From positions 53,444,001-53,508,000 of the forward strand of contig NC_043013.1 in assembly GCF_006345805.1 (NCBI RefSeq): a DNA stretch of 64,000 nt, in the 5' to 3' direction. The notes beneath the pieces are model-generated. The model made no database searches, was not told the origin of the DNA, and worked only from the letters and a program-made list of their open reading frames with translations. This document shows positions 1-64,000 of this stretch, piece after piece. How positions within the stretch are numbered: the first letter of the stretch is position 1; every line of letters starts with the position of its first letter. This DNA comes from Octopus sinensis. Lineage: Eukaryota. The translations under genes were made by a program, and so were the position numbers.

Positions 1-711
1 TTGTTTTTTAGAGGTAACAGTCCAAACGACTGTTTGCTCTTTGAATTGTTATCACTTTTCTGTTGATAGTTTTTGATCCGTTGATTTTGTTCTTTGTGGA
101 AAACGTCTACGGTACCACCAATTTCGCAGACTCCTCCTCACATCACCACATCAGTAGACGCCATTTTACTAATATTTTAAAAAATCATCTGACGGTTAAA
201 GCATTGTTTCAGAGCGTAAAATCTTGTTCTCTCTCAAAAAGGGCAAAAACAAACAGGAGAAGGCTCCTGTATTCTCTATGTAATGGATCTTTACAACAAC
301 ACACAAAAAAATAAAATAACATCCAATTTGGAAGTAATTGGATAATTTTTCAAAACCTCACGAAATCACGAGCAAGGAAGACGCATCTGACTCTGGTAAA
401 TATTTAATGTCGATGACGTTTCGTTTATTTGTGTCTCGGGTAAATTTAATTACACAAGCATTCCTGGACACCAACGCGAAATAATATACCGTGCTATACT
501 TACATACATAATACATACATACATGCATGCATGCATACATACACATACACACACACACATATATATAAGTTGTGGACCTACACATATATATATATATCTA
601 TACTCGGTGATACATTCACACACACACACATATATATATATATGAATAAATGAAACCGTGCAAAATGTAAACACACATACACACATAGATAAATAAATAG
701 ATAGATAGTTA

Positions 712-730
712 TATAGTAGTAGTAGTAGTA

Positions 731-784
<54 letters not shown>

Positions 785-838
785 CTCCAGCAGCAGCACC
801 AGCACCAGCAGCACCAGCTCCAGCTCCGGCATTAGCAG
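712..838. repeat. Compound (TAG)n then (CAG/CAC)n-like microsatellite
   Basis: tagtagtag run followed by ccagcagcagcaccagcacc; source of the poly-T/L/Y ORF artefacts. Confidence 0.95.
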
Positions 839-986
839 CGACATTGCAGATTTTGTAAATAAGGCAGCGGTCTGCCTTGACCCAGCAGACCATTCCATCC
901 TTGACCATCACGATCTTTCAGAAACTCCTCATATAGCATCCAGTATGGCGGTCCTACTTTTGCCTTTTCTAAATGTAGGTGAGATT

Positions 987-1139
987 TTATAGTGATTCGA
1001 CTGTTATTTCTTGCATATCTTCAGCTGCCTTGAAATATCTGTAATATTTCTCTTTCAGTATTGTATCCCGTGTGTAATATCCGTCTGCCTTTGTTAAAAT
1101 ACCAACATGTAGATATGAAGAAATGAAACACCCGATGGC
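987..1139 (-). other. Candidate terminal coding exon of an unidentified host gene
   Basis: Minus strand: pyrimidine tract plus CAG acceptor (ctttgtattttctttttccatgcag) then open frame IGCFISSYLHVGILTKADGYYTRDTILKEKYYRYFKAAEDMQEITVESL*; no family recognised, no partner exon found. Confidence 0.25.
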
Positions 1140-1200
1140 TGCATGGAAAAAGAAAATACAAAGTGATAAACGATATGTGATTAATAAGGTAAGCATAAAT

Positions 1201-1252
<52 letters not shown>

Positions 1253-1499
1253 CACTCTGTAAAGGGAAGGCTAATGATATATAGATATAAATAATTAAAA
1301 ATGTAACTTCATTGCAGAGGAAACTAGTAGTATAAATTCTACTGTAAATATATACACTGGGGATATGGATATTGTAAATACGCACTTTTGCAGGCGAGGT
1401 TAATTGTACAAACTCTTTAAGTATACATTACACTCTTTAAATATGAGGTTGGTAGTATAGGTATAAATATATATATATCGAAATATAACCATATGTAGA

Positions 1500-1812
1500 T
1501 CGTTGTTGATTTGTTTTTCTCCTACGTCTTTCTTTTCTCTTGGACTTTCCTCCGTCTCCTGTTTCCTGCGCGAAGAGTTTTGGTTTCCATTCTTTCCCCG
1601 AGCGTCTGCCAATAATTTGCATGTACCACGTCCTCGCGTTGTTGCTTTTTTTTTCTTGTTGCGTTTTTCCTCGTTTTTATTTAACTATATATATAGTTTA
1701 ACGCTCGGAATGTTGAGAAAGTCTTTTACGTTTCGAGCCTACGCTCTTCAACAGAAAGGAACACGAGAAAATAAACACAGAGAGAATATAAAAAGCTTTA
1801 GTGGCTAGAGAT
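1500..1812. mobile_element. Two Penelope-like pLTR remnants in opposite orientation around a short TA tract
   Basis: ~1590-1686 (+) resembles the pLTR 3' part (gagcgtctgccaataat...gtaccacgtcctcgcgttgttg); 1695-1812 (-) carries an HHR motif. Confidence 0.6.
1723..1758 (-). ncRNA. Minimal type I hammerhead motif, variant core CUGUUGA
   Basis: Reverse complement cttt-CTGTTGA-a-gagc-gta-g-gctc-GAAACGTA-aaag: stem I cttt/aaag, stem II gagc/gctc, GUA cleavage triplet. Confidence 0.65.
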
Positions 1813-1957
1813 CAATACACACATATACACTGCATAGATAGCGCTGTTAATGTAGATATAAATATTCTGAATAACAATATTCTGTGGATGAAACTAATGA
1901 TGTGGATGTAAGTAATGTAAGTATAAATTCTTTAAACGTGACGTTAATAATGTAGAG

Positions 1958-2229
1958 CAATGGCTTTCAACCGTGGTCCATATGACCCTTGGGTGAGGCG
2001 GCGTCCAAATAATAGTTTTTTTGTTTAAATTAATGAGCCAGACATTGCTTATATTTCTAAAATACACAAAATAATTTCACAATCTTTTATACAATTCTTC
2101 ATAATATTTAATTATAAATAAAAAATTACATTATGAATTCTTCAACATGGAATGGTTTCGAGGGTCCATTCGAGTAAAATAAAAATCTAAGGAATTTAGA
2201 TATAACAAACAAATGGTTGACAACCACTG
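1958..2229. mobile_element. hAT (Charlie-like) non-autonomous MITE
   Basis: Imperfect TIRs caatggctttcaacc / ggttgacaaccactg; 8-bp flanks atgtagag / atgcagac (6/8 identical); related partial copy at ~21943-22175. Confidence 0.65.
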
Positions 2230-2807
2230 ATGCAGACCTAGATATTGTAAGATGTAGTGATTTGTCTAGATATAAATTTTGTAGATATACACTGTATAAT
2301 TGGGATTCGTAGTCTAGCTAGAAACATTCTAAATACGTAATCTTTAAAAGCAAGGTGAACAGCTGAAGAAATCATAAATTTATTTATCTGAATTTCATTA
2401 TATCTCTTAATTTTTATTCAGTTAATTGTTCCTTCATGAAATGTCATGAATGAAATTCTTCCAGGATGTGTCAGAGACCAAATATAAATAATTAGTCTTT
2501 TGAATAAACCTAAACAAACAGAATTCGCTGTAATCAGTTTGTGTAAAATTCCCCAAGAAATTAAAACCCGTATTGTGCGATGTTTCGAGATTCGTGTCTG
2601 AGAATTTCACATTCGAGAATCTGTTATTATTCAAATGGAGAAATAAGAAATGTAATGAATACATTTTAATGAACTGAAAAAAAAATGATAAATTAATTAA
2701 AAATATACAAGGCCAAAATATTTGTTATTACATTCACAATGTTCATCAGAAATTCGATATTATTACTCGGTGATTTAAAAAATATAATGCAATTAAATAG
2801 TTTTATA

Positions 2808-3196
2808 GGCGCAGGCGTGGGTGTGTAGTAAGAAGTTTGCTTCCTAACGACATGGTTCCGGGTTCAGTCCCACTACGTGGCAACTTGTGCAAGTGTCTTT
2901 AAGTATAACCTCGTGCCGACCAAAGCCTCGTGAGTGGATTTGGTAAACGGAAACAGAAAGTAGTCCGTCGTGTATATATATATATCTGTATGTGTGTGTG
3001 TGCCTGCGTTTTTCCACTCACCATCGCTTAACAACGGATGTTGGTGTGTTTACGTCTCCGTATCTTAGCGGTTCGGCAACAGGAATCGGATAGAATAAGT
3101 ACTACACTTACAAAGAATAAGTCCTTGGGTCGAATTGTTCGACTAAAGTTGGTACTCCAGCAGGGCCGTGATTGAAACAAGTAAAAGAGTAAAAGA
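2808..3196 (+). mobile_element. tRNA-derived SINE family A, full copy
   Basis: Head ggcgcaggcgtgggtgtgtagtaag...gggttcagtccc (A/B-box like), CORE-like gtggcaacttgtgcaagtg, internal TA/TG tract, tail gaaacaagtaaaagagtaaaaga; several homologous copies in window. Confidence 0.85.
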
Positions 3197-3217
3197 ATAT
3201 GTATGTATATACATATA

Positions 3218-3257
<40 letters not shown>

Positions 3258-5019
3258 AAAGAGAGAGAGAGAGAGAGGGGGGCCCAGAACCTATTGGTAA
3301 TTATTGGTAAATTTTCGATGTATTGGAAATGATACCAAAATATTTAAGTATAATTTCTTAAGTTAATTCAGCAAGAAATGGTTCATAACGTTTTAAGTTT
3401 TAAAACTCCATTTTGTGTGTGAAAGAATTAAAGACATTTTACTCGAAGTATATTTTTAAGAATCAACTTTACAACCGTGTTTCGTTTGAGGCCATTCTAC
3501 GATATTTTCTATTTAGCTTTGTATCTGTGTTTATAAAAATGTCAGCAATCTTCTAAGTCTGTGTCAATTCTCTCCAAATAGCACACTAAATATTGGATAT
3601 GTTCTTTAACTCTATTTCTGACTTTAGGCATCTCCAGTTGTGGCCAGGATTTTCAAATAAATCTGCTGATCCCTGGCGTTATTACATACACACACACTAC
3701 ACCACACACACACCACACACAATCACACACAAACACACACATACATGCACATATGTCTGTATGTAAATCTAGACTGTATTAGTTGCCATATTGGTGGCTT
3801 GTTACATATTCCTTTAATTCCTGCTTATTTTGTTAATTTACATTTTCACGATTTATTTCCAGTAAAAAGAAACACATAACGCCCACTAAATGTATGAAAC
3901 TATGTTACGTTCACTACTGGAAGTATGTAACTTCGAATGGAGCTCTTATGAAATACTATGTTAACTGGAGATGAGGAACAGATTTTACTAATGGGAAAAT
4001 ACAAGAGCTGGTTTTTCTGCTAACATTGTATTACCGAGCGCATGACTTGATCCGCATTTATAAGATTTAGTGAAAGTTACTACGCAATGGATGCAGCTAC
4101 AGAAAATTTTATCTGTTTCAGTATACAGTGAAACAGCTTTAACTCGCTACGTGTTAAATCATTGGTTACCTTCGTGCAATATTAGAGAAAAGTAAGATCC
4201 TGGTAAAGTGAGAAGTATCGTTACAGATATATTTTATGAATTTGATGCAAACATCATCTCTTCTGTGGTACAACATTATCGTAAGCTATATGTTACAATT
4301 TATGACTTCACTATGAACTTCATCCTTCCATTGTACACGTCTACCGTTAGCTATATGCCAGTTGTACGTTACAGTTAGATATGTGTTACAGTAAAATTAA
4401 CGATACGTATTACTAGGAATATATGGCGAATGGAATTTCAAAATATCTGAATAAAAATAATTTTTGTAACCAATTCCTGAAAACAGTCTTTTTTTTTCTA
4501 ATTATTTGAAGTTTATAAACTTCTATTTCTTAGAAAGGTTTCAATACATTTAGAAGGAAAATGAAAGTTATATTTTCTTAAAAAGACGCAAAGAAATAGA
4601 AAGGTGACATGGAGTTGTCTCTGTCGAATTCCAAACTATCTATCTATCTTAAATCAATCATTGTTCGAAATGCGATTAACTCTACGCTGGCTGCATACTC
4701 CATCGATCTAATATTCCTTGTCATTATTTGACTTCCAAGACTGTCATGTAAATGATATTACATGTATTATATTCCGTGTCCAAATGTCTTTTAGATGCTA
4801 AATTCTTTCAGTTTCAAAGATGTGTGAGATGCTATTTTCTTCAAACTATATTTTTTTCTTTTACGTATTCTCAGGCATGGCACAATAAAATATTACTTTA
4901 AATGTATTTGGAATATATTCATGTGTTAAGTGTATCGATCTTGCCACTGGCAGACTAAATGAAACCTCACAAATTTTTTAGTATACATTACATATGTACG
5001 TCTTCTGATATATATTATA

Positions 5020-5065
<46 letters not shown>

Positions 5066-5872
5066 CCTATAGTATCTATATATTTGTTTCAGTGTACAAT
5101 AAACTTATGCACACATATTGTTTATAAATATAAACATGCATAAGCACGTACACATATATAAATGAAAGTAGATAAATGTATATATTCATATGTGTGTTTG
5201 TGTGTATCTGTGTGTGTGTATGTTTGTATATATTATATATATTATATTATATATATATATATATATATGTATATATAGGGAGTGAGAGAGACAGGAAGAC
5301 AGAGAGAGAGAGAGTCACATATTTGATGACTATAACTATAACGAAATTATGAGCAGAACGGATATCCAGACATTGTAAAGTTCTATGAAGCTTTTAGTCT
5401 GCAGCCGTCAGCTGTGGAATCTGTTACAAGAAAACCACGCGATAAGAAGACAGTTTAATATTTGCTACGATGCATTCCAATGACTCTGGGACCGTGGCAA
5501 TGATCAGAGGAGATAGATGCTCCAAATGAATGTATTAATATCACGCTTGAATGGAGAGAAACAACGCAGTCATATCAAGTGTGTTGCTGAAGTTTTTGAT
5601 GTCTCGCCATATATATTTATTTTCCGAGGAAAGAAAGACGACTTCTCTTCGTTTATTTCTGCTTGTGATGCATATTTTTTCCATTGAATATCACATTGTG
5701 TGAGGGGACATTTTAATAAAGAAGTCGAAGCTACAAATCTGACCAAAATATATTATTTTATATACACATATAAATAAATATATATTCATATATGTGCGTA
5801 TATGCATACACACACGCGCGCACACACAGATGTATGTTATATGTATGTGTATATATATTAATATAAATATAA

Positions 5873-5903
<31 letters not shown>

Positions 5904-5958
5904 TTATATATATATATACATACGTACATATATATATATATATATATACACACATACG

Positions 5959-5994
<36 letters not shown>

Positions 5995-7084
5995 ATATAT
6001 ATATATGCTCTAACTAACTTTAAGTGGTAAAGCGGTAAGAAGTCTTATATCAGAAGGAAACTTTATTATGAGTACAAAATGTATTCGTATTTATGATTTT
6101 TTTTTTGTCAGAATGAGCAGAAAGAGATGAGGCAGAGAGAAAGAAAAGAAGCGAGAGAGTGTGTGAGTGAGAGAGAGAGAGAGAGAGGAAGAGAGAAAGA
6201 AAAGGAGAGAGAAAGAGACAAAAAGGAGCAGAGAGAGACGTAAAGAGAGAAGGAAATAAAGAATGAATGATGTACCGAAATTTCTAACTAGTTAGAAAAA
6301 GGAATCTGTAGAAAATGTCTTAGTGATATATCATGATCAGCTTAACGTCATGACCACCTTAACAACTTAAACCCTATTCTAAATAGCATTCTATAAAGCA
6401 AACGCAAAGGAATAAAATTCTAATTCGACTGATGGAGAATAATGGCTGATTATTTTGCGTCGTTAAGCTAATTGGTAGCTGCTTTCTTTGAGCAGAGGGA
6501 CATGAAATAAACCAAATCAAACCTGCTATGATTTGAACCCGAAACAGAATGAAAATACGATGAAATACTACGTTTAATACTTTCAGACATTTTTGATAGC
6601 TTGATGCCCCACACATCTTAGAATATTGTCAGGAAATACTAAGAAAACAAAACAAAACAGAGAAGACGACACATAAATTACAGCGGCAAAAACTGATGTA
6701 GAAAAAGAGAATTTGTATTAACGACGTTAATAGACATTCGGGGCGGTTCTGATATTTGTGTGACAGGTATGGTATGTATGGCACTAGGGCGAGACGAAAT
6801 AATAGCAGGAAGCAGACAGGTAGAGAATCCCCCCAGTCGTTAACGTAATTTTGATACATTGCATGTAAATGGCTGACATAGCAGCCAGTTTAGAGCAAGT
6901 TTGCTTCTGGTGGAGGAGAGTCGCTGGAAATTCTTAGAGAAAGAACAGAGACGGGGTTTGTTGTTAGTCTGTCAGTAAGTATGAGCGCAGACAGGCTGGA
7001 GGGAGAAAAACTGAATATCTACATATACATAGATGTATACATATATACATACCCTCATACACACACCTGTATATATACATACAT

Positions 7085-7159
<75 letters not shown>

Positions 7160-7263
7160 CACACACACACACATAGATATAAGCGTATGGTATGTATATA
7201 TCTGCATATACATATATATAAATATACATATATGTCTCTGTGTCTGCTTGCATGTAATATGTG

Positions 7264-7301
<38 letters not shown>

Positions 7302-7789
7302 GATATATATACGTATATACGTATACACAGACATCTATATAAATACATATTTATACATATATACATGTAAATGTGTATACGCATGCATGCATATATGTAC
7401 TTATGTATGTACGTACGTATGTATGTTTGTATGTATGTACGTATGTATATGATGCAAGACAAAGAGACACCGTGAGTGTGAGAGTCTGTGCATGCATACA
7501 CGTACAGGGATATTAATATTCATGTTACAGTTATACACACGGACATGTGTAAGGATTGGACACACAGACATGCAAAGAAATACAATTAGACCGTTAAGTC
7601 GGTAGATTGATGGACGTAGATGTGGTTGAGTGGCTATTGTTACAAGAACAACGAAAATTAAGGGAGAGAGTGTGTGTGTGGGCGACTTAAATAGTGCGGG
7701 TGTTTGTGTGTGTGAGGGACAGAGGTTTTGTGTGTGTGTGTGTGTGTGGAAGCCCGACACACGGAGAGTGGTAATATTTAGGAAACGTA

Positions 7790-7995
7790 AAAGAGGGGGA
7801 AAAAGAAAAACGAAGGGGAAATGATGGAGGAGGAGGAGGAGGCGAGGAGAAAGAAGAAGAGGAGGAGAAGAGGAAGAAGTTGAGGGGGGAGGGGAGGAGT
7901 AGGAAGGGGAAGAAGCGGAGGAGGAAGAAGAAGAGGAGGAGGAAGAAGTGGAGGAGGAGGAAGAAGTGGAGGAGGAGGAGAAGGAGGAGGAAACA
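7790..7995 (+). repeat. Polypurine (GGA/GAA)n tract
   Basis: gaggaggaggag...gaagaagaag directly visible. Confidence 0.9.
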
Positions 7996-8494
7996 GAGAT
8001 TGTAAACAAATGGGAGAATATGGATAGCGTGTAGCAATAGAATACTGATACGAAATTTAAAGAGTGTGACATTTCCAAACTGATTGTTGTATAATTACGT
8101 AAATGATGCTGTATGAAAAAAAAAATTATGCAGTTTAACAGAGAGAATTCGAAGCAGCAAAGATACAGCCAAATTTTAAAAGGCGTGCCTGGGCACCTTT
8201 AGACGTTAACCTTGCCGACATTATCTTCTTCCTAATTCGGCCGATATGTGAGTTATTTTGCTCCATCTACCATACAGTTTGAATTTCTGGTGGTAGACAA
8301 TATCCTGGAGAAAATAAAGAATAGATATCAGTTCCATGCTTTAAAGACGTCTTTGATAGAGTATGAACATTTTCTGGTTTTGCTTTAAATAATATTTAGA
8401 TTTTCTAATAAATGCTGATTTCCATAATAGTACACACATATTTACATGCATTCATTCATTCCTACGTACATTCATTTCTATATTTACAAATATA

Positions 8495-8842
8495 GGCGCA
8501 GGCGGTGCTGTGTGGTAAGAAGCTTGCATCCTAATTACATGGTTCCAGGTTCAGACCCACTGTGTAGCAACTTGGGCAAGTATCTTCTATTATGGCCTCG
8601 GAAAGTCCAGAACATTGTGAGTGGATTTGTTAGATGGAAACTGAAAGAAGCATGTCGTATATATATATCCTTTTACTTGTTTCAGTCATTTGAATGCGGG
8701 CATGGTCGAGCAAATCGACTCCAGGACTTATTCTTTCTGTCTCTTTTGCCGAACTGCTAAGTTACGGTGACATAAACACACCAGCATCGAATGTCAAGCG
8801 CTACTGTGGGGGCAGGGGAAAACACACGCACACATACACACA

Positions 8843-8919
<77 letters not shown>

Positions 8920-9508
8920 ATATATATATATATATATACAACGGGTTTCTTTCAGTTCTCACCTACCAAATCCACTCAAGGCTTTGGTCGGCGCGAGGCT
9001 ATAGTAGGAGATACTTACCCACTGTGTCACGTAGTGGGGCTGAACCCGCATCCTTGGGGTTGGTATACAAGCTACTTACCACACAGCCACTCCTGCGCCT
9101 ATATATATATACACACACACACGTATATATATACATTATACACACACAGACACACACACAGACCACACCACCACACACCACCACACACAACACACATTAT
9201 ATATATATATATATTATATATATATAATCATACATATAGACATATGCATGTATGTATGTCTGTATGTATACATGTACTTATTTATGGATGTCCTTGTGTC
9301 TGTGACTGTACCTGTATTACTGCCTGATGACCGGTGTTGGCATGTTTACATCCCCGTAAATTAGCGGTTTGTCAATGAGCCCGATACAATAAGCATTAAG
9401 CTTTAAAAATAGTTCTGCGTTCGATTTGTTTGACTAAAATCTTTCAAGGTGATGCCCCAACATCGACACAGTCATATGACTGAAACAAGTAAACGATAAA
9501 AGATAAGA
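8495..9508 (+). mobile_element. SINE family A copy (head 8495-8660, tail ~9320-9508) interrupted by a nested copy
   Basis: Head and tail match the 2808-3196 copy. Confidence 0.75.
8670..9099 (-). mobile_element. SINE family A copy nested in antisense orientation
   Basis: cttttacttgtttcagtcatttga...cttaccacacagccactcctgcgcc is the reverse complement of family A. Confidence 0.85.
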
Positions 9509-9532
9509 TATGTATACATACACACACACACA

Positions 9533-9573
<41 letters not shown>

Positions 9574-9576
<3 letters not shown>

Positions 9577-9759
9577 GCTTTATTAAAAAGCAGCAAAAAT
9601 ATCACATAAGCCGTTAGTCAGAGTTCCACGTTCCCGTCCGTCGAATAGGATCGTAAAACTCTTGCGATATTTGTGTTGCTTTTGAATAAAGCATAATACT
9701 CTACCTCTGGTATTCGAGTACTATTTTTCCACATTCTTTCGCATTTATGTGCTTACTCT

Positions 9760-9762
<3 letters not shown>
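9574..9762. mobile_element. Short fold-back element with degenerate HHR-like motif, in (TA)n
   Basis: Arms tatgctttattaaaaagcagcaaaaatatc / gatatttgtgttgcttttgaataaagcata plus unpaired tail; homologous to 52262-52336. Confidence 0.6.
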
Positions 9763-9821
<59 letters not shown>

Positions 9822-9828
9822 TATGTGT

Positions 9829-10041
9829 GTAACTCGTAAACACCAGTCGTTTTTTTTTTCTCTATCCCTGTTGCCCGCTTTGGATCTTTCTTTCCTCTCT
9901 CTTCCTTCTTTGTTTCCGACGAAGAGCTCCGCTCGAAACGTCATACCCTCCTGCTTCCATTTCCTGGCGCCTATTAATAATAATACTGTAATTGTTCCAT
10001 TGTTGTTGTTTTTTTGTTATCCCGTTTGGATTAAAATTATA
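9829..10041 (+). repeat. 5' pseudo-LTR
   Basis: gtaactcgtaaacaccagtcg...cgtttggattaaaattata, repeated at 15973-16189 with few differences. Confidence 0.93.
9910..9946 (+). ncRNA. Hammerhead-like motif in 5' pLTR, variant core CCGACGA
   Basis: gttt-CCGACGA-a-gagc-tcc-gctc-GAAACGTC-atac; GUC triplet, minimal stem III, stem I with one mismatch. Confidence 0.65.
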
Positions 10042-10358
10042 CCACTGCGCGCCTACACGGACCCCTTGTACCTTGGATACCAATTCCCGGATTTTTGCAC
10101 CTACGGATTATTGTCACCATTCTTCCTGACCTACGGATCACCTGCAACCTTCTTCCGGAGTACCGCCATTATCGTGATTGAAAATCATTACCTAATCTGT
10201 CCGTTGACTCTCAAATCTCTTTCCTGACTTTTTTCAACTTTTTTCTCTTGTTTTCAAACCGTCTTCACCCTTTTTCTTCTTTTGTTGTTTTCCTGTTGTC
10301 TCTCCTTTTTCCTGTTTCGCCACCACCCACCTTTACCTGTTTGCCACCACTTCTCATC

Positions 10359-13180
10359 ATGCCTGACTTGCACTCGTTCGTCCAACACCTTCAATCCCTC
10401 CTCAGCCGCTACCTCGCGTTCTTCCCCCCACAATGTTCCGCACCTGCTATAAAACTTTCCCGCTTGCTTTTTAAGAAAACCCGCCATTCTAGCCATCTTT
10501 CCTTTCTTAGCCGGTGCCTCCGCCATCATGTCACACCCCGCGGTTTCCTCTTGAAGTTCCACGCTACCCCCCCTATTCCTCCCCCCCTTCATCGAACCCA
10601 CCCTCGCTCGTACCTCCCGCTCCCTCCTCCGCGCCACCATCCGCTCCACCCGCCCCCTCCTTGACTCCCTCGACCATCAACTTCCCCAGGCCTACCTCCT
10701 TCTCTCCGCCCTCTGCCCTCCACTCTTCACCCAACCTATCCTCCGCTTCATTCTTAATCTCAACCACCAACTCTACAACTACCTCCACACACAAAAAACA
10801 AATACTCCACCTCCTCCTCGACCCTCACCCCCTTCCCCATCCTCCCCCACTGTTCCCCCTCCTTCGCACCTACCCCACCCTCCACGGACCCCCCCACCGT
10901 GACCTTCCTACGCCTAACCCATCTTCACCCAACCACCCCTACCCTCCCCTTCACACCCCTGCACCCCCTCCGCCTGCCCCTAGTCCTCCCACCACCCCGC
11001 TTCCTCCTCGCGCTGTGTCACTATACCCCCCAACCTCCCCCTCTCCGCCGCTGAGCGCTCCCTCCTCAGTAAGGGTCTCCGCTTCACGCCACTCACGCTC
11101 CACTGTGATTAGTTCGAGACTCGGGCGGACGTCAACCTGTTCCTGCGCCGCCTCAAACTTTGCACATACTACCACGCGTCCCCGCAGCGTCACAATAATC
11201 AGGATTGCCTTTTGGAGCTGGGGCGTCGTCCATCCATCTGGACGCCGCCCCCAGGCCTTTTCAGTAGCCTAGATTCGTTTGTACATGACTGCAACGCTTT
11301 GGTCCACCGTTTCAACTTTGAACCAAGACCCCGCCGAGCCAACCTCACTCGGGCCGAATCCATTGCCCTTCGCCACCTCCGCCGTCGTGATGACATTGTC
11401 ATCAAACCGGCGGACAAAGGCGGGGCAGTGGTAGTGTGACGCGCGGACCTATACAGGGAGGAAGCGCTCAACCAGCTTCAAAATCCCCTCTTCTATCGCC
11501 TCCTCCCCTCCGATCCCACCTCCTCCTACCAACAGCAAGTGTCCTCCACCATCCGCGACCTCATCTCATCCTCCGCTCTCCCCCTCACCGCCACCAACCT
11601 CATCGTCCGCACACCCCGCACCTCCACCATCTACTTCCTTCCCAACATCCATAAACCCTCTAACACTGGCCGTCCCATAGTCTCTGCCTGTAATTGCCCC
11701 ACTGAACTCATCTCCCTATACCTCGACCGCATCCTGTCCCCCTTAGTCGCAGCCCTCCCATCCCACATACACGACACCACCACGCCCCTCCGTCTCTTCA
11801 ATTCCTTTTCCTTCCCTTCCAGCCCCTCACACCTCTCATTCCTTTAGATGTAAAATCCCTGTACACAGTGATTCCCCACAATGACGATCTCCTAGCCCTC
11901 CAACACTTCCTCGACCGTCGTCCCGACCCCAGCCCCAGCACCCCCACCCTTCCCGTTTGGCTGAGCTCGTCCTCACCCTCAATTGCTTCACGTTCGCCGG
12001 GGAAACGTACCAACAGGTGTCCGGGGCGCGATGGGAACTAGGATGGGCCCCAATTTCGCCAATCTCTTTCTTGGCTACATTGAAGCCCAAGTGTTTTCTG
12101 CCAGTTCTCTGGGCCGACCCCCGAACTATACGGTCGCTATATCGACGACTGCGTAGGTGCCACCTCCCTTTCCGTGAACTTCTCTGCCAATTCATCTCTT
12201 TCCTTTCCAACTTTCACCCCTCTCTTCAATTCACCTCCACCATCTCCAACACCTCTGTCAACTTCCTTGACATCTCTCTCCGCATCGATCACCCCTCCAA
12301 CTCTCTCACCACCACCACGCCTTCTTTAAACCTATGGATTCCCACCTCTATCTCAACTTCTTTCTTCCTCCCACCCCTTCCACACCAAACGAGCCATCCC
12401 CTACTCCCAGTTCCTCCGCCTCCGACGTTTGTGCAGCCACGACCAGGATTTCGAGACCCAATCTCATACCTGGCCCGCATGTTCAGACTCCGAGGTTACC
12501 CACCCATACTCCTCTCTGATGCCCTCACCCGCGCGCCGTCTCCTTCCCGCCGCCCACCCCCCAACCGCACCCCCTTCCCTCCTTTTCCACCCCTCTACCC
12601 TACCCCTTCGTCGCAAGATACTATGTGCCTTCCGTCGCCTCCAGCTTGATCCCACCACCCGCCCCATTTTCCCTAACCCACCCCTGTCCTCTTTCAAACG
12701 AGCCCGCAATCTGCGTGACCTCCTGGTCCACAGCACCCTCTCTCCTTCCCCCTCAGCCCCACACGGATCATTCCCTTCCTCTAGATCCCGCTGCAACACT
12801 TGCCCCTTCATCATCAACACCACCGCTGTCACCGGCTCCAACCAGCATACTGTACGCATTAGGCACTTTTTACGTGCACCTCGTCTGGCCTTATTTACTG
12901 CATTAAATGCAACCTATGCGGGATGCTGTATGTAGGACAGACGGGACGCCGGTTGTCCGACCGTTTCACTGAACACTTGAGGGACGTTCGCCTACAATCT
13001 TTTTCTCCCGTCGCACGCCACTTCCGCTCGGCCGGCCATTCCCTTGATGACATCTCAGTGTTTGGTCTCGCCCCCCACAATGGTCGCCCACTTTCCAGGC
13101 TCCACTTGGAGCAACGCTACATCTTCACCCTACAAACTACCACCCCACACGGACTTAACACACCCCCTCCTCTTGAGATC
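10359..13180 (+). pseudogene. Penelope-type reverse transcriptase + Cys-rich linker + GIY-YIG endonuclease, with frameshifts and stops
   Basis: ATG 10359; HLSFLSRCLRHHVTPRGF; LLSKGLRF; IKPADKGGAVVV* (TGA 11437-11439); NIHKPSNTGRPIVS; DVKSLYTVIP; AMGTRMGPNFANLF; YIDD 12138-12149; FLDISL; RCNTCPFI; IYCIKCNLCGMLYVGQTGRRLSDRFTEH; TPHGLN. Confidence 0.93.
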
Positions 13181-13199
13181 CCCTTTTTTTTTTCCGGAT

Positions 13200-15900
13200 A
13201 CACCACCCACACACACCCACCCACCTACCTCCCACACGCTTTCACACACACACATACGTAGACCCATCTACGTACATACATTCACACATTTAATCACACA
13301 CACTTATAGACATACATGCACACACTACATACAACCCAACAACGCACATACACACACACATACCTACATACACACACACATACATACTTACACACACACA
13401 CACACACAGACATACATACACACATACATACACACATACATACGCACATACATACACACACACTCACACACACACGCCGCACGTACATACTTCACACACA
13501 CACACATGCACACATACATGTAGGCACACACATACATACATACCCACACATGCACACCCTTACACTGAATGCACACACACATACACCTTTTTGCATCCAG
13601 GCAGCCCCCCCTCTTTTCTGCTTTCCGGTTTTGGCTGATGGATCCTCGGTTCCCGCGTAGCGGGGCGTTCGAGGGCCTTTGCGCTCGCGCGCCTTGGCGC
13701 GCGCTGGGGGCTTGGTCGGCCCCTTGGGCTTGCGTTGTACTGCTTGCGCGTTGTGTGCGTGAGCGCGCTTCGTGTGTGTGGGCTTGCTTCGGATGTGCGC
13801 GTGCGTATGTATGCATACATACCCACACACTCGCATGCATCCCTACCCACATACATACACGCACCACCTACTCACAACACACACACATCACACACACACA
13901 TACCCGCACACACACACATACATACATACACACACATACCTACTTCAGACATACACACACACAGACATACACCCATACACTCACACTCACACGCATACAC
14001 ACACACATACACACGCACACGTACACATACACATACACACACCACACCTACATACATACATTACACTTGCACACACACACTTACATTCATACACACACAC
14101 ACCTACACAGCCATACCCTCACTCATACACACACACCTACCTACACATACACACTACCTACCACACACACACAAACACACGACACACACCCCTACATACA
14201 TACATCTACACACATACACACCTACACACATACACACACATACATAAACACACACACATACACATACACACACATACGCACACACACATATACTTATACA
14301 CATGCACACACACACACATACATACATACACCCATACACATACACACACACATACCTACATACTCCTATACGCACATACATACACACAGACATACACACA
14401 CACATACTTACACACACACTCACCTGCACGCGCACACACATGCATGACAAACACCCATACACTCACACTCACGTACGCACACACCAACATAAACACGCAC
14501 ACGCACACACACACCTACACTCCCACACACATACACACGCACCTACATACACACACGCACGCATACACACGCACACACACGCATACACACATACATCACA
14601 CACGTACACAACACCTACATACACATGCATACACAACACACACACAACATGCACGGACACACACCCATACATACATCACCTATATACACACGCCCACACC
14701 CTACATACACACCATATACACACGCCCACACACCTACATACACACACATACATACACACACATACACGGACACACCCATACATACTTACATACATACACC
14801 TATACACACACGCCTACACACCTACATCACACACATGCATACACACACACATGTACGCACATACACACCACATATAGCGCACATACATATATACCCACAC
14901 ATATGCACACACACACACATACGCACATGCATGCATGCATGCACACGCGCACACCTACACGCATACACACACCACACGCACGTACACATACATACATACA
15001 CACACACATACACACACCCATACACATACATGCATCCTACACACACATACATACACACTCACACATACATACACACACACACTCACTCACACACACCTGT
15101 ATGTACGCGCACACACATGCACATACACACACTTCCACACACCCACACGTACATACATACACACTCATACACATATACACACACACACCGGACATACATC
15201 TATGCACACACATATATACACACATACTCACATACATTTCATCGGACACACTGACACCCAGACCACACACAGACACACTCACACATCCACACACCATACA
15301 CACTTACGCGCATACTCGCAGGCGCGCGCACACAAGCGCTTGCGCCGGTTCGCGCACGCATACGCGCCGCATGCACCTCGCTCTTGGACCCGACGAGGCT
15401 CTCCCGCTCGTTCCTGGGACCGTCGCTTGGCGTTGGGTTTTCCCACGCCCGTCTCCGCGGGACCACTCTTCCATCTTCCCCTCAGCTGGAGTCCTTTTTC
15501 CTTAACCCCCCCTTTTTTGTTACACACCGCGCGCACACATATACACACTTGCTTAATATATACATTACTCTACACACACATTCAATCTACTCGCCATTAA
15601 TACTACCACGACACTGGACACACACACACACTACTACTCAACACACGCTGGCACGCTACATACGCCCCCACCCCTCCCCCTCCCTCCCTCCTCCTTCCTT
15701 CTTTTTCTTACTCCTCTACTATTTACGACCAGTGCCTTATGCCTACCACTGCCTCGCCCTACACCTCACACCGCCTACACACGACGCACACACTAACACA
15801 TACATATATTTTTTGTTTTTTTATCTCGCCTCACACACACATACACACACCACACACGCACACACTCACACATACACACACATCTGTTTCGTTACCAACC
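13200..15900 (+). repeat. Degenerate (CA/CATA)n tract forming the element's 3' UTR, with two GC-rich islands
   Basis: Lies between ORF end and 3' pLTR; G-poor on + strand except ~13600-13810 and ~15305-15495. Confidence 0.9.
13624..15490 (+). ncRNA. Predicted long-range RNA duplex, arm 1 13624-13802 with arm 2 15306-15490
   Basis: Colinear antiparallel helices, e.g. gatgga/tccatc, ggttcccgcg/cgcgggacc, gagggcct/gggttttc, gggggcttggtcgg/ccgacgaggctctc, tgtgtgcgtgagc/gttcgcgcacgca, tgtgcgcgt/acgcgcata. Confidence 0.75.
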
Positions 15901-15972
15901 TTGTCTCCACTCTTTTGCCTTTAAAAACCTACTTTGCTCTTGTTATTGTTAAACTTCCGCCTTTCACCATTG

Positions 15973-16189
15973 GTAACTCGTAAACACCAGTCGTTTTTTT
16001 TTTTCTCTATCCCTGTTGCCCGCTTTGGGATCTTTCTTTCCTCTCTCTTCCTTCTTTATGTTTCCGACGAAGAGCTCCGCTCGAAACGTCATACCCTCCT
16101 GCTTCCATTTCCTGACGCCTATTAATAATAATACTGTAATTGTTCCATTGTTGTTGTTTTTTTGTTTTCCCGTTTGGATTAAAATTATA
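15973..16189 (+). repeat. 3' pseudo-LTR
   Basis: Direct repeat of 9829-10041, runs into (TA)n. Confidence 0.93.
16056..16094 (+). ncRNA. Hammerhead-like motif in 3' pLTR
   Basis: gttt-CCGACGA-agagctccgctc-GAAACGTC-atac, same core as the 5' copy. Confidence 0.65.
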
Positions 16190-16449
16190 TATATATATTA
16201 TATAATATATAATATATATATTATATAGATATATATATAATATATATGTATGTATGTATGTATATTGACTGCTGATATTTAATCCAAAGTATGCAATTTT
16301 AAAACTCAAAACCGTATAATTGAAGGCGGATAAACATTATATAAATCCTACTTGACGCTATCTTTAATAAAAACAAAGATTTATATTAAAACGCGTAACG
16401 TTTTGTTTTTGCATTCGTTTTTTTAGGTTTTGTTGCAAGACTGTATCAC

Positions 16450-18000
16450 TTCACATTATTTCACACTGACTTAACAAATTAAATAGCAATAAAAAGTAAG
16501 TTTACCGCAAAAATTGCAACAAAATAATTTACTTGAAGTGAAACTCATCCCTACGACTTCTTTGGCAAACTCTTTCCGTGAAAACCGCTTAAAATAATTT
16601 CTCGCTTTCCCTCCATTATTTTCTTCGCTTGAGAACACACCAAATTGTGCTGTTCTTTTTTCGAATTTGATGTTTTGCAGATATTTTTTATTCAATTGAA
16701 AGCAGTATAAGATCACTCAACAGTTTAAGGTATATTTGAGAAATTTAAGACGAAATTTATTAGTTTGTGTGCTTTTGAAAATCCCTTCATGCATTTCATT
16801 TTCTAATTGGTATTTAGAAAACTCTTCACTGCTTGACTATAGTTTTGTAATTGGGAGCTAAGGCCAGTAAAACGAAAACAAAGTTTACTACAGTTAGAAA
16901 TTTGAAAACTCTCTCTAGAAAAGCATTAGAAGTAGATGAATTTTTTGGAGTCTAAATTCTTCATGCTTTCCATGTGTTTCAAGTACTAGCATTCTTGAGG
17001 TGAAAGATTCATTCTTTTTCTAGAGAAAATGAGCACCACCGTTGTCATCAAACTTAGCTTCCATCATTTCTTAAATTTTGGTGAAAGTTCTTTCAGCTGT
17101 AATAAAGCTAAAAGCATTATCAGTAGATTTCCTCAAAAATATGCACAGTGAATTGAAAAGAAAAAAATGCCGGAAGATACTCGAAATGTTAAATGACATT
17201 GAAGAATTCGAGACCGGTTGAAAATCCATTTGCTTCATTTTGCGTTTTATCTTCAAAACATTAGAATTCCTGAATATTATGAAAGCGATGCTTTTCCTTT
17301 TTCTTTTTTTTTTTCTTGTCTTATTTTCCCTTAACAATTTCAGCCAATTGGAATGGCCAGCTCCATCTCGTTGGAGAATGTTTGAGAAATATATCCCGCA
17401 ATATCATAGAATAATGAAGATCTCTTGGTGGTGCTGTTAACAATAGCAACCAATTTATAAGAATATTGGGAAAAAATATTGTTTTGAGAAATGCGAAAGC
17501 AACTTTATTTTTAAAAGAAAATGATTATATGAGAATAAGTTTCGAGAATTAGTGCTTATGAAATCTGTAATTTTGAAATAACCACGATAAAGTTTGTTTT
17601 CCATGGCAGAAGTATCGTCGTACGTTCAAGCAACTAATTTCCATTAAAAAAACAAAAGCAAACAGCATAGCTCATCTGCATACTTTATAGCTAAATGCGA
17701 TGTCGGTTGAGCATCTCTATTTTCGCAAATGTAAGAACCTCCAAGAAATCTTTCACAAATTTACCATTTGTATTCTTGTACCGAACGACAGATAATTTTG
17801 TCCGTTAATATAGCAACAGGCATGCATTTGGAATCTCCCATTTAATTTGCTTAAAAAAATTGTATCATATGAAGGAACTGAGGAATTCTCTATAGTTGAT
17901 GGCAACAGTAGCAGCAGGCTATAAATTATTTTGTAATTTTTCAACAAAATCACTGACACGGAAGGTAAACTCATTATAGTTTTCCTGTTTTCTGATAAAT
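16450..18000 (-). pseudogene. Possible heavily decayed hAT-type transposase
   Basis: Fragments LKHSPTRW (~17350-17390) and VFSS...KARN (~16590-16650) loosely resemble hAT TRW and ERxFS motifs in the expected order. Confidence 0.3.
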
Positions 18001-18548
18001 CACTTTCATCGAGACAAACCGCAAAAACGCAGAGGATTCTAATTGGTCTTTATGATACGCGCACGCATACACACGTACATACACACACATACACACACAT
18101 ACATATACACACATACACACACACACACACTTTGTACGCACACATACAAACATATATATGTATATAAGCGTATATACGATTGGATCTCCGTCGGTTATGA
18201 TAGGGATTCAGTTGTTCTGTGAAATGAATATCTTAGTCATAAAATAAACCTAAAGGTGGCTGAATATTCCTCAGACATGTATGCCATTAACGTAATTCTC
18301 ATACAGAATCATTGTGGTACAGTATGTGACATGTCTATGTCTTATATTTGTCCGAGATGCGAAACAATAGAAGCGAACCTGGGACCTCGTATTATCCGCA
18401 GTGAATTCCTTAAGCGCAATTCGACACATGAACAAGCATTCACACACACAAATACACACGCATATATGTATTAACACACATACACGCATATTCATACATA
18501 TTGTGTATGTGTGTATATATCTGTGCAAGTTTGTGTGTGTGCATATGA

Positions 18549-18857
18549 AGACGCGTAGCTTAGTGGTTCAGGTATTAAACTCAAGACTGTAATATCGTGA
18601 GATCAGTTCCTGCCGGCGCGTTGTGTCCTTCAGCACGTTCTTTCTTGTCGCTCCAGCTGGCAAAAAAGAGTTGTAACCGTAATTCAAGAGATCGGCCTTG
18701 TCACATTCTTCGCGACGCTGATTCTCTCTGCGACCTTCGTCAAGAGTACTAGTGTCTATAGAGTACCCAGCCACTTGAATGTTAATTTCACGAGTAGGCT
18801 GTTCTGTTGATCGCATCAAGTGGAGCACTAATCGTTGTAACTGACGGAGTACCAGTT
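18549..18857 (+). mobile_element. Diverged tRNA-derived SINE family D
   Basis: Head gacgcgtagcttagtggttcagg..., body gttgtgtccttcagcacg...gctccagct; related head at ~30005-30230. Confidence 0.55.
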
Positions 18858-19317
18858 ATATATGTGTGTGGTATGTATGTATGTATGTATGTATGTATGT
18901 ATGTATGCATGTATGCATGCATGCATGCATGCATGTATGTGTATATATGTGTGTGTGTATATATATATATATATATACAGAGAGAGAGAGAGAAATGCAT
19001 ATTTACATACATACAGACATATTGAAATACATGTACGTGTATGAACAGATGTTTTTTTTTGTATGTTATTCATAAAAGCAGACATGAACTGAAGAACAGA
19101 GAATATTCTATTTAAATAGGAGAGAGGAGTTTGGCAATGACATCGAAATTTTGTTAGTGGTGGCACACACACACACACACACGCACACACACATACACAC
19201 ACATTCACATACACATACACATACACTCAAACACAAGCACACACACACACTCACAGACACGTAAATAATATATATGTATATGTGTAACTGTGTGTACGTA
19301 TGTGCGTCTGTGCATCA

Positions 19318-19355
<38 letters not shown>

Positions 19356-19457
19356 TGACAGAGAGAGGGAGAGAGAAGAAGTGAGTGAGTGAACGAGAGA
19401 GCTTGCATGTGTGCACATTCATCTTTCGCCGAAATATATTGGCGAGAAAAACCGATA

Positions 19458-19526
19458 TAATAATAATAATGATAATGATAACATAAGGAAGAAAACGAAA
19501 AGCAACAGCAGCAACAACAACAATAC

Positions 19527-19561
<35 letters not shown>

Positions 19562-19655
19562 TATAATAATAATAATAATAATAATATAATATAATAATAA
19601 TAATAATATTAACAATAATAATAATGATAATGATGATAATAATAATAATAATAAT

Positions 19656-19698
<43 letters not shown>

Positions 19699-19702
19699 AT
19701 AT
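19458..19702. repeat. (TAA)n/(CAA)n then (TA)n microsatellite
   Basis: Directly visible. Confidence 0.95.
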
Positions 19703-19960
19703 TATAAGTACATTAAAGGCCTCTAAAAGAAGAAGCGAGTACTAGATACACAAAAATTGGATAAATTCAATGAAATGAAAATTAAAAACGTTTACAAACT
19801 CGGTTCATCTTATATTTTTGTGTATCTAGTACTCGCTTCTTCTTTTAGAGGCCTTTAATGTACTTATATATGAATAACATATAGCCTAATACCTAAAATG
19901 TCTTTTGTGCTAGATCACCTGCAATAATAATTTATTTTATTGCCTTTTTACTATGTTATA
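19703..19960. mobile_element. Fold-back element: perfect 55-bp inverted repeat plus tail, in (TA)n
   Basis: 19703-19757 is the exact reverse complement of 19814-19868; ~90-bp tail follows. Confidence 0.75.
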
Positions 19961-19966
19961 TATATA

Positions 19967-20043
<77 letters not shown>

Positions 20044-20529
20044 CTGCAGAGTATTACAGACACCCGTTCAACACTACAAATTTGCATTAAATGATATACT
20101 GAAGAAGAGAGGTGTTAGATATTATAGTAACATCTTAAAGAGGAAGGAAAAACGAGGAATACAAAAGGAAGGAAAGTGAAACAATGCGACTGGTTAAGAG
20201 AGGAATGAAGGAGTAGCAAAAATGTGTTTGAAATAGAGACGAAAAGGTAAACAGAAAACAAAAATAAGGAGGGTGGGGTGGGGTTCGAAGACAGGAGTAA
20301 CGGAGCAACGGTGGGCTTTCTTATGTTTAACACATCAGTAAATCAATTTTGAGGTTTGTTGCTTTTTTGTTGAGATGTTTAGAAACTGGTGTCAGATTAA
20401 ATGACTTGTTTAAGCTGTAATTCATCCTCTATGCATCTGTGGTTGTTTGGATGTGTTTGGTTGTACGTGTGTTTTGTGTGTGTGCGTGTGTGTGTAATAT
20501 ACTTAAACATGTACTTATGTACATATTAT

Positions 20530-20581
<52 letters not shown>

Positions 20582-20606
20582 GTACATAAGTACATGTTTA
20601 AGTATA

Positions 20607-20638
<32 letters not shown>

Positions 20639-23019
20639 TATTTCATCTAGTTTCAGCTCACGAGATAATATATATATATATGTATACACACATATGTATA
20701 TACATGCATACACGTGTTTGTTGTGTGTGTTTCTGTGTATATGTATGTATGTGTGTGAGTGTGTGTGTGTGTGTATGTGTGTGTGTAACTGTATCCTACC
20801 CTCTGTCGGTTTCAGATCAGTGCAGGTCACCGCCCCTGATGAATGAAAATTTCAGAGCAGCGCAGTCCGGGGGAAACTAACATATTTTCTTCTCATTATT
20901 GTAATTGTAAACAATATGTGTGGCATGCCATCGTTCAACCGTCTAACCACACGTCTATGTCACACAACCATGCACACACGAACACACATGTACATACACG
21001 AACCCATGCGCACAAACATATACACAAAGACACGTCTCTCCATCACTTTCTTTCCTGCTGCCTCCCAAAAGTAGATGCGTATATATTCATTTATTTATTT
21101 GTATGTATGCATGCATACATACACTCACCCACGCATACATACACACATACATGCACACATACATACAGACATATATACTTACATATATATATACGCCTGT
21201 ACATTGAAACACGTGCACTCGAACGGGAGGTAGCATGTAGTTAGCTACGCATTTTTTTATTCTATGTATTTATTTGGTTTGAATGACATGTTTTTGATGT
21301 TCGTCGGAGTTTTTACATGTGAACAGTTCTTCAGAGGATAAAGAATGTTGATGGCGGGAAATCATGAAACTGTAAGAAATGTTTTACAGTTTTAGGATTT
21401 TGTATATTTGGAATCGGATTGCAAGAATTCATAAAGAGTCAGCGAAAATTATTCTGGCCTCTTGCGTTACGATTTCAAATGTAAATGCCATCAAGTTTAC
21501 CTCCAAATCTTCTTGGATTGATAAACAAAACAGCAGTTTAAGAAGATGGAGTGGTAGAAGCGTTAAAGCGTGGGCAGGCGCCTTTTGGTATTTATTGCAG
21601 GTCTGTAAAATCTGGGTTCAAATCGCAGTGATAACTGCTAATGTTATAGACTTATTCTAGATTCCAGTTTTACACCAACACCAGATTGGATGATTTTAGG
21701 AGAGTCGACTCCTAACAATTTGGAGCCTACGCCTGGTTTCTGGATATCTTCCTTTCCCGCCTCTCATTAGTTTTGTATGTTGTGACCCAGAGCTTTGCTT
21801 TTGGTAAGAAACACACAAAATACTTGAGCTGATGAAGAGGGACGAAATGTTCGTGGTTAGAGAGGACACAAGACCAATTACATCAGATGCGAGAACCTAA
21901 AACCAATATATAGCAACAGGAAGAGCTCCACTTACTAAACAAACAGTTCTCAACCACGGTCCGTATGGTCCTTGAAGGACCAGACAAGATTTTATTGTTA
22001 AAATTTATCTGCAACAAATTGATTGTATTTCTACATCACACAAAATATTTTAATATTTTTTAATACAATTTTTAATAATATTTAACTATAGAAACACAAA
22101 GTAATATTATTTTCAGTGAGTTGCTATGAAGATCCAGTAGAGCAAAATAGAAACCAAAAGGGCCCATAGACGGAAACTATTTTTAAACGTATGCGTGCGC
22201 ATGTAACAAACACTCAACCACAAACTTACGTATGACTAAAGAAAGATATATGGATTTCTGTGTCTCTCAAGATAAACAGTGAAAGAGTAATTATATCTCT
22301 CCCATTTAAAATGTTTTGATAATGTAAATTTGTTTTCTCCATCTGTCTGTTAGTCTGTGAGTCTGTGTAGAAAATGTTTGTATAATATAGATTTGTTTTC
22401 TCAGTTTGTCTGTCTGCTTATTTCAGCCAATATCGAACTACTGGTAGTTGGATGCGGCGGTTGTTTTGTTAACCGCGTGATTCTGGAGAACGTCTTCTGC
22501 CATTATATATATTATACATGAAATATACAATTTTTTCTTCAATCAATACAACATGTTTGTTTGTTTGTTTTCTTTTCTTTATCACATACATCGGGCAATC
22601 ATAAAAAAGACATCGCGAAACAATTAAGGAAATCATAACGCAAAATAAGTTTTTATCATTGTGTTTCTTTTTTTTTTTCCGAGACAGATTGATGGCTTAC
22701 ATGTGTTAGAATCAAACAGAAATCAGGAACCAAAAATCAATGAGCACCTTATGGCGTTATCTTTACAAAATGGCTTTAAAGAATGGTATCATAGGATTAT
22801 TTACAGAAATCAATCAATATTGATAATGTTTTAAATTCCAAACACACACCAATGGGTGTACACCAAGAAATATTCACAGATGTGTATATATGTCCGTGAG
22901 TATACATATATGTGTGTGCGTATATGTGTGTTTATGCGTCTATGTGTGTACACATTTGTGAGTAAGCATATAACTATAAATATATATGTATATATATATA
23001 TAACTATACCCCCACACAC

Positions 23020-23051
<32 letters not shown>

Positions 23052-23069
23052 TCATATATAATATCTATT

Positions 23070-23113
<44 letters not shown>

Positions 23114-23133
23114 ATTCATATATAATATCTATT

Positions 23134-23170
<37 letters not shown>

Positions 23171-23783
23171 TCATATATATCTATTTACATATATATATAT
23201 GCATATATATATGTGTGTGTGTGTGTAAATATGTATGTATGTGTGTATGTGTATATATATCTATGTTTTTCAAAAATATTTATCGTTTAAATTACACGTA
23301 TATGAGGTAAACGTGTACGTCTGGGAGTATAAATATAAATCTGTATATGTGCGTGTGCACGTGTGAGCGAATGCGTGTACATGTGTGCGTGCATCTGTGT
23401 ATATGTATGGTTTGCCATCGAAGAGAATATATTTGGGACAATCTCGTAGACGTAAGGAATTTTTTCATGTATACACGTGAATATATGTGTGTGTATATAT
23501 ATCTCTCTCTCTCTGTCTATCTATCTATATATATATACATACATATATATATATATATGTTCGCGTATATATATGTTTAAATATATATATGAACGTATAC
23601 GTGTGTATATATACAAGTATATATATATATGGTTACAAACACACACACACACATATAGTTATGTGTATAAGTGTATGCATTTTAACGTATGTATGTGTTA
23701 TCTACTTATGCGTTTATTGGTTTTGAGTACTCGCTTCACAACTGCCCACCTATTCCCTTGCACATATATAAGTGTGCTACATA

Positions 23784-23814
<31 letters not shown>

Positions 23815-24344
23815 ATATTTGTATAAATGTACGTACATATATATGCTTATAGACAGATTGAGGGATAGACAATCAGATAGATACATACATACTTACACAG
23901 ATACATATATGCATACATACTACACACATGCATATACAAATATACACACGCATACCTACTTGCAGAGTTACGTAACTACATACGTCCACCCATACTTACA
24001 CCTTTTCCTTATTGATTATTTTGTGATTATCGATAGAAATCTATTAAACAGTTTGTTGAGTGGCGGAGACCAGAAGACAGTTTTTATCGTCTCCAGATAA
24101 ACAAAAAGAAAAATGGGTAACGATAGAAATGAAAACAAAAATAAAGACAACGAAAAAAAAATAAACTATAACAATGCCGATACTACAACTACTACTACTT
24201 CTACAACAACCACTGCTGCTGCTGCTGCTGATTCTGCAGATTCTAAGGATAATCATTTCTATTATAGGCACAACGCCTGAATTTCGCTGCAGGGGCTAAT
24301 CATAAGTAATTATGAAAGTATTTCTTTCTTCTATAAACACAAGG

Positions 24345-24785
24345 CCTGTAAAATTGTGGGCGGGGGAGGGGACTAGTTAATAACATCAACTCAGTGTTTC
24401 ATCGGTACTTAATTTATCGACCGTGAAAGGATGAAAATCAAAGTCGATCTTGACGGAATTTGAACACGGAACGTAGCGGTAGACGAAATGTCGCTAAGCA
24501 TTTCACCCAGCGTGCTAACGATTCTGTCAGCTCGGCGCCTTATATATGAAAAAAATAATAATTGTAATAATAATCCTCTTATCTATATGCACAAGGCCAG
24601 CAATTTTGGAGGAGGGGGTAGTCGATGACATTAACTCCCAGCGCTCGACTGCAATTTGTTTTATCGAGTCTGAAAGGATGAAAGGCGAAACAGACCTCTG
24701 CGGTATTTGAACTCAGAACGTAAACATGGACGAAATATCGCGAAGCATTCCTCCCGGCGTGCTGACGAATCTGCCAGATCACCGC
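24345..24785 (-). mobile_element. Two tandem copies of tRNA-derived SINE family B
   Basis: Reverse complements of ggcggtgagctggcagaatcgttagcacg...gagttcaaattccgcc...ctttcatcctttc at ~24345-24540 and ~24580-24785. Confidence 0.8.
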
Positions 24786-24865
24786 CAAAATAATATTTTG
24801 GCCCAAGGCCAGCGATTTCGGGGCATGGGTATGTCAGTTGCATCACCTCCCTGTTCTGAACTTCT

Positions 24866-24903
24866 ACTACTACTACTACTACTACGACGACGACGACGAC
24901 GAC

Positions 24904-24955
<52 letters not shown>
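24866..24955. repeat. (CTA)n(CGA)n(TAA)n compound microsatellite
   Basis: Directly visible. Confidence 0.95.
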
Positions 24956-24958
<3 letters not shown>

Positions 24959-27900
24959 CAGCTCCACCATGAATAACAACATGGATGCGCTACAACGAAC
25001 CCTCCATTCAAAAACAAATTTAATGTAATAACATTGGCGGATTGCGATAAAGGAACCTATGGAAGACTTCAATGAATCGGCCTTTTAAAGAAAATAATAA
25101 CATAAACAAAATTTTACTGCCATACAAAATACAGTTTCTCCCATGCACGATGTCTCTGTACAACGTGTGTGAAAGGCACATGCGAAATCAAAATTAGAAA
25201 GTTTACAAATTATAAAATATAAGGTGGAACAAAACAGTAAGTACGTAAATTGATTTATTACGCATACATTCGAATGTCTACACAATCATATATACATTTT
25301 AATACCCATAGGACTACACATACATCCCAATGCTTACACAACTACGTGAAATTTACAGGACACAACATACACGCTTTTGAAAGCACGTGTCATAAACGAA
25401 ACAAAAAAATAAAACATTTTTTATTTTTCTATTTTATGAGCTAACACAGAGAGTGAACAATTCATACGCTTAGAAACATCACAAAAAAACTATGAACGGA
25501 GATAAATCTATGAACATACAGAAAATACAGACGAATATAGATCTGTTAAGCCTTAAGAAGCTACGTTACGAGCAATGTTTTCCTTCAGAAAACTCGGAGG
25601 CGGTGTTGTCTCAAAAAATTAATTCTAAACAGACACATCCGTCCCCTAATGTCAACGTCCAAGCTCGTCATGCCTCAGTGATGACAAAGCAAAATACAGA
25701 TCGCGTATCCCAGTGAGGAACTAGACTGGGTGTGAACAATCAGTACGAGATAAATGGAACGAAGTTGCGGCTAATGAAGATAGTACAGAAGAAAAAAATA
25801 TAGACCAGCCCAGGGCTGACGAAAATGCAATGAAAGAGTTAATGTAACTGATAAGCAAAGTGAAATACTCTCTGAACCAATCATAAGCACTAAGGCAGAT
25901 GAAAATCAAATAGATGAAGAAAGTCACACAAAAATTGACCCAACTGAACTACATGATATAAACAATGATTGAATGACTGAAAATTAAAGAAATTAGTATG
26001 AATAAACGTGACACTCTCCCAAAAATTCGCAACTCTAACCGAAACTTGAAAATAATTGGTAAAATGCGCCTTGCACTTAGGGATTTCAGTTAATGATGTT
26101 GATATTATAGATCTCAACCACCTGTACTATGCATCCGCAAAGATCTCAACGATTCTATGTTGTGAAAAGATTAGAAAGCGACAATATTCCCACAAAAAGC
26201 CTACTTGGCAAGAGCGTATTCAATACCAAATTCAGGTACTTAGGTCTGACATAGAATGTTTAAAAAACCTTAAGTTTGACAAGACTATCAAACCAATAAA
26301 AATCCGAAAATCATAAAAAATATATGCTTGACATCGATACCACCATAGAATCTATCAAGTAAAAGGTATGTGCTAAAGCTGCCTGCGTAACATGATATGA
26401 AAAGCGCGTTAGATTCTTCAAGGACGACAACATGTTAAAAAATAACGCAAAACTTTTTACAGGAAGATAGGGAAATTACTAGTTACAGAAAAGTCTGTCC
26501 CATCAAAAGAAGATGAGCAGCGATTTTGGAATAAAATTTGAGAAGGAAAACACAATAAAATGCCCCTCGGATTAATAGAATATCTACTGACTTAGACTCC
26601 TTAGAAGAGCAAATGTGGGAGAGGATGTAATATCTGCTCTCAGGAAGTAAAGCAAATGGAAGTCTCCAGAAAAGGATAAAATTCTTAACTTCTGGTGGAA
26701 TGCCTCCTAAGAGATTAATGAACTTTACAACAATGTTTTGCAACAACTTAGCATGATTCCCCTTTGGGAAGTTAATGTTGTTACATTCTTAATTCAAAAA
26801 CATGAAGAAACAAATGAACCAAAAATTATAGACCCATAACCTGCTTAACAACAATGTATAAAATACTAACATCTGTCTTGAATGAATATACCTATAGTTT
26901 TTTAATAGAAAGTGGCATATTCCTTAATGATCAGAAAGGATGTAAACCTGGGCCATCTGGTTGTAAAGATCAGCTACTCATCAATAAGATAATCTTGGAA
27001 GATTGTCACAAACAACACAACTTGTCCATAGCCTGGGTAGAGTATAAAAAAATATTTTTATAGTCTACTACATCGCTGGATTAAGAAATGTCTGGAAATG
27101 TATAAAATAGCACCTACTCTGCGAAACTTATTGTCTGTAAATAAGAGATTATGGAGCTCAATGCTGGAGATGTAAGCGTTTTACGTGAAATTTTCCAAGG
27201 TGACTCTCTATCACCACTCCTCTTTTGTCTAACCTTAATACCTCTCTCGAAATTGCTCGATGATGTACAATACGACTATGAAATATTTGACAAAAATATA
27301 AATCATCTCTTTTACGTGGATGATTGAAAGCTTCTTGCAAAAAATGGCCAACAACTGCAGGGCTTACTAGCGATTGTTAAACAATTCAGTGATGAGATCT
27401 GGATGTAATTTGGCCTCGATAAATGTGCAAAAGCTACCTTTATCAAAGGAAAATGCTAGAAATATCCAACCTTAATCTTCACCAGCAGAATGTCATAAAG
27501 GAGTTAGAACCAGCGGAGACCTAAATATATCTAGAGATATTTGAAGATGATGGACTCAAACATTCAGTAATGAGGAAAAGGATCGGAGGAGAATGTTATC
27601 GCAGGGTAAGTGCAATACTCAAGACAGAGCTGAATGCGAGAAACAGGATCGAAGCGATCAATGCTTTAGCTATACCAGTCGTGACTTACAGCTTCAATAT
27701 TATTTTTATCTTGGCTGCCCAAAATCAGAGCTTATTGATCCGGAACTATCAAGCCAACTCTGATGACAAATGGTGTAGTTCCAAAGTGCTGATACTGTAA
27801 TGATGGGATTGAAATAGTGGACCACCTAATCTCTGGGTGTAAGGTTTTAGCATCTGTAGAGTACAAATCAAGACATGACAGAGTTGGCTAATATCTACAT

Positions 27901-28400
27901 TGGATAATGTGTTGGCATTATTAAATCAAACCGTTGACAAATGGTACAAGCCCCACATTGAGGCTGTAAATGAGGGAGAAAACGTAACTATGATTTGCGA
28001 CTAAATGTCGGCGGAACGGTTAAGTCGATTACATCGATCGCAGTGCTCAACTGCTACTTTATTTTATAGAACCGGAAAGGATCTAAGGCAAAAGTCGACC
28101 TCAGCGGTGTTTGAAATCAGGACATAAAGCCGAAAGAAGCGTTAACAAGCATTTTGTCCGATATGGTAACAACTCTGCCATTTTGCCACCAATCATTAAA
28201 TCAATTAGCTCGAAGACAAAGTAAAATCTATGATTTTACTTTGCCTTTAAATGTGGTTGTCCTAATTGCTAAGGCTCTTGGAACATGATCCAAAGGTGTT
28301 GAATTCAATTTGGGAATTAGGTTATTGCGACTAAACGGGAACCAAATGCAATTAGCGAAAGCGCGTGACATAGGGTCAAGATGTATTCGCTCGCAAGTGA
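24956..28400 (+). pseudogene. Decayed R4/Dong-clade non-LTR retrotransposon (RT, zinc knuckle, restriction-like endonuclease remnant)
   Basis: WKSPEKDKILNFW; NEPKNYRPITCLTTMYKILTSVL; QKGCK..GCKDQLLINK; FQGDSLSPLLF; NHLFYVDD; FGLDKCAK; LNARNRIEAINALAIPVVTYSF; VDHLISGCKVLA..EYKSRHDRVG; VV.I...LGT..K near 28250-28295; many stops and frameshifts; 5' boundary approximate. Confidence 0.85.
28005..28190 (-). mobile_element. Diverged SINE family B copy inserted in the LINE
   Basis: aagtcgattacatcgatcgcagtgctcaactg...aaggcaaaagtcgacctcagcgg...tctgccattttgccacc. Confidence 0.7.
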
Positions 28401-29314
28401 TGGCTCGCTCTACTTTGCTACAAATGAAAGAATCAGTAACTTAGAAGCGTTTTCTCGAGAAAGATTATATCTTTATCCTTTATAAAACTGTGATCTGCCT
28501 TAGTTTATATATATATATATATATATAAACCAATATTGTTATAAAGTATACTTCAACAGTAAAACATGGCAGGCACGTTAGAGCGTAGAATTATTAGTTT
28601 AGTGTGCACGGTGAGTCCTGTCGCCCCGAGTTCAAAACCTCTCAGCACTTAAAATACTTTACACACCAGATGTTGGCAGAGGGCTTGTGCCTTAACTCAA
28701 AGGTTGCAAATTACCAATGTGTGTGTACGTGTGTGTGTGCGTGCGCGGGCGTATGTATACGGTTGTGAGTATGTGTTTATGTATATACATATTTTTTATG
28801 TGTGTGTGTGTGTGTTCGTGCGTATGTGTGCACTTGTATGTATGGTGTATATATGTATATACATTTTTATGTGAGTGTGTGTGGGGGATTACAAAATAGA
28901 GCATTTGTTACAATATTTAGCAGCCTCAACTGTTGCTTGTTTCAGTAATAGTAACAACAACAAAAGAAAAGAAATTTATAAACAGATGTTATTATCAAAT
29001 ATTCAGAGACCGTACTACGAACATAAATAACTTTTAAAATTTATAATTGACATCGGACGGTTTTGTGGCATGAGTTAAAATTACAATTGTGTTTCATGAG
29101 TCACATTATCAATTGAAATGCTAGAAGTAAAAGAAGAGCATTATTTACTGATCGTAGCAATGAAGAAATTAAGTACTTTTTGACTCCATTCTGTCTTTGT
29201 TAATTGGTTACAGATAACGATATCAGATTTCAAGTCTCAGAACAGAACAATCCTACATTTTATTATTAACTGACAGCTTATCAATAATTAACATTAATCT
29301 TCGTGGATATGAGT

Positions 29315-29364
<50 letters not shown>

Positions 29365-31442
29365 AACCATGTTAGTTTGTTGGGGCGTTTGTTAAATTGC
29401 TTTGTATTTACTTCGATACTTTGTGTTCTGAGTTCAAATTTGCCCTCCGTTGCTGAGCTCCATGAAGTGAAAATTGAGTTCCTCGAGACCCGGGTTATTA
29501 ATGTTGTCCTCAAACATGACAAATACTTAAGTGTCAAATGCACCAACACCTTGGTCTCATCAGCCTAGAAATCGCAAAAACCAATCGGAGTAAGTTGAGA
29601 CAGTGTAAAATAATTATCGTATTAGTGGAGACATAAAGCGCACATTTATGAAGCAAGGTGTGTCAGAAAGTTCTCTTGTATGCTATTTGCCATTTTGGGC
29701 CTTTCATAAACCATTAATTTCTGAATCTGCGTTGCTGAATTAGGGTGCGTCTAATATTTCTGTACTGCTTTTATGCATCAGATAAAGTTACGATTTCTAG
29801 TATAAAGACAAGGCACAGATATTGATGAAGAGGCGTATATTCGAATAGGTCAACCCCTTTATACCCTGGTACCTATTTTAGTGACCGGTGTTGAGTAATG
29901 GAAAGAAACCACAGCTTCAGTTGGATTTGAAGTCAGGATGTATCGGGAAGTTGCTAAATACCGCAACACATTTTGTAATTCGTGCTTCGTTATGATATAA
30001 GGGGATGACATGTGGTGAAGTGGTTCGGATGCTGCATTAGCGATCATAAGAGTGAGGTTTCGATTCCTGGAGCGAGAGGTGTGTTGCGTTCCTCAGCAAC
30101 GCACCTCATTTCACATTGCACCTGGTCACTCAGCTATACATGAGTTCACGTGTGAAGGACTGACGTCCCATTCGATTATATATACACCATGGAAACCATT
30201 CCTATGAGTCCTTAGATTAAATTCAGTAATAGCCTGGAAACTTAATTTACTATCATACAAGAAAATAAGTTGAAATTAAAAAGAACTCCTTACTTCTAAG
30301 GCGATGACTGATTTGGGTTTCACTGTGGATTTAGTGATGAGTTTCAGCAAAACTTCTTCTGTTGGCGTTCGTACTCTTATTTTAGATGTAACATCATATA
30401 TGCTAAGAGAATGCCAGACACGTAAAAATAATGGGACAAAATACAGCCTTGCTATTTGTTTCAAGTCTTTAGTTTCTAATTTCTTATCCCGCAATTATTA
30501 ACTTTCCACGATCAATAAATTATTGTATAAACCAAATACTGGAATCATTGTAATCGATGAACCCCGTTTCTAGCCTTGCGCATATTACCTTATTGGCTTT
30601 AGCCGGCGGTTGTGGCCATACTGGAGCACCACCATTAGTGTTAATGCTTGATTGTTTTAAACTTAATAATACTCGTCTCTATCTCCGGAATTGATCCGGG
30701 CAAAGTAGGGAGTTGGACCGTGCGGCCAACTCAGTCTTGGCTTTTCGTTTCACCATGTGGGTTTGTCTTGCATATCAGATAAAAACTGTTTTAAATATAT
30801 CCAAACATTTCTTGAGTACATTCACATCTCCTCGTATACCTCATGGGTGTTTTGCTGAGGTAGTCTTACAAAGACTTTTAATAGCGATTATATGAATTTA
30901 TGAATTTGTGGCGAACTTGGCAGATTGCTGCAACAGCTGGTTACGTCTTCGTCTAATCTTATGTGAGTTACAGCAAACTGCGAAGAAATACAGACGGAAT
31001 CATGTACAACGTCAGATTTCTATTCTTCGTCACACACTTCTAGATTATTCTACTTTATGAACATTTTTTTACTACATCTTCAGAGTTATATACGCTTCTC
31101 TTGATTGCAACTTATATAAGTAGAGGTGTGTGTGTGTGTCTGAGTGTGTGTGGATAGGCGAAATATGTATCTCTATAAGTCGACTTATATGTTTGTACGT
31201 TTATTCATGTATACTATCCGAGATATATGTGTCTGTACGTGTATTCAAACACACGCGCACACACCATATATATGTATGTATGTATATATATATATATATA
31301 TATATAATACACATGTGTGTATATTATACATAAACATGTATGCATATGTATGTATAGATACGCACGCATTCACATGCAGGCACAAACATATATCCATGCT
31401 TTTACATATGCAGAATATATATATACATACATACATACATAC

Positions 31443-31495
<53 letters not shown>

Positions 31496-31986
31496 CATGT
31501 ATGTATATTCACACGCACATGCATAAAGATATATGTACACATACACATACGCGTATATATATATTCATATACATATTTATATGTATGCATAAATATATTT
31601 CTATATAGAGAGAACAATAGAGAAGAGGAGAGAGAGAGTGAGAGAGAGAGAGAGAGATGGACACGTAAGTATTTTGTTGTAAAAGGAGCCAGCCCTGGGA
31701 ATATTAGAATGTCTCATTGAGTTTTTATTCCATTTATGTTTATCCATGCAGAAGATAGATAAGTTATTCTTAACGTCACCTGAATAAAGAGGTTTACTTT
31801 GATAACAATAGTAATAATAGAAGTAATAACGATATTGTGATAGCTTGTAGGAGAGCGGCGGCGGAGGCGGCGAGGGAGGTGTTGGTGAAGGCGGCCTGTG
31901 TAGGGGTAGGGGAGAAGCTGAAAATGAATAAAAGAGTTAAAAATGAATCTGAGGCAAAAGGAAATTCAATATTAGTACATATCTGC

Positions 31987-32058
<72 letters not shown>

Positions 32059-32210
32059 AAGAAGAAGAAGAAGAAGAAGAAGAGAAGAAGAAGAAAAAGA
32101 AGAAAAAGAAGAAGATGATGATGATTATGATGATGACGATGATGATTATGATGGTGATGATGATGATGATGACGATGAGGAGGAGGATAAATATAATAAT
32201 AATAATGATA
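31987..32210. repeat. (AAT)n(AAG)n(GAT)n compound microsatellite
   Basis: Directly visible. Confidence 0.95.
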
Positions 32211-33158
32211 TTTAATAGCATCATATTTGCTCTTCATCGCTTGAGATATTTTCGTCTCGAAACACGAGTACTGGGTACATCTTGGAAATTACCCACAACC
32301 GTTTTGAAGGGTAACATAAATATTTTATATCAACAGATCCTAGCAAAACTCACTTCTCGAGTGAGCGAATATCCCTTTTCATAGGTAGTTCGTCCATGTC
32401 TAAAGCGGTTATATTTCATTCCAATTATAGTAATTATGAATGGGATGAAAGATCCATTCCTTTATTGACATAATGTATTTCTTTTTCTTTTAAGCATATT
32501 TTGGTGCATTTCGTTATCTTTTCAGATCCTTTTAATACATTTGTGAAGGCATTTCTTTATTGCTATGTTAGGAGTTAGAGCACAGTTACCATTTTTTTTT
32601 TATTATAAAGAACGAACGGTCTTATCCTATATTAGAGAAATATGTGTGTAAGTTTCTAATATGAATAATGAAATTGGGACATTACGGAGATGTACTTGCA
32701 TAGCAAGTGACCTGATCTGCTATCGTATGCTGAAACAAAAACAATTGCTGCGTGAAAGGACTAATTTAATTAGTCAAACTTTTTCGTCGCTTTGAGACCG
32801 CGACCTGTTCACAGACAAAATTCCACAGAATATTTTGACTAAATTAGATTTAAATCTTGAAGTGAATTAAACGGTTTTTGTGTGTTTTTAAATAGCCTGA
32901 CAGACCTTTCACGCTGCAATTGTTTTTGAAATTGGGACAGAGTGACAGCAAAATAATTTTCATTAAAAAAGAAAGCGAAAGAAAACCTACAAGTAAATGC
33001 CGATATACGTCCAAGTCCGAATGGTGTGTCGGACAAGTGAGAATGGTAGGTTTATCGACAACTGGAAAACCGATCTGCTTCTGTAATGGCTAGAAATTTT
33101 CATCAGGTTGTTTGACGCCCACCTTTAAGTGTTAGTAATTTACAATTTCTAAGATGGA

Positions 33159-33236
33159 ACAGTAATCTCTGATTAGTCTTCGTAACAGTAATCTCTGATT
33201 AGCCTTCATAGCAGTAATCTCTGAATCGTCTTCATT
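33159..33236 (+). repeat. Three tandem 26-bp units
   Basis: acagtaatctctgattagtcttcgta / acagtaatctctgattagccttcata / gcagtaatctctgaatcgtcttcatt. Confidence 0.9.
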
Positions 33237-34555
33237 TAACTGATTAATCAGGAACTGGAATAAAATCAGAGAAGTTAAGACTTTAATGAAAGCCTTCTTC
33301 ACTTCAAATCGATATCAAGATTTTTAATTTACTCTGTTACTAAATTCTACAAACTGAGACTAAAAATTATTTGTTCCAATTTCCTTCTTGTAATTATAAA
33401 AAAAAATTCTAAGAACTTGGTAAATATTTTCACTGATATATACCAGTTTTATCTATCTTTTAGTTTTTGTGATTGGAATTGTATTCTTTATTATCGATTT
33501 TAAGAATTCTACTAATTCTCGAAGAAGCTTAATAAATTGTATTCGGGAAATTCGGTTATTATATTTAACTGGTTCCTTCAAAATATCTTATATAAGTTCT
33601 CTTTGAAAAGCTCAAAATCTCATTAGTAGGATTCAAGTTGAAAATTTAGATGTACAAATATCCGTAACTTGCTTCTTATGCATAAAATAAAATGTAATGA
33701 AAGCAGAGAGCTTCTTGTAAGGCGAGGAGAGAACGGTTTAATAGCCCTTTCATATTTCAGACAAAAAAGCACATCTTTAGAAGAGAACGGATTAAAAATG
33801 TCAGTCTATGCATTTACGATTCTGTTTCTTTATTCCGTTCACCTCTGTTGATAGGCCTTTGTGCCTAAGATGTATAAAAGCTATTGAAATCTTCTCTTTT
33901 CAATTTATAAGGAACCTTCCGTTACCATTATTCTGTTATCTTGCTTCCTTATCACATTGCCTTAAAGAAGTTGAAACGATCTTCAACTTTTTTCAGTTGT
34001 TCCGACCTGCGGCTTAGAAGAGCTTTGAAAATGGAAGGTCTTTCACCCGTAAACGTCACTTTGCTGGTTATTTCGTGAAATACTATGCCCAGTGTATACA
34101 TCGCTCGTTGTAACGTTAAAACGTAATTTGATAGGGATCGGACAACTATTTCTGTCACATCGATCAGCCACTTAGAGACTCTTAAGTTGATTTCGATGCT
34201 GTTTGTATTTCGTATTGCTGCAGAATTAAGGAAGAATTATAACTTTAGCGAATGAGGCTAAAGTTGTATTTCTTCAGATAATTTTTAATGAAGCTTTTCT
34301 CTGTATTTAGGATAAGTAATGTTGTTAGTGTTGCTAAGGCGGTGAGATGACAGAATCGTTACCTCACCCAACAAAATACTTAGCGGCATTTCATCAAACT
34401 ATGTGCCTCTTGTTTATACATCTTAATTTTTTTCAAAATCTATTGCGCAGACGCAGCCCTTCGCCATGTTGAATCTCACGAGCGGATTCCTTATGTGTTT
34501 AAATGTACACTGTATGTTATGACTAATATATATATATATAAGTATGTATACAAAC

Positions 34556-34776
<221 letters not shown>

Positions 34777-35052
34777 TATGTCTTCTACCATAGCCTCGAG
34801 CCGACGAACAACTTGTGAGTGAATTTGGGAGCTGGAAGCTGAAATATATATATATAATGATTGAATCTTTCTTGCATCAACGTGTACCTTCTTGTGACAA
34901 CGTAGCCTTTGATCTAATCAAGGTCTTCTTGAGCTGAGGAGTAGCCGCTGGTGTACACCTCGCTTAGATATTTACCACTTCTGAGGTCCCACTCGCTATG
35001 AAACATATGTAGCCCGGATCTTTCCCACTCCATTGCGTGACCCTTGTATATA

Positions 35053-35276
35053 CAGTGTAGCCCAAACGTATGTTTATAGTTATCATGTAGACACTTTAAA
35101 ACATTATATTACATTTAAATTTATGTCTTACACATTGAAATGGGAACTTGACAAAATTAACTAAATTAGCATAGAATAAAGGTTTTATATATTTTTATAA
35201 TTAAGATTTAAACTATAAATATATGAATGCCAAAGAAATAGCTGAATAACTGGAAACCTAATTTTAGGCCACCCTG
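35053..35276. mobile_element. Tc1/mariner-type MITE
   Basis: TA|cagtgtagcccaaa ... tttaggccaccctg|TA imperfect TIRs with TA duplication. Confidence 0.65.
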
Positions 35277-35845
35277 TACATGTGTGTGTGTGTATTTGTA
35301 TTGTCAGTGTTGTTAATTATATGATTTTACGGTAGCAGTAAGCTATATACCTCTCTGAAATGGGTACTTATGTACGCTCTTTACTACAGTAATCCACCCT
35401 CTCCCCATATTCCCTCGCAGACGCGCACTAAACAATTCGTCTAATTCCAACCTCGCTAATCCTATAATACTCTGGATTCCCCTCCATTCTTACATGTTTC
35501 GAAATATATTCTTCAAAAATATTCCCGTATAATCTCCAAACTGGGTATTAGCCACATTGGGAGCGACTTGCCACCGCCTTTCGGTTAACATATACACGAT
35601 AATAATAACAATAATAATAATTTTCCAAACATATCACATAAAATATATAAAATTCATTACTAAATATCGAGGAAAAAATAACTGGAGGTAAGGCAGGAAT
35701 TGGCATCCGATATTAGATTATCAGAGTTGACGTCAACCCAGAAAGTAGGAGGAGTAAACGTTGGCTATATTTAGAGTATCCCAAATCGCTACTTTCCCAC
35801 CAGCGTCTGCAATAATGATGATGATAATAATAATAATAATAATGA

Positions 35846-35892
<47 letters not shown>

Positions 35893-36018
35893 TGATGATG
35901 ATGATGATAATAATAATAATAAAGATGATGATGATGATAATAATAATAATAACAATAACAACAATAATAATATTAACAACAAACAACAACAACAACAATA
36001 ATAATAATAATAATAAAT

Positions 36019-36225
36019 ATTCAGACAAATACATAACAAAAACACCAGGACTTACGAAAACTTATAGCATACAGAAAATCGCACTACTAGGCACTGCACA
36101 CATCCTACGCTGAACACTTTCAATACAGTAAACATAAGAGCATCACAACAAATCACAACACATACCAAAGGCACACAGAGCTGCGCTCGGTAGTGAAGTG
36201 AAAGCACGCTATAAAAATAAAACTA

Positions 36226-36230
<5 letters not shown>
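36019..36230 (+). mobile_element. 5'-truncated 3' end of an R4/Dong-clade LINE in (TAA)n
   Basis: Translates KTPGLTKTYSIQKIALLGTAHILR (typical C-terminus), short 3' UTR, (TAA)n on both flanks. Confidence 0.8.
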
Positions 36231-36258
<28 letters not shown>

Positions 36259-36412
36259 TATAATGAAGATGATGGTGGTGGTGGTAGTGGTGGTGGTGAT
36301 GATGATGATGACGAAGGTGATGGCGATGACATGGTGATGATAACGATCTGGTAAAGGCAAAAATGACGTAAAGTAATACAGAAGGTTTAGTATATTGAAA
36401 GATATTTCATCG

Positions 36413-36644
36413 CTTCTTCTTTTTCTTCTTCTTCTTCTTCTTCTTCTTCTTTCTTCTTCTTCTTCTTCTTCTTCTTCTTCTTCTTCTTCTTCTTCTTCGC
36501 CAATTTCTGTAATAAAAAAAAAGAGATAGTCTGTTGAAGGCGAGATGACGTAAAGAAATCTGTTAGATTCTCTGATGGGATTAAAAGTCAGAGTTTAGTC
36601 TTGTCTTGATTTCTACTTTCTATCTTTAGACTACTAATACGATA

Positions 36645-36724
<80 letters not shown>
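36413..36724. repeat. (CTT)n and (CTA)n microsatellites
   Basis: ~36413-36497 and ~36646-36724. Confidence 0.95.
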
Positions 36725-36998
36725 AGATACACACACAGGCACAACATATGCACACACATGGATATATGAAATATACAGATACATATATGTATGTATAAAT
36801 ATATATATATGTGTGTGTGTGTGTGTTTGTGTGTATTTATAAATGCATCGATATATATATATGTATATAAATACGCATACAAGTGAATCTATCTACGCAC
36901 GCACATACACAACCATATATATGTATATATATATATGAAACATGAATTATTAACTATGTATATATACACACACAACACACACACACACCACCACACAC

Positions 36999-37055
<57 letters not shown>

Positions 37056-37624
37056 ACATATATATGTGTGTGTATGAAGTATGAAGGCCTAAAAAAATGT
37101 CAGTAGCATCCGTTTGTTGGTGCATTTTTAGGATTCTGCCCGAGGAATCTGGAATTTGGTTGTCTGCATCGCTGCTACTTGCAATTCCTTCTCTCTTTTA
37201 TTATATTTAATCTAACCAGATCAATTCTCGTTTCAATACCTCAACGATATTATTCCACAAAATCTCTTCTATTGCATCGCTTCATCACATTATTTGGCCT
37301 TTTACTCTATCTTCCGTTTCTTCTGTGATATCTTCGCCATTTTACGTTTCTTTTTCGTAGGCTTCTGTATGATTTTCTATATGTTTTTGTAGGTTTTTAT
37401 ACAAATGTTATTTGTGTTTTATAGTTATTATATTATTGCATTTATCCGTTTATACATCTGAGTATTCCACAAGTCATTCAATCCTTCATTCGACCATTTG
37501 TTCATTCTTTCATTCGATAATTTCTAACGTCTTATTTTTTTCAATCTTTCCCTTTTTTTTCTTTTCTCTGCAACACCACCACCTCCACTGCCACAACCAC
37601 CGCTACCACCACCACCACCATCAT

Positions 37625-37657
<33 letters not shown>

Positions 37658-37734
37658 GAACATCATTATAGAGATTGCTGTTATTGTTCTTGTTTTTATA
37701 CCTATTAAGTTATTCATCTAACTAACTATCCGTT

Positions 37735-37824
37735 TAAGCAACAATACGAAAAAAGCCTTCTCTTTTCTTTATACATATATACGTAAATATACACAAGCAT
37801 GTATATAGGATTTCATATAGTATA

Positions 37825-37889
<65 letters not shown>

Positions 37890-38008
37890 TTAATGCATAT
37901 ATATAAATCTCTGACCAACAATACGAAAAAGGCCTTCTCTTTGTTTATACATATATGGTAAATATACACAAACATGTATATAGTAATGTATTATATACAT
38001 CTACATAG

Positions 38009-38040
<32 letters not shown>

Positions 38041-38191
38041 TAATGCATATATATATATTATATATATATATAATATATATATATATTTAATGCATATATA
38101 TATATATATATCTGCCTAAAAATACAAAAAATGCCTATTCTTTGGTTTATACATATATACGTAAATATATACAAGCATGTATATAGGAATG

Positions 38192-38222
<31 letters not shown>

Positions 38223-38300
38223 GTACATCTCTGAACAACAATACGAAAAAAACCTCTTTTGTTTATACATATATAGGTAAATATACACATGTATGTGTAT
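37735..38300 (+). repeat. Four ~70-bp units separated by variable (TA)n
   Basis: aacaatacgaaaaa(g)ccttctctttgtttatacatatatacgtaaatatacacaagcatgtata at ~37740, 37917, 38118, 38237. Confidence 0.85.
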
Positions 38301-38313
38301 ATGAATTTATATA

Positions 38314-38545
38314 TTACTCTTTACTCTTTTACTCTTTTACTTGTTTCAGTCATTTGACTGCGGTCATGCTGGAGCACCGCCTTTAATCGAACAAATCGAC
38401 CCCAGGACTTATTCTTTGTAAGCCCAGTACTTATTAACTATCTATCGGTCTCTTTTGTCCGAACCGCTAAGTTTACAGGGACGTAAACACCACCAGCATC
38501 GGTTGTCAAGCAATGCTAGGGGACAAACACAGACACACAAATACA

Positions 38546-38582
<37 letters not shown>

Positions 38583-38760
38583 CCTATACATATTACGACA
38601 GCAGGCTTCTTTAAGTTTCCGTCTACCAAATCCACTCACAAGGCATTGGTCGGCCCGGGGCTATAGCAGAAGACACTTGCCCAAGATGCCACGCAGTGGG
38701 ACTGAACCCGGAACCATGTGGTTGGTTAGCAAGCTACTTACCACACAGCCACTCCTGCGC
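38314..38760 (-). mobile_element. SINE family A, well-preserved full copy
   Basis: ttactcttttactcttttacttgtttcagtcatttgactgcgg...cttaccacacagccactcctgcgc. Confidence 0.9.
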
Positions 38761-39426
38761 TATATATAATATATATATAATATTATATATATATATATTA
38801 TATATATATATATCCGTATATGTATGTATGTAAAGGTATATATATATTTATGTATGGATATATGCATGTATATATTACTAAAATAACTATATTTACTTGA
38901 TTCATTGATCTCTATAGCGATCTAGCAGGTAGTAGCTTCTACTTCTGACGTACACCAGCAACACGGGTAGATATCAATGCTGCTTGCTTCTCATTGGCTG
39001 ATGCCATTTGAAAACACACACACACACACCACACACACATACATAGACACAAAACATATATAATTGATTAAATATGATTAAATACACGAACAATAAAAAA
39101 CGGTAATAAAATATCAGTCTCTATTGATATGTATAGATTTCGTGTACGTCCGTGTATGGGATATACGCGTGTGAGTTGGTGGTTTTGTGAATCTAACTTT
39201 CCCTGTCTATATAAACCTGTACATATATTTATGTGTGTGTGTATTTATGAGTGTATATATATGTACATATATACAAAAAATATGTATGTATATATATATA
39301 ATTATATATATACATACCTATATATGTATGTATTTATACCTATAATATATATATACGTATTTATATATTTACATTCTTACATATGTGCTATCTATCTATC
39401 TATCTATATATATATAATATATATAT

Positions 39427-39472
<46 letters not shown>

Positions 39473-39806
39473 ATATATATATATACATATGTTTGGTGTA
39501 TGTTGTAGAATCCTTTTAGTTGCGCATCTTTCTATGTGCATATATGGTACATTCTTCTTGATTGTATATTTGAAGAATTTGTAGTGCAGCAGAGAACAAC
39601 AGAGCACTTTGAAGAGATGGCAGAACCCGGAGACATAAAAAAAAGGAGAGGCGCTATGGAAGGATCAATGAATTTCTTGGCCCATTGAAGACAGTAAGTA
39701 AATTTGGTGAGAACAGCAGATTTTCAACGGCAGTAAATCAAGGAATATTGTACGTGGTAGGTGCGAAAAGACAGAATCAAAGAAAAAGAAAAAGAAAAGA
39801 AATGCG

Positions 39807-39845
<39 letters not shown>

Positions 39846-39948
39846 TGTGTGTGAGTGTATGTGTGTGTTCTATATGTGCGCATATGTTTGCTAAGTATGC
39901 GTGTTAATACAAGAGTATGTATGTGTATGGCATACAGGCACAAACATG

Positions 39949-40007
<59 letters not shown>

Positions 40008-40076
40008 ATATAAATATATACTCATATATACTCATTTCTATCTATTAATCTCTACTTTTTTATCGACTTCCCGCTC

Positions 40077-40111
<35 letters not shown>

Positions 40112-40734
40112 GGAAATATATTAATCTTTTAGATACATGTATACAGATATATAAATAGAAGTGCATATAAAATATATGCCTACAGAGTGATATAACTGTG
40201 TCGATATGTGCGTGTGGTGTATATTGTCATGTGAACCTATGCGTGAGTGTATGAGTACGTACGTGAGAATCTATATGCATATATACATGAATACACACAC
40301 ACAGATACATGCATGCGCGCGCGCGCGCGTGTGTCTGTGAATTTGGAGAAAACAAGACTGAAAACTTATTGTAGTTTGGCACTTCCATCATCGATTTTAT
40401 AATCCAAATTCTTCACAGTTGCATTTCGCTTCCTCTCAACATTGGAATATATTTTCCTCCCTGTATGGTTTTTTATTGCTCTTCGTCTTCTATTTTTTCT
40501 TTTTGTCTTTCCTATTGCTGTTTTTGTTGTTTTTGTTGTTGTTATCACTATTGAATATGCTGTTTCTTTAAGACATGTAAAATATTATAATACATTAGTT
40601 ATGATATTAATTCAAAATAATGCACCACGTTCATACATTCGCATACATATATGCATACGTTTGTAAACACACATTACACACATATACACACGTACGTGTG
40701 TATATATATATATATATATGTATGTGTAAGTATG

Positions 40735-40775
<41 letters not shown>

Positions 40776-40808
40776 CTTATATATCCATATTATATATATA
40801 TATTTGAT

Positions 40809-40857
<49 letters not shown>

Positions 40858-40874
40858 AGATAGATGATAGATAG

Positions 40875-40905
<31 letters not shown>

Positions 40906-41232
40906 GGTTATATACCATATTTTAGTAAAGAATCTGCTGATATATTGAAAGTTTAAGACGATTCGCTTTCTGTATTTTTATTTTATTTTCGGAACCAACG
41001 TAAAGCTCCACACCTCGCTTGGTATTTATGTGTAAAAGTGTATAAATGTGATATCTGGAGGGAATCAAGTCTGACTCATCAGACAGAATGGTATTTGCTT
41101 TCAGCTGAGTCGACTGGATAAATGAGAATTTCTTTTTTTCGAGGCCACAACGAAACAACCTGTCTATAATCGCGCGACCCTATTATAATACATTCCATTT
41201 TAATATATTCTATCAAATTATAGTATCTATTA

Positions 41233-42190
41233 AAGCGGTCAGCTGGCAGAAACGTTAGCACGCTGGGCGAAATGCTTTGCGGTATTTCGTCTGTCTTTTA
41301 CGTTCTGTATTCAAATTGCGCCGAGGTCGACTTTGCCTTTCATCCTTTGCGGGTCTATTAAATAAGTACCAGTTGCGCACCGGGGTCGATGTAATCGGCT
41401 TAATCCCTTTGTCCGCCCTTGTTTGTTCCCTCTCTGTTTAGCCCCCAGTGGGCAATAAAGAAATATATATATTATATTACATTCTATCATATTGTAGTAT
41501 TTATTAAGGCAGTGAGCTGGCAGAATCGTGAGCACGCCGGACGACATGCTTGGTAGCATCTCGTCCGTCTTTATGTTCTAGGATCAAACCCGCCGTGGTC
41601 GACTTTGCCTCAAACAATTTCGGGGTCAATAAATTAAATATAAGTTGAATACTGGGGCCGATTTAATGGACCCGCCCCCAAATGACAAGCCTTATGCCTA
41701 CAGTTGGAAGGATTTTATTATATTACGCTCTACCATATTATATAATTTATTAAGGCGGGGAGCTGGCAGTATCGTTAGCACGCCGGGCAAAATGCGCAGC
41801 CTCGTTTCGTCCCTCTTTACGTTCTGAGTTCAAATTCTGCCGAGGACGAATTTGTCTTTCATCTCTGGGGGTCAAGAAAATAAGTACTAGTTGAACACTG
41901 ATGTCGATGTAATCGACTTAACCCCCTCCCTCCCAAATTTCTGTCTTTGTGTCTATAGAAGATAGGATCATTTAAGGCGGTGAGCTGGCGGAATCGTTAG
42001 CACGCCGGATAAAATTCTTAGCGGCATTTCATCCGTCTTTACGTTCAGAGTTCAAATTCCACCGAGGTCGACTTTGCCTTTCATCCTTTCGAGGTCAATT
42101 AAATAAGTACCAGTTGAGTATTGAGGTCGATGTAGTCGACTCATACCCTCCCCCAAATTTACTGGCTTTGTGTCAAAAATTGAAACCAAT
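41233..42190 (+). mobile_element. Head-to-tail array of four SINE family B copies
   Basis: Heads (a)ggcggtgagctggcagaatcgttagcacgcc at ~41233, 41508, 41754, 41976. Confidence 0.9.
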
Positions 42191-42242
42191 GTAATAATAT
42201 TTATTATAATATGCAAAGCGCATCATGATCAGCGATGTCCAA

Positions 42243-42650
42243 CATCCGATAGCCTAGTCGGTCACGCGATTATATTAAGGAGGATGCCTATGATAGGAAG
42301 CGTGATGAATACTATGAGCTGGTAGAAGAGTACAGAAATCGGGGCTGGCAGGCATGGTGAAAGGCAATAGAAGCGGGATGTGGCGGTTCTGTTCCGGCGG
42401 CGATTATTCCGAAATTCGCCGACTGAGCTTTGAAAAAAAAAGGTCATAGGTTACATTGCTGAAACCTGAGGGAAGGCCAATCTGTGACTTCGGGTCAAAT
42501 ATTTTTCTGACCGGTTTGCTGTTATTGAGATGCAAGCTGGAACTTGATCGAACGGTTTTGGGTCATCAGGTTGCATAGGCGTGGAGGTCTGATGTTGAAA
42601 AACCCGAAACGCCCTGGGATTCCAGAAACACCACTGACAATGGATCACAT
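42243..42650 (+). mobile_element. 3' fragment of a Hero-like non-LTR retrotransposon
   Basis: EDAYDRKRDEYYELVEEYRNRGWQAW*KAIEAGCGG resembles K..KY..L...GW.....IEVGCRG endonuclease motif; 3' UTR ...gtctgatgttgaaaaacccgaaacgccc...cactgac. Confidence 0.7.
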
Positions 42651-42659
42651 TCATCCGTG

Positions 42660-42848
42660 AGATATATCACGAAATGCTTAGCGGTATTTTGTCTGTCTTT
42701 ACGTTCTGAGTTCAAATTCCGCAGAAATCGACTTTGCCTTTCATCCTTTCGCGGTGGATACATTAAGTTCCAGTTAAGTACTGGCGTAGATCTAATCGAC
42801 AAGCCCCCGCCCCTAATATTCCAGGCCTTGTGCCTTTAATAGAAAATA
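42660..42848 (+). mobile_element. 5'-truncated SINE family B copy
   Basis: cgaaatgcttagcggtattttgtctgtctttacgttctgagttcaaattccgc...ggccttgtgcc. Confidence 0.8.
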
Positions 42849-42865
42849 TATTATATTATATTATA

Positions 42866-43657
42866 CTAGTGGGGTCTGTCGAAATACCACAGAACGAAAA
42901 AATATTAAGAGAAGCTATTTAAGATGGAAAGAATGATGTTGATTTTTATTTCGCTGTCATTTCACTTCCAGTCACAATAATATATGGCTTTAGGAATTTC
43001 CTTTGACTAAGCACTTTATTAAAATTTTTTTCTCCTTCTCTCTACCTCTTCAACGTAATTCCCCTCTTCCTGTGTTTAACATTTCTCTTTCTCTTCAACT
43101 CTGATTTCCACTAACCACGTGAGTGGCAGCATAACGCATCGACTGGCTAGATGCTCTCTCACTCACTCTCTCCTTTCCTCTTCCTCTCTCTCTCTCTCTC
43201 TCTCTCTCACGCTAAAGCGTAAAGTGTGAACGATTAGGGAGAAGAAGAATATAGATTTAGTTCGATAAACAAGAATACTTCTCACCACCATCACCACCAC
43301 TCTACGTTATCTGCCGCTCTCTCTCTCTCTCTTTATTTCTCTCTCTCTCACTCTCACTCTCTCTTTTTTCTTCTCTCTCTCTCAATGTAGCTGCCTCCCC
43401 TGTCCATCTCTTTTTATCAGCCTTTCTTTAACCTCACACCAGAACATCACTGCTAAATATTCTATCTTCAACATATCTCTTTCTCTTTGCGTTTCCCTCC
43501 CCACCCTACCGCACGTCGTTAACACTTCTCTCTCCCTCTTTTCTCTCACCGTCTTTTCTCTTCCTCTTCCTCTCTCCCTTCAACTAATCACGTGACACAT
43601 TTGGCCTTATTATACATCTTTATCTACTTCTTCCTCACGACTTCCTTCTCTACTCAC

Positions 43658-43692
<35 letters not shown>

Positions 43693-43761
43693 TCTCTTTT
43701 ACTCCACCTCTCTAATTAACGAAAGTTAAGGGGCGGACGAACAAGCAGATTCTTATATAGA
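42866..43761 (-). mobile_element. Non-autonomous Helitron
   Basis: Minus strand starts A|TCtatataag, ends ccaCTAG|T, subterminal hairpin tctgtcgaaataccacaga; CT-rich interior. Confidence 0.65.
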
Positions 43762-44361
43762 TGCTACTATATTATATCACATTATAAACACGTGCTTCTG
43801 TGGTTACATGAATATCTAACCCTAATATAATGTTTCCATCTATTATAATGAAAATGAGAGACATCAGAGTGCCTCACGGCCTGACGCAGAATGATTTCGT
43901 CCGAAGAAGAGCATAATTATTTCCTACCGTTTCCTCTGTTGGGCTAAGTCTAACTTTTTGAGTCATATTTTAAAAATTTAATGATTGCAGAAACCCGACG
44001 CATCATGACGATGTGTCTATAGAATAAAACTAAGCATTTTCATTTTAACTTCTTTGTCAGTTTGTTTTGGCAGCAAGGAAATAGTTCTCTGTTTCGTTTG
44101 GAAAGGTTGCCAAAAGGAAGTGAAATCACTAACAAGGAATCAAAATCTAATGTCACATTCAGGAAACGCGCATACACACACACGCGCGCACACACACACA
44201 CGCACACTTGCAAGCAAACATATGCACACACACACACACGTCACGTCACGCATACAGAAAGAAATACATTAAGTTAGAATATTCTTCTCGGAACAAGTTC
44301 TAGTAACGACTATTCGAAGCCTGAAGTGAAAACTTGAAGAAACCATAAATATCAAATTTTC

Positions 44362-44520
44362 TATTCTAAGCACAAGGCCCGAAATGTTTTGGGGAGGGAA
44401 CCAGTCGATTAGACCGACCCCAGTATGCAACTGGTACTTAATTAATTTTTCGACTCCGAAAGGGATGAAAGGCAAAGTCGACCTTGGCGGAATTTGAACT
44501 CAGAACATAAAGACAGGAAG
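44362..44520 (-). mobile_element. SINE family B partial copy
   Basis: cacaaggcccgaaat...gatgaaaggcaaagtcgaccttggcggaatttgaactcagaac. Confidence 0.8.
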
Positions 44521-45542
44521 AATGCGAGAGAAATGGACAAGCTCGTACTCGAGTTTTGAACTTTTCAGAACACGTTTGTTATCGTAAAACACGTTTGTTA
44601 TCGGTCCTCGTCGGCTAGATCTACCGGAGAGACTAAATTAAAAATGTCCGCCACATCAATGCCTGTATACTCGGCCAATAGCCTCAGCCATAAACAGAAC
44701 CGAGATCAGTGAAAAAGTTTTGTATAAGACTACAAATATTATTACAATACAATAATATTATTTTCCAGCGAAATAAAACACCGTAAAATTAGAACCATAT
44801 ATGGTTTTAGGCTTTGACTGCTATTTTTAGTATGTAAGTAATCCACATACATGGTGGTTTTATTTTCGTGTGCATTTCATACACTCTTATATTTAAAAAT
44901 ATTTATGTCTTCTGACGCTTATTACGCATGCTACCCATTGGTAAATGATTATTTGATAATTTTAATCCTTATATTTGTAACGTTAAATACACACACGCGC
45001 GCGCTCATTGCTTGTCGTTAATTTGATATACATATTTCACATTCGTATACAACTAAGAATATATTGAACCACAGTTGAAGTCACAGTGTGTGTCTTCCTA
45101 TTCATAAATCTTTTTATAGTTATGCATTTTAGTTTATTTTATATGAACGCCTGTCTTACCTTGGCTGCCCAAAACCCGTTGAAGAAGAATGATGCAAAAA
45201 CAGCCTTCAGAAAATGAAGGGAACGATACTTCAATCAAAGACTGAATATTATGATGTCGTCGCTCTAACAGTGAGTGTTACATCACGCAAAAACTGGTTA
45301 ATATAATAAGTTATTCAAAGAGAAGCAGGGTGCAAGGCATTCCTTTACCCAATTCTTCTCTTTACTTTCACTGATATTGATCCTTTCCAAGAAATTCTAT
45401 GTCATCGAAATTATAAATGAGTGATGAGGTTTCATTTTGTGATGCCACGTTCTGTAAGCAAGTGGTCCATCATTCATCAATTTGGCATCAGCAACCTAAC
45501 TGAAGAATTTGGAGATATGATGATGTAGTTTCGCATATACAC

Positions 45543-45605
<63 letters not shown>

Positions 45606-45626
45606 GTGTGTGTGTGTGTGGGAGGT

Positions 45627-45657
<31 letters not shown>

Positions 45658-45971
45658 TGTGGCTATAAAGATATATACGTGTGCGTGTGTGCATGCGTGA
45701 GTGCGAGTATTCCTAGGTGATGAAGTGACTGGATGTTGATTTCTGGTGATTTCTCTTCCTTTAGGTGACTATTTCTATTGAAAGAGAAATAAATGTCACA
45801 GAACACATCCCAGACCTTCCTTCTCTTCTACACATCACTCTCACCGGAAAACTTTCCGCCATTTTCATTTCTTTCGAACAAATCACTTTATGGATCTCGG
45901 CAAGGTGGCAATCGTATAAATATTCATACTAACACAAATGCTTATACATACATACATATATACATATATAC

Positions 45972-46060
<89 letters not shown>

Positions 46061-46061
<1 letters not shown>

Positions 46062-46313
46062 TTGTATTTAGGAATGGTCATTTTGCCAGCTTAGCCAATA
46101 AAAACACACGCACTATATATTTGGTGTTTCTTTGCTTCAGCGTTATTTATTTTTACATTAATCTTAATCTTATTTCGGCCAGAGTTCTTACGTCACACTC
46201 CTGTGGCAGCATCAGTGGTCCTTTGCTTTCTTCTTTCTGGAAAAATGACCATTCCTAAATACAACTATATCTGTTTCAACACATGATTTCACATCCAACA
46301 TCTTGCAAAACAA

Positions 46314-46315
<2 letters not shown>
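46061..46315. mobile_element. Fold-back element with 29-bp arms, degenerate HHR-like motif and tail, in (TA)n
   Basis: 46061-46089 versus 46237-46265 complementary at 28/29; minus strand cactgatgctgcca...tggccgaaa. Confidence 0.6.
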
Positions 46316-46357
<42 letters not shown>

Positions 46358-47125
46358 ATTCTAAGAATATTTATTTGCTAACATAATGTAGCAATTCTGG
46401 ATGGGACGAATGTTACTGTTGTCTTTATGTTTTCGAACAGGGGAGCTCAGCATCCCCATCCAGTAAATGTTGGCAAATAGTCTTTACTCTAAATTACTGT
46501 TACTGAATATCTTTCTTTGAGAGGTTTAGAAATAATGTTTCTATTTATTAGATTAGTAACTATGTGTCACTTTGAAATTTATATATTTTCTAACGGGAAT
46601 TCAGCAGCGCCGTCTAGCCGAGCAGCTACTCTGTATTGATAAGGGGCAATAACCCAGAAATAGATCCACAGATGTTGTTTTGTGCTGGATGTGGGTGCTG
46701 AACTCCACTGTTCGAAAATATAAGGACACAGAAATTGTGTCGTATAGCCAGCTGAAAACGACTTTTCCTGGGGCTAAACAACAGTAACATTCGTCCCATC
46801 CAGGACTGCCACATTATGTTGGCTAATACACTTTACTTTAAATAACTGTTACTGAATATCTCTCTTTGAGAGATTTAGAAATAATGATGTTTCTATTTAT
46901 ATATATATAATCTTTCGTTGTTTTACTTGTTTCAGTCATTTGACTGCAGCCATGCTGGAGCACCGCTTTTAGTCGAACAAATCGAACTGAGGACTTATTC
47001 TTTGTAAGCCTAGTGCTTATTCTATCCGACACATCAGCCGAACCGCTATGTTGCGGCTACTTAAACACACCAACATCGGTTGCCAAGTGATAGTGGGGAG
47101 ACAAACACAGACACACAAACACACA

Positions 47126-47196
<71 letters not shown>

Positions 47197-47424
47197 ATAT
47201 ATATATATATATATAATGAAATATTAGGGAATAAATCCAAACTTAGATTTAGGATTGAATCCAATTTTATAGTAAAATATTATATTATATTAAATTAGAG
47301 ATAAAACCACTATTAGGCAAATCAAACAATGAAAAACTTAAGCCAATACATAAAATTAATTAATTTATATTATTTTAAATATATATATCAAAAGTATTAA
47401 AAGTTTAATAAAAGATAATGAGTA

Positions 47425-47498
47425 AAACACTACGATCGTTTCATGGCTGTCCAATTCGTAATAATTCGAGTTATGGTTACAGTCAATCTTCAGGTAAT
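47425..47498 (-). ncRNA. Type I hammerhead ribozyme, canonical core
   Basis: tac-CTGAAGA-ttgactgt...acagccat-GAA-AC-GATC-GT-A-gtg: 2-bp stem III with palindromic GAUC tetraloop, GUA triplet. Confidence 0.75.
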
Positions 47499-47542
47499 TG
47501 AAAAATTTATCTTTGCTAAACCTCGCTAAGACAAATATTTCA

Positions 47543-47617
47543 ATTACCTGAAGATTGACTGTAACCATAACTCGAATTATATACGAATTGGACAGCCATG
47601 AAACGATAGTAGTGTTT
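47543..47617 (+). ncRNA. Type I hammerhead ribozyme, inverted twin
   Basis: CTGAAGA 47548-47554, GAAAC 47600-47604, loop GATA then GTA. Confidence 0.7.
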
Positions 47618-47753
47618 TACTCATTATCTTTTATTAAACTTTTAATACTTTTGATATATATTTAAAATAATATAAATTAATTAATTTTATTTATTGGCTT
47701 AAGTTTTTCATTGTTTGATTTGCCTAATAGTGGTTTTATTTCTAATTTAATAT

Positions 47754-47852
<99 letters not shown>

Positions 47853-49592
47853 ACATATATATATACGACGAGCTTCTTTCAATTTCCGCCCACCAAATCC
47901 ACTCACAAAGCTTTGGTCGGCCGAGGATATATTAGAAGACTCTTGCCCAAGGTGCCACGCAGTAGAACTGACCCGGAATTATGTTGTTGGTAAGCAAGCT
48001 ACTTACCACATACCCACTCCTGCACATATATATATGTTATATATGTCTGTGTGTGTATGTGTGCGTATGTTTATGTGTGTGATGTGTACGTGTGTGTCTG
48101 GATGTGTGGATGTGTACGAGGATGATGTTTCGTTTTGTTTATTAATTCCGTAACCTCCCTCCATGAATTCTTTTCATTACCATTCATTTATTTCCTGACA
48201 GTCATGTTGGAAAGGTTTGATGCCACAACGGTGATTATTGCGAAGAATCGTTTAAAAGCCTTTTGTGCTGCAAGAGGCGAAGACAACAATAGCAAGAACA
48301 GTGAATTTATTGGAACTAAGCATAACAGAAAAGAAGAGAGTTGAAAAGTAAATAAATAAATAAAATCCGACGATTATGTCCTGAAGATTCTTGGAAAGAT
48401 ATATGGTGGAATTGTGCTGAAGAGTAAGATATAATCATTTTTCTGCGGCTCCAAATCGTTGATGATTACATAACTTTATGTTTATCTGTTTTTATTGTCA
48501 ATTGCGATGATTAATGATGTTATGGCGGTTATTTTTAATACTTCATTCCATGGCAATTTATATGCATGTATACACAAACACACACACACATAGTTGCAAC
48601 AGCACACTCACACACACGCACATATACACAGAGAATTGTATGCATGAATTTACACACATACATAATTAATTTTATATATATATATATATACATGTGTGTG
48701 TATATAACATGGCTTCTGCTACTCTTCCTTTCAGACGTGTGTGTGTGTTTCATATTTACATAAACTGGTCAGTGACGCGATTCAACTCCATTGAATTAGC
48801 TTTGAAAAATGCCTAAGACATTGAAGAATATGGGGGGAGGTTTGTTCTTCTGTAGACGGCAGTTCTATGTAACTGAAAATTGCGTGGTGCCGCAGAAGGT
48901 TTTAAAGGAGTTGCAGAAAATGTTGAATTTGTGGGATTAGTCTGTTTTCGAATCGGAGACAGTGACATGCAAATTACTCTCGTGGGATGTTGTTTTAGGT
49001 GAGCTTCCTTTTTTTAATTGTGCGAAAAATTTTTCAATCTATTTACCGAGGTTGAATGTCACTTTGATGAAATTTTATGAGAAATTGGTGAATTCTCTTC
49101 GTTTTTTCTTTGTTAATCTTTGTTCTGCGTTTTTGGAGATGGTGTGGGTGAACTGCGAAGTAAGCGATAGAGAAATGTCGAGGAAAAGAGCATATTTCGT
49201 AAAATCGTGATAAATTTCCTGATTGTTTTCCAATTATTGAAATATTTTTATTGTGATTCCAGCGCGAAAGAAATCCGTTCCTCAGCATGCATAGCTTCGT
49301 TCTTGATTTCCTGCTGGATATTTGCATTTTTTGCAATTATTTTACTGCATTGGCTGCAACAACACTTTTCTGTTATAAATTCACCGAATAAAAAATAATT
49401 ATATTTACTCATGATAGTTACTTATATATTCTTTTCACAATCTTCTCTATTTCTGTATACATACATACGTAGATATACATACATATATCCATACATATAT
49501 GTGTTTATACATACACACACATTCATATTATATATATTTATACACATTGATATACGTATATATATGTATGTATATATATATGTATACATATA

Positions 49593-49655
<63 letters not shown>

Positions 49656-49942
49656 TATATGTATATATATAGGTATATATATACATACATGTATGTGTAT
49701 GTGTGTATAAATATGTATATGTGTATATTATATATATGCATATATGTACGTATACATTTGGGTTAATATGTGTGTGGTACACGTGCAGTTATTTCCTGTG
49801 CAAGGAAACATATATGCATACACACACACACACATTCGCACACACGTATGGGAATTAGCGTGATGCATTTATATACATGAGTACAAAGAGATATGTTTGC
49901 ATCCACATGAGTGAATATGGATATACGTGTATGAAATTACAC

Positions 49943-50019
<77 letters not shown>

Positions 50020-51587
50020 ATACATATATATACATATACATACATATATACATAAATGTATGTATGTGATATGTGTGTATACAAATGCATGTAAATGTGT
50101 GGTTATATGTATGCGTGTATATCTGGGTTTTTATGTCTGAATGAGTGTATATATCCGAATACATATGTATATTTGTAAACCAGCGTGTATATATGTGCGT
50201 GCGTGTAATTTTATCCGCCTCCATTTTTTTTTTTTTTTATTTGCTATTGTATTTTGTTACTATATTTGCAACATTTATTTGTCTTGCTTTTTTTTTAAAT
50301 TTTATTCTTCCTATAATAATGATTCCCATTTAGTTTTCTCGAAGACAATTTTCAGCACATTTGCTCGCGATACCTTTTTTTTTATTTTTCCTTTTATTAT
50401 TTTTCTTTTCGCCTTTTTTACATCTAATTAATTTAGATGTCTTTCTTCAGCTTCCTTTAACATTCTCTGACTTTAAATGCAAATTAAATTCTACTAAAAC
50501 ATAAATCATGGATCCTTTAAAACTTGTTTATTTTCTCATTGTTTCCTTTTTATTTTATTCCAATTTCGAAAACTTCCCCTCGTTCTATCACTTAATTTTA
50601 TCATTTTATTATTATTCTACTATGTTTTCCCCACTTTTTGATATAAGTCTAGAGGGTTTTATTTTCTTTTTATAAATTTCACGTGTAAAACATAACAAAT
50701 TATTTTACGTTTAAAAATTATGAACACGACAATAGGGTGGGGGTAGGTTTTTTTTCTTCTTATTTATGGTAAGTGTCTCCTCAGCAAATGTTTATATAGT
50801 TGCAGTTACTTCATTTTGCTGACTCTATCACCCTCTATGTTTAGTTCAGGTTCGTAGAACAACCAATCTTTTATTGAATTGATTCCAAACGGCAAGGTCA
50901 CAGTTTCAAATGAAGTAAGAAAACATAATCAATGGAATATACCGTAAAATATCTCTGATAATTATTTTACCAACGCTGAAGTGTTGACTAAAACTTTAGC
51001 GTATCGGAAAAAAATATTTTGATGTGTTTGTTCCGGATTTTCAGGTTTTGAGTTCAAAACCAGCCACAGCCAACGTTCAACCTTCCGAAGTCGAAACATA
51101 TATAACCACTCAAGTACTAGGATCGATGGTATTGACAACCCTCCACGCAACCCTACCTCCCCAACCTTGGGACTTTGTGTCTAAATTAGAAACCATTATA
51201 ATGAGAAATATACATGACAAAGATAAAGTTTCTTATTGCTCTAAATAATGATGATGCTGTTGTTTTCCTGCACAGACAGGGCATATTTCAGACTGTACTC
51301 TTTTCAATAAGGGCCACAGTATGATTCATGAGAGGGTGTCGGCTGAAGGTTTATGCAGGTTCATTGCCTACAGGGAAAAAGAAAAAAAAGGGGTTGGGAT
51401 AAATATTCGCTTTAAAATTTATGGGCGAAGAACAAGAACCGGAAATGTTTAAACCACGATCGAAACTGGTTCACAATGTTCACTAGAAGTTCAGTAGCGA
51501 TAAACTTATATACACGTGTGCGTCTGTGCGTGTGCGTGCGTGCGTGCGTGTGTGATTTTGTGTGTGAGCGTGTTTACGTATGAATAA

Positions 51588-51618
<31 letters not shown>

Positions 51619-51871
51619 CCCATATACATACTAACAAATATATATATATATATGCATTTAAAAGTAGGTATCCATCTACACACACACACACACATATATA
51701 TATATATGTGTGTGGGAGGGTATGTATATATATACATATATATGTATATATATGTACATATATGAATATATGTATATACATGCATATATATGTACATATA
51801 TATATGCATATATATGTATATGCATATACATATATATATGTATATATGCACATATATATTGTTGTTGTTAC

Positions 51872-52110
51872 TGTGTTAGCCTTCAAATGACGCCACCCCG
51901 CTGGCTAAGCGAGCAGGCCAACAGAAGAAAGAGTGAGGGAAAGTTGTGGCGAAAGAGTACAGCAGGGATCGCCACCACCCCCTGCCGGAGACTCGTGGAG
52001 CTTTAGGTATTTTCGCTCAATAAACACTCACAACGCCCGGTCTGGGAATCGAAACCGTAATCCTACGACCGCGAGTCCGCCGCCCTAACCACTGGGCCAT
52101 TGCGCCACCA
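51872..52110 (-). mobile_element. tRNA-derived SINE family C
   Basis: Minus strand ggcgcaatggcccagtggttagggcggcggactcgcggtcgtagg...ggtttcgattcccagacc (A/B boxes); second copy at 54073-54347. Confidence 0.85.
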
Positions 52111-52194
52111 CATGTACATATACATATATATATATACATATATATATATTATAGATATATATATATATATATATATAATATATATATATATATA

Positions 52195-52248
<54 letters not shown>

Positions 52249-52261
52249 CATATATATATAT

Positions 52262-52460
52262 ATCTTTTATTATCAAAGTTGCAAAAACAGTACAAAAACT
52301 GTGACTCTGAGTTTCACGTACCCGTTCGTTTAACAGATTTGTTTAAGACTGGAATCAAATTGTGAAGGTACGTGTAATATATGAAATCACAAATTACATG
52401 AACCATCACAATTTTATTGCAGTCTTGACAAACGGGAACGTGAAAATTTGTGTCACCGTA
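52262..52460. mobile_element. Fold-back element with two degenerate HHR motifs
   Basis: Arms ~52299-52378 and ~52393-52458; minus strand ctgt-taaacga-acg-ggta-cgt-GAAActcagaGTC-acag. Confidence 0.65.
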
Positions 52461-52476
52461 ATACACACACAAACAA

Positions 52477-52514
<38 letters not shown>

Positions 52515-52516
<2 letters not shown>

Positions 52517-52652
52517 TGAATCCAAACAAAGAAGGACAAACAAGAAAAGACAATAATGCGAGAACGTGGTACAAGTACTGTATTATCAGACGCTCAGGAA
52601 AGGAAGGAAAGAGGAATTAACGTTTCGAGCGAAGCTCTTCCTCAGAAATAGA
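52515..52652 (-). mobile_element. Solo Penelope-like pLTR with hammerhead motif (52615-52650)
   Basis: Minus strand attt-CTGAGGA-agagcttcgctc-GAAACGTT-aatt...ttcctgagcgtctgataata...gtttggattcaa, homologous to 9910-10035; shorter remnant at ~53350-53430. Confidence 0.75.
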
Positions 52653-53320
52653 GCTTCAAAACTTACCGAACGCGCAAAGGCATATCTTTCAAAATGCCAC
52701 CCGAACAACTGACAAGTGAAGAAATGGGACATTTTATGAAATTTACTTTAATATAGTAATTTGATAATAAATGTCATTTTCAAAATGTACCAAGTGGAAC
52801 TTTCTCTGATATTCCTTCGGGGTTTAGAGATGAGTAAATAGTGCAGGTTCAAGAATCAACCAATTTTATTTGCGTGATACAAATAGGATTAAATTCGAAC
52901 TGTTAATGATGTGCCTTTCGATAATTCAGAGAGAAAGATGAGAAGATACGGGTAGCTGAAATGGCGACAGAGATCGCGACAAAAGACTGTTCTCGTGATG
53001 CAATTTGTCGAGAGTTTTTACGGACATTGTTTATATATTTATTTATTTATAATGAGTTACAATTATCTGGTGATTTGTAGTTCATTCGACACTGGTCGGG
53101 AAACGGAAGTTGCGTAGTTATATATATACATACATATATACACACATACATGCATACGTTCATACACACACATATAGGAATATATAGGCAGTTAGAAGAT
53201 GGAAAGATATGTATATATGTGTGTGTGTATACACACATATATACATATACATGATTTTATATACACACACATGCATACTTATATATCAACATATATATAA
53301 ATAGATAATCAAATATATAC

Positions 53321-53351
<31 letters not shown>

Positions 53352-53428
53352 GTTAATCCATACAACAAAGCACAAAAAACACAACGCGAGGACGTGGAAC
53401 AAATATAGTATTATTGGACGCTCAGGAA

Positions 53429-53497
<69 letters not shown>

Positions 53498-53507
53498 TGT
53501 GTGCGTG

Positions 53508-53538
<31 letters not shown>

Positions 53539-53996
53539 ACAGAGAGAAACATATATAATATAATCGCATCTGCGTATAAGGGCAATATGCTTTGTATAAT
53601 TTATATAACTCAAGTCATACGGTTTTTGAACACTAATTTAATCTAAATTTGTCATGTTTTTAAACAAACAATTTACGATCCGTTAACAATTGGGAATTGC
53701 TGTGTAGCGTCTTAACAGCCAAACTAATGGGATTAAGCAATGAAGTTTCCCCCGTTGAATTCAACATCTATAATGGATTCTGCATTGTTAACATGCAAAT
53801 CAAATGATTTCTGGTTTTTTATTTAATGGTCGAAAACCATTGTTTGAGATGTGGATCACTGCGTGCGTCTTGTCCACTTTAGTCTGGCGTTTATTTCAGA
53901 CGGGTTTTACGCATTTAGATCGTTCTGATACAAATCTATAAACATATATATATATGTAAATATACATGAATACATAAATACATGGGAGTGCCTCTC

Positions 53997-54039
<43 letters not shown>

Positions 54040-54072
54040 GATCTGTATATATATATATATATAAATATATAT

Positions 54073-54347
54073 CACGTGATCACGTGACCGACCAGACCAT
54101 CAAATGTTGTTACACATTGCTGGTCACAATGCGTTCGCATTGTTTTAGCCTTCAGATGACGCCACCCCGCTGGCTAAGCGAGCAGGCCAACAGAGGAAAG
54201 AGTGGTGAAAGAGTACAGCAGGGATCGCCACCTCCTGCCGGAGCCTCGTGGAGCTTTTTAGGTGTTTTCGCTCAATAAACACTCACAACGCCCGGTCTGG
54301 GAATCGAAACCGCGATCCTACGATCGCGAGACCGCTGCGCTAACCAC
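54073..54347 (-). mobile_element. SINE family C copy
   Basis: Shares tagccttca.atgacgccaccccgctggctaagcgagcaggccaacag...cccggtctgggaatcgaaacc with 51872-52110. Confidence 0.85.
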
Positions 54348-54369
54348 TATACATCTATTTATATATATA

Positions 54370-54758
54370 CTAGCAGTATCACCCGGTGTTGCTTGGGTTT
54401 GTTTCGACCCTTTAGAATTGGAATTTTTGAAAAGTAAAAATTTTGCATTATGCAACTTGTTATTCTCTTCAAGTGAACATTTTTCCAGTTGAAATACACC
54501 GAAAAATGGTGACACAGCAGTCAACAATCGTAAAAAATAGGGATTTTCATAGATAAAAAGCACCATTTTGATGTAAATAATGTTTGGTGTTAACATGGAC
54601 CGATTTGAATTTTATCTGCTACAGAATAAAGAGCAAGGCTTCGTCTATCATACTCTCAATTTTGGTCAACTTGCACTGCAGTGTCTCGGAGGAGATAGTG
54701 TTAGTTGAAGGCTACCAAACCTGCCACGCACAGACAACTTCAGCTTTATATATAGAGA
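54370..54758 (-). mobile_element. Non-autonomous Helitron
   Basis: Minus strand A|TCtctatatataaagc ... acccaagcaacaccgggt (hairpin) gatactgCTAG|T. Confidence 0.75.
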
Positions 54759-54813
54759 TTTGCTACACACTACATTCCATCCTTAATAATCAAAGTTGGT
54801 AGAACCAAAAGTT

Positions 54814-55495
54814 AAACACACAGACACACACACACACACACACACACAGATACACACACAGACACACAAGTTGAGTTTTATATATATAGATTTCTCAACG
54901 GGGATTTCAGGGGAGAGTTTCAGGGAGTCGCTGGCGATGTATCGTGATGATCAAATATCCAGCCTGCTAAAATTTAGTGAAAGTGATTCAAACTGCAGAC
55001 TCAACGCAAAATGGTCACATTTAATTCAAAGTGTTAAAAATGTTATGAAAACAATTGGTATGTGTTCACAAAATCCAAACGATTAATACGAAAAGAACCC
55101 TCCAGGCTACATCCCGAAAATTCATTTCTTTGCCGAATTTCTACAATGTTTACGGCGATTCGTTTTTATATCTTGATTTTTTATTTTTCATGCAATTTAC
55201 GCATGCTTGCACGCGTGGGGAACACAGTTCCCGTCAAACAGCTGACTGAGTATAGTTCATTATTCAATGCATGGGATAAGGCCTAAACAAACACATTATC
55301 GATTTTTGCATTCGCGAGATGAATTTCGGAACAGAAATAGCGCAGTTCAATTTTCATTCGCCTAAACTTTAAGTGGCCCAATTTTGGTGGTTCTACGATT
55401 TGTTGGCTAGGAGGAGATGTGCCGGGAATTTAAACACACAGACACACACACACAGATACACACACAGACACACAAGTTGAGTTTTATATATATAT
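54814..55495 (-). mobile_element. Probable Helitron-type 5' ends repeated in tandem
   Basis: aaacacacagacacacac...cacaagttgagttttatatatata at ~54814-54890 and ~55431-55495. Confidence 0.5.
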
Positions 55496-55614
55496 ACATA
55501 TATATAAACATATGCATTCAAGGAATATATTCATACATATATATATATATATATATATAGTCATTAACATACAGGCGCATGTGTATGTACTTACATATCT
55601 ATAGGAATATATCA

Positions 55615-55665
<51 letters not shown>

Positions 55666-55724
55666 CATATATATATATATACAGACAGAGAGAGACATAG
55701 ATAGATAGATAGATATGCATATTC

Positions 55725-57033
55725 GAGTCAAAAAGTAGTGCCATTTTCTTTAATTTCGTATCAAGTTTTTGATAAAAATAACTGAAAGTTTTCCCGTTTA
55801 TAAATGGTTATATCATTTACGTTCTGAAATATTTTGTTTTTTACTTTTCAGGTTTTTAGACTGGTAACGAAATTTCAAAATGGCTAACCCTGCAGAGTTA
55901 CGTCGAAATCAAAGAGCAGTGATTGAATTATTTTTTGTTGCTGAGGGGGAAACCCCTGTGAACACTCACCGCCGATTACAAAATGTCTTTGGGGACAATA
56001 CTTTAGATTATAGGAATGTATGCAGGTGGGTCCGTCGTCTGAAAGATGAAAAGGTGGGAACTGTGAGTGTAGCCGATAGATAAACCCCGTTCTGTCTGTC
56101 CGTCGGCTTCTATGAATCCTGCCAATAAAGCAAAAGCAGATGTTCTGATCAGAGAAGGCGCATAATTCTTGATGAATTGGCAGAAAACCTTGAAGTGAGC
56201 CATGGAAGTGCTTACAACATTGTCGAATCACTTGGCTTTTCAAAAGTGTGTGGCCATTGGGTACCGAGAGAGCTGACTACCGAACACAAGACTGACAGGG
56301 TCAATGCCTGCACTGAAATTCTCAAGCAAAGTCAAAGAAGCAACACCATATTTCAATAGCTCGTAACAAGTGAAGAAACATTATGAACGGGAATCAAAAA
56401 ATGTAGTCAATGGAATGGCGCCACTCTAAGTCGCCGACACCGAAAAAGTTCAAGACGCAAGCGTCAGCTACAAAATTCATGGCGAATGTCTTTTGGGATG
56501 CTCAAGGTGTCATTCTGGTCAATTTCTTGCCAAAAGGAAAAACAATAAAATTCTGAGGCCTACATTAAGACTCTGACGAGGCTCAGAGCAAGAATCCGAC
56601 GAGTAAGACCCAACTTGCCAATCAACAATGTCCTCCTTCTGCATGACAAGGCTCGACCGCACACAAGCATCAGGACAAGGGAGACAATCGCCTTATTCAG
56701 GTGGACAACTTTACCGCATTCTCCATACTCACCAGATTTAGCGCTTTCAGACTATCATCTTTTCGGCCCAATGAAAGAGGGTTTGAGAGGCAAATAATAT
56801 TCCAGTGATGGGGAAGTGAAAACTGTAGTGAAGAAGTGGCTCAAGGAACAGTCAACATAATTTTACGGGGCAGGGATACATGGTGGAACATTGCTATTAA
56901 GAGAACATTGCTGTTGAGAGAAACAGTGACTATGTATCATACATCATTTTGATGTATGATACACGTTCTTGTGTTGGTAATTATACCTGTCCTAAATAAA
57001 ATGGCATTACTTTTTGACTCACCCTTGTTCGTA
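55725..57033 (+). mobile_element. Mariner DNA transposon, decayed
   Basis: TIR remnants gagtcaaaaagtagtgccatttt (55725-55747) / aaaatggcattactttttgactc (56998-57020). Confidence 0.9.
55880..56930 (+). pseudogene. Mariner transposase pseudogene
   Basis: QRAVIELFF; WVPRELT; VFWDAQG; LLHDKARPHT; HSPYSPDLALSDYHLFGPMK; internal stops and frameshifts. Confidence 0.92.
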
Positions 57034-58211
57034 GGTAAAAGTATTATCATTGAGAAAGCCAACGCGTACGTGGCGGATGTCAACTACTCAACAATGAAAC
57101 AACTTAATATAGAAACAACTGTATATAAATGTAATTCATAAAATAACACGGTGTAACACAATTTCTGTCCTCTTTACTTACGCCTAGTTGGTATGAATAA
57201 TGGCAAGTATTTCCTTCAAAATTCACTTATGTTGCATTTATTGAAGCCCCAAAGAATCCCTCTCAACACATGATTTTGATGTCCCCCACTTCTATTCATT
57301 GTCTTCACCTATTTAAGTGGTTGAGGTTAAGCAGCTGACAAAGAAACCTGTACTATTCAGCAGAGTATTTGCTATAACGATATATCTGCTTCAGCAACTC
57401 AGCGCTGAATTTGTCTGAAATATTATCGAAAATAAGTCAGTTTCAGAATATTGGTGTGCAGTTCACAAAAGCAAAGTTCCAAGGGAATGGTAGTCAATTC
57501 CTTTTATTTCAAGATAGAAGAAAATAGGAAATAACACTGACTGGCCAAAGACAAAAAAAAAAAGAAATCTGTTACACAATGCAATTGTTTACTCCCTTGT
57601 CGTCTTATTTTCTTTTATCACAGTTTTCTATCTGTCTCTTTCTCCTTTATTCTTTATCTTTTTCTCTGTATCGTTGCTCACACATGACCTTCGTCCATCT
57701 TTCTTTTCCTCATATTACCATCTTTCTTTTCCTGCTGGGACGTTTAAAGGACTGGACGTTTTCTTTCTCTTCAGTCTTTTCTCTTTTCAAAGGAAATATT
57801 TCTCCCAGGGTTCATTATTTTCCTCTCGTTCTGGTCCTACGGCCCTCCATGTTTGTTTTCGTTCGGTTTCCTTGTATGACTCCACTGTCCTGCTTTTGTT
57901 CCCAAATTTGACACTCCATAAATCCAAAATTTTATTTTGGAATTTATGGGACAAACTGTATTTGAAGACTCATATTGTCGTTGATTGCTCGAATTGAGGA
58001 TTAGATAGAAAACCGACAACTGATGAAGGGCCGTTTTTCTCTGTTTACTAGTCCTGTTTTCCATTTTTCTCTAGTTGTTTGTATATTTAACTCATTTGTT
58101 TTCGTATTTCATGTTGCTTACACAGTTGGTTGCGTCCTGTACCCATATATGTATATATATATATAATTTATATTATATATATATATATATACACATATAC
58201 ACATATATATT

Positions 58212-58243
<32 letters not shown>

Positions 58244-58258
58244 TACACACACACACAC

Positions 58259-58291
<33 letters not shown>

Positions 58292-58416
58292 CATATATAT
58301 ATGTATTTATATACACACACACATATTTATATGTACATATACACGTGTATATATGTATATACATATACGTATATATATATACACACATATATGTATAGGT
58401 ATTTATATATATATAC

Positions 58417-58506
<90 letters not shown>

Positions 58507-58516
58507 ACACACTTTA

Positions 58517-59782
58517 TACCAATTTGCAACGAGAGTTATGACCGTTTTTTAAGGCGCAATAACGCAATAAAAAAAGGCAATATCTGATTTATTTAATCGC
58601 TAATCTAGTCATCGTTGTTCTCCATGACGTCTTTCCATCTGAGAAGGAGATTTTTAATGCCCCGTTCACAAAATACTTTAGATTTAGAAGTGAAACACGG
58701 AATTAACTCATTTTCAACTTCTGCTGTTGAAGTAATTCCTAATCGACTCAAATAATTTTGTAAACTTTTAATGAGATGGTAACCTGTGGCTGCAAGACCC
58801 GGAAACTATGGTGGACGATATATAATTTTCTTGGAATATTTTTCTCCAAGATTTTTGGTCTTTTGTGCAGTGTGAGCACTAGCATTATCATGATGAAGGC
58901 TGACTACTTTTCAGTTTGATATCGATGAATGATTTTTGCTCCAAAGCTGCTTTCATATATGTCAATGATTGGCAGTATAAACCGGAGGTTGCTTTTCGAT
59001 TGTCTTCTAGCAGTTCGTGCTGAATTATTCCATGCATATCCCATCATACACCGAGAAGTATCTTCCTCATATAAAGGCTACTTCTGGACAGCTGAGCATG
59101 ACCTTCACCGCTAACTGAGCCACTGAAGTTTTCTCTCAACATAATAGTAACCTATTCGCTTTTTCATCTCTAGGAATGACTTGAATTCCAAAAATGCATT
59201 TGCAGCAGGTAAGGTCGCAGGGATGTACAGCAGTCAACACGCCGTTTGCAATTGTCTCCTGAGAGATAATCCAAATCCATTTTCCAACCTTTGACACTTT
59301 ACTAAACCTTTTCAATCCACGTTGATCTGTCCTGTGGCTCACGCTGAAACCCTTGCTCAGTTCCCGAAGATTAACACTCGGGTTTGTCCCAATGCATCAG
59401 GACCCAAACCTTTTGCCTACCCTTCTCTTATTTCATCCTGAAGGGTGTATTATCCGTTTCTGAATTGAGAAAACCATCTTCGACATGTGTTTTCAGTCAC
59501 TCTGCTGTCATCATAACATATTTTGGATTGACTTTTCAGCTGCACTTCAATAATTCCGTGTTTGAAATTCATAAACAATAACTTCACGAATACGTTCTGT
59601 GCTTGGCGTGAACATTGGACCAAAGCAACAACTTCAATTATGATAAAATTGGCAGAAGATAAAAGAAACTGAAAGAAAATTATATATTAATGATTTCCTC
59701 GTATTTCAAGTAGTTAAACAGCTTTAAATCTAACTGATATTTACTAAATAAGTACGGACAAGACTTTCGTCGCAACATGATA
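58517..59782 (-). mobile_element. Second, older mariner (different family), decayed
   Basis: Degenerate TIRs taccaatttgcaacgagagttatgaccg / cggacaagactttcgtcgcaacatgata; minus-strand LHHDNASAHT and PP*FPGLAATGYHL motifs. Confidence 0.8.
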
Positions 59783-59849
59783 CGTATATAAACATATGTA
59801 TATGCACACGCACACACGCACGCACACACATACATGTATATATTAATAC

Positions 59850-59936
<87 letters not shown>

Positions 59937-60287
59937 TATACATATATACATACAAAAAACATGCATATATGCTGTTCAGTCAAGAAAAGACTTGTGAAAG
60001 CGGGAGTATACTAGGGGGGATTTGCAAAGAGGCGACGAATTATACATCAGTGTTATATACAGCACTACACACTGGAATATACATCTACACAATGATGTGT
60101 ATTGATGCAGCATAGTTTCTGGCGTCTGGCAAAGACATTTGGGAGGCAAGTGGACTTTTTAAGAATCATTGTCGAATGCAAGACTCTTTTAACAGTCAGC
60201 GGTAGTCTTCCTTAGATATAAGTGGACAACTATTATAGAAAAATATGTGTGTTAGTGTATGTATGTGTATGTTTAGATATCGGTAGG

Positions 60288-60336
<49 letters not shown>

Positions 60337-60468
60337 GGATGTGTATTCATGTATATATTACACGTACCGAGATACAATGCAGTCATACATATCTATATGT
60401 GTATGTATGTGCATGTGTGTAAATATATTTGTTTACTTATGCGTAAAAACACACTCATATATATATAT

Positions 60469-60502
<34 letters not shown>

Positions 60503-60675
60503 CATACATGAGACTGTTGCATGTATATATGTATGTACAATATTTATAGGTACGTTTTTATATGAATATTAATATAAACATAATTATATGTATCTATAAA
60601 TAAATATAAATATATACAAATATAAATAACTATAAATAGATATAATAGAAAGATAGATAGATAGATTGATTGATT

Positions 60676-60758
<83 letters not shown>

Positions 60759-60759
60759 C

Positions 60760-60828
<69 letters not shown>

Positions 60829-60914
60829 GTAAAGAGATGGATAGGAAGATAGAAAGAAAGAAAGATAGAGAGAGAGAGACAGAAAGAAAGAATGATGTAT
60901 AAATAGATAGGTAA

Positions 60915-61001
<87 letters not shown>

Positions 61002-61635
61002 CCCAAAGACCAACGCACTCTCAATCACACACACATACTGCGTCTCAGTCAAACGCACACACACACACAGACATAATGATAGATTCACATGGTTATATTC
61101 TATGACTTCACTAATACGTTATTCAAATAGTTTTCTATTTGAAGTGAGGTTTGTGCTGAAAACTGAACGAAACAATTGCTGAATAAGTTTAAGGAAAAAT
61201 CATGAAAATATTCTCTCATAAATATTTAGCAAGCGAGCTTGAATGCCCAATTTCGACATCTGAGGAGTTGACATTTATTCGTGTCTCCAATAGATATCTG
61301 ATATTTTATCTAAATATTTATGATTAATCAATTCTTCTCGATCTGAATTCTGTTCTTTATATATATTTTATATTTTTTTATGCAATAGACATATACTAAT
61401 ATGTCTATTTAGAGGTTTTCTTTTTGATTTTATTTATCGCATGACATAAAACAAGTGCGTGCGAGAATGTATGACTGCATATATATATATATGTCTGTCT
61501 ATATATAAGTATATATGTATATATATAATTATACATACATGCATACATACATACATACATGATGTTGCTTCTCTTATTACGAATATCTTATGTATATGCA
61601 TTCATATGCAGCTTGACTATATACACATACGTGCA

Positions 61636-61707
<72 letters not shown>

Positions 61708-62152
61708 GTGTATGTATATGTGTATGTATGTATGTATGTATGTATGTATGTATGTATGTATGTATTTATGCATGTATATGTATGTATATGTATATATATA
61801 TATATACATATATATTCAATGGCTTACATTCTCACACACGTGTGCATACACATACGCGAACATAGCCAGTCACAACCATAGTTATACGTAAGTGCGTGCT
61901 TGTTTGTCGTGACGTATATATGGATATTGATGTGATTCATAATGTGTGTTTATGAATATTATATGTATATACATATATATATATATTTATATATTTATTT
62001 ATTCATATATATACTCACACACATATTTTCGTACATTAGCATATATCTTTCCCTTTTTATAAGCATATGTATATATATATATGTAGATGTGTATATGTGT
62101 ATACAGACGTATATATATATACATATATATACATACACACACGCATAGATAC

Positions 62153-62183
<31 letters not shown>

Positions 62184-63439
62184 CATATATTTATATATAT
62201 ATATATACATATATACATACATATATATATACATATATATATATATATATGATATATATATTTAGGGTATATATGTATAATTTATATAAATATACATGCA
62301 TATATATATATATATTTATATGCCTTTTTATTATACACACGTGTGTATGTTTGATATCATGTGCTTGTGAGTGTTTCACGATAGAATTGTGTATGTGTAG
62401 GTGTAATATTGAGAGACTAAAAGCTGTGTTTGTATTCAAGAAACACTCTACCGTATGCAATATAATTTGTCTATAGTTCCATAAAACACGATTTAGCAGC
62501 AGAAATGGTGGAATTTCAAATGAAGCTCTTCCAAAATCTTTTACACGGAAAGTCTTTCTGAGATCAAACCACACCGAGCTCATTTTTGACTTTTCGTCCC
62601 TCATGGGCTAATAAAATATTTTTGGAAATAATATAATTCACTCGAACTAAAAGGTGTTTGGTTTTACGTAAAGGAATTCAATAGTTTTCGAAAAACCCTT
62701 CACCGCTATTGCTGCTGTTGCTGTTGTTACAGTTTTTGTTGCTGCTGTTGTTGTTGTAGTTGTTTTTTTATTGTTTTTATTGTAGTTTAACCCCTTTTCT
62801 TAGTCTTTTTGTGCAGGTTTATAAGCAATGAATCCCAATTATACCCATCCTCTCTGTGAACGATATTTTGGTCTAATTGTCGAATGTGATCTTTCCTTAT
62901 ATAGAACAATAGTTTATAATTTCAGAATGATTTGACTGTCATTTCTAGCTTGCATAGCAAACACCTATAAGCACAGTTGTTTGTTTTAGCCCTCCTTGGT
63001 TTAAGTCTGCCTTTATGTAATTCAATTTTCAGAATTCAAATTTCATCAACTTTCATGAAATACTCAAGAGTTTAAAAAATGAGTTAATATTGCAAGACAG
63101 AACGGATTTTCTTGTCTCTGCGAAACATCGAAGTTGCTGAAAAATAACCTTTGATAATTATCAGTTAAACGGTAAATAAGCGGGAAGTTTCTACCTTATG
63201 ACTCGATTTACTTGTTATAGCAGCGAAATCTTCCTCAGACCAAAGCCTTCAATCTTGATAAATGAAAACATATTGGACAATGTAGTGCAAGTTACAGAAA
63301 AAGAGGTGGGATAATTCTGGCTGGAAAACTTTTGGTCGTAGGCCAGTTTTATCACGACAGACAAGAAGTTATTCGTCATCAGCAACACCAATTAATTAAA
63401 TAGGATTTTACAGCGAGACATAAATATTTGTCTTAAATT

Positions 63440-63960
63440 TTGACACAAGGCCAGCAACTCTGGGGGAGGGGACAAGTGGATTATATCGACTCCAGGGTTC
63501 AACTACTACTTATTTTATCGATTCCAATAGCATGAAAGGCAAAGTCGATCTCGGCAGAATTTGAACCCAGAAATTCAAAACAGAAGAAATGCCGCCAAAC
63601 ATGCGATTTTTCCAGCTCTCCTAATATGTGACCAAGGCCATAAAATTGACAGATGAGCCTCAGAATGTGACTGGTACTATACTTAATCAACTCCGGGAGA
63701 AATACTGCCCGATATTTTGTCCAAAGCCCTAAAGATTCTACTAAATCAAAACCTTTTAGCAACAAGAACAACTTTACGGGGTGGGGGCTTAAGTGATAGT
63801 CTTTGATTGGTAGTATATTTTATAGACTGTGCAAAGTTGAAAATATGGTAGGACTGGGATGTATTTCAACTGTAAATATAAAGAGCCTGTTTCAATACGG
63901 CAAGGCATTTCGTCTGGTGCTCTACCGATTCTGTCCTCCATCGCCATCCATTAACATAAC
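63440..63960 (-). mobile_element. Cluster of degenerate SINE family B copies
   Basis: cacaaggccagcaactctgggggagggg...atgaaaggcaaagtcgatctcggcagaatttgaacccag plus further fragments. Confidence 0.65.
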
Positions 63961-64000
63961 ATTTCCTATTTAACACACAAGTATGAATATGTAGAACGAA

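Follow-up and report, generated by a model that had tools for sequence, protein, structure and literature searches.

A-to-I editing of RNA is normally not inherited. In long perfect duplexes ADAR reaches an end point of about 50% conversion, with 40-50% over about 50 bp (PMC11019741), and its neighbour order is U>A>C>G on the 5' side and G>C~A>U on the 3' side (PMC3113232). ADAR-type A-to-G hypermutation is also described in retroviral DNA, in the U3 of Rous-associated virus and in an inverted repeat of avian leukosis virus (summarised in PMC12925331), and APOBEC-edited elements are described as fixed in genomes (PMC4866542, PMC2873906).

The locus reported here lies in a window of Octopus sinensis DNA, by which we mean the whole stretch of 64,000 nucleotides that was analysed (contig NC_043013.1). 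It broadly matches the level and the neighbour order reported for ADAR hyper-editing of long dsRNA (PMC11019741, PMC3113232); yet that hyper-editing is normally transient and read from RNA, whereas the changes described below are read from genomic DNA. With the retroviral cases, as they are summarised in PMC12925331, it shares an inverted repeat in a reverse-transcribed RNA and the conversion of nearly 50% of A to G in the DNA copy. Those cases are exogenous, whereas the present one concerns a non-viral retrotransposon in which successive subfamilies inherit the changes, and its sister copies still carry the sequence as it was before editing. The LTR retrotransposons of vertebrates edited by APOBEC (PMC4866542) are alike in that a deaminase burst, strand-biased and seen against unedited relatives, was fixed during retrotransposition. 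That editing, however, is G-to-A on DNA and absent from invertebrates according to one of the paper's section headings, and its accessible text does not mention ADAR; here, in contrast, A is changed to G within a duplex only, and further copies descend from the edited one. In the literature searched, with few subscription journals within reach, we found no paper on ADAR edits fixed in the source lineage of a retrotransposon. What is distinct here is the substrate, a duplex formed in cis within the tail of the element itself, and the fate of the edited molecule, which is the ancestor of later subfamilies.

The element and its two arms

Positions 9829-16189 of the window are a single copy of a Penelope-like retrotransposon, read on the plus strand, with the two-arm duplex in its 3' tail. 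An upstream pseudo-LTR (9829-10041), in which part of the 3' end is repeated in tandem, adjoins a (TA)n microsatellite, and a downstream pseudo-LTR (15973-16189) is followed by another (TA)n; the direct repeat 9911-10041/16059-16189 agrees at 98%, in keeping with the partial tandem insertion by which pseudo-LTRs are recognised. Both contain a minimal hammerhead-like motif (9916-9942 and 16064-16090) with a palindromic third stem and a variant core, differing from what we take to be the canonical hammerhead core. This core is the same or near-identical in the single-copy and early two-arm loci that were displayed. Rfam gave no hammerhead match to these motifs at E<=5, and nothing above the gathering score, the only matches being microsatellite-driven ones of miRNA and snoRNA type. 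Between the pseudo-LTRs, tblastn and homologs place a Penelope-like ORF at 10248-13168, encoding a reverse transcriptase (RT) with a GIY-YIG endonuclease at the C terminus. It is broken in the window copy, where the 986-aa frame that is open in copy L086 is split into three. The L086 protein has 683 homologs, with identity of at most 57% among the 120 matches listed and with PF00078 and, in part, PF01541. A direct Pfam scan of the L086 protein gave no family at E<=0.001, and the names RT and GIY-YIG therefore rest on the homologs and on motifs in the translation. One of these, C-x4-C-xx-C, fits the CX2-5CxxC upstream of GIY-YIG in the definition of Neptune and Nematis (PMC8557442). Elements of that type, as described in the accessible text of the same paper, also combine RT with a C-terminal GIY-YIG, pseudo-LTRs, a hammerhead-like motif, a microsatellite target and a tendency to inverted copies. 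Unlike that description, the element studied here has a tail of about 2.8 kb, mostly CA microsatellite, with an internal long-range duplex.

The tail begins with an unpaired CA/CATA-rich tract (13200-13590). The A-poor left arm follows (13596-13813), its outer part, to about 13745, being an inverted duplicate of the right region and its inner part a TG-rich extension. A CA-rich loop of about 1.5 kb (13814-15294; 41% A, 5% G), which belongs to the element and is not enriched in G, separates it from the right arm (15295-15490), which consists of the original segment on the outside (15377-15490) and a recruited CA microsatellite on the inside (15295-15376). Elsewhere in the element and in the family copies, the sense strand of the coding part (10300-13200 in the window) has a strong surplus of C (43% C, 14% G). 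Among rare changes outside the arms, T>C is more frequent than A>G (61/22811 versus 18/15274, p=0.002), a strand-specific bias that perhaps reflects G.U wobble errors of the RT. The window also holds an unrelated inverted repeat (8485-8617/8977-9109), 133 nt long with 73% complementarity, which consists of two copies of another short repeat, and a 222-nt repeat in two tandem copies (41750-42174).

The first-pass annotation had proposed the arms as a possible genomic fossil of ADAR editing, and its counts are exact: there are 7 A in the 180 nt of 13621-13800, five of them after G, and 6 A in 15380-15464, again five after G, amid flanks of about 40% A. From these it argued that mainly ADAR-resistant A's, those preceded by G, had survived, and this part of the argument fails. 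The enrichment depends on where the borders are drawn, with P=0.11 and P=0.017 in the two quoted stretches but 5/11 and 6/27 in the whole arms (P=0.44 and 0.85), that is, 11 of 38 A after G over both. Moreover, seven of the ten cited GA contain an A that arose later, two are ancestral GA (13638, 13642), and one lies within an ancestral A run (15462). In the best-paired stretch, 15296-15375, all 17 A are paired with U and none follows G.

In the window copy 148 inter-arm pairs are predicted (94 G-C, 31 A-U and 23 G.U). The inter-arm duplex reaches -218 kcal/mol, against -149 +/- 8.5 in 100 dinucleotide shuffles of the right arm (best -170), and the fold of the whole of 13550-15560 retains the long-range pairing. 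Folded singly the arms are not unusual (z -1.6 and -0.7); the signal is that of the inter-arm duplex. The helices had been called rich in G.U pairs; this is truer of three of the earliest two-arm copies (23-28% of pairs) than of the window copy (16%).

From the host genome 140 family stretches were retrieved, and 50 further loci came from two sequence searches. A left-arm search of that genome scored 40 near-identical matches of 389 candidates and an endonuclease search 150 matches at 84-100% identity. All counts are based on loci L031-L220 and the window, with 30 loci picked by their left-arm likeness excluded; a 'young' filter was passed by 72 of 121 sequences. Some rows of a first tree had non-homologous 5' flanks, giving long branches; a protein tree was rooted on eight unnamed homologs of 53-57% identity. 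The copies fall into a ladder of subfamilies. Its root split, with modest support (SH-aLRT 83-89), sets an arm-less clade against all others; next come 'single-copy' elements with the right region only (32 loci), and then the two-arm elements. In the alignments the left arm matches the right region of the single-copy elements in reverse complement, and sequence comparison thus establishes its origin as an inverted duplication of about 145 nt of the element's own 3' tail. The earlier suggestion that the arms derive from flanking microsatellite is accordingly too narrow, the source being a partly unique segment. Inverted truncated copies are described as typical of Penelope-like elements (PMC8557442), and the inverted copy may have arisen through such behaviour. 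The arm-less sister clade (L031, L032, L034, L035, L036, L041, L045 and L052), whose CA tails reach about 2.5 kb and whose terminal branches are short, is a ready control lineage without the duplex. Two further features of the tails were observed. L035 and L084, which belong to different subfamilies, share an insertion inside the CA tail, an unrelated fragment that is GC-balanced and seems to derive from another retroelement; and in L044, L084, L141 and L145 short tandem expansions of TG- or CG-rich units in the left arm lengthen the pairing surface.

The founding A>G changes in the arms

The founding step was scored as the majority of 12 of the 32 single-copy loci against the four earliest two-arm loci, the RNA (sense) strand being taken from the orientation of the ORF. 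In the arms 33 of 61 sense-strand A (54%) became G, 16/31 on the right and 17/30 on the left. The other transitions are nearly absent: T>C was scored at 1/73 sites, C>T at 0/49 and G>A at 1/56. Eight more changes are transversions. On the same branch A>G amounts to 1/214 in the endonuclease and the start of the tail (11 versus 3 loci) and to 4/219 in the non-coding, unpaired tail behind the right arm (22 versus 3 loci; p=9e-22 against the arms, the sites not being independent draws since the founding changes are one lineage event or few), with 5/798 for the same region among the 32 single-copy loci. The excess is present copy by copy in all arms examined, with 12-16 of 31 A>G in each of 12 right arms and 18-27 of 37-45 in each of 14 left arms, or 39-63% per arm per copy overall. 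At all 32 resolved sites where G has replaced A, the opposite position in the other arm has kept its T (two are unresolved), which makes the direction of change independent of the tree. A perfect helix of 71 A-U and 57 G-C pairs thereby came to hold 34 G.U among 101 scored pairs. Symmetric substitution spectra in the arms had been named in advance as the outcome that would speak against editing; the spectra are strongly asymmetric (sense A>G), the changes lie in the paired arms only, and their polarity is given by sister copies that lack the duplex.

The neighbours of the changed sites resemble those of ADAR. By 5' neighbour, 13/14 scored sites were changed after A, 10/14 after U, 13/25 after C and 2/7 after G; by 3' neighbour, 5/6 before G, 14/16 before C, 8/15 before A and 10/23 before U. 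With ranks taken from human ADAR1 (Table 3 of PMC3113232), a combined 5' and 3' score, its ordinal weights chosen by us, separates changed from unchanged sites (p=4e-4). On the other hand, 5' A stands above 5' U, against the ADAR order with U first. Of the two predictions made beforehand, the confinement of the A>G excess to the arms is borne out; as to depletion after G, this is the lowest class, at 2/7 against 36/54 for the other neighbours, but taken alone the difference is below significance (one-sided p=0.064). At 19 of the 61 founding sites every copy has G, and at 11 the early copies differ from one another, a pattern suggestive of more than one round of editing, although reversion or recombination could contribute to it.

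Could these changes have come about without a deaminase? An RT that misreads A as G, on a structured template or with a skewed dNTP pool, would give the same strand bias, and the T>C excess outside the arms is an RT-like strand asymmetry. That asymmetry, however, runs in the opposite direction, and the A-rich loop between the arms is spared, so that the process follows pairing and not a stretch of synthesis. Given also that the conversion level and the neighbour ranks fit ADAR, we consider RT error very unlikely.

A slightly smaller chance still is given to ordinary mutation combined with selection on the helix, whereby pairing was kept and G-C raised until the arms were A-poor. In its favour, the founding branch shows suppression of T>C in the arms (1/73 versus 16/175, p=0.03). 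But selection that keeps pairs tolerates C>U as well as A>G, and no C>T accompanies the 33 A>G; among the transitions outside the arms A>G is the less frequent one; and a 54% change on a branch with a 1-2% background needs dozens of separate sweeps. Nor were the pairs strengthened. Since A-U was turned into G.U, the founding changes weakened the helix, the core falling from -239 kcal/mol in the perfect ancestral form to -129 in an early two-arm copy, and with -122 today it is no more stable. Selection for a stable GC-rich helix alone, the alternative offered in the first-pass annotation, therefore fails at the founding step, for which the selective explanation as a whole is largely refuted.

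Inverted repeats in DNA can extrude hairpins, and deamination or repair in such a hairpin, or gene conversion between the arms, could in principle have changed the DNA after insertion, but this is the least likely of the three, as both DNA strands form the hairpin and T>C should then equal A>G (1/73 versus 33/61), and conversion would carry the change into the partner arm, where T is kept (32/32).

Later history and recent copies

The changes did not end with the founding step. For the later trunk, from the earliest two-arm group to that of the window, group majorities were compared on the imposed ladder, with ambiguous alignment in the microsatellite-like inner parts; the endonuclease control is coding and too strict here, and non-coding flanks were therefore added. 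A>G affects 31/63 sites in the arms versus 9/131 in the unpaired non-coding flanks, and T>C 47/95 versus 29/126, whereas C>T is no different (23/78 versus 37/180). At the level of aligned sequences, an excess of both A>G and T>C after the founding step is thus established. Much of the later A>G falls in the CA microsatellite newly recruited to the inner helix (16/32), where the alignment is less sure. Along the ladder G-C pairs become more frequent, from 32-41% of all pairs to 63-64%, and G.U declines to 15-16%. Here selection on the helix has a better footing: the T>C enrichment and the rising G-C share both favour it, and selection for pairing probably shapes this later phase. U>C is found opposite 19/32 edited sites and opposite 6/18 where A was kept, a difference that is not significant (p=0.14). 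The proposed ratchet holds for A.U to G.U but not for A.C to G.C, the G-C pairs having probably arisen by U>C opposite G. Co-adaptation of the arms is only partial: the present right arm pairs more stably with recent left arms (-108 to -122 versus -80), but today's left arm pairs equally well with the oldest right arm (-121).

In the 72 young copies rare A>G is again more frequent in the arms (12/2975) than outside (18/15274, p=0.002), and T>C is equal. Almost all of these A>G lie in the right arm, the left arm having no excess (1/1064). No hyper-edited copy is present among the 72, the maximum being three rare A>G in the arms. One copy, L047 (G000:C4:69675400-69682000), has behind its right arm one more CA tract in inverted orientation, which extends the duplex (about 3300-3450 and 4915-5250). 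In its newly paired flanks A>G amounts to 13/52 upstream and 7/14 to 11/19 downstream, and in the same flanks of two siblings to 0-2 of 61-62 and 0 of 19-20, respectively. L047, a single copy scored in hand-chosen windows, is a natural replicate in which A>G appears to spread with the duplex.

A host editing enzyme as the proposed mutator of a retrotransposon

The inverted duplication and its direction, the strand-specific, arm-confined A>G changes, and their inheritance by later subfamilies including the window copy are established by comparison of genomic copies. That ADAR was the enzyme responsible is suggested by what is found in this DNA, namely A>G on the RNA strand only, confined to long paired regions with the loop spared, and conversion of about half of the A. 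We consider it very probable that ADAR editing of the folded RNA was written back to DNA by the element's RT. The central proposal of the first-pass annotation is thereby upheld, on the polarity given by sister copies, on strand, confinement and level, and not on the 5' G. The host genome has 17 exon-level matches over cut-off to PF02137, the adenosine-deaminase family, whose class may be ADAR, ADAD or ADAT. Against ADAR, the inner helix of the window copy retains 17 paired A whose 5' neighbours are favourable. Contigs of three presumed-RNA runs and one untyped run, covering the right arm only, contain no A>G cluster. Position 15362 is G in two presumed-RNA runs and not in the untyped run; as the same G occurs in 1 of 72 genomic copies, nothing is concluded from it about RNA editing.

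The ADAR account would run as follows. In an ancestor, about 145 nt of the 3' tail were duplicated in inverted orientation, and the ancestor's RNA would thereby have folded into the predicted duplex. ADAR would then have deaminated about half of the adenosines in both arms, presumably on germline RNA and in more than one round, and the element's RT, reading inosine as G, would have given new genomic copies their sense-strand A>G. Weakening of the perfect hairpin may have let the edited molecule found a lineage, and later U>C changes, under selection for pairing or by RT bias, may have turned G.U into G-C. The short terminal branches of the arm-less sister clade indicate that the duplex is not essential for transposition. 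Given these branches, the initial suppression of T>C (p=0.03) and the keeping of pairing, our best guess is that the duplex is a tolerated by-product that was later mildly constrained. On balance we favour the broader view that ADAR has acted repeatedly as a germline mutator of this living retrotransposon lineage, targeted by structure: whenever the RNA gains new pairing, the paired part would be edited, copied back, inherited and in part repaired by U>C, so that a host enzyme would have built a GC-rich RNA structure from A-rich, microsatellite-like DNA.

Because the family keeps the pre-editing, the earliest edited and several later states, one can count, for each site, how RNA edits entered germline DNA and were amplified. 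If the ADAR account is true, ADAR would join APOBEC as a directional mutator of evolving retroelements, and dating of such elements by divergence would be distorted. For coleoids, in which the structures underlying editing are said to be unknown (PMC11019741), the arms would also be a natural record of the neighbour preferences of the host ADAR on a known duplex.

What the first reader, a model, noticed from the sequence alone, without database searches (positions are those of the whole stretch)
13624..15490. Hidden ~180-nt long-range RNA rod closing a 1.5-kb CA loop in the retroelement 3' UTR
Seen: two GC islands pair colinearly: 13624-30/15484-90, 13637-42/15470-75, 13648-57/15456-64, 13663-68/15445-50, 13671-78/15435-42, 13706-19/15390-403, 13746-51/15362-67, 13752-64/15348-60, 13782-87/15318-23, 13794-802/15306-14. 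Helices contain many G.U pairs and are separated by small, often symmetric pyrimidine loops (UU/UU, UCCUC/ACUCU). The arms are poor DNA inverted repeats but good sense-strand RNA partners, which points to an RNA-level structure rather than a recent duplication. I know of no such module described for Penelope-like elements. Possible roles (inference): RT/RNP recognition, template positioning, RNA stability or export, editing decoy, small-RNA precursor.
Basis: partly seen in the sequence, partly recalled or inferred. Interest (0 to 1): 0.9.

Follow-up and report, generated by a model that had tools for sequence, protein, structure and literature searches.

The report
RNA editing fossilised in a retrotransposon
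A jumping gene in an animal genome carries two matching RNA arms 1.5 kb apart that began as an inverted copy of one segment; half of their A letters then became G, likely through the host's RNA-editing enzyme and copying back into DNA, and later generations of the element kept the predicted pairing, which suggests it acquired a use.

Summary
Confirmed, and the origin is traceable. The arms lie in the 3' UTR of a Penelope-like retrotransposon (likely Neptune clade). They form a predicted sense-strand duplex (-220 kcal/mol, z -10); the outer ~145 nt are firm, the inner ~35 nt ambiguous. 76 of 100 fetched relatives carry both arms.

An older sister subfamily has the segment only once. Against it, both arms of early rod copies show A>G on the sense strand at 41 of 82 A sites, versus T>C at 8 of 86 (p 4e-9; ORF control 1 of 100). 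This is the footprint expected of ADAR hyper-editing of an inverted duplication, fixed by reverse transcription.

Along the master lineage, A-U pairs fell 60 to 31, G-C rose 74 to 94, helices shortened and stability held. Pair-breaking changes are depleted on internal branches (128 observed, 166 expected) but not on terminal ones (310 vs 309).

The rod is not essential: a rod-less sister lineage and a second family are also abundant. No RNA evidence was obtained, and function is inferred. Ten literature searches found no such case in a transposon.

The parts
9762..9824 (.). (TA)n tract at the 5' flank, likely the insertion target
   Evidence: TRF
9829..10041 (+). 5' pseudo-LTR (direct repeat)
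   Evidence: 97.2% over 217 nt to 15973-16189
9916..9940 (+). minimal hammerhead-like motif (C3/G8 core, stem II, GAAA; U4 replaced by C)
   Evidence: sequence; not scored by Rfam; cleavage untested
10254..13190 (+). broken RT + GIY-YIG endonuclease ORF (frameshifts and 8 in-frame stops in the aligned pieces)
   Evidence: tblastn of the open 986-aa frame of locus L042; Pfam RVT_1 E 6e-4 and GIY-YIG E 1e-3, both below curated cut-offs; 1009 homologues at up to 56% identity carrying PF00078/PF26215/PF01541
13274..13586 (+). first CA-rich tract of the 3' UTR
   Evidence: TRF
13623..13815 (+). left arm: the inverted, heavily A>G-changed copy (firm pairing 13623-13768)
13830..15290 (+). CA-rich, G-poor loop; 195 of 1460 nt paired in the MFE; about 344-1982 nt long in 72 copies
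15306..15491 (+). right arm: the original segment, A>G-changed
15973..16189 (+). 3' pseudo-LTR with the second minimal hammerhead-like motif at 16064
16186..16265 (.). (TA)n tract at the 3' flank
   Evidence: TRF

Best explanation
The two arms are an old inverted duplication of one ~130-200-nt 3' UTR segment of a Penelope-like retrotransposon, whose A letters turned to G on both arms of the sense strand, likely by ADAR editing of the folded RNA fixed by reverse transcription, and whose predicted pairing was then likely kept by selection in the copies that went on transposing. Step 1 (shown by homology): the segment exists once, unedited, in an older subfamily, and both arms derive from it. Step 2 (inferred): a template switch at self-complementary TATA runs made the inverted copy. 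Step 3 (pattern shown, enzyme inferred): a founder burst plus later rounds changed about half of the adenosines, turning A-U pairs into G.U. Step 4 (statistical): master elements then turned G.U into G-C, gained small pyrimidine loops and held the energy near -220 kcal/mol, giving a rod of short helices with few adenosines left to edit. Step 5 (inferred, about 40% likely): the benefit is a clamp that loops out the expanding CA tract, cutting the stretch between stop codon and 3' pLTR from about 2.8 kb to about 1 kb, so that new RT protein finds its own template end or the RNA escapes long-UTR decay, while the short helices would make it a poor substrate for further editing or Dicer.
For:: against five single-segment copies, L109 right arm A>G 17 of 35 A (T>C 1 of 45), left arm read on the sense strand A>G 21 of 44 A (T>C 4 of 34); all 19 arms examined had A>G as the top change. 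controls, same copies: ORF A>G 1-3 of 100 A, first 330 nt of UTR 2-5 of 59-68, pre-pLTR 1-5 of 50-59. In L109, 78 ancestral A-U columns gave 36 G.U, 29 A-U and 2 G-C, while 46 ancestral G-C columns gave 1 G.U. (28 single-segment copies, 22 left and 16 right arms of early rods), each site counted once: A>G 41 of 82, T>C 8 of 86, p 3.7e-9. 10 right and 25 left sites are G in at least 80% of copies, 13 more in 20-80%. Among single-segment copies A>G is 8 of 1034 and T>C 17 of 1396. Changed A with a 5' G: 2 of 7, the lowest class, as reported for ADAR (PMC5625713, passages). About 50% of A substituted in a retroviral inverted repeat is the reported precedent (PMC12925331, passage). None of the 30 best matches to the unedited segment has an inverted partner within 1.5 kb. 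The host has A_deamin genes (17 matches over cut-off)., trunk of 74 rod copies: A-U 60 to 31, G.U 43-50 to 24, G-C 74 to 94; non-A>G changes keep:break 96:119 internal against 134:307 terminal, p 5e-4; pair-breaking changes 128 observed vs 166 expected on internal branches (z -5.4), 310 vs 309 on terminal; summed ddG +22 vs +407 +/- 34 for random placement. The deficit holds in the non-repetitive core (60 vs 86) and in the well-aligned younger part (41 vs 59), and against a null in which every A.C mismatch is repaired (+208 +/- 34, lowest of 22 runs +161). T>C falls opposite G rather than A 40:15 internal vs 29:44 terminal, p 3e-4. Median UTR 2814 nt, 977 nt outside the rod (72 copies).
Against: No RNA evidence: four runs laid on the right arm showed no A>G cluster, and their RNA status is a guess (inconclusive). 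The neighbour preference rests on 7 sites with a 5' G, and 5' U was not the favoured class (10 of 19). In the youngest clade alone the deficit is not significant (16 vs 21.2, z -1.9). G>T changes break pairs as often as chance (34 vs 35.6). Leaving out A>G and G>A, there is no sense-versus-antisense asymmetry on internal branches (C>T opposite G vs T>C opposite A, p 0.59), and 40 of 47 new non-A>G pairs are Watson-Crick, which arm-to-arm correction would also give. Terminal branches also beat random placement in energy (+600 vs +870), probably because deep tips hold unsampled master-lineage history. The rod clade has weak support (48/84) and the root lies in a polytomy. The tree includes the arms. 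A rod-less lineage with 2.6-3.5-kb UTRs has short branches and 355 exact 17-mer matches, which argues against the clamp being needed.
Confidence: 0.62

Rival explanations
1. Same origin (inverted duplication plus ADAR editing), but the later upkeep of pairing is mechanical and not selected: the arms correct each other by template switching or mismatch repair in the cDNA hairpin, and the rod is a functionless passenger.
For: 40 of 47 new non-A>G pairs on internal branches are Watson-Crick; G.U goes to G-C (40) or A-U (15); no strand asymmetry once A>G and G>A are removed. Rod-less lineages thrive. Single-arm deletion copies exist (L085, L090).
Against: Correction should erase loops and lengthen helices, but mean helix length fell from 6.8-8.6 to about 4.5 bp and helix number rose from 17-23 to 33. 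C>T changes that create G.U were accepted 32 times on internal branches. G.U resolves to G-C far more often than to A-U (40:15) although either repair is possible.
Confidence: 0.22
2. The rod is kept as a binding site for a host double-stranded-RNA protein (Staufen-like, ILF3-like or ADAR itself) that exports, localises or stabilises the RNA in the germ line; its length and loop pattern matter, not the looping-out of the CA tract.
For: Selection on pairing without sequence conservation. A core helix (GAUGG/CCAUC) persists from the earliest rods to the window copy. Regular small pyrimidine loops. Retrotransposon RNA stem-loops used for oocyte localisation are known in Drosophila (recalled, no call).
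Against: No binding data. Early rods with long helices and late rods with short ones both transposed, so no fixed shape is required.
Confidence: 0.1
3. No editing enzyme was involved: ordinary mutation plus selection for sense-strand pairing left G.U pairs and removed A.C mismatches.
For: Selection on pairing is seen later in the lineage.
Against: Selection alone would take G.U from C>T as well as A>G, but site-level C>T is 1 of 54 C against A>G 41 of 82 A. Early rods and single-segment copies differ at only 10-21 of 473 ORF columns (L109, L111, L105, L119), far too little time for half of the A to change singly. The element's sense strand is otherwise G-poor.
Confidence: 0.04

Closest known systems
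ADAR-type A>G hypermutation of an inverted repeat in avian retroviruses (Hajjar and Linial 1995; Felder et al. 1994), as summarised in PMC12925331 (passage seen; the 1995 paper itself is not held)
   Same: About half of the adenosines of an inverted repeat become G and are carried into DNA by reverse transcription.
   Different: Here the element is a non-viral germ-line retrotransposon, the arms lie 0.3-2 kb apart, the change is inherited across many subfamilies, and later evolution kept and reshaped the duplex.
Hyper-editing of inverted repeats in metazoan transcripts, including octopus and lizard Penelope elements (PMC5625713, passages)
   Same: Double-stranded RNA from inverted repeats, clustered A>G, G depleted upstream of edited sites.
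   Different: Those edits are RNA-only and arise between separate copies or in palindromes; here they are fixed in the DNA of the element's own master lineage.
Neptune/Nematis Penelope-like elements with minimal hammerheads (PMC8557442 and PMC4209133, passages)
   Same: pLTRs, RT with C-terminal GIY-YIG, Zn-finger-like linker, minimal hammerhead, (TA)n flanks.
   Different: The passages seen describe no long-range 3' UTR duplex; a second family in the same genome has none.
Viroid, HDV and retrozyme rods (search listings only; architecture recalled)
   Same: Short helices separated by small, often symmetric loops; association with hammerheads.
   Different: Linear, part of a protein-coding retroelement RNA, closes a kilobase unstructured loop, and has a traceable origin from one duplicated segment. 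No circular RNA shown.
APOBEC G>A hypermutation fixed in LTR retroelement copies (recalled, no call)
   Same: A host deaminase leaves a heritable mutational footprint in retroelement DNA.
   Different: Opposite direction (A>G), confined to the paired arms, and compatible with continued transposition.

Membership tests
Penelope-like element (EN+) | One ORF with RT and C-terminal GIY-YIG endonuclease | tested here: met
   Open 986-aa frame in L042 with DKG, GVAMG, YIDD and YVGQT motifs. Pfam hits weak and below cut-off, but 1009 homologues with RT/GIY-YIG domains. The window copy is broken.
Penelope-like element (EN+) | Flanking pseudo-LTRs | tested here: met
   217-nt direct repeat, 97.2% identical
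Penelope-like element (EN+) | Minimal type I hammerhead in the pLTR | tested here: inconclusive
   Core-like motif with stem II and GAAA at 9916 and 16064; U4 is C; no Rfam hit; cleavage not testable
Neptune/Nematis clades | CX2-5CxxC Zn-finger-like linker upstream of GIY-YIG | tested here: met
   C-X4-C-X2-C reads in the L042 translation; first Cys is Ser in the window copy; definition from PMC8557442
Neptune (as against Nematis) | Placement in an RT tree with reference elements | not tested
   No named reference sequences were at hand; (TA)n flanks fit Neptune
ADAR hyper-editing footprint | Dense A>G on the transcribed strand, confined to double-stranded regions | tested here: met
   41 of 82 A in arms vs 8 of 86 T>C; ORF 1-3 of 100
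ADAR hyper-editing footprint | G depleted 5' of edited A | tested here: inconclusive
   2 of 7 with 5' G against 38 of 64 with A, C or T; small numbers
ADAR hyper-editing footprint | Inosine or RNA-DNA differences in transcripts | tested here: inconclusive
   No A>G cluster in contigs of three runs only guessed to be RNA; the DNA run gave 2 reads
Viroid-like or retrozyme RNA | Small circular non-coding RNA, tandem hammerhead units | tested here: not met
   The rod is part of a 6.4-kb protein-coding element with pLTRs; circularity not testable
Known Rfam RNA family | Match at gathering score | tested here: not met
   15 matches in 9800-16300, all far below gathering and mostly on CA/GU repeats

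The most novel reading that the evidence does not exclude
ADAR plus reverse transcriptase act as a heritable ratchet that builds new RNA structure: an accidental inverted repeat is edited, the edits are written into the next master element, and selection then tunes the scar into a stable, editing-resistant, viroid-like rod with a real job. This lineage preserves the whole series from unedited single segment to mature rod, and the same route may have produced G.U-rich long-range duplexes in many retroelements and rod-shaped RNAs.
Probability: 0.35. Interest if true: 0.9.

Novelty: new variant of a known kind. Interest (0 to 1): 0.74.

Why it matters
RNA editing is normally erased with each transcript. 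Here its footprint is fixed in the DNA of a germ-line retrotransposon, which implies that ADAR acts on element RNA in the cells where transposition is inherited. The genome keeps every stage, so the birth of a structured RNA can be followed and tested: unedited segment, freshly edited repeat, and a G-C-reinforced rod. It offers a simple screen for other genomes (A>G on both arms of one strand). It also warns that G.U-rich duplexes with apparent covariation can begin as editing scars rather than as designed motifs.

Tried and rejected
Rfam: nothing at gathering score. Protein search with the endonuclease piece among longer proteins: no hit. Sequencing runs: no RNA holder listed; laying three guessed-RNA contig sets and one DNA run on 15295-15830 gave no A>G cluster and almost no DNA reads, so present-day editing and expression are open. 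A 14-nt pattern for the duplication junction was too common to use (1536 matches, control 833). No copy with a still-unedited perfect inverted repeat was found among 30 single-segment loci or 22 early-rod loci. The short G/U island in L044, L047, L050, L098, L121 and L122 first looked like a smaller rod (-52 to -63 kcal/mol). Rejected: its energy per base is at the level of host flanking DNA and it proved to be the single unedited segment. Second family: 40 loci fetched, 38 outside the rod family or not matched, none with arm homology except L161 (a separate downstream arm) and L164 (rod family); one locus (L137) was mis-oriented; nine UTRs read are short and rod-less. Distant relatives from metagenomes: 27 of 80 loci had at least 1 kb downstream and were scanned; none had a long-range G.U-rich duplex scoring like the rods (155-230), but element ends were not defined, so this is weak. 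The antisense scores are inflated by (GU)n self-pairing and were not used. Three rod copies (L070, L129, L130) were missed by my anchor patterns and are not in the 74-copy tree. Earlier scan findings: none returned. Literature: ten searches gave no report of edits fixed in a transposon lineage or of such a rod in Penelope-like elements; subscription journals are mostly outside the library and no supplements were opened.

Full report
Setting. The finding lies in a 6.4-kb, C-rich and G-poor island (about 9830-16190) in AT-rich, microsatellite-dense DNA. It is a Penelope-like retrotransposon: 217-nt pseudo-LTRs 97.2% identical, each with a minimal hammerhead-like motif, (TA)n flanks, and a broken RT + GIY-YIG ORF whose open counterpart in locus L042 is 986 aa. 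The C-X4-C-X2-C linker places it with Neptune/Nematis by the definition in PMC8557442 (passages). The genome is 2.72 Gb. It resembles a cephalopod genome, but that is recall and untested, and the argument does not depend on it.

The observation. The listed helices are present. The two arms give a sense duplex of -220.5 kcal/mol against -147.9 +/- 7.1 for shuffles (0 of 300 as low); the antisense duplex is -172.5 (z -6.6). No Rfam family reaches its threshold.

Distribution. Exact 17-mers give 251 left-arm and 509 right-arm matches, as 5' truncation would predict. I fetched 100 loci, 10 chosen by the left arm and 90 by the endonuclease. 76 carry both arms: 73 recovered and three more seen. Duplex energies in the 74-copy set, window included, run from -170 to -268. 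Rods persist in subfamilies whose arms BLAST no longer links to the window (L105, L109, L111, L115, L119). The other 24 loci: 6 have the segment once, 5 have a left arm only and no downstream pLTR, 1 has a partial right arm, 2 have lost the left arm, and 10 have no segment (7 of them complete or nearly complete copies of one rod-less clade).

Origin. The single-segment copies (L044, L047, L098, L121, L122, partly L050) match the right arm directly and the left arm as reverse complement. None of the 30 best genome matches to this segment has an inverted partner within 1.5 kb (these were chosen for likeness to the unedited form). The single segment is the median of the three versions: where a right arm differs, it has G for A; where a left arm differs, it has G for A on the sense strand. 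In L109 this is 17 of 35 and 21 of 44 adenosines, against T>C at 1 of 45 and 4 of 34. The ORF of the same copies shows A>G at 1-3 of 100, and two UTR controls 1-5 of 50-68. With 28 single-segment copies, 22 left arms and 16 right arms, and each site counted once, A>G is 41 of 82 and T>C 8 of 86 (p 3.7e-9); C>T is 1 of 54. 35 sites are shared by at least 80% of early rods and 13 by 20-80%, which reads as a founder burst and later rounds. DNA-level mutation of an inverted repeat would be mirror-symmetric. Same-strand A>G on both arms is what editing of the folded RNA followed by reverse transcription gives (inference). The level matches the nearly 50% reported for a retroviral inverted repeat (PMC12925331, passage). 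The 5' G class is the least changed (2 of 7), in line with PMC5625713 (passages), but numbers are small. The genome has A_deamin-domain genes (this family also includes ADAT1 and ADAD, recalled). Both ends of the early left arm sit at TATA runs, which suggests a template switch (inference). With a second family as outgroup, the root falls among single-segment and early-rod copies; the later rod lineage (96/97) and the rod-less lineage (99/89) both leave that cluster, while the rod group as a whole is only weakly supported (48/84).

Later evolution. The 74 rod copies form a ladder. Along its trunk, predicted A-U pairs fall from 60 to 31, G.U from 43-50 to 24, G-C rise from 74 to 94, and energy stays between -207 and -271. 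Mean helix length falls from 6.8-8.6 to 4.5 bp, the longest helix from 17-23 to 13, and loops become 87% pyrimidine. Terminal-branch changes break pairs exactly as often as random placement predicts (310 vs 309 of 614). Internal-branch changes do so less (128 vs 166 of 390, z -5.4), and cost +0.06 kcal/mol each against +1.04 at random. The deficit holds in the non-repetitive core (60 vs 86) and the younger half (41 vs 59), is not significant in the youngest clade alone (16 vs 21), and survives a null that repairs every A.C mismatch (+22 observed vs +208 +/- 34). The A>G excess fades with time: on older internal branches 46 A>G against 47 T>C with A half as common as T, on younger ones 14 against 41 with A about a third as common. 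Against a pure selection reading: new pairs are mostly Watson-Crick (40 of 47), G>T breaks are not avoided, and no strand asymmetry remains once A>G and G>A are set aside. Arm-to-arm correction is therefore not excluded.

Function. The rod is dispensable at the family level. A sister lineage without the segment has 2.6-3.5-kb CA-rich UTRs, short branches and 355 exact matches to a diagnostic 17-mer; a second family has short rod-less UTRs. Within its lineage, closing the rod shortens the stop-to-pLTR path from a median 2814 nt to 977 nt while the loop varies from about 344 to 1982 nt (72 copies). A Penelope-like RT starts reverse transcription in the pLTR region of its template in vitro (PMC11167929, passages). 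I therefore favour a clamp that offsets the expanding CA tract, at about 40%, over a protein-binding site or a passenger. This step is inference only. Read data gave nothing decisive.

Comparison and novelty. Each ingredient is known: editing of inverted repeats, its capture by reverse transcription in retroviruses, and Penelope anatomy. Ten searches found no report of edits fixed in a transposon master lineage or of a long-range duplex in a Penelope-like 3' UTR. Seen: passages of PMC8557442, PMC12925331, PMC5625713, PMC11167929 and PMC4209133, and the first fifth of bioRxiv 10.64898/2026.07.22.740005; others as listings only; no supplements. A scan of 27 of 80 distant relatives showed no similar rod, a weak negative.

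Verdict. Real feature. Origin by inverted duplication about 95%, ADAR as the cause about 88%, later selection on pairing about 70%, clamp function about 40%. New variant of a known kind; interest 0.74.

Noticed in passing
L131-L170 (e.g. G000:C10:76461758-76463842): A second, young Penelope-like family in the same genome (about 70% nucleotide identity in the endonuclease) with many long open frames, a short CT- then CA-rich UTR, no rod, and a hammerhead-like motif with a variant core in its pLTR.
   Followed up: partly
window 9916 and 16064; most fetched copies: The pLTR hammerhead-like motif has C in place of the usual U4, conserved across rod and rod-less lineages; activity unknown.
   Followed up: no
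window 10300-16000: The whole element's sense strand is strongly G-poor (GC skew -0.43 to -0.78), so its RNA is predicted to be largely unstructured outside the rod, while the antisense strand would self-pair through G.U.
   Followed up: partly
L043, L045, L048, L108, L118, L120: A young sister lineage that lacks the segment altogether yet carries CA-rich UTRs of 2.6-3.5 kb; both young lineages have thus lost the unpaired, unedited form of the segment.
   Followed up: partly
L119 UTR 690-1000 / 1750-2105; L069; L115: Some copies have extended rods (L119: -358 kcal/mol, 248 pairs) through expansion of GU-rich repeats at the inner end of the left arm; L115 and L117 also carry further, near-perfect inverted repeats.
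   Followed up: no
window 41750-42174: A 222-nt unit repeated 1.9 times (81% match), GC-richer than its surroundings, likely a tandem pair of a SINE-like repeat.
   Followed up: no
L050 UTR from about 1300: An unrelated A-rich stretch with Cys-rich endonuclease-like coding features follows the truncated element, possibly a piece of another Penelope-like clade.
   Followed up: no
runs X4, X7, X12-X14, X18 (organisms B, C, D): The element's words are also held at 0.28-0.53 share by runs labelled as three other organisms, so the rod family may extend to related species; X18 contigs show a variant right arm.
   Followed up: partly
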